Shown: positions 1-64,000, counted from the stretch's first letter. The stretch is 64,000 bases of DNA from Saccharolobus solfataricus P2 (GCF_000007005.1 NC_002754.1), one strand, 5' to 3'. Program-made: numbers and translations. The notes: a model not told the origin generated them from the sequence alone.

Positions 1-9
1 TTTTTAGTA

Positions 10-261
10 TTATTCAGGTAATGGCGTTTCTGGTACTTTTACAACTACTACATAGCCGTCTTTATATTGCCCGATATCAGGGTCCAGATCTATAAGTTCC
101 ATTCTATCTTCGATATTAGATAAATTAAGGATTTTGACTTTTAATCCCTTGTAAACTCTCTTAGCTTCTTGCATTGCTTTTTCAATCTCTTTATAATCTT
201 TATTATAGTCATATACTGCTGCCTCTTGTAAAGCAACTAAGGTACCTAAAAACGAACGCAT
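10..261 (-). CDS. hypothetical protein (83 aa)
   Basis: Clean ATG-start ORF, charged composition, divergent from the 323 ORF with an AT-rich TATA-like spacer; no motif recognised. Confidence 0.6.
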   Translation of the reverse strand: MRSFLGTLVALQEAAVYDYNKDYKEIEKAMQEAKRVYKGLKVKILNLSNIEDRMELIDLDPDIGQYKDGYVVVVKVPETPLPE

Positions 262-322
262 GACAATGTATTATTTATCCCTTTAGGTTATAAACTTAGC
301 CTTATAGAGCCACTATAATAGA

Positions 323-640
323 ATGATACACATAAAGTTGATTTATGGGCCTAACGGTGATTTGGGACTTACAAAAACTATTCATAATTTAAAATTGACA
401 TATCCTAACGTAAATGCAGAGGCAGAGTTTAGCTTACTATGTTCTACACCAATGCTACAAATAGGAAGTAAGACTATAAATGTCATAGACTATACTGACG
501 ACGAGATAATAGACCTTATAATAAGTGCAGTGACCAGTCACGGAAAGATAGATCAGCTAAGGGAAAACGGAGTGGACATTTATCAGAGTGAGTTCAAAGA
601 TTTTCCACCTGGTCCAAATTTTTCGGAAGTTTTAATTTGA
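323..640 (+). CDS. hypothetical protein (105 aa)
   Basis: ATG ORF filling the gap, co-oriented with the downstream flavoprotein; no motif recognised. Confidence 0.65.
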   Translation: MIHIKLIYGPNGDLGLTKTIHNLKLTYPNVNAEAEFSLLCSTPMLQIGSKTINVIDYTDDEIIDLIISAVTSHGKIDQLRENGVDIYQSEFKDFPPGPNFSEVLI

Positions 641-662
641 TTTTCATAAATAGTATAAGTTA

Positions 663-1556
663 ATGATTGTCGTAATAGGTGCAGGGATATCTGGATTATT
701 ATTAAGTAAAAGAGTTAAAGCTGATTTAATATTGGAAGAGCAACCTGTTATTGGTGGCGTCTTCGCTTCTGATAACGTGTTCGGAAAAGATTTACCTTAC
801 GTGTTACCAATAATAAATGACCCTGCGAAACTACCAAACATAGAATTTAACTATCTAGAATACGATTTGAAATTATCTCATAGAAAATACGATTATTTTG
901 AAGATAAAATTTGCAAATACTGCGATAAGTTACCTACATGGTTAAATTTCGGTTTGATGAGAAAACTATACGTAATAGAGAATATAACAGCTTTTATAGA
1001 TAATTTATCTAAAAATGTAAGGATAATTAAGGAATATCCGATAAGGATAGACGATAAGAAAATCATAACCAACAAGGGAAATATGTATAAGTACACCAGA
1101 GTATATAATACGGCATCCTTAAAAAAAATGTATAAATTACTAGGAGTAGATAGCTCAAATCTAAAGCATAAGGCAGCGTTAACTTTGCTAATATTAACAA
1201 GGAAGACAAATAATAAAAACTGGAATGTTTACTTAAGCGGAGACACTGCGGATTCTTTCTCAGTAGTAATTAAGCTAGATAATATCATTAAAGATCTCGA
1301 TTTATATTATGTTTACTCATTCATGGATATAACTCAAAAGAGTATTGATATAGATAGAGTAATGCTAGATTTAAAAAGAAGACAAATAATCTCTCTTGAT
1401 GAAATAATAGCCTTTAGAAGTAAATTAATATCAGAAGCTCTGTTATTTGGCGAGATTAATCATAAGATTACACTAAACATGGTAAACTGTGGAAGACTAG
1501 GTGAGTGGAAAAATTATGACGTTATTGAAACTATATCAAGAATTCAGAATTGCTAA
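663..1556 (+). CDS. FAD/NAD(P)-binding oxidoreductase (amine oxidase / UDP-galactopyranose mutase-like)
   Basis: N-terminal Rossmann VVIGAGISG...E...IGG; C-terminal GRLGEWKNYD resembles the flavin-contacting tail of UGM/PPO-like proteins. Confidence 0.75.
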   Translation: MIVVIGAGISGLLLSKRVKADLILEEQPVIGGVFASDNVFGKDLPYVLPIINDPAKLPNIEFNYLEYDLKLSHRKYDYFEDKICKYCDKLPTWLNFGLMRKLYVIENITAFIDNLSKNVRIIKEYPIRIDDKKIITNKGNMYKYTRVYNTASLKKMYKLLGVDSSNLKHKAALTLLILTRKTNNKNWNVYLSGDTADSFSVVIKLDNIIKDLDLYYVYSFMDITQKSIDIDRVMLDLKRRQIISLDEIIAFRSKLISEALLFGEINHKITLNMVNCGRLGEWKNYDVIETISRIQNC

Positions 1557-2319
1557 ATTCCTCAGTGAGTTTACCTGCAATGGTAGCTGCCTCGATAATT
1601 TCAAGTCCACCTAATCTTAACGCGAAATACGCTCCTAGCAAAAAGTCTCCTGTCCCTATTTCGTTTTTGCCTATTTTACTAGGTCTGTAGGTATATTTTG
1701 CGAGCATATTAGTATAAACATTAAATCCGTTATGTCCATCTGAAACTATTATTTCCTTAAAACCTACTTTGAATAGATCACTTAATTCTAATTTAGAAGA
1801 TTCAAGTTCTTCCCTATTACCATGCATAACCATGTAATTACTATTGAATGGAAATCTAAAACCCATTTCATACCTAATTTCCTCATACTCTATACAATTC
1901 CTAACGAAACCTTGAATATCTACTGCTATTGGAATTGGGCTTTGAATACTCATATTGTCAACTTCTTTGCATACTGGATTTACTAGGATTCCATCAACTG
2001 TGTTGTCACTAATCACTTTTATCCTATTTTTAGGCTTCTTAAGTAAGATTAATTTTCTCCCTTCATTAGTTAAGTCAATCTTAAACCTAATTGTATATTC
2101 ATCATATATCAGTTGCTTCTCTAAATCAGATATAAAATCTATCTCAAAGTCAAAATCTCTACCTATTAATCCATATAGTTTTGGTATACCACCACCTCTC
2201 ATTACGCCTAATGATGAATATATTAATGGTCCTCCTGGTCTTATCTTTCCTTGTATCTCGTCTATCGTAAATCCTCCTACTATTAATATCTTACTCCTCT
2301 TCACTTTCTTCTTCACCAA
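1531..2319 (-). CDS. PfkB/ribokinase-family kinase-like protein
   Basis: VGGFTID, GGPLIYSS, VDIQG and C-terminal EIGTGDFLLGAY (PfkB anion-hole GxGD). Confidence 0.75.
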   Translation of the reverse strand: MVKKKVKRSKILIVGGFTIDEIQGKIRPGGPLIYSSLGVMRGGGIPKLYGLIGRDFDFEIDFISDLEKQLIYDEYTIRFKIDLTNEGRKLILLKKPKNRIKVISDNTVDGILVNPVCKEVDNMSIQSPIPIAVDIQGFVRNCIEYEEIRYEMGFRFPFNSNYMVMHGNREELESSKLELSDLFKVGFKEIIVSDGHNGFNVYTNMLAKYTYRPSKIGKNEIGTGDFLLGAYFALRLGGLEIIEAATIAGKLTEEFSNSEFLI

Positions 2320-2584
2320 TTGATAGCTTAGGTTCCTCTTCTTCCTCTTCAGTTCTCGTCTTTTTCTGTAGCCATAAGCCGTATTTGTGGGCGTCCAAAT
2401 GTCTTTTCAAATCTTCTAAATTGAAAAAATATGTACTATAATCGGTCGATACACCTTTGGCACAATTCGGTGAGCATATAGGACAAACGTAAAGTCTGGT
2501 AACTTCATCATAGCAAACTGTGACTTTCTTATTATTATAATCAATCTCTATAGCTTTCCACTTAGGTAGCCATCTCGTTGACAT
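2291..2584 (-). CDS. small C2H2-type zinc-finger protein with acidic tail (97 aa)
   Basis: CPIC...LKRHLDAH motif and EEEEEE tail. Start moved from track 2647 to ATG 2584 (MSTRWLPK), because the extension is AT-rich promoter-like sequence. Confidence 0.7.
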   Translation of the reverse strand: MSTRWLPKWKAIEIDYNNKKVTVCYDEVTRLYVCPICSPNCAKGVSTDYSTYFFNLEDLKRHLDAHKYGLWLQKKTRTEEEEEEPKLSIGEEESEEE

Positions 2585-3133
2585 TGATAGTATAGTTATG
2601 TAGATTAAATATATAATATTAAGTACCCATTCTTTCCGAACTACCATCAGTATATTTAAGATACTTTAAATAAATTACTGATACCGCTTTCTTTAAATTC
2701 AGTAATATTCACACCATCCGATGTATGTCCGACATATAAGAATTATATTAAATTTTTATAAAGACTTATTTTTAACGTTACCATAAAGAATACTATTAAA
2801 TAGAATTTGTCTTAGCATTTTTAGGGTATAAGATAAGTTAAGGGAAAATTCCTCTAGACTACTATACCGACTCCCTCCGGTAAGTTGCCCTCTCTCTATC
2901 GAATTTGAAATAGTTGAGATAGTCATAATTGAATATTTGAGATCTCTGTCCCATTCTCTGTATCGTAGGAAAGGAATAAGCAAATTATGCGGAGAAAATA
3001 CGCTTTTACATAAGATGAATATAAGAGGAAAAACAAAATCTCAATTCAATATAATTGATCTAAGAACAGAGTATATCAGAAAGAGCAATGCTTATATAAT
3101 AAGCAAAGTAAGATAATAATTGGCGGTTCTAAT

Positions 3134-3763
3134 TTGTCATCTTCTCTCGATGACTATCCTCTTTCTTTAAAGACAATGTACGATATAGCTGAGTTTATAC
3201 TCAGAGCGGCTAAAGCAATAAAACCAGAACAAACAATTAAGATGGTAAATGAATTAGAAAATTTCTATAAAAATAACCGAAATGGAAAGGTATTGGTAAT
3301 GGGGGCTGGGAGAAGCGGACTAGTAGGAAGAGCTTTTGCTATGAGGTTACTTCATTTAGGTTTTAACTCCTATGTTCTAGGAGAAACCATAGTACCTGCT
3401 ATTGGAAAGAACGATATAGTAGTTGCTATTTCAGGTTCTGGTAGAACTAAACTAATTCTGACAGCTGCAGAAGCGGCAAAAGAAGCCGGAGCTAAATTAA
3501 TATCAATAACAAGTTATTTCGATAGTCCCCTAGCAAAAATATCTGATGTGGTAATCGAAATTCCAGGTAGGACAAAATACTCAAAGAATGAGGACTATTT
3601 CGCTAGACAAATACTTGGAATAACTGAGCCGTTAGCACCATTAGGTACACTATTTGAGGATACTACGCAAATTTTCTTAGATGGTATTGTAGCAGAGCTC
3701 ATGATAAGGTTGAAGAAGACTGAAGAAGATTTGAGGTTAATTCATGCAAATATTGAACTATAG
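3134..3763 (+). CDS. phi: 6-phospho-3-hexuloisomerase (SIS domain)
   Basis: [32 protein letters not shown] motifs of PHI/HxlB; TTG start. Confidence 0.92.
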
Positions 3764-3767
3764 TTTC
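3762..3767 (+). promoter_or_regulatory. ANTTTC UV/DNA-damage-responsive element (AGTTTC) upstream of the cedB-like gene
   Basis: TATAGTTTCTCTTCAGTCAC at 3759-3778, overlapping the phi stop codon about 40 nt before ATG 3806; the hexamer is the known Sulfolobus UV-inducible promoter motif. Confidence 0.6.
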
Positions 3768-3805
3768 TCTTCAGTCACCCATAATTTTTAATTTATAGAA
3801 TAAAT

Positions 3806-5608
3806 ATGGGTATAGAAAACTTTACCGCAAAGATCGTTGGATTATCAATAGTATCGCTGCTTGTAGTATTAATGTTTTTATACAAGTTAATATACATAAT
3901 ACCACTTATTTTTATAGTATTACTTGTATTTCAGAGTGAGAAGAAGATTTTTGCTTTTCTATCAAAGAATACAAAACAAATACAACCGTATAGTATTGAA
4001 GATGGAGTATTCTACAATGAAAAGAACGCTAGTGCGGTTTTAATAATAGATGATATACAAATGGATTATAAAGATTTTACAAATTCTAACCTAAGATCAT
4101 TTATATCATCTTTCCATAAAATTTTAGATATAGCAAAGGATATTAATATAGTATTAAAGAGAGAGAGCTTAGATAAAAACGTATACATAGAATCACTTTC
4201 ACAGAAAATACAAGCACTTAGAATAATGATTGATAGCGATCCTTCAAATGAGAAAGCTAAAAGAAAGCTCGAGCTGATGGAAACTATAATATCAAGAATC
4301 GAATCCGGCGAGAATCCATTTAGATATGAAATGTACATTATCATTAACTCTAGAGATAAAAATTCTGCGTTATCTACTGCATCCATGATCAGACAAGGAC
4401 TAGAAGGTCTTGGCATAAAAACTCGGCTAGCCACATTACATGAAATACAGAAGTTAGTAAGGGATTTTTTTCATTCAAAATTAAATCTTAACAAGATTGC
4501 ATTACCTACTCAGATTCCATATCTAACACCGATATCCGTAGAGAAAAAACCCAAAAGTAGTATTATAATTGATGGAGTACTACTAGGAAAAGATATAAAT
4601 AATAATGGATTAGTATTTTGGAATATAACCAAAAGCCAGAACAGTCATCTATTAATTGTTGGACCTACTGGTTCAGGTAAGACCGAGTTTTTAATCTGGC
4701 TTTCCACAATACTAAATCTGATCTATGGAGGCACCGTAATCCTATTTGACGTAAAAGGGGATATAAAATATAGGCTTTCTATGTATAAAGTGCCATTTCA
4801 GTTAATAAATCCGTTATTTTATAGGCTAGGACTTCTTGATGAGTATGATATCCCAATTAGGATTAAGTTACTTCAAATCGAGAAAATACTTCTTAATTCT
4901 TTCAGATTAAGCAAGTTTAACTCCTCCATTTTATACAATTATCTAAATAGATTAATAGATATTAGCTACTTAAAATATAGAATTAAATGGAAAGATTTAG
5001 AGAAATACTTAAGTGAAATAGATGATGTACAACTAAAGTACTATCTAAGCAAATTAATAAACATCTTATCCTCAATGGAAGATTCGGAATTACCACCTTT
5101 ATTACATGGAGTTAATGAGAATGAGATTAATCTGATAGATCTCACTCTAATTAAGAGTGAAGAAATAAAAAGACTCATAATATATACACTTATACAGGAA
5201 TTATATAATAAATTTTCATTAGAAAAAATATATGATAAACCAAGAGTATTCTTAGTGTTAGACGAAGCATGGACTATTTTAAAAAACGAATCGGAAGATT
5301 ATCCAATTGTGGCAGACTTGATAAAAAGAGGAAGAGGATATGGAATTTCCATTATAATGGCGACACAAAATTTAGAAGATCTAGGTGACCTAGCCAATAT
5401 ATATTTAGATAACATAGGAGTATCAGTATTTATGAATAATGGAGATAAAAAATTCTGGGAGGAGATAAGGAGATTCGTTAATGTTGATAACGATACGTTA
5501 TCTAATAATTTGATATTCATGAATAGAGGAGAGGCCCTCGTAAGATTTTTAGGAGATCCTAGGCCAGTAATTATAAAATTAAATACCTTAGCCGGTAGCT
5601 CGTTCTAA
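3806..5608 (+). CDS. cedB: membrane-anchored VirB4/HerA-like ATPase, CedB-type DNA importer subunit
   Basis: N-terminal hydrophobic TM segment, Walker A GPTGSGKT, Walker B FLVLDEAW, KRGRGYG and ATQN motifs; upstream ANTTTC. The cedB assignment is recalled, not searched. Confidence 0.75.
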   Translation: MGIENFTAKIVGLSIVSLLVVLMFLYKLIYIIPLIFIVLLVFQSEKKIFAFLSKNTKQIQPYSIEDGVFYNEKNASAVLIIDDIQMDYKDFTNSNLRSFISSFHKILDIAKDINIVLKRESLDKNVYIESLSQKIQALRIMIDSDPSNEKAKRKLELMETIISRIESGENPFRYEMYIIINSRDKNSALSTASMIRQGLEGLGIKTRLATLHEIQKLVRDFFHSKLNLNKIALPTQIPYLTPISVEKKPKSSIIIDGVLLGKDINNNGLVFWNITKSQNSHLLIVGPTGSGKTEFLIWLSTILNLIYGGTVILFDVKGDIKYRLSMYKVPFQLINPLFYRLGLLDEYDIPIRIKLLQIEKILLNSFRLSKFNSSILYNYLNRLIDISYLKYRIKWKDLEKYLSEIDDVQLKYYLSKLINILSSMEDSELPPLLHGVNENEINLIDLTLIKSEEIKRLIIYTLIQELYNKFSLEKIYDKPRVFLVLDEAWTILKNESEDYPIVADLIKRGRGYGISIIMATQNLEDLGDLANIYLDNIGVSVFMNNGDKKFWEEIRRFVNVDNDTLSNNLIFMNRGEALVRFLGDPRPVIIKLNTLAGSSF

Positions 5609-6016
5609 AATAGCTTGTATACCTGTTTTTATTTTGTTATAGATTATATCGCTATTTACATTCTTTAGAACTATCTCTCGTATATCGTTTTTATCCATTT
5701 CAATAGTATAATCTATTTTATTTAATTCCTTCTCTGATTCTAGAATTTTACTTAAGGCTGAAAAATATGACTTGCTTAACGTGATTTTGTTTTTAATAAC
5801 AAATTTTGCTACAGGTGGAGTAAAATAAATCTCGGCTAGAATTTCACCCTTCTTATTCTTTATATATTCTATGCTACCTTTATTACCTTTTATGGTAGGT
5901 ATATAACCGGATTCTATAATACTCAATAGAAACTCATAAAATTCCAATTCCTTTCTTAAGCTTGTAATCTTACTCTCAAGGAATTTTTTTAGTTCATCAG
6001 TGTTAACACTCATCAC
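5588..6016 (-). CDS. hypothetical protein with N-terminal coiled coil (142 aa)
   Basis: Clean ORF convergent with cedB and divergent from lysY; heptad-like ELKKFLESKITSLRKELEFY. Confidence 0.7.
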   Translation of the reverse strand: MMSVNTDELKKFLESKITSLRKELEFYEFLLSIIESGYIPTIKGNKGSIEYIKNKKGEILAEIYFTPPVAKFVIKNKITLSKSYFSALSKILESEKELNKIDYTIEMDKNDIREIVLKNVNSDIIYNKIKTGIQAILERATG

Positions 6017-6069
6017 AAATATCTATATACATTAAACTATATATAACCTAAACTGCAATAGTTAGTTTA

Positions 6070-7128
6070 ATGAAAGATAAAGTTAGAGTTGCCGTAGTTG
6101 GAGGTTCAGGATATACGGGCGGAGAATTACTAAGAATATTAGTTACACATCCGAAGACAGAAATATCAGTCATAACTTCTAGAGAATATGCGGGAAAACC
6201 AGTATCATTGATACATCCGAATTTAAGAGGACTAATATCTCTTAATTTTACAAATTTCTCAATAGATAAGATCTCAGACAAAGCTGACGCAATTTTTCTT
6301 GCTCTACCTCATGGAGTATCGTTAAATTACGCGCCTAAATTACTAGATTTAGGATTGACAGTCGTGGATTTAAGTGCAGATTTTAGACTCAAAAATCCAG
6401 AACTTTATAAAATATGGTACAATTATGAACATCCTTATCCAGATCTATTAGACAAGGCGGTATATGGGCTACCAGAGTTACATTACGAGGAATTAAAAAA
6501 TGCTAAACTTATAGCATCCCCAGGCTGTAATGCAACTGCAACTATACTAGCGTTAGCCCCAATTGTGGCAACAAAAATAACTGACGAGAAAAAGTTCATC
6601 AGCGACGTAAAAGTAGGCAGTAGCGAAGGAGGAGCAAAACCATCAGAAGGTAGCCATCATCCAGAGAGACAAAATGCAATTAGACCTTATGAAGCTGAAG
6701 GGCATAGACACGCAGCAGAGGCTGAACAAGAACTGTCTAGAATAGCTAAAGCAAATATAAGCGTGAGTATTGTCCCTCATGCAGTGAGTAGCATCAGAGG
6801 AGCCTTAGCGTCTGCACATACGTGGTTAACTAATGAACTAGAAGAGATTGAAATATGGAAAAAAATAGCTGAGTTTTATAGGGGTAAGAGATTCATTAGA
6901 ATAATTAGGGGAAACATACACCCATATCCTGATCCAAAATTCGTTATCGGAAGCAACTTTGCTGATATAGGATTCGCTGTAGAAAAGAGAATTTCAAGAC
7001 TAACAACGTTCTCCGCTATAGATAATTTAATGAAAGGCGCTGCTGGCCAAGCTGTCCAAGCTTTCAATATTTCTATGGGATTTAACGAAGATGACGGATT
7101 AAAACTAGTACCCTTGAGGCCTGCCTAA
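6070..7128 (+). CDS. lysY: [LysW]-aminoadipate/glutamate-phosphate reductase (ArgC family)
   Basis: VVGGSGYTGGE, LALPHG, DLSADFR, catalytic ASPGCNAT, DNLMKGAAGQAVQ. Confidence 0.95.
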   Translation: MKDKVRVAVVGGSGYTGGELLRILVTHPKTEISVITSREYAGKPVSLIHPNLRGLISLNFTNFSIDKISDKADAIFLALPHGVSLNYAPKLLDLGLTVVDLSADFRLKNPELYKIWYNYEHPYPDLLDKAVYGLPELHYEELKNAKLIASPGCNATATILALAPIVATKITDEKKFISDVKVGSSEGGAKPSEGSHHPERQNAIRPYEAEGHRHAAEAEQELSRIAKANISVSIVPHAVSSIRGALASAHTWLTNELEEIEIWKKIAEFYRGKRFIRIIRGNIHPYPDPKFVIGSNFADIGFAVEKRISRLTTFSAIDNLMKGAAGQAVQAFNISMGFNEDDGLKLVPLRPA

Positions 7129-7129
7129 A

Positions 7130-7924
7130 ATGATAGTAGTTAAAATAGGTGGAAGAGTAGTTAAGAATTCATTAGATAAGATAATTTTAGATATATTAAA
7201 TATAAATGACAAGGTAATCTTGGTGCATGGAGGAGGAGACATCGTAACAGACTACACTAAAAGATTAGGAATTGAACCAGTTTTCGTAACATCACCAGAA
7301 GGTATAAGAAGCAGATACACTACAAAAGAAGAATTAGAAGTTTACATTATGGCAATGAGCCTTATAAATAAATCAATTACTTCAAAATTGTGCAGCTTAG
7401 GTAAAAACGCTATAGGAATTACTGGCGTCGATGGGGGTTTACTGCTGGCAGAAAGAAAGAAAAGAATAGTCGTTATAGACGAAAGAGGAAAGAAAAGGAT
7501 AATTGAGGGTGGATATACGGGGAAAGTAAAAGAAGTGAGGAGTGAAATTATAAATCATTTAGTTAAATTGTTTGATATAATAGTAGTATCACCTATAGCG
7601 TTAGATGTTGAAGAGAGAACTCCACTAAATATTGACGGAGATCAAGCCGCATTTGCTATAAGTAAAGCTTTGAGAGCAAACGTGTTAATACTTCTTTCAG
7701 ATGTTGAAGGGGTATTAGTAGAAGGAAAAGTAATTAACAGGCTTACTCCTAGCGAGGCGAAAGAGCTTTCGAAAAAAATAGGACCTGGAATGAATAGAAA
7801 GTTACTAATGGCTGCCGAAAGTGTTGAGAACGGCGTTAATAAAGTAATAATAGGGTCTGGAGTTAAAGATAGACCAATTATCAATGCATTAGAACTCAAT
7901 GGGACGGTGATAGCGAATGGGTAA
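7130..7924 (+). CDS. lysZ: [LysW]-aminoadipate/glutamate kinase (ArgB family)
   Basis: VVKIGG, VHGGG, NIDGD, LSDVEG, GMNRKL; position in the lys operon. Confidence 0.95.
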   Translation: MIVVKIGGRVVKNSLDKIILDILNINDKVILVHGGGDIVTDYTKRLGIEPVFVTSPEGIRSRYTTKEELEVYIMAMSLINKSITSKLCSLGKNAIGITGVDGGLLLAERKKRIVVIDERGKKRIIEGGYTGKVKEVRSEIINHLVKLFDIIVVSPIALDVEERTPLNIDGDQAAFAISKALRANVLILLSDVEGVLVEGKVINRLTPSEAKELSKKIGPGMNRKLLMAAESVENGVNKVIIGSGVKDRPIINALELNGTVIANG

Positions 7925-8345
7925 TGCAAATATTGATGAAAGTGATTTAAAAATATTAGAGATTCTGAAAAAGAACGCCAGAACACCTTACACATTGATA
8001 GCCAAGGAGCTTAAGGTAAGCGAAGCCGCAATACGAAAAAGAATAGAGAAATTAATACGGCAAGGTATAATTAAGAGATTTACTATAGAATATGAGCTAG
8101 AAAATGAGATTAGAGCAATAGTTATGGTTCAATCTACGCCACAAATACCGACACCAGAAATATCTAAAAAGATAGCAAAAATTCCAGGAGTTGAAGTAGT
8201 ATATGAAACTACTGGAGATTATGATATTCTAGTAATAGTTAGAGGGACAAACATTACATCAATCAATAGGACAATAGATGAGATTAGAAGCATTCAAGGT
8301 GTTGTGGGAACAAATAGTACTATTATCCTTAGAACCTGGTTCTAA
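7917..8345 (+). CDS. lysM: Lrp/AsnC-family regulator LysM
   Basis: N-terminal HTH (KNARTPYTLIAKELKVSEAAIRKRIEKL), RAM domain TTGDYD; its operator overlaps its own 3' end. Confidence 0.95.
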   Translation: MGNANIDESDLKILEILKKNARTPYTLIAKELKVSEAAIRKRIEKLIRQGIIKRFTIEYELENEIRAIVMVQSTPQIPTPEISKKIAKIPGVEVVYETTGDYDILVIVRGTNITSINRTIDEIRSIQGVVGTNSTIILRTWF

Positions 8346-8354
8346 AATCGTACC
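8338..8354 (+). promoter_or_regulatory. LysM binding site upstream of lysW
   Basis: Imperfect palindrome GGTTCTAAAATCGTACC, matching the published LysM operator as I recall it. Confidence 0.85.
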
Positions 8355-8411
8355 ACTTATTACTAAAAACTTTTTCTACACAAAACTAAGTTAGTATCTA
8401 ACTGACCTTCA

Positions 8412-8582
8412 ATGGTAAATCTAAAATGTCCTATCTGTGGTGGAGAAATAACTGTAGAAGACGATGCGTTACCAGGAGAACTTGTAGAACATGAATGCGG
8501 AGCTCAATTAGAAGTTGTAAAACAAAACGGCAAATTGTCACTTAGACTAGCAGAGCAAATAGGTGAGGATTGGGGAGAGTGA
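8412..8582 (+). CDS. lysW: LysW amino-group carrier protein (56 aa; not in the ORF track)
   Basis: Hand translation [56 protein letters not shown]; zinc knuckle and diagnostic C-terminal EDWGE. Confidence 0.97.
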
Positions 8583-9430
8583 AAATAGGAATTCTATATG
8601 ACATGCCCAGATGGGAGGAAAAAAACCTTATTGAAGAGGGGAAAAAATTAGGTTATCAAGTTGCTACTATATATAGTAAGGATTTTGTCCTTTTTTCAAA
8701 TGATTTTACTATCGATAATGATACAGATCTTTTTATCCAAAGAAACGTATCACATAACAGAGCCCTTATTACTTCATTTTTAGTAGAACAAGTTGGCTAT
8801 CCTGTAATAAATGACCACACGACTTTAATTAGATGTGAAAACAAAATTTTTACTACCTATATTTTAGCTAGACATAATATACCAACACCTAAAACTTTCA
8901 TAGCATTCGATAAGACAAATGCAATAGAATATTCAAAAAAGCTAGGCTATCCAGTAGTTATAAAGCCTGTTGAAGGAAGTTGGGGAAGAATGGTAGCTAA
9001 AGCTGATAACTTAGACGTACTATATAGCTATCTAGAGTATCAAGAGTTTAGCACGCAAAAATATAAGGATATATATTATATACAAGAATTCGTTAACAAA
9101 CCAAATAGAGATATAAGGATATTCGTAATAGGAGACGAGACGCCAGTTGGAATTTACAGAGTTAACGAAAACAATTGGAGAACCAATACTGCATTAGGTG
9201 CAAAGGCCTATCCTCTTAAAATAGATGAGGAACTCAGAGAACTCGCATTAAAAGTAAAGGACATAATAGGGGGTTTCTTTTTAGGAATAGACATTTTTGA
9301 AGATAAGGATCGTGGATACCTCGTAGATGAAGTTAATGGAGTACCAGAATACAAAAATACTGTAAGAGTAAACAATTTTAATGTATCAAAATTCCTTTTA
9401 GAAAAGGCAGCGGAATGGGTGAAAAAATGA
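8579..9430 (+). CDS. lysX: ATP-grasp aminoadipate/glutamate-LysW ligase
   Basis: RimK-like [37 protein letters not shown]; GTG start 8579 overlaps the lysW TGA (GTGA). Confidence 0.95.
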
Positions 9431-10593
9431 TAAAGTTATTAAAATTCTATCAAGACAGAGGAATTAAAATTATTAAAGGAGAAGGGCAATACGTCTGGGA
9501 TGAAAAGAACAATAAATATTTGGATATGCACGCGGGGCATGGAGTAGCCTTTCTTGGTCATAGAAATAAAGTTATTATTGATCATTTGAAAAAGCAAATG
9601 GAGGAAATCTCTACTCTTTCCTTAGCTTTTGATACACCAATACGAGAAGAGATGATAAAAGAACTAGATGAGTTAAAACCAGAGGACTTAGATAATTTAT
9701 TCCTTTTGAATAGTGGATCTGAAGCAGTAGAGTTGGCATTAAAAATTGCTAGAAAAATTACCAAAAGAAGAAAAATTGTTGCATTTAAAAACTCCTTCCA
9801 TGGAAGAAGTATGGGTGCCCTATCAGTAACTTGGAATAAGAAATATAGAGAACCTTTTGAACCATTAATCGGCCCAGTAGAATTCTTAGAATATAATAAT
9901 GTAGATTCTCTAAAGAGTATTACGGAAGATACGGCTGCAGTAATAGTAGAACCAGTACAAGGTGAAGGGGGTGTAATACCAGCTAAGAAAGAGTTTGTAA
10001 AGAGTTTAAGAGAAGTTACGGAAAAGGTTAACGCTCTGTTAATTATAGATGAAGTCCAAACGGGATTCGGTAGAACTGGTAAAATATGGGCATACCAACA
10101 TTTTGATATAAAACCAGATATACTAACAGCAGGCAAAGCTATTGGTGGAGGTTTCCCAGTAAGTGCAGTATTTTTACCAAATTGGATAAGTGAGAAAATA
10201 GAGGAAGGTGATCATGGTTCTACCTATGGGGGAAATCCATTAGCAGCCGCTGCAGTTACTGCAGCATGTAAAGTTGCAAAGTCCGAGAAGATTGCAGAAC
10301 AAGCTCAAAAGAAAGGAGAACTATTTATGAGAATTCTAAAAGAGAAATTAGAAGATTTCAAAATAGTTAGAGAAATAAGGGGACTTGGATTAATGATAGG
10401 AATAGATTTAAAGGTCAATCCTTCGATTGCTATAAAAGTCTTACAAGATGAGAAGGTATTATCATTAAAAGCAGGACTTACAACAATAAGATTCCTACCT
10501 CCGTATTTAATAACTCAATCAGATATGGAGTGGGCTTCAGATGCTACAAGAAAAGGAATTAGTGAAACAGAAAGCAAAAGAGTTGCTTCTTGA
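9427..10593 (+). CDS. lysJ: [LysW]-aminoadipate semialdehyde transaminase (class III PLP)
   Basis: [40 protein letters not shown]; ATG 9427 overlaps the lysX TGA. Confidence 0.95.
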
Positions 10594-11581
10594 TCTTTTA
10601 TCAATATACACACCGTCAAAGAGTGAAGCAAACGCTACAAAATTCTTTGAGAAAATTTCCAAGGACTTAAACCTTAAACTTGAGATTCTACCAGACTCAA
10701 ATTCATTTATACTAGGAGAAGGAGATATACTGTTAGCGTCTCACGTAGATACTGTTTATGGGTATATTGAACCAAAGATAGAAAACGAACTAATCTATGG
10801 GAGAGGCGCAGTAGACGCCAAAGGTCCATTAATAAGTATGATAATAGCTACATGGCTACTTAATGAGAAAGGAATAAAAGTTAGGGTAAGCGGATTAGCA
10901 GATGAGGAAAGTACGAGTATAGGAGCTAAAGAACTTATAGCGAAAAATTACAATTTTAAATATATAATTGTGGGAGAACCATCGAATGCTACTGATATAG
11001 TAGTAGAGTACAGAGGATCAATACAACTAGATATAATGTGTGAAGGTACTCCGGAACACTCTTCGTCAGCTAAGAACAATCTGATCGTGGACATTTCTAA
11101 AAAGATAATTGAAGTTTATAAACAGCCTGAAAACTACGATAAACCATCAATAGTACCAACAATAATCCGTGCAGGAGAGTCTTATAATGTCACACCAGCA
11201 AAATTATATCTACATTTGGATATAAGATATGCAATAAATAATAAGAGAGAAGATTTAATCAAAGAGATCACCGACAAATTTCCAGAATGTAATCTTAAAA
11301 TAGTTGATGAAACGCCGCCAGTAAAAGTAAGTATAAATAATCCAGTAGTAAAGTCCTTAGCTAGGGCGTTATTAAAACAAAATATAAAGCCAAGACTGGT
11401 TAAAAAAGCAGGAACAAGTGACATGAATATATTGCAGAGGATAACAACAAATATAGCAACATATGGTCCTGGAAATTCTATGCTAGAACATACTACTCAA
11501 GAAAAAATTAGCTTGGATGAAATATATATAGGAGTAAAAACTTATATGTTGGCAATAGAAGAGCTATGGCAAAAGATCTAA
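10541..11581 (+). CDS. lysK: [LysW]-lysine/ornithine hydrolase (M20 family)
   Basis: [36 protein letters not shown] metal motifs. Confidence 0.93.
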
Positions 11582-12354
11582 CTAGAGGCCTTCTCTTTAA
11601 GCCTATTTATAAACTGTATGAGTTAGTATTATGGAATCAGATTCGTAATGGTCCATTGCCAGATCACGTGGGAATTATACCAGATGGAAATAGAAGATGG
11701 GCTAGAGATAATAATCTTTCGCTTAATGACGCCTATTTCTATGGTTATAAAAAATTGAAAGAGGTCTTAATATGGTTGCTAGAACTTGGTATAAAAAATA
11801 TAACAGTTTTTGTGCTATCTACAGAAAATTGTGACAAGAGAAAACAAAATGAGCTATCAATAATAACAACATATATTAAGAGAGGTATACAAGATTTACT
11901 AGAAGATCCCATCGTAGATAAGTATGAAGTTAAAGTAAGTGCAATAGGTAAACTAGATAAATTACCAAAAGATCTTATTGATTATCTAAACAGAGTAGTA
12001 GAGAAAACCTCAAACTATGATAAAAGAAAACTTACGTTAGCTATTTGCTATGGAGGTAGACAAGAAATATTAGATGCAGTCGTTAGACTTCTGGATGATT
12101 ATAGAAATGGAAAAATTGTCAAAAGTGAGATAAATGAAGAAACGTTTAGAAAATATTTTTATGATAGTGAATTACAAGATATTGATCTAGTAATTAGAAC
12201 TTCGGGTGAAGTGAGAATTAGTAACTTTTTACTTTGGCACGTGGCATACTCTGAGTTATTCTTCTGTGAGGCGTATTGGCCAGAATTTAGAAAAATCGAT
12301 CTATGGAGAGCAATAAGGTCGTTTCAAAAAAGAAAACGTAACTTTGGGGCCTAA
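11566..12354 (+). CDS. uppS: cis-prenyltransferase (polyprenyl/dolichyl diphosphate synthase)
   Basis: [37 protein letters not shown]. Confidence 0.95.
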
Positions 12355-12397
12355 GTTTTTTAATCCTTTATTACACACTTTTAAAGAGGCGTAAATT

Positions 12398-12799
12398 ATG
12401 GGATTTTACCAAGGTCCAGATAATAGGAAAATTACCGGTGGTTTAAAAGGAAAGCACAGAGATAAGAGAAAATATGAAATTGGAAATCCACCTACATTCA
12501 CAACACTATCAGCAGAAGATATAAGAATAAAAGATAGGACACTCGGTGGAAACTTTAAAGTTAGATTAAAATACACCACAACTGCAAATGTGTTAGACCC
12601 AGCTACAAATACTGCAAAAAAAGTTAAGATTCTTGAGATCTTAGAAACACCAGCAAACAAAGAATTGGCTAGAAGAGGAATAATAATAAGAGGAGCTAAA
12701 ATTAGGACTGAGGCAGGATTAGCTGTAGTTACGTCTAGACCAGGACAAGATGGAGTAATAAATGCGGTGCTCTTAAAGAATGAGTCTCAGAGATCTTAA
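12398..12799 (+). CDS. rps8e: 30S ribosomal protein S8e
   Basis: RKITGG, TRGGN-like TLGGN, VTSRPGQDGVINAVL. Confidence 0.97.
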   Translation: MGFYQGPDNRKITGGLKGKHRDKRKYEIGNPPTFTTLSAEDIRIKDRTLGGNFKVRLKYTTTANVLDPATNTAKKVKILEILETPANKELARRGIIIRGAKIRTEAGLAVVTSRPGQDGVINAVLLKNESQRS

Positions 12800-13088
12800 A
12801 GAAGAAAACAGAATAGTTATCTGGCCTTCATATTTTTTCTCACCAACTAGGTCTAAGGGAAGACGGCTGGCTAGGATACCGTATAAAATAAAAACCGAAG
12901 AATTAGTTTCAACACTTAGGGAACTTGGTCTAGATCCGATAGTTATAGAAAATAAAAAATATCCTAGAGATAGAAAGATTAATTTTTTGATAGCGGTAAA
13001 GAAAGTTAAAAGTAAAAATTACACGTTAAAAATAATACACAACGCACTTATGGGAACGAGACAAACTAATCCTAATAAAAGTAATTAA
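12780..13088 (+). CDS. srp19: signal recognition particle 19 kDa protein
   Basis: VIWPSYF..TRSKGRR, KKYPR; typical position after rps8e. Confidence 0.92.
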   Translation: MSLRDLKEENRIVIWPSYFFSPTRSKGRRLARIPYKIKTEELVSTLRELGLDPIVIENKKYPRDRKINFLIAVKKVKSKNYTLKIIHNALMGTRQTNPNKSN

Positions 13089-13127
13089 GAACATCAAGTT
13101 TAATAAAGGAATCCATTTCCATTACAT

Positions 13128-14063
13128 ATGTACATAGTTACAGGTGGTGCTGGTTACATAGGTGGACATCTAGTCGATTATTTAATTTCAAAAAATTTAG
13201 AAGTAATAGTTATTGATGATTTATCTTATGGCAAATACAGAAATGAGAAGGCTAAATTTGTAATGTTTGACTTACGTCAAAACATGGGAGAACTAGTAGA
13301 GAAACTAGAAAAAAATCCGATAATTTACCATTTAGCTGCAAATCCAGACGTAAGAACGTCTATGATAAATGTGGAGGAGCATTTCGAAAGGGATGTCAAA
13401 GTCACGTTAAATGTAATGGAACTAGCAAGGAGAGTAGATGCAGAAAAAGTAATCTTTACCTCATCATCTACTGTCTATGGAGAGACAAGTAAGATTCCAA
13501 CTCCAGAATCAGAAGAACTTAAGCCAATTTCCAATTACGGATTATTTAAACTATTATGTGAGAATATAGTAAAATATTACGCAGAGCAATATGGCATAAA
13601 AAGTATCAGCACAAGATTAGCAAACATAACTGGTGGCAGAGTAAGCCATGGAGTAGTAATTGACTTTATAAAAAAGCTTAAAGATAATCCAAATTTACTA
13701 GAGATCTTAGGAAATGGAAAACAAAGAAAAAGTTATCTGTATATCGATGATTTAATAGAGGCGTTCGTAATGTTAGAGAAAAAAGTAAACCGGATTTATG
13801 ACGTTTTTAACATAGGTAATAATGATTCAATTACTGTAGACGAGATTGCTAAGATTGTTATAGATGAAATGAAATTAAGTCCAAGAATCACTTATAAGAA
13901 TCCGACAGCTGATGGAAGAGGGTGGCCAGGAGACGTAAGATTAATGTTATTAGATATCTCAAAAATATCAAGGGAAGTAGGCTGGTCACCCAAAATGAGT
14001 TCCAGAGAAGTGATTAGACAAGCCGTAAAAGATTTGTTATATGGTTACAAGTCAGTCTATTGA
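13128..14063 (+). CDS. NAD-dependent epimerase/dehydratase (GalE-like)
   Basis: [24 protein letters not shown] (YxxxK), GDV. Confidence 0.9.
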
Positions 14064-14350
14064 TAGATATGCTTCCTAATATCTCTCATCAATTTTAAGG
14101 AATATGTGAAAGTTATGTGAGAAGAAAATAAAAAATAAATTACTATAAATATTATTTTATGATCGAAAAGTAAGTAATATGCGGATAGTAAAAATAATTT
14201 TGAAAAATCAACATTATATTATGGTCATGGACATTATATGTATCTAATCCTCTTGACTATAAACTCAAACTCTGAACCTGTCAGGAAAAAGCCTTTAATG
14301 AGTGAACTGAGTGAGAATGTCTAACTAATTTTTTAAGGAAATTTGATGCG

Positions 14351-14445
14351 CGGGCCCGCCGGGATTCGAACCCGGGACTACGGGTATCTCCGCTTTTCTT
14401 ACATGGTTAAGAGCCCGTCGCTCTACCTGGCTAAGCTACGGGCCC
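14351..14445 (-). tRNA. tRNA-Lys (CTT) with 22-nt intron at 37/38 (intron 14386-14407)
   Basis: Reverse complement GGGCCCGTAGCTTAGCCAGGTAGAGCGACGGGCTCTTA[intron]ACCCGTAGTCCCGGGTTCGAATCCCGGCGGGCCCG folds as a cloverleaf once the intron is removed. Confidence 0.95.
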
Positions 14446-14496
14446 AACAATAAAAACTACTTTAAATAATATATAAAGTAAACGGTTTCTGACTAT

Positions 14497-15618
14497 TTAA
14501 TCTATGACTATACGTGTGTCACATAGACTTATTATATCCTTATCATGAGTAGCCAGAATTAAACCCCGTTTCTGTTCCTTTAGCATCTTTACCATTTCGT
14601 AAAACGAAAGTAACGCTTCTCCATCCATTCCTACACTAGGCTCGTCTAAGCCTATTACCCTAGAATCTGAAGAAAAAGCTGACGCTATCAAAATCCTCAT
14701 CTTTTGACCAAAACTTAGAGCATATGGACTTTTGTCTGCCAAATTTTCCAACTTAAATAAAGATAAAACACGTTTACTTCTTACAATCTCTCTTACGGTA
14801 AAATAAAAAAATTGTAAATCTACTTCTTGAAAAATCACGAAAATCTTCTTAGATAGTTTTCTGAGAATAGTAGTTTTACCGCTTCCGTTTCTGCCTAGTA
14901 AGCACAAAATTTCTCCTTCTCTTATTTTTATCGTAAAATTATCGATATTTACATTTAATATTTCATTACCTAATTCACTATTGATCTTGGGTAAACTAAA
15001 TCCTCTTAACCCTTCTTTCCTTAAGAACTCTATATCAAACAATTTCTCCTTTGATATCTCATTTATTTCTTTATTATTTCTAATCATATAAACCCTATCT
15101 ACTAATTTGCGTAATTCTTCAATTCGGTGTTCTGCAATTAAACTATTCTTAGGAACTATTGTACTAACAGACTTTACTCCTTTATCATCTAAGTTTGCGA
15201 ATGGTTCATCAAGTAGGATATATTCAGGGTTTGAAGCTAGAACCGAAGCAATAGCGTACCTCTTTTTATATCCATCGGACAACTTATTGAACTCAACTTC
15301 ATAGTAATGACCCATTAAATTTCTAGCTATTTTATCATCTACACTATGGAATCTTTTCATCAATTCGATTTCATCTTTTAGCGTAGAAGCCAATATTTGA
15401 GAAGAAACATCTTGTAAAACTGCCGAGATCTTTGAATAATCTTTCTCCTTACAGAAATCCAAGTCATCAACTGTAACGTTGGAAGTAGTCTGATCTAGGC
15501 ATAAGGCGGATAGTATTAATGTAGTTTTTCCGCTTCCATTTTTACCTACTAAACCTACTCTTTCTCCTTTCTCGATCTCTATCTTTCCGTTTAAATATTT
15601 AGGACTAATGATAAGCAT
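14497..15618 (-). CDS. ECF-type ABC ATPase with two fused NBDs (compact, 373 aa)
   Basis: Two Walker A ([18 protein letters not shown]), two signatures ([16 protein letters not shown]), two Walker B (LLDEP, GLDEP), H-loops AEH and ATH. Confidence 0.88.
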
Positions 15619-16172
15619 AACGTAACCACACCTATAAGTAGAAGTATTAAATCCCCACTTGAAGGTTTTAAATTTCTCTTGTAATTATATTTACCAAACA
15701 GCTTAACGGTATATGCAACATACAAGTTATCAGCAATTTTCACTGTTTCTACTATTATTGGAAGTAATAATCTGTTTAAATTTAATAAGTTTATATTTCT
15801 TATTCGTGCATAAAACACAACTTTCTGGATCATTTCATAAAATCTAGGATAATATGTAAGAGCAATTACGAGAGGAACCCCCTTTGAACCAAATAAGTCA
15901 ATTATTGAAGACTTATCAGTGTATTCACTTGAAATCAGAAAAACGTTGATAATTGAGAAAGCTCTAAGCGTATACTCATAAACAAAAATTTTACCAAGAA
16001 AACTCAATATAAGAAAAGATAGAATACCGATTAAAACTTCTATTACAATAATCCATATTCTTCTATATAGTATGGCTAATGTGACCAGAAATGGCACAAA
16101 AAAATTGAAAAATATACTATTAATATACATTATAACCGAAAAAAGTAGGATATAGAGAAATTTTACCTTCAT
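15591..16172 (-). CDS. ECF transmembrane T component (EcfT/CbiQ-like)
   Basis: Hydrophobic N-half, amphipathic coupling helices with YARIR; overlaps both neighbours. Confidence 0.72.
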
Positions 16173-16723
16173 TTAATAACCCCAGCTCTAATTAAATACG
16201 ATACGATATAGAACGATATCAAACCCATTAGTGCGCTTTCAGCAAACATTCCAACTGCTACTCCAGTCCAAATATATGCTGAAGTTATTACAGGTGCAGG
16301 GACTTTCACCATATATAGAGCAAGCAAAGTACTTAACACACCCTCTAGACCTCCTGCAATGGCGGTATACGTAATTACTGCTTTTAAAGACCTATAACCC
16401 ATAACTCTTGTTACACCTTCTACAATCAGTGCTATAATAATCAAAGGTATTGCGATAAACGGTAAGAAGCTAACTGCATATAAGCCAGCGCTAATTAATC
16501 CTATGAAAATAGGGCCCAGTTTTCTGTTAATGACTTGTATACCAATGGAAAGGAGTATTAGAGGAACAGTGAGATTCAGTATTGGATCAGCAAATATGTT
16601 TACAGCAAAAAGACCAGTAGATAATGCTAATCCCGCAGCAACAGCATAAGACGCTATTGAGAAAACTGCTGCGTAAATTACAGCCCTTCTGATTGAAATT
16701 TGACTTGAAGACTTATCGTTCAT
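16169..16723 (-). CDS. putative ECF substrate-binding S component (about 6 TM, 184 aa)
   Basis: Size, hydrophobicity and first position in an S-T-AA operon. Confidence 0.68.
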   Translation of the reverse strand: MNDKSSSQISIRRAVIYAAVFSIASYAVAAGLALSTGLFAVNIFADPILNLTVPLILLSIGIQVINRKLGPIFIGLISAGLYAVSFLPFIAIPLIIIALIVEGVTRVMGYRSLKAVITYTAIAGGLEGVLSTLLALYMVKVPAPVITSAYIWTGVAVGMFAESALMGLISFYIVSYLIRAGVIK

Positions 16724-16782
16724 ATTTTAAACTTCAGAATAAGACAAAATAAAATTAGCCTTAATTAATACTCTTCACTTAA

Positions 16783-18414
16783 TTAAATTCTTGAAAGTAT
16801 TACCGACTCGAAGTTAGGATCAATCTTTACATTTATGATTTTCTTATCGACAGATTTCAAAGCCTCTTCTAACTCAGTTAATGTATTAACAGTTACACCA
16901 CCTAAGGCTTTTTCTGCAATCTCATCAAAATTGGCATTGAAACTAGTCTGTGATCTAGCAATAGTAGGTAAATCAGAGTTAGAAACTTCAATGTAATTTG
17001 CGCCCCCATCATTTAATATAATTAACTTTCCTTTAATCTTATCCATCTTATATTTTAGTAATGATAAATGAGGTAATATTCCCTCTATATCAGTAATTCC
17101 ATATGCAACGTATTTAGAAGCTATAATACCACCTACCGCGATACCTCTCTCTAGTAAAGATTCTGCAGTATACCACGTCTTCTTAGCATTTATCGGTAAT
17201 CTAACTAAATCTATTGTTGTAGCCGAAATATCCACATAGACTTTCTCAAAGCCACCTATACTGCTTAGCATTTTCACCACATCTATAGGCCATATATCAT
17301 TATGAGATGTAATTGGGTATGCTTGACGTTGAGTTTTATAAATAATATCACTAGCCCCTCTATTTATCTTCTCCTTTATCTTAGCCTTTAATTGAGTTAA
17401 TAGTTCTCTTAAGAATAACCCGGTATCAGCTACTATTGGAACATGAGGCATGAAAACTTTGCCTATATCCTCACCATCAACATTGTTATGCACTAGGATG
17501 CCTTTATACTTTAATGACCAGCCAGCTGTACTTAACTGAGTAAACCTAGTGCCTAACGCTAGTATTACATCAGCATTCTCAATTAGATAGTTTGCGGCAC
17601 TAGTGCTAAAGGCACCTAATCCTTCTCCAGCAAATAATTTATGGTTAGATGGTATTGAACCTTTAGCCTTAAATGTAGTAACTACTGGTGAATCTATTAA
17701 TTCAGCCAGTTCGACTAACATGTCTTCTGCGTCGCTTAAAACTACTCCATATCCCGCAATTATAACTGGTAATTTAGCATTAGTTAAAAGTTCAGCTACT
17801 TTGGCTACACTATTCTTATCTGGAGTCCTCTTCTCTGGCTTTTGCCCCGCAGTGGATAACGGATAAGCTTTTGCCCTGAATAAGTCTTCAGATATTTCAA
17901 CATAAGAAGGTCTTGGTCTATTACTAACTGCTTCCTTATAGGCTTTCTCTATTGTAACAGTTATTTCTTCTATACTGATAACTCTTTCTTTAGTCTTAAT
18001 TATTGGAGATAAAATGTTTGATAAATCATCGATCGTTCTAAATTCACCAATTCTGGCCCTTCCTGTGTCTTTATGTGATCTTACGCTAGATATTATAAGA
18101 AGGGGAACTGACTCCATATAGGCTTGAGCTATAACATCTACTGCATCAGTTAACTTCGAGCCCGGTATCTGAATTATAGTCCCTACTGAATTATTTTCCA
18201 TTGCATAAGCATAAGCTAGCCAGCTTGCGTCTTTTACTGAAATAGAAAAATCAACTTCAATATTGTACTTCTTTAACATTTCCTTAACAATATTTGGTAG
18301 GGAGTAAGTTGTAAATACCTTAGTTAAGCCAATATCATTTAAAACGTATGCAAGGGCTTCTTCGCCTTTCATTTCTACGCCTACAGTCTCCTCTTTTCTT
18401 TTGGGCTGGCTCAT
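16783..18414 (-). CDS. acetolactate-synthase-like ThDP-fold protein with degenerate catalytic motifs
   Basis: AHAS three-domain layout (AYMESVPLL, RPRPSYVEISEDL, PVIIAGYG, ADVILALGTR). Start reset to ATG 18414 because the track extension lies inside tRNA-Cys. Confidence 0.85.
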   Translation of the reverse strand: MSQPKRKEETVGVEMKGEEALAYVLNDIGLTKVFTTYSLPNIVKEMLKKYNIEVDFSISVKDASWLAYAYAMENNSVGTIIQIPGSKLTDAVDVIAQAYMESVPLLIISSVRSHKDTGRARIGEFRTIDDLSNILSPIIKTKERVISIEEITVTIEKAYKEAVSNRPRPSYVEISEDLFRAKAYPLSTAGQKPEKRTPDKNSVAKVAELLTNAKLPVIIAGYGVVLSDAEDMLVELAELIDSPVVTTFKAKGSIPSNHKLFAGEGLGAFSTSAANYLIENADVILALGTRFTQLSTAGWSLKYKGILVHNNVDGEDIGKVFMPHVPIVADTGLFLRELLTQLKAKIKEKINRGASDIIYKTQRQAYPITSHNDIWPIDVVKMLSSIGGFEKVYVDISATTIDLVRLPINAKKTWYTAESLLERGIAVGGIIASKYVAYGITDIEGILPHLSLLKYKMDKIKGKLIILNDGGANYIEVSNSDLPTIARSQTSFNANFDEIAEKALGGVTVNTLTELEEALKSVDKKIINVKIDPNFESVILSRI

Positions 18415-18456
18415 ACTAACATTATAATTGGAACTACTTTTTAAATCTCTTCTAAA

Positions 18457-18570
18457 AGCCGGGGGCGGGATTCGAACCCGCGAAATAACGGGTGTCAACT
18501 AGTACCACTGCGGCCCCTAGCGCTACCGATGGGCTGGTAGTGCCGCCTTAGACCACTCGGCCACCCCGGC
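18457..18570 (-). tRNA. tRNA-Cys (GCA) with two introns: 25 nt at 28/29 (18517-18541) and 14 nt at 37/38 (18494-18507)
   Basis: Removing both inserts gives GCCGGGGTGGCCGAGTGGTCTAAGGCGGC/GGGCCGCAG/ACCCGTTATTTCGCGGGTTCGAATCCCGCCCCCGGCT, with a paired anticodon stem and the Cys discriminator U73. Confidence 0.9.
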
Positions 18571-18611
18571 AACAATAATAACTTATTAAAAACTACTTAA
18601 AAACTATATGG

Positions 18612-19181
18612 GTGCATATGTTGATACCTTTTAGCAAGGTAGGAGAAGTTCTTCATGAATTGCAAGATCTTACAAAATTCATAATAATTGGGGATACCAT
18701 AGTCGATATCACTCTAAAGAGAAAAGGAACTGAGAGCGATGTAGACTTATTTGCGCTTGATATAAGCGTACTAGTAGATGATGATAAAATTAGAAACTTT
18801 GCTTATGAGAGAGGATGGGACTATGGTAGAACGCCAATTGATACTCCAAGACTATTAGCTCCAATTGATGATGACCAGCTACAGATAGATTTATACGAAA
18901 ATATACAAGATTTCTTCGTTCCAAAAGAAATCCTAGAGAGTGCAATAAATATAAAAATAGGAGGTTATGAGTTTAAAAGTATAAGGTTAGAAGATTACAT
19001 TTTACTCAAAGCTAATGCTTTTAGAGAAGAAGATGAAGATGAACTAAAAACCTTATTGTATCTACTTGGAGAAGGTAAGATCAGCATCGATAAAGAGTAT
19101 TTAAAAGAACATATTCAAGCATTTGAGGAAAATAGTGAAAGTATAAAGGAACGTTTATCATCTATTGGAATAAAAATTTGA
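18612..19181 (+). CDS. Pol-beta-superfamily nucleotidyltransferase of unknown function (DUF2204-like)
   Basis: IIGDT...GTESDVDL (GS/DxD-type), third acidic QIDLYEN, helical C-terminus [14 protein letters not shown]; start GTG 18612 or ATG 18618. Confidence 0.7.
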
Positions 19182-19194
19182 TTAAGTAAAAAAT

Positions 19195-19365
19195 TTAGCC
19201 TTTCTTAGTTGGTAGTTCCTTCTTCTTCAATCTTAAGTTTGTACTATGGCATCGTCTACACTTGGTTGCTCTTATAGGATTAAGAGCCCCACATTTTCTG
19301 CAGACTTTTTTCAAAAATACCCTTTGCTGCACTATTTGCAATTTAGCGGGATCGGTTAGCGGCAT
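19195..19365 (-). CDS. rpl40e: 50S ribosomal protein L40e (56 aa; not in the ORF track)
   Basis: Hand translation [56 protein letters not shown]. Confidence 0.95.
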
Positions 19366-19427
19366 TTATTTATCCCGGCTATAATTATTTTATCTCGCAT
19401 TCATAAGTATTGCGGTAAACGGAGTGA

Positions 19428-19940
19428 ATGAAGATGAAGATCCCCCTAGATTATGTTTGCGTTAGAAGTGGACTTCTCTGCAATAGATGTCAGTCTCTTA
19501 TAGATAGCGGTGAGGTATTTGAATATGAAGTTGAGATAATAAAAATATTATTAGATCTAGAGGAAACACAGTTTAAGGAGCTTAAGGATTCTACATATCA
19601 TAAAGCTTACAAAGTAGATGATCTACTAATATTATTAGTTACAAGTGGACAAGAGATGACTCAACAAAAATGGATTAAAATAGCAAGAATCTTACAAGAG
19701 AAATTAAACATAAAGGTTAGAGTCTTAGAAAAAACTAACAGTATAAAGAATAGTGCAGTCCAATTACTCTCACCAGCCAGAGTACTTGGCGTAAATACTG
19801 TATGGATGCCAGATGGTTCTGTGCAGTACGTAATTCGTGTATCTAGATCAGAAAGGAGATTGTTACCAGCTGAAGCACAACTTTTAGAGTCAGCACTAAC
19901 TAAAATACATTCAACACCGGTTAGAATAAGGGTAGAGTAA
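19428..19940 (+). CDS. nusA2: archaeal NusA paralogue with N-terminal Zn site (NusA2-type)
   Basis: [11 protein letters not shown] knuckle plus two KH-like halves ([13 protein letters not shown]); the nusA2 name is recalled. Confidence 0.75.
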
Positions 19941-19941
19941 G

Positions 19942-21231
19942 TTGTTTAGGACACATCTAGTCTCAGAATTAAATCCTAAATTAGATGGATCAGAAGTAAA
20001 GGTAGCAGGATGGGTTCATAATGTAAGGAATTTAGGTGGAAAGATATTTATTTTATTAAGAGACAAGAGTGGAATAGGACAAATAGTAGTTGAAAAAGGT
20101 AATAATGCATATGATAAAGTCATAAATATAGGATTGGAATCGACTATCGTTGTAAATGGTGTAGTTAAAGCTGATGCGAGAGCCCCTAATGGGGTTGAAG
20201 TACACGCAAAAGATATAGAAATACTGTCGTATGCAAGGTCTCCATTACCGTTAGATGTGACGGGCAAGGTTAAGGCTGATATAGATACTAGACTTAGGGA
20301 AAGATTACTAGATTTAAGAAGATTGGAGATGCAAGCAGTGTTAAAAATACAATCGGTAGCTGTGAAATCATTTAGGGAAACATTATATAAACATGGATTT
20401 GTAGAAGTCTTTACTCCAAAGATAATTGCTAGTGCAACGGAAGGAGGAGCCCAATTATTTCCAGTATTATACTTTGGAAAAGAGGCATTTTTAGCTCAGA
20501 GTCCGCAATTATACAAGGAATTATTAGCAGGTGCTATAGAAAGAGTATTTGAAATAGCTCCTGCATGGAGAGCAGAAGAGTCAGACACACCATATCATCT
20601 CTCAGAGTTCATTAGCATGGACGTAGAAATGGCCTTTGCCGATTACAACGATATAATGGCTTTAATAGAACAAATAATTTATAACATGATAAATGATGTA
20701 AAGAGAGAATGTGAAAATGAATTAAAGATATTGAATTATACTCCACCTAATGTTAGAATACCTATAAAGAAAGTCTCTTACTCAGATGCAATAGAGCTTC
20801 TGAAAAGTAAAGGTGTTAATATTAAATTTGGCGATGATATAGGAACGCCTGAACTGAGGGTATTATATAATGAATTAAAGGAAGATCTTTACTTCGTAAC
20901 TGATTGGCCTTGGCTAAGTAGACCATTTTATACAAAGCAGAAAAAAGATAATCCGCAGCTAAGCGAGAGCTTTGATTTAATTTTCAGATGGTTAGAGATT
21001 GTTTCTGGAAGTTCAAGAAATCACGTTAAAGAAGTCCTAGAGAACTCACTTAAAGTAAGAGGACTAAATCCAGAAAGTTTTGAATTCTTCCTAAAATGGT
21101 TTGACTATGGGATGCCACCACACGCCGGTTTTGGAATGGGATTAGCAAGAGTAATGTTAATGTTAACTGGTCTTCAGAGCGTGAAGGAAGTAGTACCATT
21201 CCCTAGAGATAAGAAGAGACTAACACCATAA
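19942..21231 (+). CDS. aspS: aspartyl-tRNA synthetase, non-discriminating type
   Basis: OB-fold GWVHNVR (His) and RAPNG (Pro) ND hallmarks; [29 protein letters not shown]; TTG start. Confidence 0.96.
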
Positions 21232-21234
21232 AAG

Positions 21235-22368
21235 TTAAGTGAATTTTCTTGGATCTCCTCTTAAGATTTCCCTAAGTAATATTGTAGCGTACATTCCTCT
21301 TTCTAATACAAAAGATATTGTTTTAGTTTCCTCGTTAACTTTTAAATCTCTTATATTCATAAACGCCTTCCTCACGAGGTCTCTTAGGGAGATTTTGAAT
21401 TCTTGTAATTTGAAAAAATTTCGTTCTATTCCCTCATCCAGATAAATTTCCTTGCAAACATCATCACAGTTATTAAAATAGATAGGTATTCTTATAAGCA
21501 AGTTAACCTTATCATTAAGGTTCTTATATTCGTCTAGCTTTCTGGATAAATACAGATTAAATAAATAACTTTGATATGCGTCTAAATATAACGAGATTGG
21601 AATGAAACTACTTTTAAGGGCTAGATAATAAGAATTAAATCTCATATAGTTCTTCAGTAACAATTTCTCTTGCTTAAACTTGGACGGAATCGATCTAACT
21701 GCTTCTTTAAAATCGCCTTCCATTATTAACTTTCTTATGTCAATGGTTTCTTTTGACTCGGAAAGAAAAGGATATGTCAAAATCAGATAAAATGCCTTCT
21801 CCCAGTCTCTTCTCAAAAGATATTTCCCTATTAAATGTGTAATAGGCCTCCGGGTACCAAAACGTTGATAGCCTATAAAAGCTGGGAGATATGGATTTTT
21901 CTTAATTTGTTCTATTCTCTCTATGACTATATCGAAGTCGGATATTGAGAGGGATATTTCAAATATATTTCCAGTATGATTTAGTTTTTTTGAAGAAAAT
22001 CCGAGGAACTTTAGAATAAAACTCCTTGATTGATATTTCTCAATCAGTTCTTGTTTTTCGTTTAACGGTATATATACTAACTGAGATGTTATCGCATTAG
22101 CATCCTTAATACCTATATAATTTACTTTAGAATGTAGTACTTTCTGAACTTCGGATATAGCGGAAAAATGATCTATTCCCCATTTTGTAAGTAAGAATAC
22201 CGCATATTTACCTTTTGTCTCGCCTTTCCAATCTTGAGCTGGCTTAAAGTCAATCTCTTCTATAACTTTAAACCCGTTTGGTCTTTCAATTGTTCCGTCT
22301 AACTCGTTCCAGTCTTCATAATAATATTTTTCCATACCTAACGCAATGTCTATTTCATGAGGAGTCAC
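21235..22368 (-). CDS. truD: tRNA pseudouridine synthase D
   Basis: GIKDANAIT (catalytic Asp), GNIFEI, GYQRFGTRRP, GMYATILLRE. Confidence 0.92.
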   Translation of the reverse strand: MTPHEIDIALGMEKYYYEDWNELDGTIERPNGFKVIEEIDFKPAQDWKGETKGKYAVFLLTKWGIDHFSAISEVQKVLHSKVNYIGIKDANAITSQLVYIPLNEKQELIEKYQSRSFILKFLGFSSKKLNHTGNIFEISLSISDFDIVIERIEQIKKNPYLPAFIGYQRFGTRRPITHLIGKYLLRRDWEKAFYLILTYPFLSESKETIDIRKLIMEGDFKEAVRSIPSKFKQEKLLLKNYMRFNSYYLALKSSFIPISLYLDAYQSYLFNLYLSRKLDEYKNLNDKVNLLIRIPIYFNNCDDVCKEIYLDEGIERNFFKLQEFKISLRDLVRKAFMNIRDLKVNEETKTISFVLERGMYATILLREILRGDPRKFT

Positions 22369-22727
22369 AGTAATTTTAGATCACCCGTGATAGAATCTAC
22401 TAAATTTTCTGGTGCAGGCCCGATACCTAAACACGTTATAGTGCCGGGTTCTAATTGAGTCTTTCCTGCATCTTCAATTATAGAGAATGGTAAATTCATT
22501 GTTTCGGCTTTTTTAGCTCTTGAAATAATTTCGTCTAATGAATTTACCTTAACAATTATCTTTGGTTGTCCTTGATGTAACCACTCATTTAGCCACTCTT
22601 TCCAACGTAAGTTATTAGAGTTAATAATACTTACCACTAAAGTTACTGCTGCATGAGCAACTTGAGCTGCTATCTTACCTTTACCCATTTTAATATCACT
22701 CCTTACGACAATAACCATCTTAATCAT
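22365..22727 (-). CDS. pth2: peptidyl-tRNA hydrolase 2
   Basis: KMGKGKIAAQVAHAA, GQPKIIVK, DAGKTQLEPGT. Confidence 0.96.
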   Translation of the reverse strand: MIKMVIVVRSDIKMGKGKIAAQVAHAAVTLVVSIINSNNLRWKEWLNEWLHQGQPKIIVKVNSLDEIISRAKKAETMNLPFSIIEDAGKTQLEPGTITCLGIGPAPENLVDSITGDLKLL

Positions 22728-22791
22728 AATGTAACTACGAAAACAACAAACACTTTTAAACTTTTATTGATGTTTAATAAAGGGGAATGAT

Positions 22792-22989
22792 ATGTCGGTT
22801 AAGTTAAGCATTAGGGAAGAGGTAGAACCACCAATATGTTCAAGTTGTGGAAAAATAATACACCCAAGAGAGAAGGGAGTTGAATTCTATTGCCCAAATT
22901 GCGGTGAAGTATTAATAAGAAGAGATCACATGTGTAGAAAACAAGGAGCAGAATATATTTGTCCAAATTGTGGATTTAAGGGACCCTAA
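22792..22989 (+). CDS. Zn-ribbon putative RNA-binding protein (COG2888-like)
   Basis: CSSC, FYCPNCG, CRK, YICPNCGFKGP; typical neighbour of EF-1beta. Confidence 0.88.
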   Translation: MSVKLSIREEVEPPICSSCGKIIHPREKGVEFYCPNCGEVLIRRDHMCRKQGAEYICPNCGFKGP

Positions 22990-23002
22990 GGGGTAGCTTA
23001 AA

Positions 23003-23278
23003 ATGACAGATGTGTTAGTTGTCCTTAAAGTCTTTCCCGATAGTGATGAAGTTAATTTAGATAATTTGTACACAGATATTAGCAGTAAATTGCCTAAAGA
23101 ATATAAGATTATTAGAAAGGAAACTGAACCTATAGCTTTTGGTCTAAACGCGCTAATCCTATATGTTCAAATGCCTGAGCAAACTGAAGGTGGGACAGAC
23201 AATTTAGAAGAAGTAGTAAATAATATACAAGGAGTTAGTCATGCCGAAGTAGTAGGGATAACAAGATTAGGATTCTAA
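23003..23278 (+). CDS. ef1b: translation elongation factor EF-1beta
   Basis: EPIAFGLNAL, EGGTDNLEE. Confidence 0.95.
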   Translation: MTDVLVVLKVFPDSDEVNLDNLYTDISSKLPKEYKIIRKETEPIAFGLNALILYVQMPEQTEGGTDNLEEVVNNIQGVSHAEVVGITRLGF

Positions 23279-23342
23279 TAAACTCTTTGGTACGTTAGTT
23301 CTTATATATCCTTTATACGCTAAAATATTTTGGAGATAAAAA

Positions 23343-25652
23343 TTGAGCGCTAGTTCTGGAGAGGAACAGAAGCCGCAAAGAAAGGAGTTAATACTTAGAG
23401 TAATGGAAGCAAGACAAAAAGATGTCGGGAGAGGGAAAGTAAGAATTGATATTGATTTACTCTCACAAATTGATGTAAGCCCGGGTGATGTAGTCGAAAT
23501 TGAAGGAACCAGAAAGACCGCTGCGCTTGCATGGCCTTTGTCGCCAGAAGATACAACAACTGGAGAAAAAGACATAATAAGAATGGATGGAATTACTAGG
23601 AAAAACGCTGGTGTCTCGATTGGAGATAAGGTTATAGTACGGAAAGCAATTGTAAAACCAGCCAGCACAGTAAAATTAGCACCATCTAACTTCTCAATTA
23701 CCGTAGATCCAGGTTTCATCAGTTATGTTAAGAAACGATTAAAAGAATTCCCCCTAGTTGAAGGGGATACAGTATTAATTCCAGTTCTAGGACAAGCTAT
23801 ACCGTTTACTGTGGTTCAAGTCAAACCTGCAGGTATAGTTCTAGTAAATGACGATACAATAATAAGCATATCTGATAAGCCAGTAGAACCTTCCAGATAT
23901 CCCAGAGTTACCTATGAAGATATAGGTGGAATGAAAAATATTATAGAAAAAGTTAGAGAGTTAGTAGAACTACCCTTAAGACATCCAGAACTGTTCAAGA
24001 GATTAGGAATAGAACCGCCTAAGGGCATACTACTATATGGCCCACCTGGAGTTGGAAAGACGTTACTCGCTAAAGCTATAGCTAACGAGACTGATGCCTA
24101 CTTCACTTCAATTAATGGACCAGAAATAATGAGTAAATTCTATGGGGAAAGTGAGCAAAGATTAAGAGAAATATTTGAAGATGCCAAAAAACATGCTCCT
24201 GCGATAATATTCGTAGATGAAATAGACGCAATAGCACCGAAAAGAGACGAAGTAATAGGAGAAGTAGAAAGAAGAGTTGTTGCACAGTTACTCACCCTAA
24301 TGGATGGACTTGAAAATAGAGGAAACGTGATAGTTATAGCAGCTACCAATAGACCTAGTGCTGTTGATCCAGCATTAAGAAGACCGGGAAGATTTGATAG
24401 GGAAATAGAAATACCATTACCAGATAAGCAAGGAAGATTAGAAATATTACAAATCCACACAAGGAATATGCCATTATCTAAGGATGTTGACCTAGAAAAG
24501 CTTGCAGATATGACACACGGATATACTGGTGCTGATTTGTCTGCATTAGTAAGAGAAGCTGCAATGAATTCCTTAAGAAGATATTTACCAAAGATAGATT
24601 TGAACCAAGATAAGATACCTCCAGAGATATTAGAGTCTATGGAAGTTAAGATGGAGGATTTCATAAATGCATTCAAGGAAATAGTACCGAGTGGCTTAAG
24701 GGAAATTTACATAGAAGTTCCTGAGGTTAAATGGACAGATATAGGTGGACTTGAAGAAATAAAAGAAGAGCTAAAAGAAGTAGTTGAATATCCCTTGAAA
24801 TACTCAGAGCTATACCAAAACTCTGGTATAGAGCCACCTAAGGGTATATTGTTATTTGGTCCACCCGGAACTGGAAAGACAATGCTAGCGAAGGCTGTGG
24901 CGACTGAAAGCGGAGCAAATTTCATAGCAGTGAGAGGGCCAGAAATATTATCCAAATGGGTAGGTGAAAGTGAAAAAGCAGTTAGAGAAATATTTAGAAA
25001 AGCTAGAATGTATGCTCCAGCTGTAATATTCTTTGACGAAATAGATTCAATAGCGCCAATAAGGGGAATTTCTTATGATTCCGGAGTAACAGAGAGAATA
25101 GTAAATCAGCTATTAGCGGAAATGGATGGAATAGAAAAATTAGAGAATGTGGTAGTTATAGCTGCAACTAATAGACCAGATATCTTAGATCCAGCATTGC
25201 TAAGACCCGGTAGGTTTGAGAAATTAATCTATGTACCCCCACCAGATAAGAGGGCAAGGACAGAAATATTAAAGGTGCATACTAGGAACATAGCGCTAGG
25301 TGAGGATATCAGCTTAGAGGACGTAGCTGAAAAGACTGAAGGCTACACCGGAGCTGACTTAGCAGCGTTAGTAAGAGAAGCTACAATGAGAGCTATAAGA
25401 GAGAGCATGAAAATATGTATAGATAAGACTAACGAGAATTGTAAACCTACAGATGCTGAATGCAGAGATAAGACTATGAAAGAATGTATGAAGGTTAACG
25501 GGGTTAAGGTTTCCCTAAGACATTTCGAAGAGGCTATGAGGAAAGTTAAACCATCAGTTACACAAGATATGTTGCAATTCTATCAAAATTGGGTGGAAAA
25601 AGCTAGGCAACAATTGCCAAAAACTACTGTTAAACCAAGTACATATGCGTGA
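23343..25652 (+). CDS. cdc48: Cdc48/p97 AAA+ ATPase
   Basis: N domain plus two AAA modules ([12 protein letters not shown] and [12 protein letters not shown], both with RPGRF); TTG start. Confidence 0.97.
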
Positions 25653-25900
25653 AACTAATGTGGAGAAGTGTACCATTATATAATATTGTTTTAGAAAAGA
25701 TCTTAGATAAAATAAAGAAGAATAACAATAATATAAGAGATGATGATCTTTTTAAAGAAGTAAGAAATTCGACAAACTATGAAGTATCTTATGATGATTT
25801 CTTAAGAGCCTTAATGGCATTGGAGATTAGAGGTTATATATCGGTTTCACTAATTAAAGAAAATGTAAGAATGATAACTTATTTAGGTGATAAGGAATAG
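25649..25900 (+). CDS. small winged-helix-like hypothetical protein (83 aa)
   Basis: GTGA overlap with cdc48; [17 protein letters not shown] recognition-helix/wing pattern; its TAG overlaps the fen1 start. Confidence 0.72.
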
Positions 25901-26952
25901 GAGTAGATTTAGCAGATTTAGTAAAAGATGTAAAAAGAGAGCTTTCGTTTTCTGAACTTAAAGGAAAGAGGGTAAGTATCGATGGATATAATGCGTTATA
26001 TCAGTTTTTAGCTGCAATAAGACAACCGGATGGAACTCCCTTAATGGATTCACAGGGGAGAGTAACTAGTCATCTAAGTGGATTATTTTATAGAACGATA
26101 AATATCCTAGAAGAAGGTGTCATACCAATCTACGTCTTTGATGGTAAACCGCCAGAGCAAAAAAGTGAAGAGTTAGAAAGAAGGAGAAAGGCAAAAGAAG
26201 AAGCTGAGAGAAAGTTAGAAAGAGCCAAAAGCGAAGGGAAGATAGAGGAGCTAAGGAAATATTCACAAGCTATACTTAGATTATCAAATATCATGGTAGA
26301 AGAAAGTAAAAAATTGTTGAGAGCTATGGGAATACCTATAGTTCAAGCACCTTCTGAAGGAGAGGCTGAGGCTGCATATCTGAATAAATTAGGATTAAGC
26401 TGGGCAGCAGCAAGTCAAGATTATGATGCGATACTTTTCGGAGCTAAAAGGCTAGTAAGAAATTTGACAATTACAGGGAAAAGAAAGCTTCCTAACAAGG
26501 ACGTATATGTGGAGATAAAACCAGAATTAATAGAAACGGAAATCTTACTTAAAAAATTAGGAATAACAAGGGAACAACTAATTGATATAGGCATATTAAT
26601 TGGAACAGACTATAATCCTGATGGAATAAGGGGCATAGGACCAGAAAGAGCACTAAAGATAATAAAAAAATACGGCAAGATAGAAAAAGCAATGGAATAT
26701 GGTGAAATTTCAAAAAAGGATATTAATTTCAATATCGATGAAATTAGAGGTTTATTTTTGAATCCACAAGTAGTTAAACCAGAGGAAGCTTTAGATTTGA
26801 ATGAACCTAACGGAGAAGATATAATTAATATCTTAGTATATGAACATAACTTCAGTGAAGAAAGAGTGAAGAATGGAATTGAAAGATTAACTAAAGCAAT
26901 AAAAGAAGCTAAAGGAGCGTCTAGACAAACAGGATTGGACAGATGGTTTTAA
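25897..26952 (+). CDS. fen1: flap endonuclease 1 (351 aa, non-canonical start, probably ATA)
   Basis: In-frame upstream of track start 26044 reads (I)GVDLADLVK...SIDGYNALYQFL, the conserved FEN1 N-terminus; in-frame TAA at 25891-25893; GGTGA SD at 25886-25890; C-terminal PIP box QTGLDRWF. Confidence 0.93.
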   Translation: MGVDLADLVKDVKRELSFSELKGKRVSIDGYNALYQFLAAIRQPDGTPLMDSQGRVTSHLSGLFYRTINILEEGVIPIYVFDGKPPEQKSEELERRRKAKEEAERKLERAKSEGKIEELRKYSQAILRLSNIMVEESKKLLRAMGIPIVQAPSEGEAEAAYLNKLGLSWAAASQDYDAILFGAKRLVRNLTITGKRKLPNKDVYVEIKPELIETEILLKKLGITREQLIDIGILIGTDYNPDGIRGIGPERALKIIKKYGKIEKAMEYGEISKKDINFNIDEIRGLFLNPQVVKPEEALDLNEPNGEDIINILVYEHNFSEERVKNGIERLTKAIKEAKGASRQTGLDRWF

Positions 26953-26998
26953 TACTTTAAAGTTAAACTTAAAGTTATCCATTAATATCTACTACCTT

Positions 26999-27646
26999 GT
27001 GATTACAAAGGATTATTATCCAATTTTTATAGACCTTTCTAATTTTCGTATACTTATAATCGGAGGAGGCAAAGTAGGTACAAAAAGAGCGTTAGCTTTT
27101 AAGAGATATGGAGCTGACGTATCTGTCTTAAGTTTGGATTTCTCCCAAGATCTTCTTAATTCAGACATAAGATTGATTAGGGATGACGCGAATAAAATCG
27201 ATAGTAATCTAATAGAAAAATATGATATAATTTTGACTTGCACGAATAATTCTGAACTTAACGAGAAACTCTGTAATATAGCCAAAAACCTAAGAAAACT
27301 TTGTAATAATCCTACTAATCCAGAAAACTCTAACTTTATAGTACCAATATTCTATTCTGATAACGACTTAGAAATAGCTATAACTACTAGAGGAAAATCT
27401 AGTATCTTAGCTAAAGAAATCCTAACCAAAACAATTAGTATAGCTAACAGCTCAGAAATAAGAAATTTATTAGGTATAATGTATGATGTAAAGATTCTAT
27501 TAAAGAAAAAAGTAGCTGATCCATCTGTTAGATATTCATTATATCATAAAATATATAATGATGAAAAATTCAAATATTATGCTACTAATGGTTTAATAAA
27601 TAAAGCATTAAATAGAGCGGAGGAGATAATTAATGAGCAAGGATGA
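26999..27646 (+). CDS. sirC: precorrin-2 dehydrogenase (SirC / CysG N-terminal type)
   Basis: [26 protein letters not shown]; GTG start. Confidence 0.85.
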
Positions 27647-28913
27647 AGAGTTACTACAAAATTATTGTTCGATTTTATTTACATACAAAACTATAGGAAT
27701 AAGTAACCTTCACTTATATTACTTTAGGGAAACGGAAATAAAATCGTTAAAACAATTAATCAATGCTGAATTTGCTATTCTACAAACTTGTAATAGAGTT
27801 GAAATATATCTATATTCAGATACTAATACATTAAAGGAGGTTAATAAAATAATCCAATATTTGAATAACATACATAATGAACCTATCGGAAATCAAGCTA
27901 GGGTACTCTGTGGTAAAGATGCTGCAAAACACTTATTTTTGGTAGCTAGTGGAGCTGATTCACTATCTATTGGAGAATACGAAATCTTATCTCAAATAAG
28001 ATCTACTATTGATATGTTTAAAAAATTAGGCTTCAGCGGAAAATATTTACAAATATTTTTCGAAAGAGCAATTAAAGTAGGCAGAAAAGTTAGAGAAGAG
28101 ACTAGTATTTCTAAGGGGAAAGTTGGTATATATTCTCTTGCTATTGATGAGGCTAAAAAACGATTCAATGATTTTTATGATAGAAGAATATTAGTAATAG
28201 GAGCTGGCGAAATGGCGCAGAAAATAACTAGTATGCTCCACAATGAAGGAGCCAAAGATGTTACAATAATGAATAGAACAATAGAAAAGGCAAAACAACT
28301 TGCACTAAAGTTCGGCTATAACTACGAAAAATTAGATTTAGACAAGTTAGGTAACTTCGATGTCGCTTTTATATCAATTTATCATGAGAATCTTAGACTT
28401 GAGAACAAATGGAATACATTAATTGTTGATATAACTGTCCCGCCCCTATTTACTGGGAATAACGTAATTACACTAGAAGAATTAGAAAGAATATCAAACC
28501 TCAACTTCAAAGCTAGAGAAGAGGAATTAGCTAAAATTAATAAATTGGTAGAGGATGGAATAAATGAATTACTATATGATTACAAAAAAGAAATCTATAC
28601 GGAATTCATGTCAAAAATAATGAAAAGGATAGAAACTATAAGAGAAAACGAGATTCTAAGAGCGTATAAAGAACTTGAGAAACTTGGAATAAACGACCAA
28701 CAAGCGAAGGAAATACTAGATTTGATGACTAGATCAATCATTAAAAAGTCATTCCAACCCCTTTTCGATAATATAAGATCACTAATATTTAACGGAGAAA
28801 ATTCGATAAACTACATTAACTTTCTAATTGATATTTTTAAAGATGGTAACATTTCCGGTTTTGAGACCGAGAAGATTAAGGAAAAGCAAGTTAGTGAGAG
28901 ATCTAGTATCTGA
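27633..28913 (+). CDS. hemA: glutamyl-tRNA reductase
   Basis: [33 protein letters not shown]. Confidence 0.95.
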
Positions 28914-29853
28914 AACATCTATTTCACAAAACGATTTAGTACTTCCAGTATTTATAAAGGAAAACATAAATGAGCCAGAGCAAATTGCTTCGATGCCAGG
29001 TATATATAGATATCCGCCAAATGATAAGTTAATCAACTATCTACAAGATAGTTACGAAAACGGAATTCGAAGTGTAATATTGTTTGGAATTCCTTCTTAT
29101 AAAGACGATATAGCATCTTCAGCCTATGATAAAAATGGTATAATACAGAGAGCGGTTAGAATAATAAAGGATAGTTTTAAGGATAAGATTATAGTAATCA
29201 CAGATGAGTGTACTGATGAGTATATGGCTAATGGTCATTGTGGTCTTGTTAAATATACTAACGGGTGTTATGTGGTAGATAATGATGAAAGTCTAAAGAT
29301 TCATGCTAAGATTGCATTAAGTCAAGCTGAAGCTGGTGCAGACGTTATAGCTCCATCCAGCATGATGGATGGAGTAGTTAGGGCTATAAGAGATGCGCTA
29401 GATAGTGCCGGCTACATTGATACATTAATATTGTCATATAGTGTAAAGTACGCTTCAGTAATGTATGGTCCCTTTAGGGATGCAGCGTACTCTAAACCCG
29501 CATTTGGAGATAGAAGGGGATATCAGATGGACCCTAGAAATGCATTTGAGGCAATAAAAGAAGCGAGACTAGATATAGAGGAAGGTGCTGATATTTTGAT
29601 GGTTAAACCTGCCCATACATATTTAGATGTAATAAGATTAGTGAAAGACCACTTTCCAGAATATCCGCTAGCTGCATATCATGTTAGTGGTGAATATAGT
29701 ATGATAAAGGCAGCTGCAATTAATGGATGGATAGACGAAAAGACTGCAGTCTTAGAAATTACTACTGCAATAAAAAGGGCAGGGGCTGATTTAATCATTA
29801 CTTATTATGCTAACGATATTGCTAGATGGATAAAGGACGGTGTACCATTTTGA
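28843..29853 (+). CDS. hemB: porphobilinogen synthase (Zn-type)
   Basis: [37 protein letters not shown]; start set to ATG 28843. Confidence 0.96.
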
Positions 29854-31106
29854 ATAGCGAGGAACTATGGGCTCAAGCTAAGCAATTATTTGCTGGAGGA
29901 GTAAATAGTCCAGTTAGAGCAGCAGTAAAGCCATTCCCCTTTTATGTAGAAAGGGGAAAAGGAGCTTATATTTACACGGTCGATGGTAAAAAGTTCATTG
30001 ATTATGTATTAGGTTATGGGCCTCTAATTTTAGGTCACTCCCCAGAATCCGTAAAGAGAAGAATAGTTGAGCAATTAGAAAGAGGTTGGCTTTTCGGAAC
30101 TCCTAGTGAATTAGAAATAGAATTAGCTAGAAAAATAAGGTCACATATACCATCAGCGCAGAAAATAAGATTTGTAAATAGTGGAACTGAGGCTACAATG
30201 GCAGCTATAAGATTAGCTAGAGGCTATACAAAAAGAAGCAAAATATTGAAGTTTAGCGGAAATTACCATGGAGCTCACGATTACGCACTTGTGGAAGCAG
30301 GAAGCGCTGCTACAGAATATAACGTTGCAACTTCTGATGGTGTACCAATGGAAATAATGAAGACCGTAGAAATATGCGAATTTAACGATCTTGATTGCGT
30401 AGATAAAAAATTGAGAAACGAGGATATAGCTACAGTAATCTTAGAACCCGTTATGGGCAATGCTGGGGTAATCTTACCTGAAAAGGACTTTTTATTTGGA
30501 TTAAGAGAACTCACAAAAACCTACAACTCTCTATTGATCTTCGATGAAGTTATAACTGGTTTTAGAATCAGCATAGGTGGGGCACAATCTTACTATCAAA
30601 TTTATCCAGACATAACAACACTAGGTAAAATAATAGGTGGTGGTTTCCCTATCGGTGCAGTAGCAGGAAAAGCAGAGATTATTGATAACTTTACTCCAGC
30701 TGGTAAAGTATTTAATGCTGGCACATTTAACGCTAACCCAATATCTATGATTGCTGGAATTGCTACAATAGAAGAACTTGAAAAAGAATACCCATATATT
30801 ATCGCAAACCAAGCCGCCAAGACCCTAGTGGAGGAATTAGAAAGGTTGCTAAAAACAAAACATACAATAAACCATGTTGGGAGTATGTTTCAGATATTCT
30901 TCGGAATAGATGAGGTTAGAAATTACTCAGATGCTAAAAGAGCTGATAAAGAGTACTACATAAAGTTTCATGAAAGACTGTTAAAGGAGGGAGTTTTCAT
31001 TCCGCCAAGTCAATATGAGACAATTTTTACTTCAGCTGCCCATAAAGATGATGTAATTGCTGACACTATAGATAAGCTTATGAAAGTAATAGGCGAACTA
31101 AATTGA
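29850..31106 (+). CDS. hemL: glutamate-1-semialdehyde 2,1-aminomutase
   Basis: [32 protein letters not shown]; TTG 29850 overlaps the hemB TGA. Confidence 0.96.
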
Positions 31107-31984
31107 AAATACTAATAGCTGCAAGAGGAAGTAAACTAAGTAGAGTACAAGTAGATATGGTAGGTGAAAAATTAAGAAAAATTGGAATAGAATATGATGT
31201 AATAGATATAAAAACAAAAGCTGACTTGTTTTCTACTGAACCATTAAGTAAATTAGGTAAAGGAGTTTTTGAAAAAGAAGTCAATGAGGCTGTATTGGAG
31301 GGAAAAGCCGATGTTGCAGTTCACAGCATGAAAGATATCTTATCAGAAATAAATCCTGAACTAGAAATATTTGCAGTAATAGAAAGAGATCCTCCATATG
31401 ATATATTAATTGCAGAGAAAAATTTACATAAATTGGACCCAAATACTACAATAGGTACAAGTAGTATAAGGAGGAAAAACTTTATTAAATACATCAGACC
31501 AGAAATAAATACTAAAGATATTAGAGGTAATGTGGACACTAGAATAAGAAAATATTTGTCTAAAGAGTATGATGGTTTAATATTAGCTGAGGCCTCAATA
31601 AAAAGGCTCAATATTAGTATAAGTTATCACAGGCTTAATGTCTACGATTTCACTCCAGAAGCTAATCAAGGTATTATAGTAGTCTTAGGAAGAAAAAAAG
31701 ATGAAAAGGTAAAAGAGGTATTTAAAGAAATTACTCATAAAGATACATTAGATGAGGCATTAGCTGAAAGAGCTACAATTAGTGTAGTAGGAGGAGGTTG
31801 TCATTCTCCTATTGGTGTGTTATTCAGAAAAGAAGGAAAAGAGTTCTATGGGATTGCAAGTTATAGTGATGGGAAGAAAAAAATTACCGTTTCCATTAGC
31901 AAGGCGGGGGATCCGTATACTATAGGATCTGAATTGGGCTTGCTACTAAAAAAGGAGATGAAGAATGAGGGTATTATTCCTTAG
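31103..31984 (+). CDS. hemC: porphobilinogen deaminase
   Basis: [43 protein letters not shown]. Confidence 0.96.
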
Positions 31985-32678
31985 GCCCGATAATGAAGAT
32001 AATGAACTCAATGAAAAGCTTATGATACTTCGGAAAAACGGAATTGAAGTTCTAAACATTCCCATCTTTAAAATAAAATGCGTCTCATATTCGTTACCGA
32101 CCTATGATTATGAGGCACTAGCATTTACAAGCAGAAATTCAGTCATTTGTTTCAAAGATCGCACCTTAATTAAAAACGTTCATAAGATATACGCTATCGG
32201 AGAAGAAACTGCTGAGTTATTAATGAAAATGTATAATGTAAATCCGATAACTCCAGAGAGATTTACGAGTATAGAACTAGCTAAAAGAATTTTGGAAGAT
32301 AAGGTAAATAGTATACTTAGCATAAGGAGTAGAAAAGCTTCTGAAGATATGAGAAATATTCTTAATGGCAAAATTAAATATGATGAGATTTACGTATATG
32401 ATTCAGAAATAATCAGAGATAATATAAACGAAATATCCAAAATTCTAACCGAATGTGAAGTTGACGCCATAGCATTTACTAGTTCGTTGATGGCTAAGCT
32501 AATTGGTCCTTTTATTAGGGGTAAGTGTAATATAATAATCTTTAGCATAGGTCCAATGACGACAGAAACTTTGAAACGAGTTAATAATAAGGTAAAAATA
32601 ATAGAAAGCAAGACACATTCTATTAAAGGCATTATAGAAACTATTTTAGTGGAGATGAAACGAAATGGACGAGATTAA
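31965..32678 (+). CDS. hemD: uroporphyrinogen-III synthase
   Basis: [32 protein letters not shown]. Confidence 0.92.
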
Positions 32679-32922
32679 AGATTTAACGCTTAAAGTTCTT
32701 AAAAAGATTGATAATACAGTAATTGATAGTAGTCTTCAGATTAAGTACTATCAAGGCTTTAAAGATAGATTTGATGTATTCGGCGAGTACGAAAATCAAA
32801 TAGGTATTTTTGAATTCGCAATAAGTTTTGATAAAAAGGGTAATTTAAAAAGATCTCATATTAATATGATCTCTCCAAAAAATATAAGAAACGACTTAGA
32901 AAAGAAAATATACAAAGAATAG
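32665..32922 (+). CDS. hypothetical protein (85 aa)
   Basis: Overlaps the hemD stop and abuts the next gene; no motif recognised. Confidence 0.7.
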   Translation: MDEIKDLTLKVLKKIDNTVIDSSLQIKYYQGFKDRFDVFGEYENQIGIFEFAISFDKKGNLKRSHINMISPKNIRNDLEKKIYKE

Positions 32923-34560
32923 GTGCGTGATTTGAAGACATTGCTAATAGTCATTGATGGTGTTAGTTATTCTGTTTTTAATCAATTTAGATATAATTTA
33001 GATACTATGAATAATCTTATTGAAAATGGAAGCTTTGGTAAACTAGAAAGCGTTTTCCCAACAATAACACCAGTAGCTTTAGCGTCTTTATTTACGGGAT
33101 ACTTGCCATTAAATCATGGGATAACTTCCACAAAGATCTTCATAAAAGGTAATAGCCTAAGTAAACCCCTATCAGCACATAGTAGCACACCATTAAAGGT
33201 TGACCCGATATGGTACCTTTTAGCGAAGAAAGGATATAAAGTAGTAGTAGCCTCAGCACCTCAAGCCCTACCAGATAAATGGAAACTAAAAAATCTTACA
33301 TTATTTGATCCATATAAATCCAAAATTAAAGAGTGTAGCGATGGGGCTTTGCTCAATATCGGAAACACAACAATAAACGAAGTTAATTTTGATATAGAGA
33401 GCAATAATAACGAGTATACTATAAAAATAACTGATATCGAGAATAATACCTTGTCATTAAAGTTAAGGCAAAATGAATGGACCTCTCCACTTGAGGTAAT
33501 AATGGGATGTAAAGGAAAAGAAATGAAGGGAACATTTAGATTAAAGGGATTGAGTAATGGGGTTTATCTCACACCAGTATCGTTCCTAATCCCCAGTTGG
33601 TCAAATAATCAAGAGTTACAAAATGAAATATGGGAGAACGTTGTTAAGAAATACGGAATGCTTTTGGATGGTGATTATATTTCTCTAAAGTCCAATATAA
33701 TCGGTTTCAGCGAATATTATGAAACTCTAAAATTTGCATATGAATTTTTCTATAACTATTCACTATACTTGCTTAAACGAGAAGAATGGGATTTTGCAAT
33801 AACATACTTACCCATAGTAGATAATATACAACACCTTCTTTTTGGGGTAGACGATTCACAGTCATTAGATTACGTGTTTCAAGTATATAAGATGGCAGAT
33901 AACTTCGTGAAAGCGCACATAGAATTAGCTGATAATATAATTATTTGTTCAGATCATGGAATAAATAAGGTAAAAAAGAGGCTTTATCTTAATAAATTTT
34001 TAGAGGAACTGAATGTGCTAAAAACGGTTGACGATAAGAAAATAGATTGGAAGAGAACTAAGGCGTACTACGGTGGTGGAGGAATTATTAGAATAAATCT
34101 AAGAGAAAGGGAGAAATTCGGAATAGTAGGTAAAAAAGAGTTTAATAAATTAATTAAATATTTAACTATTAATCTAGAAAGATTAGAGGATCCAGATACC
34201 GGAGAAAGAATATTTACCGTGATTTATTCTAATGAGACTCCAGCAAGTGATAGACAAGGCGATATAATGATCGATGGTGTTAACCCAAAATACTCTATAT
34301 CAAGTAATATAGAAAAAGACACGATATTTGAAAATGTCATTCCTTATCGTACGACTACGGCAGATCATGGATATTATAGAAATGATGACATTAATGGAAT
34401 TATAATATTCTATGGGAAGAATTTCACTAAGAAACAAGTAAACATGAAGATAGTTGACGTAACTCCCACGATATTGAAACTTTATGGAATAAATTGTAAA
34501 TCTGATGGAAAAATTGTAAATGAGGTCTTCAAAAATGGACATGCCGATAGTACTAAGTAA
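32923..34560 (+). CDS. alkaline-phosphatase-superfamily nucleotide pyrophosphatase/phosphodiesterase
   Basis: VIDG, FPTITPV (Thr nucleophile), DNIQH, SDHG, ADHG metal ligands; GTG start. Confidence 0.85.
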   Translation: MRDLKTLLIVIDGVSYSVFNQFRYNLDTMNNLIENGSFGKLESVFPTITPVALASLFTGYLPLNHGITSTKIFIKGNSLSKPLSAHSSTPLKVDPIWYLLAKKGYKVVVASAPQALPDKWKLKNLTLFDPYKSKIKECSDGALLNIGNTTINEVNFDIESNNNEYTIKITDIENNTLSLKLRQNEWTSPLEVIMGCKGKEMKGTFRLKGLSNGVYLTPVSFLIPSWSNNQELQNEIWENVVKKYGMLLDGDYISLKSNIIGFSEYYETLKFAYEFFYNYSLYLLKREEWDFAITYLPIVDNIQHLLFGVDDSQSLDYVFQVYKMADNFVKAHIELADNIIICSDHGINKVKKRLYLNKFLEELNVLKTVDDKKIDWKRTKAYYGGGGIIRINLREREKFGIVGKKEFNKLIKYLTINLERLEDPDTGERIFTVIYSNETPASDRQGDIMIDGVNPKYSISSNIEKDTIFENVIPYRTTTADHGYYRNDDINGIIIFYGKNFTKKQVNMKIVDVTPTILKLYGINCKSDGKIVNEVFKNGHADSTK

Positions 34561-35971
34561 AAGGCATAGAAGGCTTAGAAGTATGAAAGATTGTGAGCCA
34601 GGTTTACCATATAATGAGATCGTGGAGAACGGGAAAAGAATAGACTTATGCTATAGCAAACAGTATAAAAAATATACGAAGAAAATTGAGATACGAGTTG
34701 GCACCAGTATCCTCCATAATAAATTACTGCGAATATTTCCTAATATAGTAAAAATCTATTCTAAGCACTTCATTAATTTACCAGATTTAATAACAGAGAA
34801 TACTGAGAAAAGGGAATTAATATTCATTGAATTAGAGAATTTGATTATAGGAGGAGGAACTTCTGGACTAGGAGTCCTATCAGAAATAAGTAAGGAGGAG
34901 AAAACGCTCCTAATATCATCTAATATCGAATCCAATACTGATATACCTTACCCATTACCGCAAATTAACAAAGATGAGTTCTCTAAGTTATTAAGGGATA
35001 CTATTAATGAAAATAAAGATAGGATTTTAGAGGGAATTTTATTAGGCAAATTTGATGAAGGAATAGGATTTCTTACAAAGGATAAGATATTAATGGTGAG
35101 AGCTAAAAGAGTCTTTTTAGCAACAGGCGGAAGATACATTCCACCAATATTTGATGGAAACGATATACCCGGTATAATATCAAAGAATCTTTACCTAAGA
35201 TATGGAAATCGCATTACAAAGGCGATTGCTTTAGGAAATAGTGACGATATAATAAAAGTATTGTTTAAAGTTGAAAAGAGGGTTATAATCAATAATGGCG
35301 TATTATTTTTGTCAAAATATTATAAGGAATTAATAGACGAGCTAGGTGTAGAAATAATAAATACTAACAACTTGAAAGTGAAAAGAGAAAAAGGTGGAAT
35401 GCTAAAGATAATCACTAATGAAAGATCTTTCGATTCTAATATTTTAGTTTATGCAATAGTTAAACAACCGAAAATAGACCATTCATATAATATTGGGATA
35501 CCATATAATTTTAGTGAATATTTCCACATCTATATGCCGATACATTCTATAGAGGGAAAGACTAATGATAACATCTACATAGTTGGAGGAATGCGTGGAA
35601 TCTCAGATGAATACACTTCATTCTTAAGCGGAAAAACAGCTGTTAATGAGAAATATCTAGATGAATTCATAAATAATTTGAAAGATTATACGTATATTTA
35701 TGATTATTATTATCAAAAAAATCCTAAGGAAAATCCCTCTCCGTATATTTATGGGAATAAGGGATACGTATGTGAATGTGAAGATATTACCCTAAGCGAA
35801 GTAAATAGACAAGTAGGCAGAGGATTTAGTAAAGTAGAAGAAATTAAAAGAACTATAGGTTTAGGTACAGGAGAGTGTCAAGGAAAATTATGTACGTATT
35901 CTCTAGGAAGTTTTCTAGGTGATAGGCAACTTATAACGTTTAGAACTCCTCTTTATAGAATGGTGATTTAA
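34535..35971 (+). CDS. flavin dehydrogenase alpha subunit (L-proline dehydrogenase / sarcosine oxidase alpha-like)
   Basis: IIGGGTSG, ATGGRY..F.GNDIPG, C-terminal BFD-like CECED...GTGECQGKLC; start uncertain (34520/34535/34541). Confidence 0.8.
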   Translation: MDMPIVLSKRHRRLRSMKDCEPGLPYNEIVENGKRIDLCYSKQYKKYTKKIEIRVGTSILHNKLLRIFPNIVKIYSKHFINLPDLITENTEKRELIFIELENLIIGGGTSGLGVLSEISKEEKTLLISSNIESNTDIPYPLPQINKDEFSKLLRDTINENKDRILEGILLGKFDEGIGFLTKDKILMVRAKRVFLATGGRYIPPIFDGNDIPGIISKNLYLRYGNRITKAIALGNSDDIIKVLFKVEKRVIINNGVLFLSKYYKELIDELGVEIINTNNLKVKREKGGMLKIITNERSFDSNILVYAIVKQPKIDHSYNIGIPYNFSEYFHIYMPIHSIEGKTNDNIYIVGGMRGISDEYTSFLSGKTAVNEKYLDEFINNLKDYTYIYDYYYQKNPKENPSPYIYGNKGYVCECEDITLSEVNRQVGRGFSKVEEIKRTIGLGTGECQGKLCTYSLGSFLGDRQLITFRTPLYRMVI

Positions 35972-37090
35972 ATGATAATCATTGTTGGTGCCGGTTCCCA
36001 TGGTTTAAGTTTAGCATATCATTTAGTAAAAAAGGGCTATAGTAAAAAAGATATTACACTAGTAGAATGGAAAAGAATCGGTTATGGGTCGAGCAGTAGA
36101 AACGCAGCTAGATACAGATATCATTTTTACAGCAAGGAAAATGTGGAGTACGCTATAAATGCGATAAGTTATCTAAAGAAACAATCAAAGGAACTTGAGT
36201 ATAATTCATTATTATTAAGAACTGGATATTTATGGGTCATTAACGGAGAACAAGAGTATAGTCTATTTAAAAAACTAGACAGTTTTTGGAGCTCATATAA
36301 TATAGGAGGGAAATTTATAGAATGTAAGGATAATTACGCTTACATAAAATTTGAAGGACAATGCTATTTGGCGCCTCAAGATGGCGCATTTCATCACGAT
36401 TATATACTGTACAGTTACTATTATTCGATTAAGGATAAAGTTTCTACAATTTATGATAAAGTGGTCTCTCTAATAAAAGATGATAGCAAGATAAAAGGTG
36501 TAAAACTAAGTAGCGGAAAAGAACTATATGGGGACAAGGTTATAGTTACTGCAGGAGCTTGGAGCGGCGAAGTGCTATCCAGTATTGGTATAGAGGTACC
36601 TATATTTCCAGAGAAGAAAGAGATATATATCACGGAACCTTTAAGATATTTCCTCGAACCTTTAATTATAGACTCTAAGCTTCAAATCTATTTCTCACAG
36701 ACATTGAAAGGAGAGATAATAGGTGGAATAGAAGATAAAAGGGAATACAAATTTGAGGAGTTCACAATATCCATATCTAATGCGATAAAATTTCTCAAAG
36801 GTATAAGAGAATTAATAAAGGGAATAGATGGGATAGGAATATTAAGAGGTTGGTCAGGGTATTATGAAATGACTCCAGATAGTTCTCAAATCATGGGATA
36901 TTCTAATGATTGGCCAGAAGGTTTATTTATTGATGCAGGTTATAGTGGTCATGGCATGATGTTTGCCCCTTACTCTGGGAAAATAATGGCTGATCTAATC
37001 GCAGACAATTACAAGAATAAATTCATAGATATTTTCTCGCCATCCAGATTTAAGTTAAATAAGCTAATTAACGAGACACTAGTAATTTAA
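35972..37090 (+). CDS. FAD-dependent amine/amino-acid dehydrogenase beta subunit (DAO family)
   Basis: IVGAGSHG, GSSSRNAA, TAGAWS, WSGYYEMTPD, GYSGHGMMFAP. Confidence 0.88.
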   Translation: MIIIVGAGSHGLSLAYHLVKKGYSKKDITLVEWKRIGYGSSSRNAARYRYHFYSKENVEYAINAISYLKKQSKELEYNSLLLRTGYLWVINGEQEYSLFKKLDSFWSSYNIGGKFIECKDNYAYIKFEGQCYLAPQDGAFHHDYILYSYYYSIKDKVSTIYDKVVSLIKDDSKIKGVKLSSGKELYGDKVIVTAGAWSGEVLSSIGIEVPIFPEKKEIYITEPLRYFLEPLIIDSKLQIYFSQTLKGEIIGGIEDKREYKFEEFTISISNAIKFLKGIRELIKGIDGIGILRGWSGYYEMTPDSSQIMGYSNDWPEGLFIDAGYSGHGMMFAPYSGKIMADLIADNYKNKFIDIFSPSRFKLNKLINETLVI

Positions 37091-37091
37091 C

Positions 37092-38078
37092 TCATGGCAT
37101 GCTGATCGCTATTTTACCTAATTTTTTGGAAATGTATTCGGCTAATTCTTTACCATAACTTCTCCTTCCTCCATCTGTTATGATATATTTTGCGGAAGTT
37201 CTTTCTACATAATATATAAGATCGTCGAAATCAGCATGATCACTAAAGGATACCGTATATGATTTTTCATCAATTTTCTTCACCACATTCTTAAATTCCC
37301 ACCCACTTAGCAAGAAATTATAATATTTACCGTTTCTTCGTTTAAATTCGTTATAATGAGAAAAAGAAATATACCAGCTATCACGCATTATTTCTTTAGC
37401 TTCACTTTGGCTTTCATCAAAAACTTGGCTTATATTATAACCATACTTTATTGCAATATTAGTCATCTTAGAAATTTTCCCGCCTACTATAAAAGGAGCA
37501 TCCACACCCATTTTTCTTAAACTAATCATTACCTCTTGTAATTTTCCATGATAGCCATAAATTCTCACTGGTCCATACATAAGTGCGTCTCTAACATAGT
37601 CTGCAAATAAACTCTCGACATCATCTTTAAATGGTCTTCTGAAATCAGGTCTACCATATGTGGCTTCAATTATTAAAATATCTGGATGAAGTATAGGAGT
37701 GCCCTTACCTGGATTCTTAAAATCGCCAGTGTAGCCTATTTCTAAACCGTTTTCAAGTGTAATGAGAACCTGGGCAGAACCTATTACATGATCTGATTTC
37801 TTTAGCACAATATTCTCATCCTCAAATGTCATTTTTATATCGTAATTTAAACCAAACGCTTTTCTAGGTGGTATGGCGTAGTCTAAACTTAATATATCCA
37901 GCGTAATGGGTGTTGCGATTATACCATCAGAAATTGAAATACTTTTCTCAAGACCCGTTATATGATCAGCATGAAAATGCGTCACAACCCTAAATGGGCG
38001 TTCATGATGTCCATCTATAGTAAATCTTTTACCAATTAAAATAGCCCCATTAGGAAGTATCTTTACAAGACTCTGCAC
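37092..38078 (-). CDS. metallo-beta-lactamase / beta-CASP nuclease
   Basis: THFHADH, HVIGS, YTGDF, IEATYG, FSDHADF; directly downstream of lig. Confidence 0.85.
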   Translation of the reverse strand: MQSLVKILPNGAILIGKRFTIDGHHERPFRVVTHFHADHITGLEKSISISDGIIATPITLDILSLDYAIPPRKAFGLNYDIKMTFEDENIVLKKSDHVIGSAQVLITLENGLEIGYTGDFKNPGKGTPILHPDILIIEATYGRPDFRRPFKDDVESLFADYVRDALMYGPVRIYGYHGKLQEVMISLRKMGVDAPFIVGGKISKMTNIAIKYGYNISQVFDESQSEAKEIMRDSWYISFSHYNEFKRRNGKYYNFLLSGWEFKNVVKKIDEKSYTVSFSDHADFDDLIYYVERTSAKYIITDGGRRSYGKELAEYISKKLGKIAISMP

Positions 38079-38108
38079 ATGATAACATATACAAAGCTCC
38101 GATATATT

Positions 38109-39914
38109 TTAAACGCTCTCATCTACAGCTGGTGATTCGATCTTCTTCTTAGGCTGCTTATTGTACATTTCAAGTATCTCATCAGTAGTCGTAGCATCTT
38201 CTGGACTCTTATCATCCCTCCATCTTATAAATCGAGGAAATCTTATAGATAAACCAGCATCCTTCTCTACTACGTCTTGACAACAAGTATGTAAAGGAGA
38301 TATCGTTATCTCTGATCCAATTATCTCCGCAACATAAACTGGCTCTACCCATATATCTGGTTCCATCTTAGAATTAACCCTAGGATGCTTAACGTCCCTC
38401 TTTATTTCCATTAACTTCTTTTGTAACTCATCAAGCTGTTCATCTGAAAAACCACTAGCTACCTTGCAAACGGATTCAAAAGAATCAGTCTTAGGATTAT
38501 ATGCAGCCATTAATAACGAGCTTATCTTACCGCCTCTTTTACCCTTACCGTAGAAACCGCCAACCACTACTAAGTCAACTGTATCAGCCATCTCGCTTTG
38601 ATAATCACGTTTAAGCTTTATCCATAACCAACCCCTAGCACCCGCTTGATATATTGCATCTTTTCCGATTGCTTTCACCATCACTCCCTCCCCGCCCTCC
38701 GATATGGCTCGATAGAAGAACGATTTAAGATCCTCTACATTATTAGCTTGAATATGATGAGCTATTTTTACATAATCATTTGGTTTTACAATACTCTCTA
38801 GCAATTTTCTTCTAGCTTCTAATGGCTTTGTAGTATAATCTACATCTTCATAATACATTAGATCGAAGAGAAATACGTTAACTGGGTACTCCTTAATTGC
38901 TTCATAAATATCTGACTTTCTCTTTCTGTGCATTAACTCTTGAAATGGCCTCATCTCTCCACTTTCTGGATCTATAGCTACTATCTCTCCCTCTATAATG
39001 AATTCTTTACCTTCTATGTATTTACTAACATAATCAACTACATCTGGATACTGAGAAGTAATGTTCTCTAATCTTCTAGAAAATATGAAAATTTTATCTT
39101 CTTTTTTGTGTATTTGTGCTCTCTCTCCATCATATTTATAATCAACTATGGCATTCCCACCCATTTTCTTTAATATTTCTTCAGGATTTGATAGCCTTTC
39201 AGCTAGCATTGGCCTAATTGGTATTCCAACTTGAGGCTTTAGAGTCTTTAGCGCTTCAATTCCCTTTTCTACTATAATTTTTGCAATGTTTCCTAGATCT
39301 GCCCTAAGATTATAGGCTCTTTCAATTATTTCCGATGCTGATTGCCCTCCACCAAACGCTATTGCCATAGCATCTAAAACTGTTGCATCTCCTATACCTA
39401 CTCTAAGCCGACCTTCAACAAATCTGACTAGGAACTTAGCCTCTAATGGATCTGCCTTTTTTAACAAGCCGGCTAATAATCTTATCTTTAAATCTCTACT
39501 ACCCTCTCCCGTAGTTAATGCTACCTTAGATAATGTAGAGTAAACTTCGTCCACTGTTAAGCTCTCTTTACTTGTGGTACCCAAAAATCCTAAAATTCCT
39601 GTACTTTGCTGCTTACTTTTTAGTCTTCGAGCCACCTCTCCAAGATCTCCTATCGTTTTATACAGATTTTCTACTGAATTTTCATCCGTGTTTGTGGCTA
39701 TACTGATTGCTTTTATTAGGAATTTCTCTCCGATCCCAAGCTCTGGATAACCTAAAAAATCAGGCCACAATTTGCCTTGTATAATATAAACTACTTTATC
39801 TATAATTGTCTTGTCACTTTTACTTAAAAGATCAGCTAGTAAAGCTGTAAGCTGAAGCCTCGAAGATATTTTCTCCAATTTATCAAAGTACTCGGCAATA
39901 ACTTTAAACTCCAT
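38109..39914 (-). CDS. lig: ATP-dependent DNA ligase
   Basis: KYDGER (adenylated Lys), [26 protein letters not shown]. Confidence 0.98.
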
Positions 39915-39952
39915 AGATTAATTTATATTATCTGCAGTTATTTATAATCATT

Positions 39953-40016
39953 TCACGATGATGAATACTCGGCAATTACCGATTTCGAATAATGAAGAGT
40001 CAGAGTTACTCTGAGT
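39953..40016 (+). ncRNA. box C/D methylation-guide sRNA
   Basis: Box C ATGATGA 39958-64, guide ATACTCGGCAATTA, D' CCGA 39979-82, C' ATGAAGA 39992-98, guide GTCAGAGTTACT, box D CTGA 40011-14; TATA TTTATAT at 39922-28; ends approximate. Confidence 0.85.
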
Positions 40017-40379
40017 ATATAGATAATCATATGGAGCGATTCAGGTCTCCTTTGCGAATTGTAATTTATAAATAATGCAGTTGTAAAATGTTAATATTGA
40101 TAATCATGTATCTCTGCCAGTTAGTCGCCTTCATTTAGTTAATTTCGTAGTAATCTTTAAAATAAAGTGAATTCACAATGGATAACTGAATCTCCCAACC
40201 TTGGAGCAGATGATATTAACTATAGATACTTAGAATAATAATACTACTCAAAAACAATGGTTATATCATTCTGAAAAGATATTTTCGCTCTATACAGTTT
40301 CTCATAAATAAAATTGCTGGATAGTCCAATACATGTAGGCAATGTGGTTTTAACCCTTTTCAACTACAATATTTTAGAT

Positions 40380-40934
40380 ATGATTCTATCTGATAGGGAT
40401 TTGAAGTATTATTTAGAGAAGAGCTGGATAAAAATCCAGCCTTTAAGGGAGGATACGATAAGGGAAAATGGAGTTGATTTGAGAGTAGGTAATGAAATAG
40501 CTAGGTTCAAAAAAACGGATAAGATCTTTGATCCTGATAATCCTGATCCTTCGTTCTTCCAAACGGAGAAAGGAGAGGAGTTTATAATCCAACCTTATGA
40601 GCATGTACTACTAACGACTGAAGAATATATAGAGTTAAATAATGATGTAATGGCTTTCGTAAATCTAAGGTCAACATTTGCTAGATTAGGTTTATTTATC
40701 CCACCTACAATAGTCGATGCTGGATTTAAAGGACAAGTAACAATAGAAGTAGTGGGCTCATCTTTCCCTGTAAAATTAAAGAGAAGCACACGTTTTATTC
40801 ACTTGATCTTTGCCAGAACGCTCACACCAGTTGAATATCCGTACCAAGGAAAATATCAAGGGCAAAAAGGCGTTACATTACCCAAATTTAACTCACAAAT
40901 TTCCAGCTTTTACTATCAGCATCAAAGTATATAA
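40380..40934 (+). CDS. dcd: dCTP deaminase
   Basis: [42 protein letters not shown]; start reset to ATG 40380. Confidence 0.95.
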
Positions 40935-41574
40935 CACTATATTGCCTGAGTTTCTGGAATAATTTGTATTCTTGTTTTGTCAGATATTTTTGAACTTCTA
41001 TCTCATCTGAAGTAGAAATATTGGCAATTTTCTTCTTAAATTCCTCATAGAAATTAGAATCTATCGCTATCCTCTCTGGATCCGTTGTTATTACTATTGC
41101 TCCCTGAGTTTCTAATTTGTCAAAAAATGCATCTGGATTGTTTAACTTCAGTTCAGACTCGTATATCACTCCTTGTTCCCTTAGTATATCTATTGCAGTC
41201 TTCTTATGTTGAGGTTCAGATTTCACATTGATAGATTTGGATTCGAAGCTCTTTTTCTGTTTTTTATTAATATCTTTCATATTGTCTTTACTTTCGCCTA
41301 ATTTTTCCTCTAATATTTCTATTCTTTCCGTTAACATAGCTACTTTCTGTTTAATTTCGTCAATTTGAGAAGTAAAAGGATTAATCATGTCTTGCATCTT
41401 TTTTTCTATTCTGGATACAACTTGCGCATTATCTACTTGAGTCCCGTGAGGATAAGATGAAGAGAAAAGAAGTGATTTAACAAAATCACTTAATAAAACG
41501 AAACCTTCTCTTCTCGCTCGTTCTTCTAACTCCTTATACTCCTCATCTGTTAGCTTTATTGAAATTATCCTCAT
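40888..41574 (-). CDS. ribbon-helix-helix (CopG-like) protein with central coiled coil
   Basis: [22 protein letters not shown]...SDFVKSLL, heptads [22 protein letters not shown]. Confidence 0.75.
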
Positions 41575-41618
41575 TACTCTCTACTATACTATTTAGTAGA
41601 TACTGTGATAAAAGAGTT

Positions 41619-42320
41619 TTAGCTTATCTTTTGCTTCTCTAAAATTGCATTTATAAAGTTCTCCTCGTAGGGTACTCCTATAAATTCTATAGATTCATTT
41701 ATAGCTATAGCTGGTACTGACATTACTTGATATTTCTCCGCAATATCTTGATTTTCATAAGCTTCTATCACTTCAGATATAACATTGCACTTCCCTGCTC
41801 TGCAAGCCTCAAAAGCAACCATATGCGCCATTAACGCTGCATATGGACAGTATGGACAAGATGGTGTGACTACCGTTTCTATCTTTACCTTACCATTCAG
41901 TTTAGATTTTATAGCTTCTACGGTTTCTTGACTTAGACCACTTTCACCTTGTGAAAGCCTTACTATAGTCTCAACTAATGCTCTTATTTCCTCACCTAAA
42001 GGAGCTCCAGTCCATCTAATATACCCATTATAAAATGCCACAGTAGGAACTCTTTCCACGTTAAACTCTTCGAAAATTTTTCTGCTATTTTCATTTGCTC
42101 TATCCACTATATGAACCTTTAATAAACTACCATTACTATCTTTTGGTGCAGCACTAGCCATGAATTCCAGAAATTTAGTAGTAACACCGCAATATTGGCA
42201 ATTAGAGTCTGTATTGTCTACGAAAACATAAACATCTACTGGATTTTTCATATCTTTTAATGCGTCTTGTAACGCATTCTTAACTTCATCACTAAATAGT
42301 TCGGCATATTCTTGTTCCAT
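41619..42320 (-). CDS. pdo: protein disulfide oxidoreductase (two thioredoxin folds)
   Basis: CQYC and CPYC active sites, GAPLGEE, VMSVP. Confidence 0.93.
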   Translation of the reverse strand: MEQEYAELFSDEVKNALQDALKDMKNPVDVYVFVDNTDSNCQYCGVTTKFLEFMASAAPKDSNGSLLKVHIVDRANENSRKIFEEFNVERVPTVAFYNGYIRWTGAPLGEEIRALVETIVRLSQGESGLSQETVEAIKSKLNGKVKIETVVTPSCPYCPYAALMAHMVAFEACRAGKCNVISEVIEAYENQDIAEKYQVMSVPAIAINESIEFIGVPYEENFINAILEKQKIS

Positions 42321-42514
42321 TCTTTAACACCGTATATACAACATCTCACTGCTAGCATAAAAAAGTATTTCTGAACTTTTTATCTAAATCTCGTTCGTCC
42401 TACTTTATAATTATTATGTTTTTTAAGTATTTATTTAGGAATAAAGAGTTTTATTTCCAAGAGTTACCGTATGTACGTCATTATAAAAGTCAGTCCTCTT
42501 AGCTGATAATACCT

Positions 42515-43198
42515 TCATAAATTATTTATTAATTCATTTAGCTTACATTTAATATCGCTAGGCTTTATTACAATAATATCACTTCCATTTGGTTTAGTTT
42601 CTTTAAATATTATTCCATGAAATCTTTTAATTCTAACAGAGCTATCTAACCAACAATCTGGTTCTAAAGAAGCCTTAATGCAAGTTTCCGCTAGGAACGT
42701 TTCTTCATCCCAGCAATATTCCATAGGAACTTGAGGTAATAAAAGGCCGCTGTGGAGAATCCCTTTCTCAACTATTAAACCATCTTCCCCAACTTTTATA
42801 ATCTTGGGTAAATCCCACCTATCTTTTACCTTTATTTCTTCTGGTTTTGTTAACACTGTAACCTCGATAATTATATTCGCTAATTCATCTTCTTGCAGCG
42901 GATTAAATCTTGGATCTGAAAAAGCGGCAGCTTTGGCTGCAGACGCAGCTATCTGCTTCAAAGGAGCAACTGCCTCAACATAGCCTATACAGCCTCTTAA
43001 AGAACTCGTATTATACGCAATTTTCTCTAGCGTCACAAAGGCTAGACCTTTTTTATCTAAAATGGGATTATCGTACTTACTCAAATCCAACTTGTCTAAC
43101 TTGAATTCTTCCTTAATGGATTTTCTAGCTATTTCTATTAGTAACCGTCCTATCTCTTCGTTTAACTCCTGTATCTGTACCAGTTCCTCTTGAATCAT
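42515..43198 (-). CDS. AMMECR1-domain protein
   Basis: [23 protein letters not shown]. Confidence 0.92.
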
Positions 43199-43646
43199 TT
43201 TTAGTTTCCAATTTTACTAACTCAGAATTAGCTTTAATTATTATCTCTTCAATTGTTCTCCAATGCCTACCTTTCCAATATTCTTTCTTACATTTAGGGC
43301 ATAACCACATACTTTCAGACAGTTTACTCAAAACTGAGTTACATTGAGGACATCTAGTGGCGTTTATATTTACAGATAAATCTATTTTAGACCTAAGTGC
43401 GATAAAAGCTAAATCTTGTATTATGTTGGAATCTGGTGAAAGTAGGATACAATTTAATCCTCTTTTTAGAGAACGATAGTAAATACCCCTATCTCTAGTT
43501 ATAATTATTCTTTTTTGAGTCTCAGCAATCTTCAGAATCTTCCAGTCTTCGAAATCATTGCTATAGAGTGTATCATAACCCATTATTCTCAGCCATCTCG
43601 CAATCTTACCAAGCATACTATCTACGACGAATTTTTGTGTTAGCAT
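43125..43646 (-). CDS. Mut7-C (PIN-like) RNase domain protein with Zn ribbon
   Basis: [45 protein letters not shown]. Confidence 0.88.
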
Positions 43647-43651
43647 TGTTC

Positions 43652-43903
43652 TCATCTCAACCCAAGATTATAGATTAATAATAAACTAACAAACCATGAA
43701 GAAAGATATATCCCAGCACCTTTGCCAAAGATATTTCTTGCCTTTCTTTCTCTAAATAAGAAAAGTGAAATCATAGCTGAGAATACATACAAGGAGATTA
43801 CTACTGCAAGTACATAAATTGATGAATAAAATAGTGTTGAGATAGCTCCAGCTATAACTCCCACAATGCCTCGCATAATTAATATTTTATCTTCTACTTC
43901 CAC
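43652..43903 (-). CDS. small 3-TM membrane protein, EMC6/Rab5ip-like
   Basis: RGIVGVIAGAIS, IFGKG and terminal W..LLIYNL parallel EMC6 (by-eye alignment); GTG start. Confidence 0.6.
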   Translation of the reverse strand: MEVEDKILIMRGIVGVIAGAISTLFYSSIYVLAVVISLYVFSAMISLFLFRERKARNIFGKGAGIYLSSWFVSLLLIYNLGLR

Positions 43904-43914
43904 ATTTCTAATGA

Positions 43915-45744
43915 ATGAGTTCTCAGAATATAAAATTACAGAGAAAAAACAGTATGACTTACTTTGATTTAATAGCGTGGATTACAGAAAATAAGAAAGC
44001 GATAGAGGGATGTATAATAGATAACGTTTTCTTGATACAAAATACTCAAAATACATATATTTTAAAGTTACATTGCAGTGGAAGAGACCAAGAATTAATA
44101 ATAGAACCAAGTAAACGAATAAATATAACAAAATACAATTATCCAAAAATTTCTTCAACAAAAATAACCGAATTAAGAAGATTAATTAGAGGAGATATAA
44201 TTACGAATATGTATGTATTGAACAAGGAAAGAATATTAATCCTAAAACTCAAAAGGGATGATAAAAAGGTAATAGTAGAACTACTACCTAGAGGAGTTTT
44301 GGTAATAGCAGATAAAGATGGTAAAATCTTGTTTGCGAGTGAATATAAAGAGTTTAAAGATAGACTCATAAGAATAGGGGAGATATATAAACCTCCACCT
44401 TCAATTGAACCTAATATAGATGAAATAGAAAAATTGATTAAGAAAGGAAACATAGCGAAAGGTTTAGGAATCCCACAAGAAGTAGCAAACTATCTTAGCT
44501 TACAAGACTCTACACCAGATATTAACGTAATAAGGGAAAAGATAAGAAATTTAGAGATTTCAATAATTAATGGAGAGATAAAACCATGTCTCGTAGAAGA
44601 TACAACTGTAGTACCTTTTTATCTTGACGGATGCAAAGAATATCAAAGATTTAATGATGCAATAGACGATTATTTCTACACTATAACTCAAAAAGAGCTA
44701 TCTGAAAAAACTTCCAAAAAAATCTCAGAAGAGAAGCAGAAGATTATAGCCACAATTAAGCAAATAGAGGATAGTATAAAGGATTATGAAGACAAAGAAA
44801 ATAACTATAGACAACTAGGCAATTTTATACTTTCAAAGGCATACGAAATAGACCAGTTGTTGTTAAATAATAGAGCAAAAAGTAAAAAGGTAAAGCTTAA
44901 TGTAGATGGAGTTGAAATTGAATTAGATACCTCACTCTCAGCTACTAAAAACGCAATGAGATTTTTTGATGAAGCTAAGGAATATAAGAGAAAAATAGAA
45001 AGAGCCCTTAAAAGTTTAGAAGAACTAAAAGAAAAACTGGCTAAAATAGAGAAACAAGAAATAGAGAAACAAAACGAGATAAAACTAACGCTAAGGAAAA
45101 AGGAATGGTATGAGAAATATAGATGGAGTATTTCAAGAAGCGGATATTTAATAATTTTAGGAAGAGATGCAAGTCAAAATGAAAGTATAGTTAAAAAATA
45201 CCTAAGGGACAAAGATATATTCTTGCATGCGGATATTATAGGCGCTCCAGCCACAATCATCATAACACAAGATAATAAGACAATCTCTGAAGAAGATATC
45301 TATGATGCAGCAGTTATGGCTGCGAGCTACTCAAAGGCTTGGAAAGTAGGTTTAGCATCTGTTGACATATTTTGGGTTTTAGGCAATCAAGTCTCTAAAT
45401 CACCGCCAAGTGGAGAATACTTGAATAAAGGTTCATTCATGATTTATGGAAAAAAGAATTTCATAAAAAACGTCAAACTACAATTAGCAATAGGCCTTAT
45501 ACTAAGTGAAAACGGTGTATCAGTAATAGTGGGAAGTGAGGAAACCATTTCGGCTAAGACTAAATACTATGTTGTCATAGCTCCAGGTGATGATGATAAA
45601 GAGAGAATAACCCAAAAAATTATAAAAGTGTTTAGTAGAGCTTTACCAGAAATAAACGGATTGAACGCATTAAAAACAGAGATTGAAGATAAAATTCCGG
45701 GAAAGAGCAAGATAGTTAAGACAAGTATAACATATAATAGTTAA
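43915..45744 (+). CDS. rqc2: ribosome rescue factor Rqc2/NEMF (NFACT family)
   Basis: MTYFDL, VIVELLPRG, coiled coil, KKEWYEKYRW, GRDASQNE, LHADIIGAP, SGEYLNKGSFMIYG. Confidence 0.92.
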   Translation: MSSQNIKLQRKNSMTYFDLIAWITENKKAIEGCIIDNVFLIQNTQNTYILKLHCSGRDQELIIEPSKRINITKYNYPKISSTKITELRRLIRGDIITNMYVLNKERILILKLKRDDKKVIVELLPRGVLVIADKDGKILFASEYKEFKDRLIRIGEIYKPPPSIEPNIDEIEKLIKKGNIAKGLGIPQEVANYLSLQDSTPDINVIREKIRNLEISIINGEIKPCLVEDTTVVPFYLDGCKEYQRFNDAIDDYFYTITQKELSEKTSKKISEEKQKIIATIKQIEDSIKDYEDKENNYRQLGNFILSKAYEIDQLLLNNRAKSKKVKLNVDGVEIELDTSLSATKNAMRFFDEAKEYKRKIERALKSLEELKEKLAKIEKQEIEKQNEIKLTLRKKEWYEKYRWSISRSGYLIILGRDASQNESIVKKYLRDKDIFLHADIIGAPATIIITQDNKTISEEDIYDAAVMAASYSKAWKVGLASVDIFWVLGNQVSKSPPSGEYLNKGSFMIYGKKNFIKNVKLQLAIGLILSENGVSVIVGSEETISAKTKYYVVIAPGDDDKERITQKIIKVFSRALPEINGLNALKTEIEDKIPGKSKIVKTSITYNS

Positions 45745-45762
45745 AACTAATATAAAATAAGA

Positions 45763-46626
45763 ATGAGACTTTCACTAGCGGAGAAAGCATCACTAGTGAG
45801 ACCTTTCGACTATATATTATTAAAAACGATATATGGTCTTAGGGATAAAAGTGAATTTGTTAGTTTTAATGCCTTAAAAAAGAGATTAGATATTAAAGAC
45901 GATGAAGAACTAAAGATATCACTAAAGAAATTATCTGAGTTAAAACTTATTTCTAAAAAGCCAACAGATTTATCTTTCAAATTAACATTTTCTGGTCTGG
46001 ATATTTTGGGAATAAAACTGCTATATGTGAATAAAATCTTGAATAGATTAGCAGAGATAATAGGGATAGGAAAAGAAAGCTTAGTATATTATGGGTATGA
46101 TTTCAACGATAACAAAATAATAGTTAAATTTCATCGAGTAGGCACGGATAGTTATAAGAAAGTTAAATTTAGAAAAAGCCAAGAAAAGAAAAGTTGGCTT
46201 TCAATTACCGTTGAAAATGCTAAAAGAGAGTTTGAAGCTCTTACATGTTTAAGCAATGAGGGAGGCTATGTCCCTAAGCCACTAGGAGTGGAATATAACG
46301 CCGTAGCAATGGAATATATCGATGGGATAGAGCTTTACAAAATACCAGTTACTAATATGGATCTAAACTTAGATGAAATCCTTGAAAAAATTTTACAAAC
46401 CATGAGAATAGCTTACACTATTTGTCACATAACACATGGAGATTTAAGCCCGTATAATGTACTTATAGATAAAAACGGAAATCCTTATCTTATTGACTGG
46501 CCTCAAGCGACAAAATCTGAGGAAAGATTAGAAAAGGATCTATCAAATCTTATAATATTTTTTAGAAAAAAGGGAATAGATGTAGATACTCGTAAGATTT
46601 TCGATTATGTAAGAGGGGTATCATGA
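45763..46626 (+). CDS. rio2: RIO2 family protein kinase
   Basis: wHTH with LTFSGLD, IGIGKES, VKFHRVG, HGDLSPYNVL, IDWPQ. Confidence 0.93.
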   Translation: MRLSLAEKASLVRPFDYILLKTIYGLRDKSEFVSFNALKKRLDIKDDEELKISLKKLSELKLISKKPTDLSFKLTFSGLDILGIKLLYVNKILNRLAEIIGIGKESLVYYGYDFNDNKIIVKFHRVGTDSYKKVKFRKSQEKKSWLSITVENAKREFEALTCLSNEGGYVPKPLGVEYNAVAMEYIDGIELYKIPVTNMDLNLDEILEKILQTMRIAYTICHITHGDLSPYNVLIDKNGNPYLIDWPQATKSEERLEKDLSNLIIFFRKKGIDVDTRKIFDYVRGVS

Positions 46627-48464
46627 AAATAATGGGAATTGATATAGAGGCGATGGAAAGCCCATCCTCTAAGTCACAGCCATTATATTCAGTTATTATT
46701 ATTGACGAGAACGAAAAAATAGTCTATAAGGCGGAAAACGTAAGTTTAAGTAGAGTTATTAGGTTATGTTGGGAATACAGCATTGATATACTAGCGACTG
46801 ACAATATTTACGAACTAGGAGAAAGTGATAAAGAGATTATTAATATCGTGAAATTATTGCCGCCAAATACTAACATAGTTCAAGTTACATATCATAATGG
46901 AGAATTTAAGCAAATAAAGGAATTGGCTAGGGAAATAGGATACGAAGTGCAAGGAAAATTATCCCCGCAAAAAACTGCATATTTAGATGCATTATTAGCT
47001 TTAAAAGGATTTGGAACCAGTATAAAAATTGAAGAAAAACGTACTAAAATAGTAGTGTCAAGGGGAAGAGCATTAGGCCCTGGTGGAATGAGCCAAAATA
47101 GATATAAGAGATATATAAGGGGAACCCTTCTCAGAGTAGCTAAGGAGATAAAGGAAAAACTTGATATGAAAGGATTTGATTATGATATGATAGTAAGGAG
47201 ATCAAGAGCAGGTATTGAGGGAGCCGTATTCATAGTTTATACTCCCAGAGAGAGACTCTACGGAATTATAAGAAAAATGAAAGGTCATGACGTAGTAGTA
47301 GATATTAAGCCAATATATAAAAATAGGATTGAATTTAAAGACAAAAGAACTGAAAGGAGATTAATTGTTGGAATAGACCCTGGTATAGAAGTTGGTCTAT
47401 CAATAATTGATATCTACGGTAAACCAATTTTATTGTTATCAAGAAGAAATATTGATAGAGACGAAATTGTAACCTTGATCTCTAAAGAGGGGAAAGCAAT
47501 AATAGTAGCGACAGATGTTAATCCACTACCAGACACTGTAAAAAAGATCGCTAGTAAATTTAACGCCAAAATATTCATCCCGGAAAAAAGTCTAAGTATA
47601 GATGAAAAACAAAGACTTATTGACGAGTACTCTAAGTTACATAAGCTAAAAATAGATAATCCTCACATTAGAGACTCTTTAGCTGCAGCTCTAAAGGCAT
47701 ATAATGAAATTGAGAACAAATTAAGACAAATTGAGAGTTTCATCAGTAGATTAGATATTGATATAATGGATGAAAATCGTATATACGATTGCGTAATATT
47801 TGGTAATACGGTATCTGAATGCGTAGAAAAGGAAATTGAAAAAATCATAGGAAAAGATGATTACAGGAAAATCGAGGAGATACAAAAGGAAAACGATACA
47901 ACTAAAAATACAAATAAACTAACTAAGTTAGAAGAGGAAAATAGAGAGCTAAAATCAGAACTAATACGTTATAAAAGGATAATTTATAATCTCATCAATG
48001 AAAGAGATTCATTAATAAGGAAAATTGATGATATTAAACTACAGATTAATAAGGAAATAGAGAGAGACAGGAAAATTTACGAACTAAATCTAAACCTACA
48101 GAATGCGTACAAGGTAATAAGTCAACTTGAGAATAAATTAAATTATAATGAGAAACAAATTGAGAAACTAAGGGAAGTGCTATATAAACTGTTAAATGGA
48201 AAGGCAATAGTAGTTAAGAAGGATAGTAGAGTTGGCGATATAGCATTTGATGGAAATAACATCTATATTGGAGAGGAAAAAGTTAACAATGAGATAGCGG
48301 AATACGCAGATAAGGAGATTATAATATTAGATAAACAGCTCTTGAACGATCTGGAAGTATTACGTAAAGAACTACAAATAGAAAGGTCTAAGAATATTGA
48401 TATAAAAAGAATAATTGACGAGTATAGAAATAAAAGGTTAAAAGAGAGTAGCTTTCCCTTCTAA
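46623..48464 (+). CDS. DUF460 protein (two RNase H-like domains plus coiled coil)
   Basis: [40 protein letters not shown]. Confidence 0.85.
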
Positions 48465-49652
48465 TATTAGTTCAGTTAATTTATTGAAGGAACTTAACAT
48501 TTCATCTACAATCCCGCTTATTTCATTTTTAGTCTCATCAGTAAGTTTGCCATCATAAGTAATTACATCAACATTAGCTATTAAAGGATCGTCTATTGGT
48601 CTCCCTATTTGCCCTAGAACTTGAACTTGCGAGAATTTCACATCCTTTACTTCTTGAGCTATTTTATTAGCTATAAGATTAGCTAAGACATTATATAGTT
48701 TACCAACATGATTAACGGGATTCTTTCCAGCAGTAGCTTCTAATGACATAGGCCTCATTGGTGTTATTAGCCCAACACCTCTATTTCCTCTCCCTGTCAT
48801 TCCATCGTCACCATGTTCAGCAGAAGTACCAGTTACGGTTAAATAAAGTATATTCTTATCTATTTTATCTCCAGTATTAACATAAACTCTTACATTGTAG
48901 CCTGGAGCTATCTTTGATGCGAGATCTAGAATTTGATTCCTTACTTGTTCTTTTACGTTAATATAGTGGTTAACGTCTTCTATTAGTTCGCTAATTGTTG
49001 CCATCGCTATCGTAAGGTCTACCTCATTCCCTCTTCTTAACCCCATTACTTTGATATCTTCTCCTACTTCGGGTAGTTTGGCTTTGAATTGCTTTGAGTT
49101 CAAATGCCTCTCCGTTTCATAAACCAGTTTTTCTAATTTAGTTAATGGAGCAAAACCTACTCCAAAACTAGTATCATTAGATAGTGGAACTCTCTTGCTT
49201 GCCTCAAATATACCCACTAAATCACTTGAACCTTTGCCTATCTTATAGTCAACTATAACATGCCTTTCCGCATCGAGATATCTAAAGTTATTTCTGATCC
49301 ACTCTTTTACGCTCTCTATAATGATAGTACCTACGGGGATTTGGTCTATCCCGCTTTCTGTTTTTACCTCAGTCGTAGCTCTGCCCGCAACTATGATATA
49401 TATTGGTTGTATTATATCTCCACCTTTAAAACGAGGTGTAGCTTGTCCTCCAACCACCAATGTCTTATCTAAATTATGATGTAAAATCACACCATATTTT
49501 TTAAGATAATACAAGGAAAGCTTTCTGCTAGCTTCTTCAGCAACTGCATCCGCAATATAATCTGGATGACCTAATCCTTTTCTCTCTACTAGTTCTACTT
49601 GAAGTTTCTCTATATCTGAAAGGGGATTTAATTGCACATTTATATTTCTCAT
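48438..49652 (-). CDS. mat: archaeal S-adenosylmethionine synthetase
   Basis: [54 protein letters not shown]; start ATG 49652. Confidence 0.97.
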
Positions 49653-49685
49653 TATAGGTTCCTCAAACAAGTACTAATTTAAATT

Positions 49686-49949
49686 TTATTTCTCACTATT
49701 CATAACTGTCTCATAGTCAACACTAATAAATAGTATATTACTACCTCTTATAAGTACCCTACCGTATTTTGCTACTGGTTCAGAAGTACCTTCCCTAATT
49801 TCAGTACAATCTCTTAATACTAAATTCATAGTTCCGTCAGTTTGTTCTAATTTTCCAATGTACTCTGAGCCATCCTTAAGTTTTACCAGCACGATTCTAT
49901 TTATTGCCGTTCTTAAACTCTTCAACGGATTTTCTACTTTTGCTTGCAC
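49686..49949 (-). CDS. Sm-like archaeal protein (SmAP2-type)
   Basis: Sm1 VKLKDG..YIGKL...DGTMNLVL, Sm2 IRGSNILFI. Confidence 0.92.
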
Positions 49950-50055
49950 AATATCTTCCCCCTATTTTCTAATTTAAATTTTATCTTCTAAGCTTTAACT
50001 TGATAGAATATATGCATTATTGTTTATTAGAGTTAGCAATTAGAAGCTAATATTT

Positions 50056-50355
50056 ATGGAGCTAATAATTGATGATCCAGAAAAAATCTACGAAATTTCT
50101 AAGGCGTTATCTACAATGACTAGAATAAATATACTACAACTAGTCTCTATAACGCCGATGAGCATATCAGAGCTCACCGAAAAACTTAATATGAGTAAGG
50201 GAAACATAAGTTCTCATATTTCTGAGCTTGAAAATCTAGGTCTAGTTGAAGTTGAGTACCAGAATGGAATAAAAGGTATAAAAAAGATTATAAAAGCTAA
50301 ATATGATAAAATTATAATAGTTTTAAAGACTAGCAACAGCTCTAATGAACCCTAA
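50056..50355 (+). CDS. ArsR-family HTH transcriptional regulator
   Basis: [39 protein letters not shown]. Confidence 0.88.
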
Positions 50356-51930
50356 ATATATCGGAGATGGATTCGTTGGCCTACTCTTGAATTCTGGATG
50401 AGCTTGGGTAGCTACGAAGAACTTATTAGATGGCAATTCTATAATTTCAACCAATCCATTTTCACTGATACCAGAAACTACTAATCCTGCATCTTCTAGT
50501 ATATCTACATATTTAGGATTTACTTCATATCTATGCCTATGCCTTTCATATACGACCTTTTTACCATATAGTTGATAGGCAATCGTTCCTTCTTTTAATA
50601 TAATCTTCTGAGCCCCTAGTCTCATAGTCCCTCCAAGTTGAGTTACATTTTTTTGTTCGTCTAGCAGTGTGATAACCGGATCTTTAGTATTTGGATTAAT
50701 TTCAGTTGAATTGGCTTCACTCAGACCTAAAACATCTCTAGCAAATTCAACAATAGATAATTGAAAACCGAAGCATATACCCAAGAATGGTATATTATGT
50801 TCTCTAGCGTACTTTATAGCCTTAATTTTACCTTCAGCTCCTCTACTTCCAAATCCAGGTAAAACTATTATTCCATTTACATTTCCTAAGATCTCATTTA
50901 AATTCTTGGTATCACTTTCTAGATCAGTTGATTCTATCCATATAAGTTTAGGCCTTACTCCTATATAGGCTGAAGCATGATAAATTGCTTCCTTGATACT
51001 AATATAACTATCCTTTAGTTTTGTATATTTTCCAACTAATGCGATATTAATAGTCTTTTTGCTATTAATTCCTTTTATATTATTGACAAAGCTTATCCAA
51101 TCTGTCAAGTCTACTTGTCTATCCTCTAATTTAAGCCTACTAAGTATCTTAGAAACCAATTTCTGGCTTTCTAGGATAATGGGCACTTCATAAGATGTTT
51201 CTACATCGTAGCTAGAAACTATATGATCTACCTTAACGTTAGTAAACAGAGCAATTTTACGTCTGGTTTCATCATCTAAGGGCAGTGTTGCTCTACCTAC
51301 AATGAAATCTGGTTGTATTCCAATTCTTCTTAATTCTTGTACACTATGCTGCAATGGTTTCGTTTTCAGTTCTCCAGTTACAGACAAATATTCTACTAAA
51401 GCTATATGCACAAAAATAACATTATCCTCACCTTCTTCTAGTTTAAGTTGCCTAACAGCTTCTAGGAATGGTAAGCTTTCTATATCACCTACCGTGCCAC
51501 CTATTTCTACTAAGGTAATTTCTGCGTTATTTATCTTACTCGCATATCTTATCATATCCTTTATCTGATCCGTAACGTGGGGAATAATTTGTACGGTTTG
51601 ACCTAGATATTTACCTTCTCTTTCCTTTTTTATAACCTCGAAATATACCTTGCCTGCTGTTATATTATTGTACTTTGTCATATTAACATCCATAAATCTC
51701 TCATAATGACCTAAATCTAAATCTGTCTCGGCCCCATCCTCAGTTACAAATACTTCACCATGCATATAAGGATTCATTGTACCTGCATCGACATTAATAT
51801 ATGGATCTATTTTTACTGCAGTTACATTATATCCTCTTCTTTTGAGTAGCATGCCAATAGAGGCAACTAACGTACCTTTACCAACACTTGACAAAACTCC
51901 ACCTGTAACGACTATGTACTTGTTTGGCAC
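50323..51930 (-). CDS. pyrG: CTP synthase
   Basis: [43 protein letters not shown]. Confidence 0.98.
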
Positions 51931-52020
51931 TAATATCCACAGTAATTTGCCTTTACTGCTATAAAATAAAAAGTCACTGTCAATTACTTTAAGTACTTTT
52001 AAAGCACATATTTACCTTAA

Positions 52021-52698
52021 ATGAGAGAGGTACTACTTGAAAAACTTCGTACTGAAAAATTTTTACAGATAGCTTTAGATTTTATAGATATCAATGATGC
52101 AATAAAAGTGGTTAATGAAGTCAAAGATCTAGAAAATGAAATCATTGAAATAGGAACACCACTACTAAAATCATTCGGGATAGAAGGAATAAGAAAAATA
52201 AAATCATTAGTTCCAGATAAAATAATTGTAGCTGATACTAAAACTGCAGATGCAGGAGATGTTGAGGTTGAAATAGCTAAACTAGGCGGAGCTCATATAA
52301 TGACGGTTTTAGGAATAATGGATGATTCAACTATTTATTCAGCTGTAAAAAAAGCTAGGGAATTAGATATACTAGTCCAAGCTGACTTAATTAATGTTAA
52401 AAACGTATATGAAAGATCAAAGGAGCTTAAGCAATTAGGAGTAGATATTATAGGTTTCCATGTTGGTTTAGATGTACAAAAGAGTAGAGGCATAAGTGTA
52501 GCTGATTTAAAGAATGAGATACGAAAGGTGTCTGAGCTAAACTTAATAATATCAATAGCTGGAGGCTTAAATAAAGATAGAATTTTAGAACTCATAGATC
52601 TGCCAGTAAGCATATATGTAGTAGGAGGAGCGATAACTAGAAGTAAAGAGCCTAAGAACGTATCTAAAGAGATAGTTAACATATTAAAGGGTAGATAA
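52021..52698 (+). CDS. hps: 3-hexulose-6-phosphate synthase
   Basis: [38 protein letters not shown]. Confidence 0.92.
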
Positions 52699-52720
52699 TA
52701 AGTATATATGGGGTTTAAAT

Positions 52721-53188
52721 TTGTCACAACCAGGTCAACAGAAGTCTAAGGATGTAAAGATGGTATCTAAACAAGTTATAAGTACGAATATAATAAACGA
52801 GGATAAAAGAAAATTACAGTTATTGTATATAATAAGACAAATAGGAAAATTAACCGAAAAATCAATAATAATGCTGTTGTACGAATTGAAACAAAAAGGT
52901 ATTGATCTAGGATATCAATTCAATGTAATAGGAAATAACGTATTCAGTTTAATGGCAAAAGAGGATCTAACTTCGCTCTTATATCTAGGGCTGGTAGAAA
53001 ATGACCCCGTAACTAAGAAGATAAGCATTTCGAATAACGGTATAGAGATATTAGATAAAACTCAAATAGACGACGACTTCAAAAATAAACTAGCTCAAGC
53101 TCTAAATGAAATAAAAACAAAAATACTCGCTTATGACGAAGAATATAACTTGAAGATAAAAAACGAGATGAAATTAAGAAGGAGGTAA
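52721..53188 (+). CDS. hypothetical winged-helix protein (YwgA/SocA-like pattern)
   Basis: LLYELKQKGIDLGYQF....FS...KEDLTSLLYLGLVE; TTG start. Confidence 0.6.
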   Translation: MSQPGQQKSKDVKMVSKQVISTNIINEDKRKLQLLYIIRQIGKLTEKSIIMLLYELKQKGIDLGYQFNVIGNNVFSLMAKEDLTSLLYLGLVENDPVTKKISISNNGIEILDKTQIDDDFKNKLAQALNEIKTKILAYDEEYNLKIKNEMKLRRR

Positions 53189-53199
53189 TTTAAAAATTT

Positions 53200-53619
53200 T
53201 TAAATCGTGGATAATGGACCTCTTCTTTCTCTTTCTGGATGCTCTTCAGTTACAGGTCTTGTCCATATTAATGGATCTAGCTTACCTTCTTTGCTCATTT
53301 TCGATATCATTTCCCTAAATTGGCTCGTATGTCTAATATCTAACTCTAATAGTCTCTGAAGCAATTCCCAACTGGTATTCTTTACATCCTCTAACATCTC
53401 TCTAGGCATATGCTTTATAACCATTGGATCTTGTAGCCATTGATCAAAGGCCTTTAATGTTCTCATCATATGCTGGAATGCAGTTCTAGATGCTAATATT
53501 AAGTCCAATCTATCCATGTCCTCAGTCTTCTCCTTTTTCTCCATATCTTTTAAAGTCGTCAATAAATTCTTTTGCAACTTTATCCATTCATCTAAATTTC
53601 CTATAAATGAACTTTCCAT
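53200..53619 (-). CDS. DUF2153 family protein
   Basis: [37 protein letters not shown]. Confidence 0.8.
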
Positions 53620-53661
53620 CGCTTACACCATATTATACACTCGTTAAACAAATTAATAAGC

Positions 53662-54051
53662 TCATTTTAAACGAAAAGGAACACCATTAGTTAGTATGGA
53701 CTTCGGAATCTTGTCTTTATATTTCTCCAAAAATTTAATGTCGTCCTCTTCTTTTCTCAGTTTATCTGGTAACATTCTTGGAATTTCGTCAATTATTGGA
53801 TACCATCTATTACAAGATTCACAATAAAGCATACCTTCTTCTATTTCATGCCTAATACATTCCTCACAAGGAGGTAGAGAATCTAAATCCTTAGTAAACG
53901 CAGATTTATATGTACAATATAATTCACACAAAGGTTTCTTATCTTCTTGGCTCAATTTTCTATCTATTTCCCTTTCTGAGAAAACTAAAAGTTTAAGCGG
54001 AAAGTGTTTACACATAGGGCACGCAAGCAAATCCATAAGCCTATATTTCAT
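53662..54051 (-). CDS. trm112: Trm112-like methyltransferase activator with Cys-rich insert
   Basis: [38 protein letters not shown]. Confidence 0.88.
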
Positions 54052-55415
54052 ACTAGTTCACTCACTAACTTTTCCAATTCTTTAGCTAATTCTTTAGATT
54101 TATTCTCATCTTTTGCCTCAACTAGTATTCTTATTATCGGCTCCGTACCACTTTTCCTAACCAAGAGCCAGAAATCACTACCTATAATCTTAACACCATC
54201 TATTGTAACAGTATTCCCGTAATTTCCGTACTTATTCATTACTTCATCATAAATCTTCTTTATATCACTCTTTTCCGTAACTCTAACTTTCGTTTTTACC
54301 AAATAATAAACGGGGAGTCTATTAAATAGCTCAGCAGAACTTTCGTTCTCAGATGCCATCATATCCAGCATTAAGGCGAACGACATTGCGCCATCTCTTA
54401 CCGTCTGATGAGGGGGATACATGAACCCACCATTTTCCTCAAATCCAGCTACTCCTTTTTCTTTAAATAACATATGCGCAATATCTATGCTACCTACCTT
54501 AGTCCACTTAACCTCTATATTATACTTTTTCAGATACTCCTCAACCAAGCTAGAGCTAGAAACTGCAGTAAATATGCGTCTAGGTAAATTTGGAGCTTTA
54601 ACCGAGGCCCAATATGATAATAGAGTACCGCTCCTATCACCCCATTGGACCCTACCCATGGAATCTATAAAAATTGCCCTATCTGCATCACCATCATGAG
54701 CCACTGCTAAATCAACTCCTAATTGTTTAGCAACTTTTGCGGATTCGGTAAGGCTCTCGAAAGTAGGTTCAGGAGTTCTAGCTGAAAATAAAGGATCTAA
54801 ATTCCCATTAATAGTAAAAACTTTACATCCCAACTCCCTTGCAACAATGGGCGTTACTAATGTACCTACACTATTAGCAGGATCTATGAGAACTTTATAC
54901 TTTTTACTCTTAATTTTTTCAGTATCAACATGAGAGAGAATACCTCTTAAATAAGTCTCAATAACCTTGTCTTCTCTTTTCACATCGTTTACTAAACCAT
55001 TCCACTCTACCACATGAAACCTGCTATTAAAGTATATATCTTCTATCTTATCCTCATCTTCTCTAGATATCTCAATACCGTGTGGAGAAAGGACTTTGAT
55101 ACCATTATATTCAGCTGGATTATGACTGGCAGTTATTATAACACCACCGTCATATCCTAAAGCCTTCACACCATATTGGAAAGCTGGAGTAGGAGCCATC
55201 CCTGCTTCATAAACCAGTACACCACTACTTAACAATCCACTCTCAACAGCTTTAAGTAGCATATCTCCTCCTGCTCTTACATCCCTACCTATTAGAATTC
55301 TAGCACCTTTACCAAAATATGTTCCTATAGCTTTTCCAATCTTTAACGCAAACTCTGGTTGTAATTCAGTATTGGTAACTCCTCTTATTCCATCAGTTCC
55401 AAACAACTTACCCAT
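54048..55415 (-). CDS. alpha-D-phosphohexomutase (PGM/PMM)
   Basis: [16 protein letters not shown] (phospho-Ser), HDGDADR, GFEENGG, RKSGTEP. Confidence 0.95.
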
Positions 55416-55479
55416 ATACTACTATAAATGCCATGAAATATAAAAATAAGCCTATATAGGTCACTATGATCAAAAGAAG

Positions 55480-55554
55480 GGCTCGGGCCGGGATTTGAAC
55501 CCGGGACTTCCGGGTCCACAGCCCGGCGCTCTTCCAGGCTGAGCTACCCGAGCC
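55480..55554 (-). tRNA. tRNA-His (GTG) with genomically encoded G-1
   Basis: GGCTCGGGTAGCTCAGCCTGGAAGAGCGCCGGGCTGTGGACCCGGAAGTCCCGGGTTCAAATCCCGGCCCGAGCC; G-1:C73 pair. Confidence 0.95.
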
Positions 55555-55603
55555 AGCCGCTATTGTATATCATTATCTAATTCATTTTAAACTCTTCTTT
55601 TTA

Positions 55604-56833
55604 TCATCTTCTTAATTGCTCCTTTACTATATCCAATATCTTTCTCGCTATTACCGTCTTAAAATTCTTTGGTATTTTCCTTACATCACCATTCTTATCT
55701 ATAACTATAACCTCATTATATTCAGACGAAAATCCTATATCCTTTCTTCTCACATTATTAGCTACGATTAAATCAAACCCGTGTCTCCTCATTTTGATTT
55801 TAGCTTTCTCAATCAGCTCTTCATCAGAATTTACAGTCTCTGCGGAAAAACCTACTAGCAATACATTATACTTCCTAATGTATTCAGAAATTTTCGGTGT
55901 TCTTTCTAATTCAACTTTAGGTATTTCTGTATGACTGTCTATTTTAGTGTCAGATTTATTTTTAAACTTGTAATCAGCAGGCGCTCCAGCTAAAATTACA
56001 ACATTAAACTTACCATTTTCTATACTTTTTACAACTTCATTTAGCATCTCCTCAGTTGTCTCTACATACACTATATCCTTAACATAAGGTTCTATCTTAG
56101 AACTTATAGGTCCACAAATAACTCTAACTTTAGCTCCTCTGAAATACGCCTCATTCGCAATAGATATACCCATAGTTCCGCTACTTGGATTTGAAATAAA
56201 TCTAACAGAATCTAAATACTCACGTGTAGGCCCAGCAGTAGCTAATATATTAAACCCAGATAAGTCTTTCCCTCTTAAAACATATGAGGTTATTCTACTG
56301 GTTAAGTATTCTAACTTAGGATAGTGTGCTAAATCTCCAACTATCTCTGGTTCTATTACCTCTACTCCTATCCTTTTTAACCTATCTGCTGCATCTGCAA
56401 CTTGAGGTGAAATATACATTTGTAAATGCATTGAAGGAACTATAATTAAGGGCTTTTTCATCCCAACGAAATTCAGCGCAGTAGCCGTTATTGGTGTATC
56501 AGCTATTCCATAAGCTATCTTTACCATAGTATTTGCAGTAGATGGAGCTACGATCATTACGTCATTGTCTTCTGCCAATGAAACATGCTCTAAGTCACCA
56601 GTAAGCTTAGTAACTACATTATTTCCAGTAGCCCACTTAAACATCTCTGGGGAAATTAGCTTGGCAGCGTCTTTACTTATAATGACACTCACTTCTGCAC
56701 CGTTCCTCATTAAACTTCTGGCTAAATCTAATGACTTATATATTGCGACGCTCCCAGTTACTGCTAATAGTATCTTCTTATCAGCTAGTTCATTACTTAT
56801 GCTCCCAATTATCTTCTTTGAAGGATGCGTCAT
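55604..56833 (-). CDS. coaBC: phosphopantothenoylcysteine decarboxylase/synthetase
   Basis: AVTGSVAIYK, HVSL, APSTANT, TAGPTREYLDSVRFISNPSSG, VGFSAET; start ATG 56833 or 56845. Confidence 0.95.
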   Translation of the reverse strand: MTHPSKKIIGSISNELADKKILLAVTGSVAIYKSLDLARSLMRNGAEVSVIISKDAAKLISPEMFKWATGNNVVTKLTGDLEHVSLAEDNDVMIVAPSTANTMVKIAYGIADTPITATALNFVGMKKPLIIVPSMHLQMYISPQVADAADRLKRIGVEVIEPEIVGDLAHYPKLEYLTSRITSYVLRGKDLSGFNILATAGPTREYLDSVRFISNPSSGTMGISIANEAYFRGAKVRVICGPISSKIEPYVKDIVYVETTEEMLNEVVKSIENGKFNVVILAGAPADYKFKNKSDTKIDSHTEIPKVELERTPKISEYIRKYNVLLVGFSAETVNSDEELIEKAKIKMRRHGFDLIVANNVRRKDIGFSSEYNEVIVIDKNGDVRKIPKNFKTVIARKILDIVKEQLRR

Positions 56834-56877
56834 GTATGTGTGCATATATATTAACTACATTATATAAAGATATTGAT

Positions 56878-57381
56878 ATGGAGCTCGCTGAAAAAGATAA
56901 AGGAAGAGATTTCACACTAAGAAACGCAAGAATGGATGATATAGACCAAATAATAAAAATAAATAGGCTAACATTACCTGAAAATTATCCATATTATTTT
57001 TTTGTTGAACACTTAAAGGAATATGGCCTAGCATTTTTCGTAGCTATAGTTGATAATAGCGTAGTAGGATACATAATGCCTAGAATAGAATGGGGATTCA
57101 GCAACATTAAACAATTACCCTCGTTAGTCAGAAAAGGACATGTGGTTTCAATAGCAGTATTAGAAGAATATAGAAGAAAAGGAATAGCTACTACATTATT
57201 AGAAGCCTCGATGAAGAGCATGAAAAATGACTATAATGCTGAGGAAATATATTTAGAAGTAAGAGTCAGTAATTATCCCGCAATAGCCCTATATGAGAAA
57301 CTGAACTTTAAAAAAGTTAAAGTACTAAAAGGTTATTATGCTGATGGGGAAGACGCATATCTTATGGCAAGACCACTCTAG
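56878..57381 (+). CDS. ard1: protein N-terminal acetyltransferase (Ard1/NatA-like)
   Basis: LPENY, GHVVSIAV...RRKGIA, YLEVRVSN, YYADGEDAY; true start ATG 56878 (167 aa). Confidence 0.95.
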   Translation: MELAEKDKGRDFTLRNARMDDIDQIIKINRLTLPENYPYYFFVEHLKEYGLAFFVAIVDNSVVGYIMPRIEWGFSNIKQLPSLVRKGHVVSIAVLEEYRRKGIATTLLEASMKSMKNDYNAEEIYLEVRVSNYPAIALYEKLNFKKVKVLKGYYADGEDAYLMARPL

Positions 57382-57868
57382 CCAGTTTTACTTCGCCTTG
57401 TTCGGGATAATATTCACCATAATACCCCATACTGAAATTACCAATAGATATCACTCTGGTATTATTTATATAATACTCTTTCTGAACCTCGGAATGCGCA
57501 TGCAAAAGAATCCTAGGCTGATTAGATAATACCTTAGCTAGAACCTCTTGAGAACCAACTCTAACACCATTTATAATTCCAGTAATTGAGCCTTTCGGAG
57601 GATAGTGTGAAATAACGATATCTGTAGAGAAGTCTGAAGAGATATTTAAATACTTATTGAGATATTTACCAGTGCTCTTCAAGTATTTTAGTACTGAAAC
57701 ATCCTCCATATCCCCAGTTATACCTATAAACCCTCTTATAAACTGAGGACACTCTATATCCCCTAACCCCACGAAAAGATCAGCATCGAGCTCGTTTACA
57801 AAATTTATAAGATCTAAATTACACTGAAAACCCGCTATGAGGATTACCTTTCTTACCATACCACTCAT
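57362..57868 (-). CDS. calcineurin-like metallophosphoesterase (degenerate motifs)
   Basis: FVGLGDIE, GITGDMED, VISHYPP, LLHAHSE; start 57868 or 57859. Confidence 0.65.
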   Translation of the reverse strand: MSGMVRKVILIAGFQCNLDLINFVNELDADLFVGLGDIECPQFIRGFIGITGDMEDVSVLKYLKSTGKYLNKYLNISSDFSTDIVISHYPPKGSITGIINGVRVGSQEVLAKVLSNQPRILLHAHSEVQKEYYINNTRVISIGNFSMGYYGEYYPEQGEVKLARVVLP

Positions 57869-58715
57869 CTAGATAATATATAGCCAACGCTGAGGCTATA
57901 AGATCGGCTGTTGACCCTGGATTAAAATTGTTGTTAATCAGATACTTATTAAGCCATTCTAACTCATTAGAAGATGGGCAATCGCCAGAGAAAACTAACC
58001 TAGCAACCTTAGATGCTTCTAATGCAGCGTGAGCTCCATACTTCTTATAAATTAAAGTATCCGGGTAGTTTGAAAGTATGTATAAAAACGCTCTTTGCAC
58101 ATCTCTTTCAAGTCCACATAAACCTTCCTTTATAACTTTATATGCAGCAAAAGTTATCGAATAATCATTAACCATATTAAGTGCTACTATATCATATTTC
58201 GATGAAAACTCCATAAGCGTAAAAAAATCAATATTCTCTATTTCTCTATAATCCATTGAACTTAATTTACCTAAATATTTCAAATTTAACTCCTTTAATG
58301 CATCGAGAAACCATCTAGTCTCGAGAGCTCCTAAACTCCTTAGAAGTTTAGCAGCCTTTTTCCTCAATTCAAAAACATTATTAATCTTAGCAGCCTCATA
58401 TGCGAAGGGCGCAATTAAAAGATAAGTACCAAACAACTGGTATTCGAATCCAAATTTATTAGAACGAGTTACCAATTCTACTAACGTATCATAAATTCTA
58501 CTAATCCCTCTAAATCCCCTTATGCATAATTCTTTATAATACGTAGAAGAAATTAATGCACTTTTCACTATATCAATGTATTTCACATTTACAAGATCTT
58601 GGGATCTACTTGCATTACCGGGTTTAAAAATATAAGATTCTATTATTGAGGCTTGAGATAAAATGTAAGAGACATCATTACAAAGGTCTAATAAACCCTC
58701 TAACATCTTTGTCAC
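57819..58715 (-). CDS. citG: CitG-family triphosphoribosyl-dephospho-CoA synthase-like protein
   Basis: KPGNASR, QLFGTYLLIAP (TNxG-like), PDTLIYKKYG, FNPGSTADL; start 58715 or 58706. Confidence 0.8.
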   Translation of the reverse strand: MTKMLEGLLDLCNDVSYILSQASIIESYIFKPGNASRSQDLVNVKYIDIVKSALISSTYYKELCIRGFRGISRIYDTLVELVTRSNKFGFEYQLFGTYLLIAPFAYEAAKINNVFELRKKAAKLLRSLGALETRWFLDALKELNLKYLGKLSSMDYREIENIDFFTLMEFSSKYDIVALNMVNDYSITFAAYKVIKEGLCGLERDVQRAFLYILSNYPDTLIYKKYGAHAALEASKVARLVFSGDCPSSNELEWLNKYLINNNFNPGSTADLIASALAIYYLDEWYGKKGNPHSGFSV

Positions 58716-59577
58716 CGATAATTACAACGTTCTCCTTCTCACAGCTCATTAATAAACCCTCAACCTCAACTTGTCTCTTTCCAAATAAAGCTGATGAAAA
58801 AATACCCTCATAACTCACTATCTTAGAAACATTATATTCATTATTATCTAAAACGTATGCAACAGAAGGATAAATTAAAGCTTCGTAATCCCCCGAAATA
58901 TGAGCTTTAAATTTTACCTTACCTATTTTTTTACAAATATCGTTACAATATCTCCAAGGTTTATCATCGGCAAAAAGTACAGAGATCTTTATACCCCTAT
59001 ATATCCCTCGTCTCCTATTATCATACAGTAAACTTGAGAAATTTATACCGTAATTCTCATTAGCCTCGATAATCCATTCAGAATCTTTTTCAAATCCATC
59101 AAAAGATTCAATGAAATCTAATGCACTCTTACGCCCATATATTATTATATCAATATCAGAATTGCTGTGATAATTACCTAGTAAAATAGATCCAGTAACA
59201 CCTATATCGTTAACTCTTACATATTCTTCTATAAAACTGATAAGAGCATAAATTATACTATCACTGACACTCTTCTTTAATATCTCTCGTAATCTTTCTT
59301 CAGGCTTTAAATGTCTAGAAATATTAGATAGAAGAACTATAGGAAAAGATGCATCATAGCAACTCTCAAAATTAAACCGTTGATTAATCTTGATTAGATT
59401 ATGAACACCATACTTCTTAAATATCCTCTCATATCCATTCCAAATACCTTTGCCGGTATAAACATATTTTAAATAGGCAAAAACATAACCAGGGGGATTA
59501 TAATTGGTTAAAACAGTATACACGTTACCCTCTTTATCAATTATAATGTCTCTATCCAAGAAATAATCTCGTCCCAT
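58678..59577 (-). CDS. predicted nucleotidyltransferase (COG1665-like)
   Basis: LDRDII, YVFAYLKY, IGVTGSILLG...SDIDIIIYG (GS+DxD). Confidence 0.78.
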   Translation of the reverse strand: MGRDYFLDRDIIIDKEGNVYTVLTNYNPPGYVFAYLKYVYTGKGIWNGYERIFKKYGVHNLIKINQRFNFESCYDASFPIVLLSNISRHLKPEERLREILKKSVSDSIIYALISFIEEYVRVNDIGVTGSILLGNYHSNSDIDIIIYGRKSALDFIESFDGFEKDSEWIIEANENYGINFSSLLYDNRRRGIYRGIKISVLFADDKPWRYCNDICKKIGKVKFKAHISGDYEALIYPSVAYVLDNNEYNVSKIVSYEGIFSSALFGKRQVEVEGLLMSCEKENVVIIGDKDVRGFIRPL

Positions 59578-60431
59578 TCTTTCAACCTCACAAACGAGAT
59601 TGGAGTCCCACTACTATCCAACATACTAATATAATGACGTAGAAGCCCACCAGAATACGCATTAGCGATAAATGCCGCACCGACTGCTGCTTCCTTAAAC
59701 TTAAAATCATATTTCTTACCAATCTCCAAATAGTTCTTATTATATCCAGATACTATAATCGGCAACTTATACTTATCACTATACCATTCCACTATAATTC
59801 TGGTAAGCTCTAAATTCCTACCAACATTATAAACAGTTGACTTATCTATCCTAGAATATTTATGAAGAAGATAAGCTATTTCTCCATCTAAACCAGATAA
59901 ATAGGTTCCGCCATAACCATCAACTATCTTACCGTTAATAACGATAACAATTGCAGTAAATCTTCTTCCCATTTCAACTAGAATAAAATTATCTAGTTTA
60001 AGATAAACCCTATAGAAAAATGTAGAAGCAACCTTATCTGCAGTGCCCTTATCAATAACATTTACCTTCCTATCATTAGGTAGACTATTTAGTTCAATAA
60101 CTGAGGGAATCGTAAAAGAATTATAAAAAGACAAATATTGTTTTGAAGCTAGTAAGAAATCTCTTAAAGGGCCATGAGATAATGGATCTTTTAACGTAAG
60201 GATAAATATTTCTCGATTGTTAATATTTCTAATATTGTAGAAAGGTAGACCATGACCAGAAGGCAAAGCCACTGCCATAGGTCTATAATCGGCTATTAGT
60301 TTGGCTAAAAATATAGAGCTTTTCTCTACTAGATCTGTACATATTTCAAAATATTTGATCAAATTCCCTAGTTCATCAACAAAGGCGAAAGCATAAGTCT
60401 CACTACCTGGATCGATACCAACATAAATCAT
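59541..60431 (-). CDS. DUF1464 family ASKHA-fold kinase-like protein
   Basis: YVGIDPGS.T, ALPSGHG, IDKGTADKVAS, ILVEMG, IVDGYGG, AAVGAAFIA; start reset to ATG 60431. Confidence 0.75.
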   Translation of the reverse strand: MIYVGIDPGSETYAFAFVDELGNLIKYFEICTDLVEKSSIFLAKLIADYRPMAVALPSGHGLPFYNIRNINNREIFILTLKDPLSHGPLRDFLLASKQYLSFYNSFTIPSVIELNSLPNDRKVNVIDKGTADKVASTFFYRVYLKLDNFILVEMGRRFTAIVIVINGKIVDGYGGTYLSGLDGEIAYLLHKYSRIDKSTVYNVGRNLELTRIIVEWYSDKYKLPIIVSGYNKNYLEIGKKYDFKFKEAAVGAAFIANAYSGGLLRHYISMLDSSGTPISFVRLKEWDEIISWIETL

Positions 60432-60611
60432 CAGTGGCTGCCTCGCCATATCATTATTTCAAAACGGCTTTTCGTCATCATCAAAATCAGATAGTACAAC
60501 ACAGATATATAAAGTATAGTATTCATTCTAACTCCTTCCTCGCTTTAAAATCTTTCACCCTCATTCTTCATAAATATAATAAAGATATGTACAAGGTTCA
60601 CAATTTAAATA

Positions 60612-60684
60612 CGCCGCGGCCGGGATTTGAACCCGGGTCAGGGGCTCGACAGGCCCCCATCCTAGACCACTAGACTACCGCGGC
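60612..60684 (-). tRNA. tRNA-Asp (GTC)
   Basis: GCCGCGGTAGTCTAGTGGTCTAGGATGGGGGCCTGTCGAGCCCCTGACCCGGGTTCAAATCCCGGCCGCGGCG cloverleaf. Confidence 0.96.
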
Positions 60685-60777
60685 AACTTTACGTATGCAT
60701 GAGTATCTACTAATAACTTACTTAAAAAGCCTTCGCTTGCTAAAATCCTCCAATATCACATAAGACGAGAAATAATA

Positions 60778-60880
60778 TGGTAGCGGGGCCTGGATTTGAA
60801 CCAGGGACCTCGGGGTTTCCCAACGCGTGCTTTAAAGAGTATATGAGCCCCGCGGCCTTACCAGGCTAGCCCACCCCGCT
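60778..60880 (-). tRNA. initiator tRNA-Met (CAT) with 25-nt intron at 37/38 (60817-60841), CCA encoded
   Basis: A1:U72, G11:C24, GGG/CCC pairs in the anticodon stem, CTCATA loop, terminal ACCA. Confidence 0.92.
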
Positions 60881-61143
60881 ACTTTACCCCGCTATCTAAG
60901 ATATACTCTATAGTACCTTTAAAGTTATTGTTATCATTCACTAAAATAACCATGCATCTTCTAGCGTTAACTAGAGAACTTATAGTTAGATTTTAGAGTT
61001 TATGGCCTAACCTACTATATAGCCCAAGCTTTACTCCACTTCTCATACATTCATTGAGAACCTTATTATTTATGAATAAAATTACTCAATACAATAACAA
61101 GAGTCAGATCATTAATGTAAATTTTTTATATAAATTTAAATAG

Positions 61144-61227
61144 CGCCGGGGGCGGGATTTGAACCCGCGCGGGGAAACCCCCACTGGCTCTCCAGGCCAG
61201 CCCCTTAGTCCGCTCGGGCACCCCGGC
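61144..61227 (-). tRNA. tRNA-Ser (GGA)
   Basis: Anticodon arm CTGGC-CTGGAGA-GCCAG, long variable arm GGGG-TTT-CCCC, G73; directly downstream of rps10. Confidence 0.96.
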
Positions 61228-61258
61228 ACTCTACTATATTATAGAAGAGTAAAAAGAT

Positions 61259-61567
61259 TTATATCAATTGTATCTCAATGTAAACGTCCTCGGGTACTCT
61301 CACTCGCATTAGCTGTCTCATCACACGTTCATCTGCTGCAATATCTATTAATCTTTTATGTACCCTCATTTCCCATTTTTCCCACTTTTTCCTTCCTTCT
61401 CCATGAGGAAGTCTCATAATCGGAACTTCTAGTTTGCTAGTTGGCAATGGAATTGGACCTCTCATTTCTATCCCTGTTTTCTCAACGATACCCCTTATTT
61501 GCGTTATAACATAATTTAAATTCTCAACGTTAGTACTCCATAATCGAATTCTAGCTTTTGTAGGCAT
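61259..61567 (-). CDS. rps10: 30S ribosomal protein S10
   Basis: [20 protein letters not shown]. Confidence 0.98.
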
Positions 61568-61591
61568 AAAATCACCAATAAAAAATTAAAA

Positions 61592-62899
61592 TTATTTAAT
61601 TTCTACTTTGGCTGGTTTTACATCAACAATTATTCCTACTCCAACAGTCTTACCCATATCCCTCATCGCGAATCTGCCTAGTGGTGGGAACTCATTATAC
61701 TTCTCTACGCATAGTGGCTTAATTGGTTTGAATTTGACTATCGCTACATCTCCTTGTTTCAAGAACTGTGGATTCTTTTCTGCTTCTTGACCAGTTCTTG
61801 GATCTAGTTTTGATACTAATTCTGAAACTCTGCATGCCACACTCGCAGTATGAACGTGAATCACTGGTGTATAGCCATTTGCCAAGGCCGTAGGATGCCA
61901 TACTACTATTATTCTTGCAGTGAATTCATCAGCAACAGTAGGTGGATTATTCGGATGACCTACAACATCTCCTCTTTTTATATCTTTCTTTTCAACACCT
62001 CTAACGTTAAATCCAATATTGTCACCTGGCTCCGCTTTATCCATCTTAGTGTGGTGAGTTTCTATTGACCTAACTTCACCTACTTTGCCTGCTGGCATGA
62101 ATACTATCTTATCACCTACCTTTAACACTCCGCTTTCTACTCTACCTACCGGTACAGTACCTACTCCAGAGATTGAGTAGACGTCTTGAATTGGAATTCT
62201 TAATGGTTTATCTACTGGTTTTGGTGGTAATTCTAACTGATCTAAATATTCTTCTAAGGTAGGACCGTTATACCATTTCATATTTTCTGATCTATGAGTT
62301 ATGTTATCGCCTGCAGGTGCAACTACTGGTACAAATCTAACCTTATTTGTATTAAATCCATAACTTCTCATAAATTTACTGACTTGGTCAACAATCTCCT
62401 TATAACGTTTTTCATCATATGGTGGCTCTGTTAAGTCCATTTTGTTTACTGCAACTATTAATTGATCTAAACCCATGGTCTTGGCTAGAATTATATGCTC
62501 TCTTGTTTGTCCTTCTACGCTCATTCCAGCTTCATATTCACCCTTCTTAGCTGAAACCACTAGAATTGCGGCATCTGCTTGGCTAGCACCAGTTATCATG
62601 TTCTTTACGAAGTCTCTATGACCGGGAGCATCAATTATTGTAAAGAAGTACTTTTTAGTTTCAAATCTCATGAATGTTAGATTTATTGTTACACCTCTTT
62701 CTCTTTCTTCTTTTAGTCTATCTAGTAGAAATGCGAACTTTTCAGATTCTTTACCTAATTTTTTAGCAGCTTCTTCTGCTTCCTTCACTGTTTTTTCATC
62801 TATGAAACCTCTATCCATTAGTAGTCTTCCCACTAGTGTGCTTTTACCATGATCGATATGACCTATTACTATTAAATTAAGGTGAGGCTTTTGAGACAT
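61592..62899 (-). CDS. tuf: translation elongation factor EF-1alpha
   Basis: GHIDHGKST, ERERGVTI, DAPGHRDF, NKMD, GRFAMRDMG. Confidence 0.99.
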   Translation of the reverse strand: MSQKPHLNLIVIGHIDHGKSTLVGRLLMDRGFIDEKTVKEAEEAAKKLGKESEKFAFLLDRLKEERERGVTINLTFMRFETKKYFFTIIDAPGHRDFVKNMITGASQADAAILVVSAKKGEYEAGMSVEGQTREHIILAKTMGLDQLIVAVNKMDLTEPPYDEKRYKEIVDQVSKFMRSYGFNTNKVRFVPVVAPAGDNITHRSENMKWYNGPTLEEYLDQLELPPKPVDKPLRIPIQDVYSISGVGTVPVGRVESGVLKVGDKIVFMPAGKVGEVRSIETHHTKMDKAEPGDNIGFNVRGVEKKDIKRGDVVGHPNNPPTVADEFTARIIVVWHPTALANGYTPVIHVHTASVACRVSELVSKLDPRTGQEAEKNPQFLKQGDVAIVKFKPIKPLCVEKYNEFPPLGRFAMRDMGKTVGVGIIVDVKPAKVEIK

Positions 62900-62944
62900 T
62901 TATAACACTCTCTTAACCGATATAGTGATAGAGTTAATAAAAGT

Positions 62945-63526
62945 TTACCTTGAACTTAAGGCTATTCTTTCTATCTCTTCTTTTCTTTTAATTGCAAAAC
63001 TCTTAGAGTCATTGTTTGCTGCAGCAATTATTTCTTCTGCTAAAACTTCCTCAATAGGTTTTGGATTATTGAACGATGCATCCTTAGCACCGGTAGCTAT
63101 ATGCCTTAAGGCTAAGTCTATTCTTCTTTGTGGAGATACGTCTACTGCGACGTAATACACTATACCACCGTACATAATTCTAGTAACTTCTTCTCTAGGT
63201 GCGCTATTCTCTATGGCTCTAACTAATACTTGGATTGGGTTTTGACCAGTCTTTAAATAAATTATGTCGAATGCTAATTTAACAATATTATATGCTAAGT
63301 GTTTTTTTCCTTTATTTCTACCAGGTCTCATTATTTGATTTATTAGCCTTTCAACTATTGGAACTTTAGCCTTACCAAATCTCCTATGTTCATGCCTACC
63401 CCCAGTGTGTGGCAAATAAACTGGCATTAGAGAAATGTACTTCTTTAAGCTAGGATCTCTGATTTCAACTTTAGTATCCCACTTACCAAACACTTTGATG
63501 TCTAATTGTAAGTTCTCTAAGGACAT
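62945..63526 (-). CDS. rps7: 30S ribosomal protein S7
   Basis: [37 protein letters not shown]. Confidence 0.98.
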
Positions 63527-63604
63527 CTATTTGTTACCTCTTAATGGTATCTATGATTTGGATATTTAAATTTATGATACATAAGTATATGTAGTGTATA
63601 CGTG

Positions 63605-64000
63605 ATGAGTCTTCAACCAATCAAGGACGAGGATTATATAAAAGTTAATTCTGTTGACGCATTCTTTATGCCTCTTCATGGTATACCAACTATAGTATGT
63701 TATTTGGAAGACGGAAGACAATTTTATCTATTCAGCGTACCTGCAGAAATCGTTATAGCAATAAATAAAACGAAAGGGAATAAAGAGGAGGAGTTTGGCG
63801 ATAAAAGAGAAAATATATATGATATCATCTCGTTTATACCAGAAATCACCGAGGAATTTTCCAAGCATATAGAAAAAGTTATTATAGACGATATGATAAG
63901 GGATACGGGAGTTTACGTAGCTACAGTTGAATTTAAATTTGATGGTGTAATAATTCAGAAAAGAATGATACCAAGTCATGCAATATTTCTTGCTATAATT
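63605..64000 (+). CDS. DUF151 / bifunctional-nuclease-like protein, partial (runs off the window end; not in the ORF track)
   Basis: Open frame from ATG 63605 (GTG 63602): MSLQPIKDEDYIKVNSVDAFFMPLHGIPTIVCYLEDGR...EKVIIDDMIRDTGVYVATVEF...MIPSHAIFLAI, resembling the DUF151 'RPSDAIALA' motif. Confidence 0.7.
   Translation, partial: MSLQPIKDEDYIKVNSVDAFFMPLHGIPTIVCYLEDGRQFYLFSVPAEIVIAINKTKGNKEEEFGDKRENIYDIISFIPEITEEFSKHIEKVIIDDMIRDTGVYVATVEFKFDGVIIQKRMIPSHAIFLAII

Follow-up and report, generated by a model that had tools for sequence, protein, structure and literature searches.

This locus raises the question of what four tightly packed genes, lying close to coaBC in a Saccharolobus-like archaeon, could be doing together. 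The first-pass annotation had offered two answers: a module writing and erasing a phosphoribosyl-dephospho-CoA modification, for which coaBC was the cue, or an unassigned step in the synthesis of a pterin or other C1 cofactor. The window (the whole stretch of DNA that was analysed, 64,000 nucleotides) holds the following features in this region:

60450-60610, minus strand: intergenic region from tRNA-Asp to the DUF1464 gene, presumed operon promoter
59541-60449, minus strand: DUF1464-family ASKHA ORF, first gene, 302 aa
58678-59577, minus strand: Pol-beta nucleotidyltransferase ORF ('NT'), second gene, 299 aa
57819-58715, minus strand: CitG-like ORF, third gene, 298 aa
57362-57868, minus strand: small metallophosphoesterase ORF, fourth gene, 168 aa
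about 56875-57381, opposite strand to the operon: GNAT gene, between coaBC and the operon
55604-56845: coaBC, starting 517 bp from the last gene of the operon

The four overlapping minus-strand genes were found where they had been annotated, with successive overlaps of 37, 38 and 50 nt that remain whichever alternative start codon is used, and profile matches to DUF1464, NTP_transf_2, CitG and Metallophos_3 bore out the domain calls. The unit is kept in five Sulfolobaceae genera, that of the window included. Since the identical gene order, with every junction overlapping, recurs in Acidianus, Metallosphaera, Sulfurisphaera and Sulfolobus acidocaldarius, the arrangement goes beyond chance.

The end coordinate given earlier, 60431, corresponds to the second ATG of the DUF1464 gene. 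This is probably its true start, because orthologues begin with MIY/MIF-GIDPG and an identical database protein has 296 aa. Three AT-rich boxes lie 5' of the operon: TTTTAAA at 60550-60544 and TTTATATA at 60513-60506 in the intergenic region, and GAAATAAT directly 5' of the DUF1464 start codons; the last would suit a leaderless transcript from the ATG at 60431. No Rfam element was found in the region 60450 to 60610. The operon comes after a tRNA cluster, and an SD-like GAGGT is present 8-12 nt upstream of the NT ATG.

The DUF1464 protein (Pfam PF07318, E 3.8e-105) is predicted to be an ASKHA-fold kinase or ATPase. With its AlphaFold model (pLDDT 84), Foldseek ranked EutJ (E about 1e-8) at the top together with ROK sugar kinases, butyrate kinase and type III pantothenate kinase, the last three at probability 1.00 and likewise E about 1e-8. 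The motifs GIDPG[ST], DxGTADK, E-G and DG-GG are invariant, and the invariant D13-x-G15 and D133-x-G135-T136 are the phosphate-binding DxG motifs of the two-lobed, actin-like ASKHA fold.

NT, a nucleotidyltransferase of the Pol-beta superfamily, belongs to an archaeal family that is uncharacterised and comprises 1634 clusters at 50% identity. It matches NTP_transf_2 above the cut-off (E 5.9e-07), and its G-x-x-G-S ... S-D-x-D motif is invariant in 22 homologues; the residues G126, G129, S130, S140, D141 and D143 reproduce the Pol-beta pattern hG[GS] ... [DE]h[DE]h. The model (pLDDT 93) shows beta-rich flanking domains forming a beta-barrel. No full-length structural match was found in the PDB; at domain level the core matched poly(A)/poly(U) polymerases and the flanking barrel resembled OB folds of nucleic-acid binders (RPA/RMI), all of these matches being weak (E 0.07-0.3, TM about 0.2). 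A tree places the protein in a clade designated NT-A, whose members are often accompanied by a paralogue, NT-B. By analogy with CitX, we propose that it forms phosphodiesters. It is not homologous to CitX, however: hhalign of the 22-sequence NT profile with E. coli CitX gave a probability of 0.05% (E 0.81), and there was no CitX or MdcG Pfam match.

The third protein matches the Pfam CitG family over its full length (PF01874, profile positions 3-284 of 284, E 2.2e-45), and it also matches the Archaeoglobus structure PDB 3h9p (E 1.9e-07). The residues E26, K31, G33, G96, D219, G227, P266, G267, A270 and D271 are invariant in 11 archaeal CitG-like proteins and E. coli CitG. It is not, however, a CitG or MdcB equivalog (EC 2.4.2.52), the scores being far under the curated cut-offs: 18.8 bits against 272.3 for TIGR03125 (CitG), no match to TIGR03132 (MdcB), and 48 against 282 for a Desulfurococcaceae homologue in the curated equivalog test. 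We propose, again by analogy, an ATP-dependent ribosyl-triphosphate transferase acting on a pterin intermediate.

The small phosphoesterase matches Metallophos_3 above the cut-off (E 1.8e-09) in the C-terminal half of the profile only, and it weakly profile-matches a canonical YfcE-type enzyme encoded beside CitG-DUF447 in Archaeoglobus. GD, the motif IV histidine H88 and H123-x-H125 are conserved. From the five calcineurin-like motifs (DxH, GD, GNH[DE], H, GHxH), the first is missing from each of the four orthologues aligned, while the Sulfurisphaera protein begins past that position, and the third is replaced by G[DE]ME. The protein may be catalytically inactive; we propose a phosphatase or an accessory subunit.

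Genomic context was investigated by unbiased clustering of the ORFs up to about 10 kb away from an NT homologue, at 83 non-redundant loci. At least one C1-linked family was present at 63 of these. H4MPT-dependent enzymes (FTR, MCH, MTD and others) were found at 35 of the 83 loci, a CitG-like gene at 33 and Fwd subunits at 23; CofE-like ligase genes recurred at 19 loci, and RimK-type and HisA/F-type families were frequent neighbours. In Bathyarchaeia, Nitrososphaerota, Desulfurococcaceae and Helarchaeota, NT, CitG-like and DUF1464 genes lie inside pterin-branch clusters that hold MptA, MptE, beta-RFAP synthase, DHPS-like, DUF447 and DmrX-like genes. Three of the arrangements encountered were:

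L074 and L081 (Bathyarchaeia): NT-A, NT-B, CitG, DUF447, MptE, DmrX-like, DUF1464, PTPS, beta-RFAP synthase, DHPS-like
L040: DmrX-like, MptE, MptA, DUF447, CitG, NT, NT
L017: MptA, RFAP synthase, CitG, DHPS-like, DmrX-like, DUF1464, NT, NT

Co-location with pterin-branch genes was also seen at L087 and L093, and the DUF1464 homologue is part of the cluster at L074, L081, L017 and L087. Curated cut-offs were passed by RFAP synthase (TIGR00144), the DHPS-like protein (TIGR00284) and MptA (TIGR00294). An independent seed, the Helarchaeota DUF1464 protein, retrieved DHPS-like, MptA, NT-A and NT-B genes as neighbours. In Archaeoglobus, an H4MPT user, the CitG-like gene overlaps DUF447, and the A. 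profundus pair has genes for a YfcE phosphodiesterase of 156 aa and a DHPS-like protein in its vicinity. NT is absent next to the Archaeoglobus CitG gene, and no Euryarchaeota were found among the 44, 80 and 10 NT members examined, so that NT is not a universal methanopterin enzyme. No pterin gene was found beside the operon in the window, nor at the other Sulfolobaceae loci examined. Since three of the four genes have homologues inside pterin-branch clusters and H4MPT/methanofuran islands of many other archaea, the pterin/C1 alternative is the part of the earlier interpretation that stands; the CoA alternative, and the emphasis that its title placed on coaBC, do not.

We consider it moderately probable that the operon acts late in building the side chain of the methanopterin-like pterin of Sulfolobaceae ('modified folate', sulfopterin). 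The evidence consists of gene order, overlaps, conservation, folds and motifs, and of the pterin-branch genes that accompany homologues in other archaea. The pathway of the Sulfolobaceae copies, whose homologues are only 25-30% identical, we infer from this context. Methanopterin proper has an alpha-ribofuranosyl-5-phosphate diester, and its head group is 2-hydroxyglutarate. For Sulfolobus, the title of Zhou & White 1992, as cited, gives a modified folate with an aminophenyl-tetrahydroxypentane unit, and group-1 RFAP synthase homologues, SSO0370 and ST1329, are on record (PMC6787355).

Each individual reaction can be envisaged as follows. RFAP-synthase and DHPS-like steps would yield a pterin-aminophenyl-ribitol 5'-phosphate, whose phosphate would then need removal, by the small phosphoesterase or, if this is inactive, by an unlinked phosphatase. 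The CitG-like protein would then transfer alpha-ribosyl-5-triphosphate from ATP onto the free ribitol hydroxyl, releasing adenine, as CitG does with dephospho-CoA. NT, as a non-homologous analogue of CitX, would use this triphosphate product in the way that CitX uses that of CitG: the alcohol of the head group would attack the alpha-phosphate and pyrophosphate would leave, giving a ribose-5-phosphodiester. The ASKHA protein would be an ATP-dependent kinase or activator for one step; as a guess, it would phosphorylate either an intermediate or the precursor of the head group. It counts against this scheme that in White's extract work the ribosyl donor was reportedly PRPP, not ATP. More tentatively, a methanopterin-type tail module that has gone unrecognised might be common to TACK and Asgard archaea, with the CitG-like protein passing ribosyl-triphosphate from ATP to the pterin intermediate, NT-A, often accompanied by NT-B, making the phosphodiester to a lineage-specific head group, and DUF1464 as a new kinase of the pathway; three or four unassigned steps would then be filled at once.

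It appears highly improbable that a CitG/CitX-like writer, a phosphoesterase eraser and a precursor kinase put phosphoribosyl-dephospho-CoA on a protein or RNA in connection with coaBC. In favour of this, the third protein has the fold and motifs of CitG, a nucleotidyltransferase gene followed by an overlapping CitG gene is the citX-citG pattern, NT has an OB-like domain, and type III pantothenate kinase is among the structural matches of the ASKHA protein. coaBC was correctly placed at about 0.5 kb from the operon, and it lies nearby at every Sulfolobaceae locus examined. However, the opposite-strand GNAT gene, which overlaps the 3' end of the operon by 20 nt, separates the two, and in Metallosphaera coaBC has been both moved and inverted. 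Among the 83 NT loci, coaBC was a neighbour at two, both from Sulfolobaceae, and at none of the 81 outside this family, compared to 63 of 83 with C1-cofactor genes. Its proximity is Sulfolobaceae-only synteny, variable in position and strand, and a functional link to the operon is not supported. Retention of the operon where coaBC lies elsewhere was seen in part. A tblastn search of the window with E. coli CitC, CitD, CitE, CitF and CitX gave no match better than E 0.4, in agreement with the earlier remark that it holds no citrate lyase or ACP gene; nor were citrate-lyase, malonate-decarboxylase or ACP families present among the annotated families recurring near NT, which are C1-cofactor genes. 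The proposed writer also loses ground with the equivalog scores of the CitG-like protein and the lack of homology between NT and CitX, and the proposed eraser is doubtful because motif I is missing.

That the module serves methanofuran, or some C1 cofactor other than a pterin, for instance in the attachment of a tail or linker, seems unlikely. It is favoured by the company of NT, which lies beside methanofuran genes (MfnB, MfnE-like, MfnF-like) at 11 loci and beside Fwd at the 23 mentioned above; this also counts against the pterin reading. The RimK-type and HisA/F-type neighbours do not discriminate, since Orf5/MyfB (RimK-type) and Orf17 (HisA/F-type) are methylofuran enzymes in bacteria, and the enzymes for the linker and terminal moieties of the methanofuran side chain are stated to be unidentified (PMC8141765). 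On the other hand, the clusters of Bathyarchaeia, Nitrososphaerota and Helarchaeota hold pterin-branch genes only, and Archaeoglobus couples its CitG-like gene with DUF447. Moreover, methanofuran contains neither ribose nor phosphate, so that a CitG-type enzyme would have no evident task in its synthesis; to our knowledge, Sulfolobaceae lack formylmethanofuran enzymes, yet they keep the module. Still less probable is an action on nucleic acid or an unrelated metabolite (RNA ribosylation or nucleotidylation, ADP-ribose-type metabolism), the placement in C1 islands being incidental. The resemblance of NT to poly(A)/poly(U) polymerases and RPA/RMI OB folds would fit this, as would the position after the tRNA cluster, the 20 of 83 NT loci that have no C1 gene within reach, and a bacterial DUF1464 gene whose different setting includes a radical SAM gene. 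But the structural matches are weak, several of the loci lacking C1 genes are short contigs, and the association with C1-cofactor genes recurs across numerous phyla and was reached from each of two independent seeds.

Side-chain assembly of a pterin would be of consequence, as we know of no gene assigned to the late side-chain steps of methanopterin (dephosphorylation, ribosyl-phosphate addition, hydroxy-acid attachment). The literature searched contained no gene for them, and no account of how the Sulfolobus modified folate is assembled. The operon is a compact candidate gene set in the genetically tractable Sulfolobales, and connects three families of uncharacterised proteins with a single pathway: DUF1464, a nucleotidyltransferase family of 1,600 clusters, and the archaeal CitG-like clade to which PDB 3h9p belongs. 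Should the proposal be true, CitG/CitX-type chemistry would extend from protein prosthetic groups to the synthesis of small-molecule cofactors, and the structures of C1 carriers in uncultured Bathyarchaeia and Asgard archaea could be better predicted.

Among the closest known systems, a first parallel is with CitG/CitX and MdcB/MdcG, which make 2'-(5''-triphosphoribosyl)-3'-dephospho-CoA and attach it to the ACP of citrate lyase or malonate decarboxylase. Here too a CitG-fold protein with KPGxxxR and NPGxxAD motifs, both found in E. coli CitG, is encoded with a Pol-beta-type transferase by adjacent overlapping genes, transferase first: the NT gene ends 38 nt inside the CitG-like gene, and E. 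coli citX-citG, in identical order, overlap by 26 nt. The proposed chemistry, a triphosphoribosyl donor from ATP and then a phosphodiester with loss of pyrophosphate, would also be alike. In contrast, the CitG-like protein shares 14% identity with E. coli CitG and falls short of the equivalog models, NT lacks homology to CitX and has extra beta-barrel domains, and the operon comes without ACP, lyase or decarboxylase. With pterin and C1 genes as the genomic partners, we propose that the acceptor is not a protein but an intermediate of a small-molecule cofactor.

A second parallel is orf7 of the 'archaeal-like' C1 islands of methylotrophs (mch-orf5-orf7-fae), a CitG-family gene among H4MPT- and methanofuran-linked genes (PMC3615186), for which no assigned function was found in the literature searched. 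The archaeal CitG-like loci show an equal association. Methylotrophs, however, make dephospho-H4MPT, without phosphate and hydroxyglutarate (PMC8141765), and the named NT homologues seen are all archaeal, save for one probably misbinned contig. With the F420 tail (CofC/CofD), the operon would share the concept of a nucleotidyltransferase-activated intermediate leading to a phosphodiester-linked hydroxy-acid tail, and CofE-like genes recur near NT; none of the operon proteins matched the CofC or CofD families, and F420 synthesis has no counterpart of a CitG-type ribosyl transfer. Finally, in several archaeal phyla three of the four operon genes have homologues clustered with known methanopterin genes, those for MptA, MptE, MptG (beta-RFAP synthase), the DHPS-like MJ0301 family, DmrX and MptN. 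None of the four operon proteins belongs to those families; they would instead fill the stretch from the DHPS-like condensation to the finished side chain.

The four minus-strand ORFs described in the first-pass annotation are present, consecutive and each overlapping the next, and Pfam agreed with its domain calls:

59541-60449, minus strand, DUF1464 gene (ORF, Pfam DUF1464)
58678-59577, minus strand, gene for NT, a Pol-beta-superfamily nucleotidyltransferase (ORF, Pfam NTP_transf_2)
57819-58715, minus strand, CitG-like gene (ORF, Pfam CitG)
57362-57868, minus strand, small phosphoesterase gene (ORF, Pfam Metallophos_3)

The overlaps of 37, 38 and 50 nt are kept with any alternative start codon, and a Shine-Dalgarno-like GAGGT lies upstream of the NT start. 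The true start of the DUF1464 gene is probably the second ATG, at 60431, which is the end coordinate of the first-pass annotation, because orthologues begin there and the identical database entry has 296 aa; the S. islandicus counterpart is 88% identical to the DUF1464 protein. The G+C content of the window is about 33%.

The same unit, with overlaps at all junctions, was found again in four other genera (Acidianus hospitalis, Metallosphaera, Sulfurisphaera ohwakuensis and Sulfolobus acidocaldarius). This recurrence supports the prediction of a single translationally coupled operon. In Sulfolobaceae loci, coaBC and a GNAT gene are generally close to the operon; Metallosphaera, however, has an insertion of two unrelated genes, and its coaBC lies on the opposite strand. 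In the window, the GNAT gene stands downstream on the opposite strand, between the operon and coaBC, overlapping the 3' end of the operon by 20 nt, while the same-strand genes upstream are three tRNA genes, then rpS10 and EF-1alpha. The flanking features are:

56731-57381, plus strand, GNAT (RimI/Ard1-like) ORF as listed, with a 48-codon N-terminal extension overlapping coaBC
60611-60685, tRNA-Asp
60781-60880, minus strand, third tRNA (Rfam 51.9 bits), missed by ARAGORN
61143-61227, tRNA-Ser

The GNAT protein likely starts at the ATG near 56875 (MELAEK...), giving about 168 aa, like its orthologues in three Sulfolobaceae loci (L005, L092 and L096). The third tRNA, between the other two, probably contains an intron, as it is 100 nt long. 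In four genera, a conserved protein of 171-192 aa is encoded immediately upstream of the operon (L096:4489-5004, L092:4585-5163, L090:4475-5020 and L005:6452-7015), with an N-terminal RxPCFM...YD.TN and a weak ribbon-helix-helix match; none was found in the window. In Sulfolobus and Sulfurisphaera its gene shares the strand of the operon and runs into DUF1464; in Metallosphaera and Acidianus the gene is divergent. The protein is a possible dedicated regulator.

The CitG-like protein has a complete CitG Pfam domain, yet scored only 18.8 bits on the CitG equivalog model (cut-off 272.3). It is 14% identical to E. coli CitG and shares with it KPGxxxR, NPGxxAD and other invariant residues, and its nearest solved structure is an uncharacterised Archaeoglobus protein (3h9p). 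The NT family comprises 1,634 clusters at 50% identity in an exhaustive profile search; every homologue retains the Pol-beta catalytic motif, and the source names of the members inspected were all generic. The NT model (pLDDT 93) shows a nucleotidyltransferase core with flanking beta-rich domains; the PDB held no full-length structural relative, matches to poly(A)/poly(U) polymerases and OB folds being weak and at the level of domains, and a test for homology with CitX found none. The DUF1464 protein has an ASKHA fold with intact phosphate-binding motifs. The phosphoesterase keeps the GD, His and H-x-H motifs; motif I is missing from each of the four orthologues aligned, motif III has changed, and the protein may be inactive. 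Sequence searches of the PDB with NT, DUF1464 and the phosphoesterase gave no informative match.

A scan of the genome collection with an NT profile (narrow alignment) found relatives in 347 species genomes. The best 80 loci, from Thermoproteota, Bathyarchaeia, Nitrososphaeria, Asgard lineages and one Aenigmatarchaeote, were analysed. For the context analysis, ORFs were called within about 10 kb of NT and clustered by BLASTP, and recurrent clusters were annotated, over 83 non-redundant loci. At least one C1-linked family was present at 63 of these. H4MPT-dependent enzymes (FTR, MCH, MTD and others) were encountered at 35, CitG-like genes, mostly adjacent to NT, at 33, formylmethanofuran dehydrogenase subunits at 23, methanofuran synthesis genes at 11, and coaBC at two, both in Sulfolobaceae.

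At least two NT paralogues were found at 47 of the 83 loci. In the tree, the Sulfolobaceae protein sits on a long branch within one paralogue clade, NT-A; most non-Sulfolobaceae genomes have adjacent NT-A and NT-B genes, in tandem or divergent (for example L057:8961-11047 and L074:3858-5927). Such pairs suggest a heteromer or successive steps. Three or four paralogues occur at L043, L052, L062 and L077, and a third type, shorter at about 285 aa, occurs in Desulfurococcaceae. No NT was seen in Euryarchaeota among the members examined, and distant NT clusters sampled for methanogen members gave Asgard names only; on this distribution, NT cannot be a universal hydroxyglutarate-attaching enzyme. 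A 3-kb contig binned as 'Deltaproteobacteria' (L047, JAHECH010000689.1), carrying NT-B, NT-A and FTR, groups with Bathyarchaeia in the tree and is probably a misbinned archaeal contig.

Several other neighbours were observed. A putative ECF-transporter S component, with a weak Pfam match, lies directly upstream of the NT pair at L049, L057, L059, L075, L080 and L084, which hints that a cofactor precursor is imported and its tail remodelled; FTR follows the pair at L049, L057, L059 and L084 (Asgard, Bathyarchaeia and unclassified MAGs). In Ignisphaera (L018 and L023-L025), a Thi4-family gene is directly downstream of CitG-NT, and an SbcD-related phosphoesterase of about 282 aa, a type also near NT in Methanomethylicia (L012, L026, L027 and L031), is a few genes off. 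The 168-aa protein preceding CitG-NT in Ignisphaera, considered as a phosphoesterase counterpart, proved unrelated to that of the window. At two Nitrososphaeria loci (L038 and L045), NT is adjoined by homologues of a block resembling a LysW/LysX-ArgX-type amino-acid biosynthesis cluster, which in the window comprises:

6052-11578, plus strand, whole block
8567-9427, plus strand, RimK-family gene
10514-11578, plus strand, M20 peptidase

On the question of which cofactor is concerned, the loci that tell most are clusters dedicated to the pterin branch in other archaea. In Bathyarchaeia (L074 and L081), a single block holds NT-A, NT-B, CitG, DUF447, MptE, a DmrX-like flavoprotein, DUF1464, PTPS, beta-RFAP synthase and a DHPS-like gene. 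A Nitrososphaerota locus (L040) has DmrX-like, MptE, MptA, DUF447, CitG and two NT genes, and a Desulfurococcaceae locus (L017) has MptA, RFAP synthase, CitG, DHPS-like, DmrX-like, DUF1464 and two NT genes, then methanofuran genes. RFAP synthase, DHPS-like and MptA passed curated NCBIfam cut-offs; the flavoprotein matched DmrX best, under its cut-off. Searches from two independent seeds gave concordant results: DUF1464 of Helarchaeota led to DHPS-like, MptA, NT-A and NT-B, and the Archaeoglobus CitG-like gene was found to overlap DUF447. The A. profundus locus also has a DHPS-like gene, 8 kb off, and, 360 bp downstream, a gene for a canonical YfcE-family phosphodiesterase of 156 aa. Phosphoesterases near the module are thus of three different types in three lineages. 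Beside the Sulfolobaceae operon itself there is no pterin gene. In an Omnitrophota-labelled bacterial contig (L088:8045-10053, L089), the setting of DUF1464 is unlike the archaeal one: it overlaps a gene for a radical SAM/SPASM protein and has transposase, TraG and helicase genes around it.

The first-pass annotation had proposed, from the nearby coaBC, a phosphoribosyl-dephospho-CoA modification, or else a pterin/C1-cofactor step. The CoA proposal is disfavoured: the tests against the CitG equivalog model and CitX failed, ACP and lyase genes are missing, as the annotation had itself reported for the window, and coaBC occurs near NT in Sulfolobaceae loci only. The location of homologues inside pterin-branch clusters favours its alternative. 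As between pterin and furan, RimK/MptN-like ligases (within 300 bp of NT at 13 loci) and HisA/F-like genes, also common, do not discriminate, because bacterial counterparts, Orf5/MyfB and Orf17, work in methylofuran synthesis (PMC8141765). RimK/MptN-like adjacency was downgraded as pterin-specific evidence, as the cluster is mixed with LysX-like and ~390-aa ATP-grasp proteins and the bacterial MptN homologue acts on methylofuran (PMC8141765). A pterin is favoured because some clusters hold pterin-branch genes only, and because the Archaeoglobus CitG-like gene is coupled to DUF447. Methanopterin, unlike methanofuran, which has neither ribose nor phosphate, contains an alpha-ribosyl-5-phosphate diester, which argues in the same direction. 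Sulfolobus reportedly makes a folate analogue with an aminophenyl-tetrahydroxypentane (Zhou and White, 1992, by its title). This, with the RFAP synthase homologues of Sulfolobus (PMC6787355), likewise favours a pterin.

The earlier lead on CitG-like genes in C1 clusters was sound: as 'orf7', they are known in H4MPT-linked islands of methylotrophs (PMC3615186). A search of the accessible literature found no function assigned to orf7, no link of the NT family or DUF1464 to pterin clusters, no CitG/CitX-like logic for a cofactor tail, and no assignment of these genes.

What is shown lies at the level of genes, and each reaction of the tail-building route proposed here is inferred. Pterin-aminophenyl-ribitol 5'-phosphate would be dephosphorylated, possibly by the divergent phosphoesterase, which may instead be an accessory subunit. 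The CitG-like enzyme would then move alpha-ribosyl-5-triphosphate from ATP onto the freed hydroxyl, although classical extract work is said to have named PRPP as ribosyl donor. In a third step, by analogy with CitX, NT would couple the alpha-phosphate to an alcohol head group and release pyrophosphate, and DUF1464 would provide ATP-dependent phosphorylation or activation. With this operon, biosynthetic steps that lack assigned genes come within reach of direct tests in the tractable Sulfolobales.
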